This document shows positions 1-21,782 of a stretch of 21,782 nucleotides of DNA, in pieces (positions within the stretch are counted from its first letter, which is position 1; each line of letters opens with the position of its first letter). Under the pieces are notes generated by a model, which was not told the DNA's origin, did no database searches, and saw only the letters and a list, made by a program, of their open reading frames with translations. The position numbers were made by a program, and so were the translations under genes. The stretch comes from Thermodesulfobacteriota bacterium (lineage in GTDB: Bacteria > Desulfobacterota > Desulfobacteria > Desulfobacterales > SURF-7). Location: assembly GCA_049320885.1 (NCBI GenBank), contig JBMORA010000023.1, positions 1-21,782 of the forward strand. Direction: 5' to 3'.

Positions 1-100
1 TTTCAATCAATCCCAATCGGGATTGACGGGGTTGTAAAAACAGGCTTTTTGCCAGAATTGCAAGTTGAATGGGTAGTTATTTTATAAGTATAAGTAATCA

Positions 101-1042
101 TTAATCAGTTAACCGGACAGCAGTGATTTTTTTTAATATTCCGAGTTTTGACATGATGGCGTTAAGATAGCTTTTTATAGGTGATGGGTTTTTTGTTTTC
201 AAATACGTGGAAATTATTTGTAAACTGGATTCGTCCACACGGATGTCTTGAATCAACTGCAATCCACGGTATTCGGAAGCCAACACGGAAGAAGTGAATA
301 TATCTTCCTGGGAACAGTGAACTCCGCTGCCATCAAAGCCGATGTTCCGTGTAAAGGAAATTGACGGGAAAAGGGTCAGGCCGTTCAATAAAAAAACCGA
401 CAGATACCAGCCGATGTCCCAGGTATTGATTTCGCCTTTTAATTGAGCTTCCAGCATGCGAACAAAAGGGTAGCTATTGTTGATATTAAATTTTTTTTGA
501 AGCTGTTTGGACCGTTTCAGCTTTTCATGGCCGGACAGGGCCGGGTCGAAATGTTTCCAGGCCCTCTGCCAGGTCGCCCATCCCCAGATGGAGGTGAATG
601 GCAACAACAAGGTATCTTCATTACGCTTCAGTGCCACCGGAAACATATATCCTGAAATCTGCATGATTATTTCTTCATTTTGATAACCATGCAGTGCCTC
701 ATTCATGAATCGGAGAAAGAAGGGTGACGTGACAATGTCGTCTTCCAGGATGATGACTTTTCCATATTGGTTTACAATTTCAGTGATACCGGTGATGATT
801 GAATTAGCCAGACCGTAATTGCGCTCACGTTCAATCAGGTGAATTTTTTTAAATCCATCAATGGAGTGGATATATTGCCGGACGGCCATTACTGAAATTT
901 CAGCTTCAGGTGTTTTGGGCCCATCTGAAAAAATGAAAAGCTCGCTTTCATCGGCAAGCGCATTGCGTTGGAGCGCTTCAACTGTTTGTCTCGTATGTTT
1001 CGGACGGTTGTAAACAAATAAGATGATAGGGGTTAAATCCAT
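101..1042 (-). CDS. GT-A fold (GT2-like) glycosyltransferase
   Basis: 313-aa ORF; N-terminal PIILFVYNRP, FSDGPK and ILEDD (DxD-type) motifs; last gene of the glycan cluster in this window. Confidence 0.85.
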   Translation of the reverse strand: MDLTPIILFVYNRPKHTRQTVEALQRNALADESELFIFSDGPKTPEAEISVMAVRQYIHSIDGFKKIHLIERERNYGLANSIITGITEIVNQYGKVIILEDDIVTSPFFLRFMNEALHGYQNEEIIMQISGYMFPVALKRNEDTLLLPFTSIWGWATWQRAWKHFDPALSGHEKLKRSKQLQKKFNINNSYPFVRMLEAQLKGEINTWDIGWYLSVFLLNGLTLFPSISFTRNIGFDGSGVHCSQEDIFTSSVLASEYRGLQLIQDIRVDESSLQIISTYLKTKNPSPIKSYLNAIMSKLGILKKITAVRLTD

Positions 1043-1063
1043 ATTGAACAGAAAAATTAAAGT

Positions 1064-2023
1064 TTAAATAACTTTAGATAATTTATTGTTATTCTTTTCC
1101 TTTAATATTTTTATTCCATGGGCACAAGCTCCTATAGAATAAAAAAGTGGCATGAAAGTATCTATAATCATATTTTGAAGGTAATAGTCTGACCGCAATA
1201 ATTGGATGGAATTTTTTATTATCATTATGAAAAACAATAAAATAGCGTGTCGGAGATGCTTATAAATCAATCGAACAGATGGAACAATATCGAATGTATC
1301 CCATGAATCCCTTCCATTTGCGTAGTTTGATTTAAGAAACCATAAGACTTTCATTTTGTATGTTACAACAGCATGTTCAATTAGCAATTCCGGATCAAAA
1401 CCTATCTTGTATCGCGCACTCCGCAATTTGTTTTGGAGAAAGGTCTCTTCACCGTAAGCTAGTTTATTGCCTTTCATTCCAAGTTCACTCTTAAATCCAT
1501 TATATTTTTCCAATATGATTTTTTTAAATACACAGTTTCCACCATCCATGTAGAGATGGTTTGGTAATTCGCCAATGCATTTCATTTTGTATTGATTAGA
1601 TCCGTAATGATCTTTATACCATTTGGGGCGACCGAATTTGTACCAAGGAAGATAAACTCCCCCAAAACAATCAAAATCATAATTGTTGATGACATGGAGA
1701 ATCCGCTCCACGTAATTCGGAAAAGCGCGGGCATCGTCGTCCAAATAAGCAACCCAGGGTGCCCTGGCCTCTTGATAACCGCGGTTGCGGGCATGGCTCA
1801 AGCCCTGTCTATGTTCGAAAACGGAACGGATGCAGGGAAAGGATTGATTGTAATGGGCCACGACTTCGGCTGTGTTGTCGTTTGAGTTGTTATCGATGAC
1901 GATAATTTCGATTTGAGCGGCCACCACCATCTGGCGGATCAAGGAATCAAGCAATTCCGCCAGAAAGCCGGCTCGGTTATAGGTACAAATTATAATCGAA
2001 AGCGATGGAATCTGCATGCTCAT
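1064..2023 (-). CDS. Family 2 glycosyltransferase
   Basis: LSIIICTYNR, VIDNNSND, GLSHARNRG and YLDDD motifs typical of GT2; start could be Met1 or Met3. Confidence 0.9.
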   Translation of the reverse strand: MSMQIPSLSIIICTYNRAGFLAELLDSLIRQMVVAAQIEIIVIDNNSNDNTAEVVAHYNQSFPCIRSVFEHRQGLSHARNRGYQEARAPWVAYLDDDARAFPNYVERILHVINNYDFDCFGGVYLPWYKFGRPKWYKDHYGSNQYKMKCIGELPNHLYMDGGNCVFKKIILEKYNGFKSELGMKGNKLAYGEETFLQNKLRSARYKIGFDPELLIEHAVVTYKMKVLWFLKSNYANGRDSWDTFDIVPSVRLIYKHLRHAILLFFIMIIKNSIQLLRSDYYLQNMIIDTFMPLFYSIGACAHGIKILKEKNNNKLSKVI

Positions 2024-2027
2024 TTTT

Positions 2028-3017
2028 TCAAAACATCGGGTGGGAGTTTTTTGAAAGGAAACCTCCTGCCTGTCGAATGGATCCTAATGCCTCGCCCAGT
2101 TTCCAGGCGGTTTCGAGCAGGCTGTTTTCCAATCGCGATCTCACATTACCAAGAGAGCTTTTTCGCGCACGGATGATGTTCAGAGAATCCGGCCGACTCA
2201 ATTGCGCATGGCCTCTGCAGACCGAGTATATTCTTCCCAGCCATATACCGGCTTTGATGGATTCCCCTATTCCTTTCCTAAGCGTCCGTAAAGATATCCG
2301 GCGGTGTAGGAGAATTTCATCCGGCCGGGGCTCGATGCCGATGCGGCGAAGCATCCTGGTCCTTACCATATCTGCAAAAGTCGTCTGTATCCCCGTTGCT
2401 GCCGGAGCGGTGTTCTTTTCATGAAGGCGATAGGAAAGCAATGCCTCCGGGATATTGGCAAGTCGGGTTACTGCCGAAAGTCGTTCCCAGAGATCATAGT
2501 CCTGGGATTTCGTAAAGGTCTCATCGTACTTCAGGCCGACAAGTGCATGTTTACGCATCATAACGGTGGGATGCAGCAAGGGCGAGTTGAAGATCAATTC
2601 TGCCCGGATTGCCTCATCTGACAACGGCATGGTCCAGGTCTCGTCCCGGCCGATAATGTTCGCAAAGGTTCCGCAAGCGCCGATTTTAGGACGGTTTTCC
2701 AGGAACTGTACCTGCTTTTCTATCCGGTACGGGTGTGAGATATCGTCGGCATCCATGCGGGCTATGAAATTCCCTCGGCAAATGTCTATGCCTCGGTTCA
2801 AAGCCTTGGCAATACCCTGCCGGTGGTTTTGATAAAGAACACGGATACGGGTGTCGCCCCAACTGGTAACGATTTCCATGGATTTGTCGGTGGAAGCGTC
2901 ATCAATAACAATCAGTTCAAAATCGGTATATCGCTGATTCAGAATGCTTGCCAAGGCCTCGGGTAGAAATGTCTCGGTGTTATAAACGGGCATCAGCACG
3001 GAGACATGCGGGGTCAT
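2028..3017 (-). CDS. Family 2 glycosyltransferase
   Basis: VSVLMPVYN, IDDASTD, ARMDADD and SQDYDLW motifs; ATG overlaps the asnB stop (ATGA coupling). Confidence 0.9.
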   Translation of the reverse strand: MTPHVSVLMPVYNTETFLPEALASILNQRYTDFELIVIDDASTDKSMEIVTSWGDTRIRVLYQNHRQGIAKALNRGIDICRGNFIARMDADDISHPYRIEKQVQFLENRPKIGACGTFANIIGRDETWTMPLSDEAIRAELIFNSPLLHPTVMMRKHALVGLKYDETFTKSQDYDLWERLSAVTRLANIPEALLSYRLHEKNTAPAATGIQTTFADMVRTRMLRRIGIEPRPDEILLHRRISLRTLRKGIGESIKAGIWLGRIYSVCRGHAQLSRPDSLNIIRARKSSLGNVRSRLENSLLETAWKLGEALGSIRQAGGFLSKNSHPMF

Positions 3018-4789
3018 CGGCGCTCCTGAAAGCGAATGCTTCTATTTTCAAACCAGATGGCGAAGACCAGGAGACTCCAGGTTTTCTGGGAATCCTCGGC
3101 GGCGAACCGGGTGATGGCATCTGCATCCAAATAACTGTAAATTTTCCTATTTTTGTCAAGTAGATACCGCTTTTTAACCTCTTCCACGCTTTTCCTTTTC
3201 AACCACTGGGGAACCGGAGCCCCAAATCCTTGCTTGCCTCGCTGGCGGATGGCATCGGTCCATTTGGATGCATATGCTTTTCGTAGAATAATCTTGTCCG
3301 AGTGCCGGTCGATTTTCAAGGCCCCGGGGAGAGATATGATAAAGGCGGCAAGATCCGCATCCAGAAATGGCGCCCTCAATTCCAGGGAATTGGCCATGGA
3401 AGCACGGTCCGTTTTCACCAGGATGTCTCCCGGCATATAATTGCAGAGATCCATGGCGAGGGCATCCGTAATATCCCCGGCAGGGGGCTTCGAACACAGG
3501 CAATCATAAACGACTTCATCCGGAACAATTCCAAGCTGATTCAAATCCTGATTGCTGAAATATACCGGTTTATTTGAGTACCTTTTCCGGTAGCGAAGAG
3601 TCCGGGATGTAAACAGGCGAAAGAATCTATCACGAAGCGTCTTCCCGGCCTCCTGTTCCAGCAGCGGCCGATACCACCAGGCATATCCACCAAGCAGCTC
3701 ATCAGCCCCGTCACCGGAGAGTACTACTTTTAGATTGTTCGAGGCCATTTCTGAAATCAGATACGTCGGTATGTTAGAGGAATCCGCCAAGGGTTCATCA
3801 TAGACAGAGTCCATCCGAAGGATCAGTTCGCCGACGTCGACCACTTTGGCGGTCAATTCCTGATGGGAGGTTTGATAACGAGAGGCGATCTGCAAGGCGT
3901 AGGGCAGTTCGCTGACATGATCTTCAAAGCCAAAGGAGAAAGTTCGGAGACCCGGCTTCATTCCGGCCGCAACCGCCACAACCGTGCTGGAATCCAGCCC
4001 GCCGCTAAGGAATGATCCCACCGGTACATCCGCCACCAACTGTTCTTCGACGGCTTTTTCAAACAGATGCCGAAACTCCTCGGCTGCATCCCCCAAACCG
4101 ATAGTCCTGCTGCCTGTCAGCGGAATTTCCCAATATCGCTGAATTGTGGTTTTGTGCGAAGCCTGGTTGTAAACCAGGTTATGGGCAGGCGGCAGGGTAT
4201 GGATGTTGCTGAATATGGTCCGATAAGGGTGAACATACAGATACCGGAAAAAATGCCTTACCGAATCCGTATCGAGGATCGGCTCAATCAATCTGCTGGC
4301 GATAATACCCTTGATTTCAGAACAGAAAATGAACTCGCCGTTTCTGCCGAAGGCATAGAAGAATGGTTTTTCCCCGAACCGATCCCGGGCCGCGAAAAGG
4401 GTTCGTTTGCCCTCATCCCAGATGGCGTAGGAAAACATGCCGCCATGTTTTTGGGGTGTCGCTTGACCATGCTGGTCATACAAGGCTAGCAAAACTTCCG
4501 TATCGCTCGATGTCAAAAACGGATAAGATGTCAGGTTGCGTCGCAGTTTCTGATAACCATAGATTTCTCCGTTGAAAACCACCGAGCGTTTGGTCAGGGC
4601 GCAATCCATAGGTTGGGAGCCGCCTTCGAGATCCACAATGGAAAGGCGGACATGGCCGAGCACACAAGTCGGAAAGGTTTTGATTCCCTCACCATCAGGT
4701 CCTCTGTGGCGGATTGCATCCAGCATGGAACTGACAGCTTGTGTCGCGTTTCTGGGCGTTCCTCCGATAATTCCGGCGATTCCGCACAT
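3014..4789 (-). CDS. asnB: Asparagine synthase (glutamine-hydrolysing)-like amidotransferase, probably amidating a sugar uronate
   Basis: MCGIAG with Ntn catalytic Cys2, HRGPD, FNGEIY, RDRFGEKP, SGGLDSS and SGDGADE motifs; lies within a glycan cluster. Confidence 0.92.
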   Translation of the reverse strand: MCGIAGIIGGTPRNATQAVSSMLDAIRHRGPDGEGIKTFPTCVLGHVRLSIVDLEGGSQPMDCALTKRSVVFNGEIYGYQKLRRNLTSYPFLTSSDTEVLLALYDQHGQATPQKHGGMFSYAIWDEGKRTLFAARDRFGEKPFFYAFGRNGEFIFCSEIKGIIASRLIEPILDTDSVRHFFRYLYVHPYRTIFSNIHTLPPAHNLVYNQASHKTTIQRYWEIPLTGSRTIGLGDAAEEFRHLFEKAVEEQLVADVPVGSFLSGGLDSSTVVAVAAGMKPGLRTFSFGFEDHVSELPYALQIASRYQTSHQELTAKVVDVGELILRMDSVYDEPLADSSNIPTYLISEMASNNLKVVLSGDGADELLGGYAWWYRPLLEQEAGKTLRDRFFRLFTSRTLRYRKRYSNKPVYFSNQDLNQLGIVPDEVVYDCLCSKPPAGDITDALAMDLCNYMPGDILVKTDRASMANSLELRAPFLDADLAAFIISLPGALKIDRHSDKIILRKAYASKWTDAIRQRGKQGFGAPVPQWLKRKSVEEVKKRYLLDKNRKIYSYLDADAITRFAAEDSQKTWSLLVFAIWFENRSIRFQERR

Positions 4790-4901
4790 CAGTTTTTCTC
4801 CCGGGGATTGTCGAGATATTCTATCGCCTTTTTTTTCTCAAAACCGCGTCGCTTCGACAGGGATGCCATTTCAGCTTTGGATGCTCGAAAGCCAGTGGAG
4901 G

Positions 4902-5912
4902 TCATGGTTTGACGCCTTTGAAGGATGTGTCGCCCCACTCGGTTGGACTAATCTCTATAAAACCGGCCGCCTGCATCCATTGCCGCACTTCCTCACCGGT
5001 GTGGGCAGTTGCGATGGCCGGAGTGATTGCATCGAAGGTGTCTAACAGTCGCCAGTGCCGATCCGGTAGTCCGGCTAAGGCAACGATCCAATTTTGCAGT
5101 AGAAAGTCGATGAACCGGCGAAGGCCGAGATGAGGTAGTGTTCTAGCCATGTTGAGCAACGGCGCCAGCAGATATGCGGAAAAATAGGAATACGCCAGCG
5201 CAAACCGATATCCAAGTATCGGTTTGAGCCAAAGGTGCAGCCGGCGGAAATTTTCTACGGAACGAAATCCATACAGACCTTCTTTTGAATACACGGAAAT
5301 TGCGGTCCAGCCGCCGGAGCGAATCGTTTTGGCCAATTCCATCAAGCCTTTTGGGGGATCTGGTGTATGATGGAGAACACCAATGGAATAACCTCCGTCG
5401 AATACACCTGGTTTAAACGGTGGATGGAAAATGTCCGCCTGAACAATGAGTACATCCGGGTCAGCGGCGAAATTTTCCCGTGCCGCATCCGCCGCTTGGG
5501 TCAGTTCCAGACCCACGGCCCGGCCGCCCCTGCTGCGGATGACATCCAGAAATCGTCCTGGTCCGCAGCCGAATTCCACAAAGGTTTTTTTCACTATATC
5601 TTTTGTGCATGTCCTGGTGATTCGTTTCCACATGCGGGTTGTATACCCTTCCATGGGACGGCCGGTATTTTGAGCCTCGAATTGAATGCGCGGCCAACGG
5701 TTCCATTCAAATCCGAAACTGGCGGCATATTTTTCCTGCGAAACAAAACGCGGGATGCCGTTGGTGATCGGATAAAATCGGTCTCGATTTCTGACTACAA
5801 GGCGTCCCTGCAGGATCCTTTCCGGATTGCCGGGGTAAGTTTTCTCGATGACGAGATCGAGCTCTTGTCCTGTTTCGGGGCAGCATAAAAATTCCAGGAA
5901 TTGAATGTGCAT
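4902..5912 (-). CDS. Class I SAM-dependent methyltransferase with N-terminal Trm112-like domain
   Basis: N-terminus FLCCPETGQEL...YPITNGIPRF resembles Trm112/UPF0434; EFGCGPGRF SAM motif I; GVLHHTPDP. Confidence 0.82.
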   Translation of the reverse strand: MHIQFLEFLCCPETGQELDLVIEKTYPGNPERILQGRLVVRNRDRFYPITNGIPRFVSQEKYAASFGFEWNRWPRIQFEAQNTGRPMEGYTTRMWKRITRTCTKDIVKKTFVEFGCGPGRFLDVIRSRGGRAVGLELTQAADAARENFAADPDVLIVQADIFHPPFKPGVFDGGYSIGVLHHTPDPPKGLMELAKTIRSGGWTAISVYSKEGLYGFRSVENFRRLHLWLKPILGYRFALAYSYFSAYLLAPLLNMARTLPHLGLRRFIDFLLQNWIVALAGLPDRHWRLLDTFDAITPAIATAHTGEEVRQWMQAAGFIEISPTEWGDTSFKGVKP

Positions 5913-5915
5913 CCG

Positions 5916-6923
5916 TTAGATTCTCCGAAGGAAAAGGTACATTTCACTACCGTTTTTATGAGTTTTTTTACAGCGCCACTCATCCTGCGCCAGCCATTTC
6001 AATGCCGAGTCAAAGAGCTTTGAAAATGGAAACAAAAAACAAAGAATGGTCAGTTTTAAAAACAGGTATGGATGGTTCGGTGTCTCACGCCATAGTTTTT
6101 CCGTTAAGATTGCAGGCCTGCGGAGCAATGCTATTGCCAGTAAGACCACCAGCCATTGCCTCAGTCGCTGCCTGCTTTTGAGATTGACGGCGAAGTGGGG
6201 ATCGGAAAAATGGTACACGAAAGACGGACCTGCTTCGGTAATCCAATTGATCGCTCCATAATACTGGCCGCTGTAACATTCTTCCTCCAGAGAAAAACCG
6301 TGCTTTCTGAGCAAGGATGCAAGTTCTACGCTGGTCAAACGACGGATGTGTCCTTCATCCTCAAAAAAGAATCGGTTACCTCTTCTGGGATCGATTCCGT
6401 TACGGCGCATGCAGCTGATATCGGACTCGAAGCTGTCTGGATTGCCGCAAGGCAGAATGTGCAGTAGGCAGGCATCAGGTTTGGCATAGGCATCTATTTG
6501 GTGAAGGACTAAAGTAAGATCATTTACATGTTCCAATACATGATGGGTAAAAATGAAATCAAATTTTTTCACTTCGGGCGGTTCGTCTCCTGGTTCGAAA
6601 AACCGGCATTGGGGATAACGTGAACCAGCGTTCTGGATGGCGGTGGCACTGATATCCACTCCATAAACGAGCCAGCTGGCTGGAAGCGCACGGCGAAGAA
6701 CTTCGGTGAAAATGCCGTTTCCGCACCCAAAATCCAGCGCCTCACCCTTTTCCGGCAAGTCTAGGCTACGCACTATCGCGTAAATCCGCTTCTGCCGTTC
6801 GTCCGGCCAGTAATTCATGTAGCCTTTACGATAACGCTGCTCGTAAAAATCGATGTGGGCCTTCGCTTCGTGCAATAGCGGAACCTTGACGGGCTGTTTT
6901 GGTATGATGTTTTCGAAAATCAT
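5916..6923 (-). CDS. Class I SAM-dependent methyltransferase
   Basis: LDFGCGNG motif I, GVDIS motif II, HHVLEHV; ATG at 6923 chosen, frame is open to TTG at 6950. Confidence 0.82.
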   Translation of the reverse strand: MIFENIIPKQPVKVPLLHEAKAHIDFYEQRYRKGYMNYWPDERQKRIYAIVRSLDLPEKGEALDFGCGNGIFTEVLRRALPASWLVYGVDISATAIQNAGSRYPQCRFFEPGDEPPEVKKFDFIFTHHVLEHVNDLTLVLHQIDAYAKPDACLLHILPCGNPDSFESDISCMRRNGIDPRRGNRFFFEDEGHIRRLTSVELASLLRKHGFSLEEECYSGQYYGAINWITEAGPSFVYHFSDPHFAVNLKSRQRLRQWLVVLLAIALLRRPAILTEKLWRETPNHPYLFLKLTILCFLFPFSKLFDSALKWLAQDEWRCKKTHKNGSEMYLFLRRI

Positions 6924-7069
6924 TCTTGATCGAACACTTAGAAAACCCAACCGCAGTTTGATAGAATATAAATGAAAGAAAATGCTTAATGCAAGGGTAT
7001 GGTCTTAAAAAAAATCATGCGGTACCCACAATGACATACCATGACCGTAAAAAACTGTATTATAATTAC

Positions 7070-8023
7070 TTAAATTTTAATCCAGCGATCTGGAATGAGA
7101 TCACGATCACTTCTGGTGATCTCCCGAAATTTCGAAACATCCGATAGCCTTCCGGCTGATCTGATCAGCTCTAGATCCTCGGATGCAATGGCTTCGCTGT
7201 GATACCATTTTCTTGGAGCAAAGACCATTTTCAGCGGATTTTCACATAGCCAGGCTCCCCACCAGCTGTAAGAACTATTGGCAATGATATGATGACGGCA
7301 GTGAGACATGAGGATCAATTCCTCTTCATCTCTGTCGGGTCCGACCGTCTCCACAAAGCAGGCTGGAGATAAAAAATCCATATTATCGCGCACCCAGGAA
7401 ATATCGTCCGAAAAGACAAGAAAAAAGGCTTCCGGGATACGATCCATAATCATTGCGGCAGCCTGCCGATAATAATCCGGAGCACAGGAGGCAAAGGTTG
7501 CTCGGCCTATTGGATTATCAACATAATCCGTGCGACGGACATGAACACTCACGGAAAAGGGAAGGTCTGTTTTTTCCAGCCAGATGCAGTTTTCCGGGGA
7601 GATAGATTTTTTTAGCTGCAACTCTTTCAGCAGGATTGAAGAAATGGAAGAAAAGTATTGCTCACTCTGCCAGTAGCCGGCTAAATATGCATTCTTTGGA
7701 ACTTGAAGTGCTGCCGGGTTAAATACAGGACTCGGATGCTCCAATACCTGACCTAGCCAAAACGGGAAATGGTTTCGAAACCCTTTAAAAACCTTTTGTA
7801 AAGCAGATGGCCAGTTGTCCTTTTTAAAAAAATGAATTTCCGATGGCTCTGCGATGCCGGCGCAGATTCGAAATCGGTCCAGACCGAAGCGACGATAGTT
7901 TTGGGTCTCAAACCAGGAGAGATCCAGTTTGAGCGGCACATTTCTTTCCAGTGCCAATCGCCGCCCGAGGGCGTATTGGAACATCTGGTTACCGAGTCCG
8001 CCGCAGAGATGGGTAATTATCAT
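7070..8023 (-). CDS. Family 11 glycosyltransferase (alpha-1,2-fucosyltransferase-like)
   Basis: GGLGNQMFQYA, GYWQSE, HVRRTDY, FSDD and IIANSSYSWWGAWL GT11 motifs; ATG at 8023 overlaps the upstream stop (ATGA). Confidence 0.92.
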   Translation of the reverse strand: MIITHLCGGLGNQMFQYALGRRLALERNVPLKLDLSWFETQNYRRFGLDRFRICAGIAEPSEIHFFKKDNWPSALQKVFKGFRNHFPFWLGQVLEHPSPVFNPAALQVPKNAYLAGYWQSEQYFSSISSILLKELQLKKSISPENCIWLEKTDLPFSVSVHVRRTDYVDNPIGRATFASCAPDYYRQAAAMIMDRIPEAFFLVFSDDISWVRDNMDFLSPACFVETVGPDRDEEELILMSHCRHHIIANSSYSWWGAWLCENPLKMVFAPRKWYHSEAIASEDLELIRSAGRLSDVSKFREITRSDRDLIPDRWIKI

Positions 8024-8712
8024 TTTTTTCGAGCAAGGATGTGTATGCCGAAACACAGGAATTCACTGGAACCTGCATCTTTCACAGAAAAGCGGCCCAG
8101 GGCGTTGTTGACAATATTCAGGGCTTTGTTTTCCAACCATGTCAAGGAATCTGAAGAATAGCGAATAGCCACGGATGGAAGCCGATACAACTCCTGGGCC
8201 AAATAATCGAAGTAATTTCCGTTTTCCTGGAGGTCCAGGATTTCCAGGTTCAATTTTTCAAACCAGTGTTGGTAAAAATAACGGCTGTAGCCGGTTTGAA
8301 AAAAGTACGGTGCCATATGGGTAAGCGAGGCAAAGGGGGCTGTTAATACCAAAAAGCCACCGGGTCGAAGCAGCCGCGCCAGTTCGCGCAAAGCCTCGTC
8401 AGGACGTGGGACATGTTCAAGCACTTCGATACACATTACCGCGTCAAAAGCACCATCAAGTTCGGGAATCGAAATGATATCCGACACGATATCCAGGCGG
8501 GTCTGATCCCATTTCTCGGTATGCAGTCCGGCGCCATCGCCAGTCCCGTCGTACTGCCCGAAATCCTGACTGACGTACTGCAAATGACTGCAAAATTTCT
8601 TGTATTTCAGCTCCCCAGCGCCTGCATCCAATATCCGCAGGCCAGCGGGGATTTTTTTCAGGGTTTGCTCAAGCCACTTTTCGCGGTTTTCCTGGTTGTA
8701 TGTCAGGTGCAT
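8020..8712 (-). CDS. Class I SAM-dependent methyltransferase (Methyltransf_11-like)
   Basis: ILDAGAGE motif I, EVLEHVP, LLRPGG; ATG at 8712 chosen because it lies just after the upstream stop at 8723. Confidence 0.85.
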   Translation of the reverse strand: MHLTYNQENREKWLEQTLKKIPAGLRILDAGAGELKYKKFCSHLQYVSQDFGQYDGTGDGAGLHTEKWDQTRLDIVSDIISIPELDGAFDAVMCIEVLEHVPRPDEALRELARLLRPGGFLVLTAPFASLTHMAPYFFQTGYSRYFYQHWFEKLNLEILDLQENGNYFDYLAQELYRLPSVAIRYSSDSLTWLENKALNIVNNALGRFSVKDAGSSEFLCFGIHILARKK

Positions 8713-8722
8713 ATTTTTTTCT

Positions 8723-9502
8723 CTATGGTTTTGTGAACCACCAACACCCGCAGCCATAATTCTGCCGGGCGACATGGGACGGATCAGCGTTGATCGAAAA
8801 CTTTCCAATGTCATCGATAAGAGAGAACTGTTTTATTTCAAGATCCGAAAAATATGAAGTGATTTGCTCATTGCTGTATATGCGGTGAGCATTAAATCGA
8901 ATTTTGGGACGTCCAACAGGAACAACGAAGAATAAATTTCCATTTCTTGCCAACACTCGTTTTAGCTCTGCAATGGCTTTCAGATCACCATCCGGGTCAA
9001 GCGGATCGCCGTATCGTCCTAGCCCTATGTGCTCAACAACGTGCATGCAGGAAATAGATTTTATGGTATTATCGTCAAACGGCAGGTTATTCAAATCAGC
9101 TTGTTTTGAATTCATCCCGGTTAAATTCAACTCTGCAGGCCTATAATCGTAAAAATCAACTGGAATAAAAGCAGAGACCATGCTGCAGAAATGGAGTGTT
9201 GAGGAAATATCGACATGCATAGCAGGACGGGTTTGGGCCAATATTCGAGCCGCCCAAGCTGGGTGATATATATAGTGTGAGTCAAAAGATGTATTGGCTT
9301 TATTTTCATTAAATATGGGATAGCGCTCATTCCAGTTCAATTCAAATCTGCGAGTTTCAATATTTTGCAGCATTTTGAATTTGCGATAGTTTTTCCAGAA
9401 ATCAAACCGATTTGAAACTTCTTCAATTAATGAAAATGCAGTCATAAAGATGTTTCTTTTGATTTGTTTAAACAAATATCGGACTGGGAAATTCAATTTC
9501 AT
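8723..9502 (-). CDS. DUF268-like methyltransferase-fold protein
   Basis: HYIYHPAWAAR, HVDISS, SCMHVVEHIGLGRYGDPLDPDGD and FNAHRIY motifs recalled from DUF268 proteins in glycan loci. Confidence 0.75.
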   Translation of the reverse strand: MKLNFPVRYLFKQIKRNIFMTAFSLIEEVSNRFDFWKNYRKFKMLQNIETRRFELNWNERYPIFNENKANTSFDSHYIYHPAWAARILAQTRPAMHVDISSTLHFCSMVSAFIPVDFYDYRPAELNLTGMNSKQADLNNLPFDDNTIKSISCMHVVEHIGLGRYGDPLDPDGDLKAIAELKRVLARNGNLFFVVPVGRPKIRFNAHRIYSNEQITSYFSDLEIKQFSLIDDIGKFSINADPSHVARQNYGCGCWWFTKP

Positions 9503-9505
9503 TTA

Positions 9506-10192
9506 CTACCTGTTCTGCCAAATTTCCTTTTTTACAAAAATCGAATTGATATAGGTGTCGGCATATAATAAGAATCCATTTTCTTTAATGTAATTTATAA
9601 TATCTTCTTCTTTTTTTTCTGACTTGTTTTCTGAATACGTTAAAGTTTCAATGCAAATAACTTTAGGGAAGCATTTGCAAAAATCGATTGCCTTTAAAAT
9701 ATCAAGTTCCAGGCCCTCAACATCTAATGATAAAAAATCGGGAAATATTCCTCTGCAATAATTATTTAAAATAGTTGATAAGGAAATTGTTTTTATTTTA
9801 ATCTTTCTAAGAATTTTTATTGATGTCTCACTTTCTAGCTTATTTGCTTCTTCTTCCGAAAAAGTGTTCATTGATGGCGATGACATCATATAATAATCTT
9901 GCTCTCCATCTTCATTACATACACCGGCACATATATTTGTATCATTAGGTCTATATTTTAAAAATTTATCTAATAGGATAGGGTTTGGTTCAACATTGAT
10001 TCCATTGCTGCCTTTTTTATAGAATAAATAGGTATTATTTATAAAAAAAGGATCATGCGCACCAATATCTAGATAGGTAGGGTTGGCTATTTTTATTGCG
10101 TTAAAAATAAATTCAATTATAAGATCTTCACCACATTGAGAAAATGATATCTTACGAGATTTTTTATCAGGATGGAAAAATTTGTAAGCCAT
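9506..10192 (-). CDS. FkbM family methyltransferase
   Basis: SFSQCGED, YLDIGAHDP, GINVEPNP and LSLDVEGLE motifs; strongly AT-rich coding sequence. Confidence 0.88.
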   Translation of the reverse strand: MAYKFFHPDKKSRKISFSQCGEDLIIEFIFNAIKIANPTYLDIGAHDPFFINNTYLFYKKGSNGINVEPNPILLDKFLKYRPNDTNICAGVCNEDGEQDYYMMSSPSMNTFSEEEANKLESETSIKILRKIKIKTISLSTILNNYCRGIFPDFLSLDVEGLELDILKAIDFCKCFPKVICIETLTYSENKSEKKEEDIINYIKENGFLLYADTYINSIFVKKEIWQNR

Positions 10193-10298
10193 TCAAACAC
10201 TCTTTCCGGTCGATTTTGTTTAAATAATGCTACTATAAAGATGATTGCTTCAGTAAATAATAAAGAATTATTCTATCATTTTACTTATTGATATAAGA

Positions 10299-11555
10299 TT
10301 AAAAAGAATAAATATCGCTGTGCTGGTTTCCCAACAACAAGCCTGCTCCGGACGCTCGAATGGGCTGCTTTTCAGCATCGGATACCTGAACGATTTCAAG
10401 GGAAGTAACATCCTGAACATGATAGAAACTTCTTTCATATTCCGATAGACCCACGATAATATCAATTAGTGTCGCCTTGAGAGGTAAATCACATACGAAC
10501 TCCGTATAATACCTTCCGGGGGCAAGATCAGCTGGCTTGGACCAGTAGGTTACCAGAGGGATTGATTCACGGGTCACAAGACCTATGCCGGCAATAACAT
10601 GCTTGAGATTTTGATGGATTTCAAATTCCAGGCGTATCAGCCATTTTTCACCGATTTTGAATTTGTTTCGCGGTTGGCCGGATTCATCACTAATCAGTAG
10701 GCGAAGACCTTGCCCTTTGTCGGCCCCAAAACCATTTATTAACGGTAATTCCACGACAGATTTGCTGGAACTGCCCATTGCATCTATATAGCGGTCAATC
10801 ACCGTATTTGTTCTATCCAGCATTGTGAAAACGCCTTTATCCAGCATCATGGAAAAGGGGCAAAGTTTTCTAACCGCGGCCATATTATGGCTTACAAAAA
10901 GCACGGTTCTGCCGGCGTTCATGACGTCGCTCATTTTTCCCAGGCATTTCTTTTGAAATTCGATGTCTCCAACTGCCAGCACTTCATCCACCACCAGGAT
11001 TTCCGGTTCCAGGTGGGCTGCCACGGCAAAGGCAAGGCGGACAAACATTCCGCTGGAATACCGCTTGACCGGTGTGTCGATGAACTTTTCCACTCCTGAG
11101 AAATCTATGATTTCATCCAGTTTTAGTTGGATTTCAGCGCGACGCATGCCGAGGATGGCACCGTTCAGGAAGATGTTTTCCCGGCCCGTCAGTTCCGGGT
11201 GGAAACCAGTTCCCACTTCCAGCAGGCTGGCAATTCTGCCGCGGACTTTGATTTCTCCTGCGGTAGGGGCTGTGACGCGGGAGAGGATTTTCAGCAGGGT
11301 GCTTTTCCCGGCCCCGTTGCGTCCGATAATACCCAATGCCTGGCCCTGTGGTACCTGGAAACTGACATCCCGTAATGCCCAGATATAATCACCCGATTGA
11401 TTGCCGTGGTCGGTTGCGCCGATTTTCAGGAGAGGGTCGGGCTTGCCGCGGAGCTTGGCCCACCAGCGGTGTACATCATCGGTAAGGGTTTTGCCGCTGA
11501 TGGTGCCGAGGCGGTAGGTTTTGGAAATATTTTCAACCGAAATGGCGATGGTCAT
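10299..11555 (-). CDS. wzt: Polysaccharide ABC transporter ATP-binding protein with C-terminal Wzt_C-like domain
   Basis: Walker A GRNGAGKST, signature YSSGM, Walker B VVDE, H-loop SH; ~170-aa C-terminal extension; ATG at 11555 overlaps the wzm stop (ATGA). Confidence 0.92.
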   Translation of the reverse strand: MTIAISVENISKTYRLGTISGKTLTDDVHRWWAKLRGKPDPLLKIGATDHGNQSGDYIWALRDVSFQVPQGQALGIIGRNGAGKSTLLKILSRVTAPTAGEIKVRGRIASLLEVGTGFHPELTGRENIFLNGAILGMRRAEIQLKLDEIIDFSGVEKFIDTPVKRYSSGMFVRLAFAVAAHLEPEILVVDEVLAVGDIEFQKKCLGKMSDVMNAGRTVLFVSHNMAAVRKLCPFSMMLDKGVFTMLDRTNTVIDRYIDAMGSSSKSVVELPLINGFGADKGQGLRLLISDESGQPRNKFKIGEKWLIRLEFEIHQNLKHVIAGIGLVTRESIPLVTYWSKPADLAPGRYYTEFVCDLPLKATLIDIIVGLSEYERSFYHVQDVTSLEIVQVSDAEKQPIRASGAGLLLGNQHSDIYSF

Positions 11556-12409
11556 ACGGTATCCATGAATGTGGATTCCACGTGATTGAACAGAAGGATT
11601 CCGATCAGCAGCAGCACCGCCGTAAAAACGGCACTGTACAACAATGCCCAAGGATTCAAGGTGCCGACTCCGAGAAAGGCGAAGCGGAATGTCTCGATTA
11701 CTGCCGCCAATGGATTGGCCAGCAGGAAGGGCTTGAAAGCGTCGGGCACGGAGGAAAGCGGATAGATCACGGGAGTGGCATACATCAGCAATTGGACGCC
11801 GAAAGTCACCAGGAACCGCAAGTCACGGTATCTGGTGGTGAGGGCCGAGACAATGATGCCGAACCCGAGTCCCATGCCGGCCATCAGCAGCAACAGAACC
11901 GGCAGAAACAGCATCCAGAGGTTCGGCCGGATACCGGAGCCGGAAAGATAAAAATACAGAAGAAAGATCATGAACAAAGAAAATTGAATCACAAAGGTGA
12001 CCAGATTGGACAGCAGGATGGAAAGCGGCACGGCCAGGCGGGGGAAGTATGCCTTGCCGAACAGATTCTCATTGCTGATGAAGGTGGTGGAAGTCTTGTT
12101 CAGGGACTCGGCAAAATAGGCCCACAGCACGGTACCGGACATGTAGAAAAGAAATCCCGGCACCCCGTCCGTGGGCAGTTTGGCAATGAGGCCGAAAACG
12201 ATGGTAAAGGTGACGGTTGTGAGAATGGGCTGAATCAGGAACCACAGGGGGCCCAGAATGGTTTGTTTGTAAATGGCGACGAAATCCCGCCAGAAAAAAA
12301 GAATGACCAGTTCCCGGGCCCGCCAGAGCTCGCCGAGGTTCAGTTCGAACCAGCCGCGGCGGGGGCGGATGATCATGGTCCAGTTGTCTTGGTTGTCGGG
12401 GGAAGGCAT
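11552..12409 (-). CDS. wzm: Polysaccharide ABC transporter permease
   Basis: YKQTILGPLWFLIQP, YRDL, YATPVIYP and NPLAAVIETFR motifs; multiple hydrophobic helices; coupled to wzt. Confidence 0.92.
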   Translation of the reverse strand: MPSPDNQDNWTMIIRPRRGWFELNLGELWRARELVILFFWRDFVAIYKQTILGPLWFLIQPILTTVTFTIVFGLIAKLPTDGVPGFLFYMSGTVLWAYFAESLNKTSTTFISNENLFGKAYFPRLAVPLSILLSNLVTFVIQFSLFMIFLLYFYLSGSGIRPNLWMLFLPVLLLLMAGMGLGFGIIVSALTTRYRDLRFLVTFGVQLLMYATPVIYPLSSVPDAFKPFLLANPLAAVIETFRFAFLGVGTLNPWALLYSAVFTAVLLLIGILLFNHVESTFMDTV

Positions 12410-12420
12410 GGTATAAAAAC

Positions 12421-12482
12421 CAGGAGTCAGAAGTCAGAAGACAGAAGACAGAATAAAAAAACAGGAGACAGAAGACAGAATA
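12421..12482. repeat. Heptamer array (8 units, CAGRAGA-like) downstream of four-helix-bundle copy A
   Basis: + strand: CAGGAGT CAGAAGT CAGAAGA CAGAAGA CAGAATA aaaaaa CAGGAGA CAGAAGA CAGAATA. Confidence 0.95.
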
Positions 12483-12495
12483 TCGGAAATGGAAA

Positions 12496-12858
12496 TCATT
12501 TGTCGGAAATAATGGCTTTGGAATAGGGATCTAAGAGTTTACTGACTTCTTCGAGTGATTGTTTCAAGTCGGATATATCCCCATATTCGAGATCGTTTGC
12601 AAGAATCAGATAATATCGGGATTCTTCGAGGGAGCCCTCAGCGATATTCAGGAAACGGATTTTGTCGGCCTTGCCGCGTTTTCGGAATCCTTCGGCAATA
12701 TTGGCGGCAATGGAGACGGCTGCGCGGCGGAACTGGGCGGTTAGACCAAAATTTTCCGATGCCGGGAATGTCTGGGAAAACCGGTAAACGCTCAATACGA
12801 ACTGATGGGCCCTTTGCCACACCAGTAGGTCTTCAAATCGCTTCGCCGGCGCTCTCAA
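12496..12858 (-). CDS. Four helix bundle protein (TIGR02436 / 23S rRNA IVP family), intact copy A
   Basis: FEDLLVWQRAH, FPASENFGLTAQFRRAAVSIAANIAEG and FLNIAEGSLEE signatures; TTG start at 12858 with GGAG 9 nt upstream gives 120 aa; the longer ORF just reads through the heptamer array. Confidence 0.88.
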   Translation of the reverse strand: MRAPAKRFEDLLVWQRAHQFVLSVYRFSQTFPASENFGLTAQFRRAAVSIAANIAEGFRKRGKADKIRFLNIAEGSLEESRYYLILANDLEYGDISDLKQSLEEVSKLLDPYSKAIISDK

Positions 12859-12874
12859 ATCCCCCGGCTCCCTC

Positions 12875-12923
12875 CATTCTGTCTTCTGTCTTCTGACTTC
12901 TGTCTTCTGATTTCTGTCTCCTG
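12875..12923. repeat. Heptamer array (7 units) upstream of copy A, inverted relative to 12421-12482
   Basis: + strand: CATTCTG TCTTCTG TCTTCTG ACTTCTG TCTTCTG ATTTCTG TCTCCTG. Confidence 0.95.
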
Positions 12924-12943
12924 TATTCCTCATCAATTTAATT

Positions 12944-13366
12944 TCATTCTGTTTCCCGACAGACCGCCGCCAATGTATTCGTCATGACATCCAGGTACTC
13001 ATCAAGCCTTTGATAAATCTGGTTGAACTCTTCCTTGTTGTAAAGGTGGCTCATGCGGTTACGGTCATTGATCATTTCCATCAGGGTTTCATAATTTTTT
13101 TCATCCGTATATTTTGCCAGGTAGAGCTGTTTGATCGCTGTTTTGGGGGATACCGTTTCGATGCCATGGAATTCGTAGAGAAATGATTTCATCGTTTTCC
13201 AAAACAGCTCTATGCTGATTTCAAATTTTTGGATTTGACCATTTTTCAGAATATCCTGCTCAATTTCCTCAAATCCATTGACATTGATCGACATGGCTCT
13301 GGCAAAGGATTCCATCGCCTGTTTCAGCTGGATCAGCTTGCGGTCAAACCCTGCACGTTGTTCCAT
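12944..13366 (-). CDS. HEPN-domain protein (HI0074-like nucleotidyltransferase substrate-binding family), putative RNase toxin
   Basis: IQKFEISIELFWK and RNRMSHLY (RX4HXY) motifs; overlaps the upstream MNT gene. Confidence 0.85.
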   Translation of the reverse strand: MEQRAGFDRKLIQLKQAMESFARAMSINVNGFEEIEQDILKNGQIQKFEISIELFWKTMKSFLYEFHGIETVSPKTAIKQLYLAKYTDEKNYETLMEMINDRNRMSHLYNKEEFNQIYQRLDEYLDVMTNTLAAVCRETE

Positions 13367-13668
13367 ATAATAATATTCTCCATGGCTTTTTTCTTAAAGG
13401 AAGGATCCACACGGTTGAAATCGATGATATCCACCTTCCAGGGGACAATGGACTCGTCAACGGCATTTATGATGCGGTGATAAATGCTTCTGGACAAAGG
13501 TTCTTTTGCCAGCAGGCCGATGTCGACGTCGGAGGTCGACGAGTGCTGGCCGGTTGCCCTCGAGCCGAATACAAACACCATCGTGTTCTCTCTTGCTACC
13601 CGGGAGAGAACAATTCCCCTTAATATGTTCATGTATTTGTCAGTGTATGGTTTGTTCGAGGTCGGCAT
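13333..13668 (-). CDS. Minimal nucleotidyltransferase (MNT) antitoxin, HI0073-like
   Basis: FGSRATGQHSSTSDVD = GS-X10-DXD motif; third acidic residue in VDIID. Confidence 0.87.
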   Translation of the reverse strand: MPTSNKPYTDKYMNILRGIVLSRVARENTMVFVFGSRATGQHSSTSDVDIGLLAKEPLSRSIYHRIINAVDESIVPWKVDIIDFNRVDPSFKKKAMENIIIWNNVQGLTAS

Positions 13669-13679
13669 GGTTTAGGAAA

Positions 13680-13707
13680 CAGGAGTCAGAAGACAGAAGA
13701 CAGAATA
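13680..13707. repeat. Heptamer array (4 units) downstream of four-helix-bundle copy B
   Basis: + strand: CAGGAGT CAGAAGA CAGAAGA CAGAATA. Confidence 0.92.
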
Positions 13708-13720
13708 TCGGAAACGGAAA

Positions 13721-14083
13721 TCATTTGTCGGAAATAATGGCTTTGGAATAGGAAGCCAATAGGTTACTGACTTCTTCTATTGATTGTTTCAAGTCGGATA
13801 TATCCCCATATCCAAGGTCATTGGAAAGAATGAGATCGTATCGGGATTCTTCCAGTGAACCTTGGGCGATGTTTAAAAAACGGATTTTGTCGGCCTTGCC
13901 ACGTTTTCGGAAACCTTCGGCAATATTGGCGGCAATGGAGACGGCGGCACGGCGGCACTGGACGGTTAGACCAAATTTTTCCGATGCCGGGAATGCCTGG
14001 GAAAACCGATAAACGTCCAGGACAATCTGGTGAGCCTTTTGCCACACCAGTAACTCTTCAAATCATTTTGCCGGCGCTCTCAA
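13721..14083 (-). pseudogene. Four helix bundle protein copy B with nonsense codon at position 7
   Basis: Colinear with copy A (both 363 bp, TTG AGA GCG CCG start); codon 7 is TGA (14063-14065) where copy A has CGA; 17 of 120 residues differ by manual alignment; a 108-aa product from GTG 14047 remains possible. Confidence 0.78.
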
Positions 14084-14099
14084 TTTCCCCGATTCCCTC

Positions 14100-14155
14100 C
14101 ATTCTGTCTCCTGTCTCCTGTCTCCTGACGCCTGTCTTCTGATTTCTGCCTCCTG
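14100..14155. repeat. Heptamer array (8 units) upstream of copy B, inverted relative to 13680-13707
   Basis: + strand: CATTCTG TCTCCTG TCTCCTG TCTCCTG ACGCCTG TCTTCTG ATTTCTG CCTCCTG. Confidence 0.93.
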
Positions 14156-14162
14156 CCTCCTT

Positions 14163-16544
14163 TCACTTTTCAACCTCAAAGCCGTATTCCCCCCGGACCT
14201 GTTCCGAGATCACGGCCTCGCCGTCGCCGGTGAAGAAAAAGGAGAAGCTGCAGCCGCCGTGGTAGGTGTTGGACCCGATTTTTTCATCATGGGGAGCGAG
14301 AAAGCGATTGTCGCCGGCGCCATCCAGGAATACGGCCAAACCGTTATGGGCCGCGGCCCCCTGGCAGAAGAACAGATCCTGGGCGTCATAGACATCGTCG
14401 CCGGCCCGGTCATTCAGGACCGCGACGCCCCTGTCCCAGGCGGCTGCCTGGAGCGCGCCCACGAGACCGGAATAGACGTCGTTTCCGCCTTCATCCAGCA
14501 GCATGCCGGCCGCCGAATGGGCGGCCCAGCCCTGGGCGTAACGGGAGCCGTGATAGGTGTCGGGGTCGCTTCCGGAATTGTTCAGCAGCCCCAGGCCCAG
14601 GGCATAACCGCCGCCCTGGGAAAAATCTCCGGCCTCGAATTCATCCGCGCCGGCGCCGTCCAGCAGCATGCCGATACCGCCCGGCGCAATGCCCCGCAGG
14701 CCGAAACCCACTCCCTGGGAAAGGCCCTGGAAGGCGCCGGGCGTCCGGTAGCAGCTGGGATATTTCCCCGTGGCGTAATAGCGGTCGTTTCCGGCCATGT
14801 CCAGCAGCAGGCCGGCGGCCATGGGTCCCCCGGCCCCCTGGGATTGAAAAAAGGATTCGTAGCAATCGTCGCCGGCCGCGTCCAGCAGCAGGCCCATGCC
14901 CCAACAAGCGGCGCCCTGGTTCATCTCCTGGCCGCGATAGACATCGTCGCCGCCGAGATCCAGGAGGATCCCGATTCCCATCATGGCCGTGCCCTGGGCG
15001 AAGCGGGCGCCTGTATAGCGGTCATCGCCGCCCAGATCCGCCAGGAGGCCCACGCCGAGCAAGCCTGTTCCCTGGGAGAAATCATCTGCGGAAGAATACC
15101 GGTCGTTCCCTTCCAGATCGACGATGAGGCCCACCGGCTGGTCCGGCGTGCCGCTGCCGATGGCGGCGGCGTAGAAATCGTCTCCGCCCGGGTCCAGGAC
15201 AACGGCGATGTCCGGCCGGGTATAGCGGTTCGGCCCGGGACCGCCGATCACGATCAGGCCTGCCGCGGACGGCTCGCTGTGGAGGATTGGACCGCTGATT
15301 CCCGGCAGCGCCGGGGCAATGGAAGGCGTTGCCCCGGTCATGCCTTCTTTCAGGGCGGCCAGCCATTCGGGATCGGTCAGCGCCGCCAGGATCCGTCCGG
15401 ATTCAAACAGGTACTGAAAGTCGATACGCCGGGCCAGGGAAATGAAGCGCAATTCGTCCGCGGACATCAGGCTCTCCCCGGGTTGTCCAGCGTCGCAGGA
15501 CCGGGAACCGCCGGCGACCGTTGTCCGTCGCGCATGGCGGGACAGAAATTGCCGGTCTGCTTCCGAAAGCTTGCCAAAAGCATGATTCCGGGCGTCGAGG
15601 GCCGCGGCGACAACGGACTGGATATACAGGACATGCCCGGCCAAATCCGCCGAAGCCGGAGGCAGGGGGATTTCACTCGGGGTGCTGTTTTCCGGTTGAA
15701 CAACAGGGATGTCCAGAAGCCGGGCGGTCTTTGCCAGCAGACCAGCCAGGGAATGCTCCCGGGCCAGGGTCTCGATTTCCCGGGACAACTCCAGGCCGAC
15801 GGCGTTCAATTTCGTGGGACGGCGGCGGATATATCCCAGGAGCGGCGGCATGGCGTCACCGGCGGGCAGTTCCGCCTGACGGAACAGGGCGAGAAAATTC
15901 CGGTATTCGGCGGTCAGGTTATGGTTGCGGATCAATGCCCGCATCAGTTTCCCTTCGGGATCCGGGGCGGTTGCATAAGGGTCCAGGTCCGGCCGCACTC
16001 GTTCTCCGGTATCACCGGCTGTTTCCCGGAGTTCACCGAGAACCACCGGAACGGTCAGGGACTCCAGGCGTTTTTCGATGGCGCCCGACAGTTCCTCCGC
16101 TTCCGGGTGCCGGGCCAGCCGCTCGGCCAGCTCGGTCATGTCCGCGATTTCGGTGGTCCGGCCGCCTGTTTCCAGGCGTATCCGGGTTACCGGCCGGAGA
16201 ATTTCCAGCCGGATGGTATCCCCGGCCTTTTTTTCGTTCCGGATGTAACCGGTGAACAAATGGGTGACGGAGACACCGGTTTCCGGCCGAAGGGAACGGC
16301 CGTCGACACCCGTGATCCGGTCACCTGGTTGAAGTCCGGCCTTCTCCGCTGCTGAGTCCGGAAAAACCCGGATGATCCGCAGTCCGCCTTCCTGCTGGCC
16401 CCCCGGGGCGTCAGCGCCAGGAAGCGGTCCGAAGGAAACCCCCAGGAAAGCCGGCCGCCGGTCTTCGGCGTTCAGGGCAGTGGTTCCCGGGCGGCAGGCA
16501 TACAGAACTAAAGGTAGCGCGATCATCACGGCTGTCCTGGTCAT
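14163..16544 (-). CDS. Putative lipoprotein with N-terminal PDZ domain and C-terminal Gly/Asp-rich repeats
   Basis: Signal peptide ending LVLYAC (lipobox-like); AFLGV...RVFPDSAAEKAGLQPGDRITGVDG is PDZ-like; ~12 repeats of G-x-G-h-h-h-D-x-x-G-[DN]-D-x-Y. Confidence 0.8.
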   Translation of the reverse strand: MTRTAVMIALPLVLYACRPGTTALNAEDRRPAFLGVSFGPLPGADAPGGQQEGGLRIIRVFPDSAAEKAGLQPGDRITGVDGRSLRPETGVSVTHLFTGYIRNEKKAGDTIRLEILRPVTRIRLETGGRTTEIADMTELAERLARHPEAEELSGAIEKRLESLTVPVVLGELRETAGDTGERVRPDLDPYATAPDPEGKLMRALIRNHNLTAEYRNFLALFRQAELPAGDAMPPLLGYIRRRPTKLNAVGLELSREIETLAREHSLAGLLAKTARLLDIPVVQPENSTPSEIPLPPASADLAGHVLYIQSVVAAALDARNHAFGKLSEADRQFLSRHARRTTVAGGSRSCDAGQPGESLMSADELRFISLARRIDFQYLFESGRILAALTDPEWLAALKEGMTGATPSIAPALPGISGPILHSEPSAAGLIVIGGPGPNRYTRPDIAVVLDPGGDDFYAAAIGSGTPDQPVGLIVDLEGNDRYSSADDFSQGTGLLGVGLLADLGGDDRYTGARFAQGTAMMGIGILLDLGGDDVYRGQEMNQGAACWGMGLLLDAAGDDCYESFFQSQGAGGPMAAGLLLDMAGNDRYYATGKYPSCYRTPGAFQGLSQGVGFGLRGIAPGGIGMLLDGAGADEFEAGDFSQGGGYALGLGLLNNSGSDPDTYHGSRYAQGWAAHSAAGMLLDEGGNDVYSGLVGALQAAAWDRGVAVLNDRAGDDVYDAQDLFFCQGAAAHNGLAVFLDGAGDNRFLAPHDEKIGSNTYHGGCSFSFFFTGDGEAVISEQVRGEYGFEVEK

Positions 16545-16713
16545 TATCCGGCTTGGGAATTCCGTATCCCGCCCCCTTCTTTCCCGTCAGACCGTCGTCA
16601 GCGTTTCCGCCATGACCGCAGGTTATTCTGCAAGTCTATGGTTTGGTGTTGTGCTTGGTATCATGGCGAGACCCGGTTCCCGCGACGACGGATTGGCAAT
16701 GGTACTAGCGTAT

Positions 16714-16847
16714 TGATGAAATGGTAAAAAGCCGGACAACTCGGTCTTCGTCATGCCGGACTTGATCCGGCATCCAGTATTTTCAATTGGTTCTGGACTC
16801 CGGCTTTCGCCGGAGTGACGGAACAGGGACTTTTTACGAGGCTGTCA
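16714..16847. repeat. REP/MITE-like palindromic element
   Basis: Imperfect terminal IRs (TGA..GTAAAAAGCC / GACTTTTTAC..TCA, 13/20 match) enclose CGTCA..TGACG, hairpins ATGCCGGA-CTTGA-TCCGGCAT and ACTCCGGC-TTTC-GCCGGAGT, and TCCAG..CTGGA. Confidence 0.78.
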
Positions 16848-16853
16848 GTGTGG

Positions 16854-17285
16854 TTATCCGGAAAAATTTGTCTTTTCAATCCAACGCATTATTTCTTTAG
16901 TATAATTCCGAAAGTCATTCAGGTTTTTTGAGATGATGCTGTATACGACCTCCCAATTCAGGGATGCATATTGGTGGACGGCCATATTGCGGAAACCGAC
17001 TCCTTTTTGCATACGTTCCGCTGTGCCATCCGTTATTACACCCGCATCTCTCAAGCGCTCGAAGCATTCCGTCATGCTGCCGGGCGCCGGGAGATTCATC
17101 TCGGCTATCACATGAGCGGCTATATCGACAGACAGTTGCACGGCGCGTTCAAGATTCAGGATGATGATATCCTGGATATCGAAATCAGAAGATAACAGTT
17201 CCCTGCTTGCGGGCCTTTTGGCAGTGATTCTGTCGATGCAGCGTTTCAGCGATTCGATTTTGGCAAGTATGATCTGATCATCCAT
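16854..17285 (-). CDS. hepT: HepT-like HEPN RNase toxin (DUF86)
   Basis: LNLERAVQLSVDIAAH and GFRNMAVHQY (RX4HXY); overlaps the upstream MNT gene by 8 bp. Confidence 0.88.
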   Translation of the reverse strand: MDDQIILAKIESLKRCIDRITAKRPASRELLSSDFDIQDIIILNLERAVQLSVDIAAHVIAEMNLPAPGSMTECFERLRDAGVITDGTAERMQKGVGFRNMAVHQYASLNWEVVYSIISKNLNDFRNYTKEIMRWIEKTNFSG

Positions 17286-17679
17286 AAATGAAGTCCCTGA
17301 GGCGTTTTTTTCGGATCATGGTGGTGTAAGGCATCATATCCGTTTGGTCATAAAGCATTTTTTTCAGTAATCGCGCAAACGTGCTGGCGTCCTTTTTCAG
17401 TGCAATGCCGGTACAGATCGCCTGTTTGAGAATGAGGCCGGAAACGGCATTGAGATCGACCAGGTCAACATCAAAAGAAATCAGGCGGGAGGCTTCATGG
17501 ATCAAGTTGATTCTTTCTTGAAACGAAAGCGCTTGATCGGCAGCCACGGCGATATCGATGTCGCTTCCCGGAACGAGACGGTTTCGCGCCGCCGATCCGA
17601 ACAGGATGGCGCACCGGATATCCGGTCGGTTCTGGAAGTACCCCCGGAGAGGTCGGATGATATGGGTTTCTGTATTCAT
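17278..17679 (-). CDS. mntA: MntA-like adenylyltransferase antitoxin
   Basis: FGSAARNRLVPGSDID = GS-X10-DXD; VDLVDL; adjacent to the HEPN gene. Confidence 0.88.
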   Translation of the reverse strand: MNTETHIIRPLRGYFQNRPDIRCAILFGSAARNRLVPGSDIDIAVAADQALSFQERINLIHEASRLISFDVDLVDLNAVSGLILKQAICTGIALKKDASTFARLLKKMLYDQTDMMPYTTMIRKKRLRDFIYG

Positions 17680-17710
17680 GGTCGATACATCATGGGAATG
17701 TGGCGGATCA

Positions 17711-17989
17711 TCAGCGCTGGGGTATGTTTTTCAGCACCGGGTCCAGCTTCCGGCGGGCATGGTACAGTTCATACACCTGCTGGAGCTTCAGCCAGATATG
17801 GGGACTGGTGTCGAACCATTTGCCGAGCCGGAGAGCCGTGTCGGCCGTGATGGCTCTTTTCCCGGCTATGATCTGGGAAATCCGATTCGCCGGGACTTGA
17901 ATGGCTCTGGCGAGCTCCGCGGCGTTCATGCCGAGCTTATCCAGTTTGTCTGCCAATATTTCTCCGGGATGAGAGGGTGGATGTGCCAT
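17711..17989 (-). CDS. higA: HigA-family (VapI) HTH antitoxin/regulator
   Basis: HPGEIL, ELARAIQVPANRISQIIAGKRAITADTALRL and WLKLQ signatures; AAGGA upstream of the ATG. Confidence 0.9.
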   Translation of the reverse strand: MAHPPSHPGEILADKLDKLGMNAAELARAIQVPANRISQIIAGKRAITADTALRLGKWFDTSPHIWLKLQQVYELYHARRKLDPVLKNIPQR

Positions 17990-18065
17990 GATGAATTTCC
18001 TTTTGCTGAAATTCTGATTTGTTGTCAGCGATATCCCGCAAACGGGATTGGCTGCCGACTACATG

Positions 18066-18087
18066 GTACGGATGACGTCAAATGTAC
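18066..18087. promoter_or_regulatory. Palindromic operator-like site upstream of higA
   Basis: GTAC-N3-TGACGTCA-N3-GTAC about 77 bp upstream of the higA ATG; contains TTGACG on the minus strand. Confidence 0.45.
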
Positions 18088-18416
18088 AACAAAAGGCAAA
18101 AAAAGAGAACGATTCAGAAGCCGCTTTTGCAGGTGGAACCGGTGTTGGATGAATGAGTTAAAAATAGAATATTACATGGTTATTTTGGCTCAGCAGGGAG
18201 GTAGTCACGCCCGGGACTGCATGCGGCCGCTCTCCGCTCTTGCGAAAACAGGCATCGGGAAAGGGGCTGGTGATCTCTTCAGATAGCTCCGCATGCTGGC
18301 TTACAAGAAGAAAATAATATAAAATAATGAAATTAAACAATAAATATTATTTATACCGGCTGAATCCACGAACAACCAACACATGGCTGAGACTTAGTTA
18401 GCCAAACAGAACGATG

Positions 18417-18450
18417 TTTATAATAACAGGGTGTTTTTGTCAACTGTTAT
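18417..18450 (-). promoter_or_regulatory. Possible sigma70 promoter overlapped by an inverted repeat
   Basis: Minus-strand TTGACA (18443-18438) followed by an AT-rich TATTATAAA -10-like region (spacing not ideal); ATAACAG-N14-CTGTTAT palindrome at 18423-18450. Confidence 0.4.
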
Positions 18451-18505
18451 ATTAGGCAACCATTCGGAGTGATTATGAATTAAGGACCGGTATCGCGGAA
18501 CGGGC

Positions 18506-19420
18506 TCATGGTTGCGCTCGAACCCGTTTTGTGATTTCCGTCGCCAGCCAGCGGGTAAACCTCGCGGAGCTGTCACTGTCCAAATGCACGCCGTCGGTTG
18601 TGGAAAAACCCGTGCAGTCCGGACGCGGCAGATAGGTGTATTGCATCGGATTGAAAATCTCATCGGTGACTTCTTTTATTGACTTGAAATTAACAGAATC
18701 CCGAAGTTGTTCCGCCACCGGCATTTCGAAAAGAAAAACGGTGATACCGGCTTTTTTCAAATAGTCTCGATAGGTAATCAGAATTTCCTTCTGTTCCGAC
18801 AGGACTGACTTTTCCGGTGGTATATTGTTCTCCCGAACAGTCTGCTCTATCACGTTATCCCGGACTTTCCGTTGCGCTTCCGTCAAAATTTCCACCGATT
18901 TTCCGGTATAGGCCGCTGGAAGCATTCCCCCCAGACCCACCCATCTCACCATGGAGCCAAGCCATGGAAGTGTACGCTGAATCGCCAGAGCAGCCAGACC
19001 GAAGGGTTGGTGCTTTTCCAGCAGAGCCGGAAAAGCTCTTCGCAGCGTATACAAGACTGGACTGAACAGGTTTTCGATAAACGGCCTGTTCATCGGTCTG
19101 GTAATGACGTTGGTTTCAATGAAGACAGCCAGGGGCTTTACCTGTAATCGCTTGATGATCTCAAGACCATCCTGAACGCTTTGACCGCTGAAGGAAAGAT
19201 TGTAACAATCGTTCGGGAGCAAATCGTTGTCCAACCGGACGGCCATCGAGGAGCCGACGATGACGATCCGGTATTCCTGCTTGGAATAAATGTATTCCTG
19301 GGCCCGGATGACATTATGCTGCCACTGCTTTTTTGAAAAAAAAAGCAATGAAACCACATAAACAAACACGTTGTAGGATAAAAAGAGAAGAACCGTCACC
19401 ACGATGCATTTTTTGATCAT
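18506..19420 (-). CDS. Membrane-anchored SGNH/DltD-like acyltransferase partner of the MBOAT protein
   Basis: N-terminal TM helix, IVIVGSS block I, C-terminal DGVH (DxxH); 14 bp downstream of the MBOAT gene. Confidence 0.7.
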   Translation of the reverse strand: MIKKCIVVTVLLFLSYNVFVYVVSLLFFSKKQWQHNVIRAQEYIYSKQEYRIVIVGSSMAVRLDNDLLPNDCYNLSFSGQSVQDGLEIIKRLQVKPLAVFIETNVITRPMNRPFIENLFSPVLYTLRRAFPALLEKHQPFGLAALAIQRTLPWLGSMVRWVGLGGMLPAAYTGKSVEILTEAQRKVRDNVIEQTVRENNIPPEKSVLSEQKEILITYRDYLKKAGITVFLFEMPVAEQLRDSVNFKSIKEVTDEIFNPMQYTYLPRPDCTGFSTTDGVHLDSDSSARFTRWLATEITKRVRAQP

Positions 19421-19434
19421 TGCAGGACCATTTG

Positions 19435-20850
19435 CTAAAATTGAAAATAAATGAAATCGGTCGGCGAACCACTATTGGTCAGAATCAGGAAAAACAGGGT
19501 TCCGTAAAGTATCGGGTCAAGCCGGGAAACGGTGGTATGGGAAACCCTGCTTCGGACCAGATAAAACAGGTGGTAGAAGATGAGAGGTAGAGCGTACAGG
19601 GTGATATGCAGCATCAGATGACTATTGGGCGGCAGTCCCAAATTTTTGAAAATTGCTTTAATAAAATCAATTGCTTGACGAAAATCGGGAAGTTTGAAAA
19701 GGAGCCAGGCGAAGGTCACGAGACTGAAAACGACAATGATCTGGAGAGCCTTTATCAAGGGATGATCGGGGAGCGTGAATCGCTGCCGCAGATATCGTTC
19801 CACCACCAGCAACAGGCCATGAAATGCCCCCCAAACGGCATAGCTCCATGCGGCACCATGCCAGAAGCCACCCAGCACCATCACGATCATTAGATTCAGA
19901 TAGGTTCGTTTGTTGCCTTTGCGATTGCCGCCCAGCGGGAAATACAGATACTCTTTTAAGAAGCCGGACAGGGACATATGCCATCGGGTCCAGAATTCCG
20001 AAAAGGATTTCGAAATATAGGGGTAATTAAAATTCTGGGGCAGTTTGTAGCCGAACAGCGCGGCAACACCGATGGCGATCAGGGAATAACCGGCGAAATC
20101 GGCAAAGAGTTGCAGGGAATAGCCAAACAGCAGAAACAGCAGGGTGATGCCGGACTGGGCTTGAAAGTAGGGAAAGGCAATCCAGAAGGTCAGATCTTTT
20201 AAATTATCCGCCAGCACCATTTTGAAAAAATACCCCAGCAGCAGGGTTTTGAAACAATACTCGATATCAATGGTTTCCATTCGTTTCGGTTGGATCTGCG
20301 GAATGAATTCACGGGCCTTGACGATCGGTCCGGCCAGGATCTGGGGGAAAAAGGAGATCATCAGGGTTGCGTTGACAATGTGACCGGACATGGTGGAGGC
20401 AACCAGCTTTCCCTTGCCTCGGCCGTCAGTCTCCCGAAAGGTATCCACCAGAAGGGTGATGGAAATAAAGGTAAAGAAGGAAACTCCGATGGGCAGGGGA
20501 ATCGTCAGGAGGAATTCACCGATGGAATCGGACGGGGTGAAAAAAGTTTTTCCGATCAGCGGGCTGTATTTAAAAAACGCCAAAAGGGAAAGATTGGCGG
20601 CGACCCCCAGGCCGGTAATCCATTTTCGATACTTGTCCGGAGACGCAGCAATTTTATAACTGACAAGAATATTGATGGCGATGGAGGACAGCAGCAGCAG
20701 CAATAAAACAGGTCTATTGACGGCATAGAAAATGAAGCTCGCCAGAATCAGTATTATCGGCTGGAGATTGAAAGTCCGGGAGATGGGCTGGTAATAAACG
20801 ACCAGTGTTATAAGTACCAAAATCAAAAAAGCAAAGCTGTTAAATAACAT
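19435..20850 (-). CDS. MBOAT family O-acyltransferase (AlgI/PatA/DltB-like)
   Basis: MLFNS start, LPIGVSFFTF, FFPQILAGPI, DFAGYS, NFNYPY, FWTRWHMSLS, GFWHGA catalytic His, C-terminal FIYFQF. Confidence 0.93.
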   Translation of the reverse strand: MLFNSFAFLILVLITLVVYYQPISRTFNLQPIILILASFIFYAVNRPVLLLLLLSSIAINILVSYKIAASPDKYRKWITGLGVAANLSLLAFFKYSPLIGKTFFTPSDSIGEFLLTIPLPIGVSFFTFISITLLVDTFRETDGRGKGKLVASTMSGHIVNATLMISFFPQILAGPIVKAREFIPQIQPKRMETIDIEYCFKTLLLGYFFKMVLADNLKDLTFWIAFPYFQAQSGITLLFLLFGYSLQLFADFAGYSLIAIGVAALFGYKLPQNFNYPYISKSFSEFWTRWHMSLSGFLKEYLYFPLGGNRKGNKRTYLNLMIVMVLGGFWHGAAWSYAVWGAFHGLLLVVERYLRQRFTLPDHPLIKALQIIVVFSLVTFAWLLFKLPDFRQAIDFIKAIFKNLGLPPNSHLMLHITLYALPLIFYHLFYLVRSRVSHTTVSRLDPILYGTLFFLILTNSGSPTDFIYFQF

Positions 20851-20993
20851 CGCGGCCCTGGTTCGGAAATAATCATTCGGTTATGCTGCATTGCCGGTCG
20901 GTATTCCGGCTTCGCGGCCGGTCGGTGAGTCCGGTGGTAGCATAGCTGCAGTTTTCGATCAATACCGATTTTCCCGATTTTCCCAGGGGGGGC

Positions 20994-21052
20994 CGGCGAA
21001 CACGGTAACCACGCTGATTTCCGAATGTGGAGTGTGGTTACCCTATTCGCCG
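20994..21052. repeat. Intergenic inverted repeat / stem-loop
   Basis: CGGCGAA-cac-GGTAACCACGCT-N15-AGTGTGGTTACC-cta-TTCGCCG. Confidence 0.6.
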
Positions 21053-21150
21053 TCGACGTTTGTGGAGCGCCTCCGGAAGGGCGTCCCAGGACAGCAGGCA
21101 AGGGGGGCGGTTACGGATTGCTGAACGGCGGGGGGCAACAATTTGTTCTT

Positions 21151-21696
21151 TTACGAGTTCGCCTTTTTTCGGGTGATCCCCAAGAGCAGGCATATTCCGG
21201 TGCCGAACAGCCACAGGGCGCTGGGAATCGGCACCGGGTTGGCGGCAGCGGGAGAGGACAGAGCTTCGATCATGAGCGAGACCCCGCCCACATTGTCCAG
21301 GAAATAGCTATCCGGTACATAAAAACGAACTTCGCTGTCCTGCTGCAAGGTGAAGCGCGTGCTCGTGGCGGTGGCCAATGCATTCAGGTCGGTGGCATAC
21401 ACCGTGGCATCGAGATACCCGATTTGGAATTCCTCGGATGACATCATATAGTTGATGCTCCAACCAAGGGTCGGAAGCAGCACCCATCCCCATGGATTCC
21501 AGGCATTGTATTTTCCACCCTCGGCGATTCCAATCGGTGTGACTTCATATTCGCCGGCGAGAAAAGACCCGATGACGGGACTGCCCATGCCGTTTGTTTT
21601 AGCGGTTATGTTGATGATGGCGGCGGAAGCCGAAGGGGCCGAGATTACCAATAAAAGAGCAATGCCCAAGATAGTTCGTGAGATGACCGGTTTCAT
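21151..21696 (-). CDS. PEP-CTERM-type (VPIP / VPLPA-like) exosortase-sorted surface protein
   Basis: Signal peptide ending ASA-A; C-terminus NPVPIPSALWLFGTGICLLLGITRKK = motif + TM helix + basic tail; AAGGAG 6 nt before ATG 21696. Confidence 0.85.
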   Translation of the reverse strand: MKPVISRTILGIALLLVISAPSASAAIINITAKTNGMGSPVIGSFLAGEYEVTPIGIAEGGKYNAWNPWGWVLLPTLGWSINYMMSSEEFQIGYLDATVYATDLNALATATSTRFTLQQDSEVRFYVPDSYFLDNVGGVSLMIEALSSPAAANPVPIPSALWLFGTGICLLLGITRKKANS

Positions 21697-21782
21697 AGGT
21701 TTCTCCTTCCAGAAATTCAATGAATTATGGTTGTGACGGAAGAATGTTTTGTGCGATGAGGCGGAATGCTTCCTGATGGGAC

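Follow-up and report, generated by a model that had tools for sequence, protein, structure and literature searches.

The most closely comparable elements described so far are intervening sequences of bacterial 23S rRNA. In Coxiella burnetii, the 23S S23p element has a 28-bp stem and, ahead of the ORF start, GACAGAT/GACAGAA heptamers, and RNase III cuts it at the first heptamer repeat (PMC4990558). PF05635-type genes are also known outside rRNA, for example at CRISPR loci (PMC3936711), and the homology between PF05635 and Avd has been noted (PMC10053308). In Avd, the pentamer holds an RNA stem-loop whose bases insert between protomers, and all five protomers take part (10.1101/2023.10.23.563531). 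Intergenic heptamers have been reported from Xanthomonas and Nostoc as degenerate arrays of mostly four units, often in convergent inverted pairs, and have been linked to G-quadruplexes (PMC4692102). Among mobile elements, IS66 members produce 8-bp target duplications, and mobile insertion cassettes and MITEs have been defined as classes (PMC3281130). We found no paper describing the combination of a PF05635 gene with inverted heptamer arms in our literature search, which left most subscription papers and supplements outside its reach.

The DNA analysed here (the window, 21,782 nucleotides) is contig C23 of a 5.6-Mb genome. Its minus strand carries, in order, a PDZ gene, cassette 2, MNT, HEPN, cassette 1, wzm and wzt (Table 1). 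An earlier sequence-only reading had described a four-helix-bundle gene bracketed by a perfect 27-bp inverted repeat, and this was confirmed: 12428-12454 and 12876-12902 are exact reverse complements of each other, not a single further base matches on either side, and the 27-mer is present at only those two positions in the 5.6 Mb searched, with an intact gene between them. Tandem Repeats Finder (TRF) placed period-7 arrays at 12428-12480 and 12877-12928. The enclosed ORF matched PF05635 (E 1.6e-35; 122 bits against a cut-off of 33.8) and TIGR02436 (E 3.2e-34; 117 bits against a cut-off of 24). Its start is likely the TTG at 12858, because the orthologue in the congener G002 has ATG and GGAGG there. 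The protein matched the pentameric PDB entry 2GSC by sequence (E 6e-18). Its alignment-free, single-sequence structure model was poor (pLDDT 62); a fold search with this low-confidence model ranked 2GSC first at only E 0.03 and returned zero matches at E<=0.001. The protein is mildly basic, with a net charge of +2, and a Pfam/TIGRFAM-type profile search of it detected no nuclease or transposase domain.

Table 1. Positions of the two cassettes and adjoining features in the window.
Feature	Positions	Strand	Description
Four-helix-bundle gene, copy 1	12496..12858	-	PF05635/TIGR02436, 120 codons, intact, likely TTG start
5' arm, copy 1	12875..12929	-	purine-rich CAG(A/G)A(G/A)(A/T) heptamers on the mRNA strand
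3' arm, copy 1	12421..12482	-	complementary heptamers in blocks 12462-12482 and 12421-12455, T run between
Left half of exact 27-bp inverted repeat	12428..12454	.	partner 12876-12902
wzm-type ABC-2 permease gene	11552..12409	-	downstream context, profile match
Cargo between cassettes	12944..13668	-	MntA-like nucleotidyltransferase 13333-13668; HI0074/HepT-like (HEPN) gene 12944-13366
Four-helix-bundle gene, copy 2	13721..14083	-	in-frame TGA at codon 7 (14063-14065)
5' arm, copy 2	14100..14161	-	immediately past PDZ-gene stop
3' arm, copy 2	13673..13707	-	ends just ahead of MNT start codon
PDZ-domain gene	14163..16544	-	upstream context, profile match

The 5' arm of copy 1 begins about 15 nt past the HEPN stop and is followed by GGAGG at 12870-12874, and its 3' arm, which is interrupted and carries an extra gene-proximal block at 12462-12482, ends 11 nt ahead of the wzm start codon, a gap in which no Shine-Dalgarno motif was visible. 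Translational bypass, in which the upstream Shine-Dalgarno would be joined to the downstream start over the stem, was considered and set aside because the spacings, about 11-15 nt by sequence, looked too long. The terminal inverted repeats of copy 1 form a long predicted stem around the sense S23p ORF. Folding of the minus-strand RNA 12400-12950, as the sequence-only reading had suggested, gave -183.5 kcal/mol (z = -5.0), and 0/100 shuffles were equally good. The predicted stem is shifted in register, because the 3' arm carries the extra proximal block: 93% of the 5'-arm bases pair with the 3' arm, and the 27-bp register itself has a probability of about 1e-4. No intrinsic terminator or convincing promoter exceeded shuffles at the cassette, and the cassette region had no Rfam match at E<=1.

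A second cassette lies at 13673-14161, beyond the stretch that the sequence-only reading had described. It is 1.2 kb from copy 1 and 88% identical to it over 300 nt; its region also folds more stably than shuffles (z = -4.7), and its gene is probably a pseudogene. When the region was searched against 60 relatives, the PDZ-to-wzm site was matched only in G002. There, the cargo enclosed by a gutted copy 2 and a copy 1 is another gene pair of nucleotidyltransferase type, and this copy 1 has a likewise interrupted 3' arm and a frameshift near the end of its gene. Since both copies are also present in G002, the two-copy layout is older than the split from G002, and the frameshift shows that the gene is dispensable at this site. 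The comparison indicates that the cargo has been swapped between the arms in one genome relative to the other, and that decay has set in at copy 2 and at both copies in G002. The two window copies resemble each other more closely than copy 1 resembles its orthologue in G002, which suggests conversion. A clean empty site, of the kind that the sequence-only reading proposed to look for, was not found at this locus: G002 is occupied, and in the congener G001 the arms are absent after the PDZ gene and the genes downstream are different. Elsewhere, G001 has a cassette with an internal in-frame deletion that retains both arms. No contig joint supporting excision of the cargo was found for the source organism, and the DNA-contig joints across the copy-1 gene had sides of <30 nt and probably derive from other repeat copies. 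The motif ACCATGCC, common to both downstream starts, was considered as a duplication breakpoint and set aside as weak evidence, because the MNT homologue in G034 likewise begins ATG CC. The window copy is an ordinary, old member of its family; what it adds is a pair of copies with swapped cargo.

Several other features of the window were recorded. The PDZ protein contains DxxGDDxY-type repeats of about 26 residues in a region without a Pfam match. Positions 16854-17989 hold a second MntA/HepT-type pair, with HepT above the cut-off, together with a HigA antitoxin; no toxin ORF of at least 80 aa is listed beside HigA, and HigA is about 90-95% identical in both congeners. The protein encoded at 21151-21720 has a C-terminal VPIPSALWLFGTG segment without a family match, which we take to resemble a PEP-CTERM/VPLPA-type sorting tail.

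The gene-plus-arm arrangement recurs across the protein family. This genome has six PF05635 genes. Inverted arms, built from four different words, bracket five of them; in the sixth, a fifth word forms a hairpin within an extended ORF. This sixth gene (contig C4, 15447-15850) has no 5' arm, its 225-aa open frame reads through the heptamer hairpin, and a similar gene occurs in G001 (L174). Out of 496 loci confirmed in genomes, we surveyed the best 80, which span many phyla at 62-77% identity; four were dropped for N or edges, leaving 76. With an inverted-repeat score of >=30 as the criterion and ORFs from the same loci as controls, inverted arms were found at 58/76 homologue loci, compared with 4/122 control ORFs and with 10/76 loci for the direct orientation. 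Among mixed subfamilies of one order, restricted to stronger full-length matches, 56/94 loci had inverted arms, and the periods in the mixed-subfamily loci were 7 (39 cases), 8 (12), 6 (6) and 9 (6). Shuffles and control ORFs ruled out a chance origin of the arms. The cassette is real and typical of its family, and the idea of the sequence-only reading that gene and arms form a self-contained unit is borne out by this recurrence.

The same survey did not sustain the tie to polysaccharide operons that had been drawn from the window. Both neighbours were co-directional with the homologue at 53/76 loci, and the downstream genes include pheT, mraY, pyrG, icd, hisA, lpxA, aspS, nuoM, thiolase and gmd. 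In the downstream scan (45 genes of 146 neighbours, about half without a match at E<=1e-40), only 3 matches among the 45 were to nucleotide-sugar enzymes. The neighbours are functionally unrelated, and a polysaccharide-specific role was rejected on account of this diversity. Ten close relatives (60-80% identity) are on plasmids, and those listed are all cyanobacterial; the copy-1 query found no relative on viral contigs. At L089:3350-3500, a homologous cassette appears, by eye, to end right before a tRNA-like gene.

We then compared repeat words with protein subfamilies. Arms cross-paired in only 1% of 136 pairs drawn from the same genome with <35% protein identity, but in 78% of 54 pairs drawn from different genomes with >=70% identity, so the repeat word tracks the protein subfamily and not the host. 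In array-rich genomes, the window heptamer was carried by 0/20 non-cognate genes, that is, genes of other subfamilies. Among 74 homologues, four-fold sites are saturated (0.29 against 0.25 expected) and the median protein identity is 68%; purifying selection acts on the protein. In de novo period-7 consensuses, AG.A was kept in 60/62 5' arms and 64/70 3' arms, a pattern that 10% of 7-mers would contain by chance. Complementarity alone would not fix a word, so something must read the sequence, and we infer that the enclosed protein is the simplest candidate reader. Since relatives in many phyla keep the same repeat, the protein likely recognises its own heptamer in a sequence-specific manner, which gives indirect backing to the suggestion of the sequence-only reading that the protein binds the heptamers. 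Within a locus, the order of units is complementary beyond shuffles (0/300) and beyond cross-locus pairing (102 against 47 +/- 16), a match that comes from selection on pairing or from templated repair. G-U exceeded A-C in one comparison (78 against 54, p 0.045) and not significantly in another (98 against 84), a weak excess for the RNA-level pairing of arms that would predict one.

Arrays are also widespread without the gene. In this genome, arrays of at least three units numbered 20, 42 and 17 for repeat families A, B and C (1, 0 and 0 in the shuffle), and were mostly intergenic with the outer end close to a stop or start codon. Paired arms made up 8/20, 11/42 and 12/17 of them, respectively, and solo arms accounted for 12/20 in family A and 31/42 in family B, the orientation counts of solo arrays being approximate because gene calls missed some genes. 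At 14 orthologous sites of families B and C, the array was kept at 9 in G001 and absent at 3, with another word present at 2; in G002 it was kept at 4 and absent or decayed at 10. A gene-less family-B hairpin of about 175 nt in this genome (contig C55, 31753-31930; L197:9762-9927) has a clean empty site in G002 (L222), located between stop codon and ribosome-binding site. The G001 junctions that match L197:14035 and L195:6734 hold another heptamer family, GAAC(G/T)CG, in the same orientation. In gene-less hairpins of G051 (L198, L199), the loop contains nested palindromes or other repeat families, and no convincing gene remnants were found in the gene-less hairpins of G051.

Presence of the cognate gene followed the arrays only in part. 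Across 250 genomes of the phylum, it was found in 12/48 with the array pattern and in 0/202 without it, in a comparison where kin genomes are not independent and the cassette's own arms add to the match. Among genomes with >=10 pattern matches, the cognate gene was present in 8/23 and absent from 15/23; G001 has 104 matches and only the internally deleted cassette. The family-B gene was found in 6/10 genomes with >=10 family-B matches, was absent from two genomes with >100, and was not found in G002. Arrays that lack their cognate gene indicate either that arrays outlive the gene or that draft assemblies miss it.

The sequence-only reading had also offered a small mobile cassette as one option. 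This part stands for sister elements and is not supported for current mobility of the window copy. In G040 and G001, GTAACTRYTCAG forms the ends of IS66 transposase elements. Similar ends, allowing 2 mismatches, were present on both sides at 7/80 homologue loci, 2 of the 7 with a 7/8 duplication, and in 3/97 order-level matches. Two of these three, full cassettes with repeats of other families, show duplications of 8/8 and 7/8. When metagenomes were scanned for the end joined to the window heptamer, 87 loci were returned, giving 53 distinct elements with the right end inside the fetched flank. Target duplications of 7-8/8 accompanied 41/53 of these elements (control, 2/212). Pieces of the cognate gene occurred in 44/53, and a near-full gene in none. 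The elements form 13 sequence groups, with duplications in 8/13, and the largest group holds 38/53 members; kin genomes are not independent. In these elements, the IS66 end runs directly into the first CAG unit; in other subfamilies, the end leads into different words. Three gene-less family-A arrays in this genome (C58:45684, C63:162619 and C56:53176) begin with an IS66-like end, the right end at C56 being decayed. The window copies match the IS66-type ends at 7-8 of 12 bases, which is background level, and no 6-8 nt direct repeat that could represent an 8-bp target duplication lies across either copy. The cassette has no transposase, and the single IS66 transposase of the genome has a GTAAGCG-type end, not GTAACT. 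Given the transposon ends on its sisters, the cassette family was probably spread by transposases that it borrowed, and the window copy is likely one of its old members, now stranded. An IS66 origin of this particular copy would be one route among several, since its own ends are lost and few homologues have both.

We favour, with slightly better than even confidence, the following explanation. The cassette would be an old, stranded copy of a hairpin-armed passenger that spread by borrowing IS66-type transposases; its protein would recognise its own repeat, and the predicted pairing of the arms would loop the gene out of the mRNA. The cassette would be transcribed by read-through, and the four-helix-bundle gene would be translated mainly before the 3' arm is made, because the region where the ribosome binds borders the 5' arm or falls inside it. 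A pentamer like that of Avd would then bind the repeat RNA, one unit per protomer crevice, and this binding would control both the protein's own expression and the fate of the stem, which RNase III may cut as it does in the Coxiella rRNA element. Self-control, looping and cleavage together could allow insertions at gene junctions to be tolerated, and copies that decay would leave scattered gene-less hairpins and solo arrays.

Other explanations have to be weighed against this one. An upkeep system resembling REPIN/RAYT, is in our view unlikely. Here the protein would work on DNA together with a polymerase or recombinase of the host, so that its cognate arrays are created, rewritten or spread throughout the genome, and the transposon ends would be a secondary capture. 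It would account for the five heptamer families of this genome, each matching one resident four-helix-bundle subfamily, for the better retention of family B/C arrays in G001, which has both genes, than in G002, for the two G001 junctions with another word, for the clean empty site of the gene-less hairpin, and for family A and B arrays being mostly solo and mostly without IS66 ends. However, the protein has no nuclease or transposase domain, the sole reverse transcriptase found is on another contig, array-rich genomes often have no gene, and the retention figures amount to one three-genome contrast and not a statistical test. More doubtful still is that the cassette is a host-selected intervening element of the mRNA, with the stem serving as a site of RNase III processing or of translation control, by which expression of the polysaccharide export genes downstream would be tuned. 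The long predicted stem, the RNase III gene of this genome, cleavage within the Coxiella heptamers (PMC4990558), the frequent co-direction of both neighbours, the retention of the site in two congeners and a downstream start so close to the arm are all compatible with it, but neighbours across the family are functionally unrelated, sister elements bear transposon signatures, and decay has begun in copy 2 and in both G002 copies.

We give a little less credence again to passive co-inheritance, where arms and gene merely travel together on a mobile cassette, the repeats being slippage-expanded ends to which the protein is blind. Co-travel alone predicts that the word tracks the protein subfamily. 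In addition, arrays outlive the gene, and the first CAG unit directly follows the IS66 end. Yet the word is conserved although the synonymous sites of the enclosed gene are saturated, pairing needs complementarity and not a fixed word or period, and in other subfamilies an identical IS66 end is followed by different words. Least probable to us is a local platform for cargo exchange, with the two direct copies acting as recombination sites that swap small toxin-antitoxin-type genes. The cargo does differ from that in G002 with boundaries at the arms, and the likeness of the window copies suggests conversion; against this, the comparison is a single one, an integrase is absent, no contig joint supports excision, and the idea accounts for the site but not for the family.

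Beyond the window, we tentatively propose, at somewhat less than even confidence, that PF05635 proteins are ring-shaped, sequence-specific readers of tandem repeats of 6-9 bases, with one word per subfamily; that gene-plus-arm cassettes are the source and keepers of unexplained heptamer arrays; and that the ORF-bearing intervening sequences of rRNA are nothing more than cassettes of this type inserted into 23S rRNA. If true, this would link three old puzzles: a very common protein family that has solved structures but no assigned function, the heptamer repeats over-represented in many bacterial genomes, and the origin of ORF-bearing rRNA intervening sequences. Several subfamilies coexist in one genome, each with a different predicted word, which opens specificity to simple swaps, and a modular code of ring and repeat could serve as an RNA-targeting tool.

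Compared with known systems, the cassette shares features with several. REPIN-RAYT systems (PMC3116915) likewise combine multiple repeat groups in one genome, each located next to its cognate gene, with inverted doublets that form extragenic hairpins, and here too the cognate gene is flanked by its own repeat group and several groups share a genome. In contrast to RAYTs, the protein is not a Y1 tyrosine transposase, the units are tandem 6-9-mers and not palindromic REPs, and solo arms outnumber doublets in families A and B. Avd is a remote homologue with a pentameric barrel that binds an RNA stem-loop, and the copy-1 protein matched the Avd models NF033474 (E 4e-6) and PF22296 (E 5e-4); its score of 27 bits is far under the cut-off of 80, and, unlike a diversity-generating retroelement, the contig has no reverse transcriptase gene. 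The sole one found in the genome (contig C15, position 21059; about 310 aa, YADD motif) is not beside any four-helix-bundle gene. The Xanthomonas/Nostoc heptamers are, as here, intergenic 7-mers in inverted pairs, for which the accessible text of PMC4692102 names no protein partner. Like mobile insertion cassettes and MITEs, sister elements have no transposase and show IS-type ends, 8-bp duplications and internally deleted derivatives, whereas the window copies have neither ends nor duplication, and their passenger gene has its own matched internal arms under constraint. The rRNA intervening sequences of Coxiella, and of Leptospira as cited in PMC4990558, have the same protein family in a stem loop, sense to the transcript, at about 430-510 nt. 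The Coxiella heptamers, which the accessible text of that paper notes only as direct repeats on the 5' side without generalising them, are close to the window word CAGAAGA, and with the RNase III cut at the first repeat they make this link closer than the sequence-only reading had claimed. The differences are that RNase III cleavage is a demonstrated step in Coxiella and a possible one here, and that the window cassette lies between protein-coding genes (HEPN and wzm). The cassette is not an rRNA intervening sequence, because it is in the wrong place, nor strictly an IS66 MITE, because its ends are lost; it resembles the former in construction and is related to the latter.
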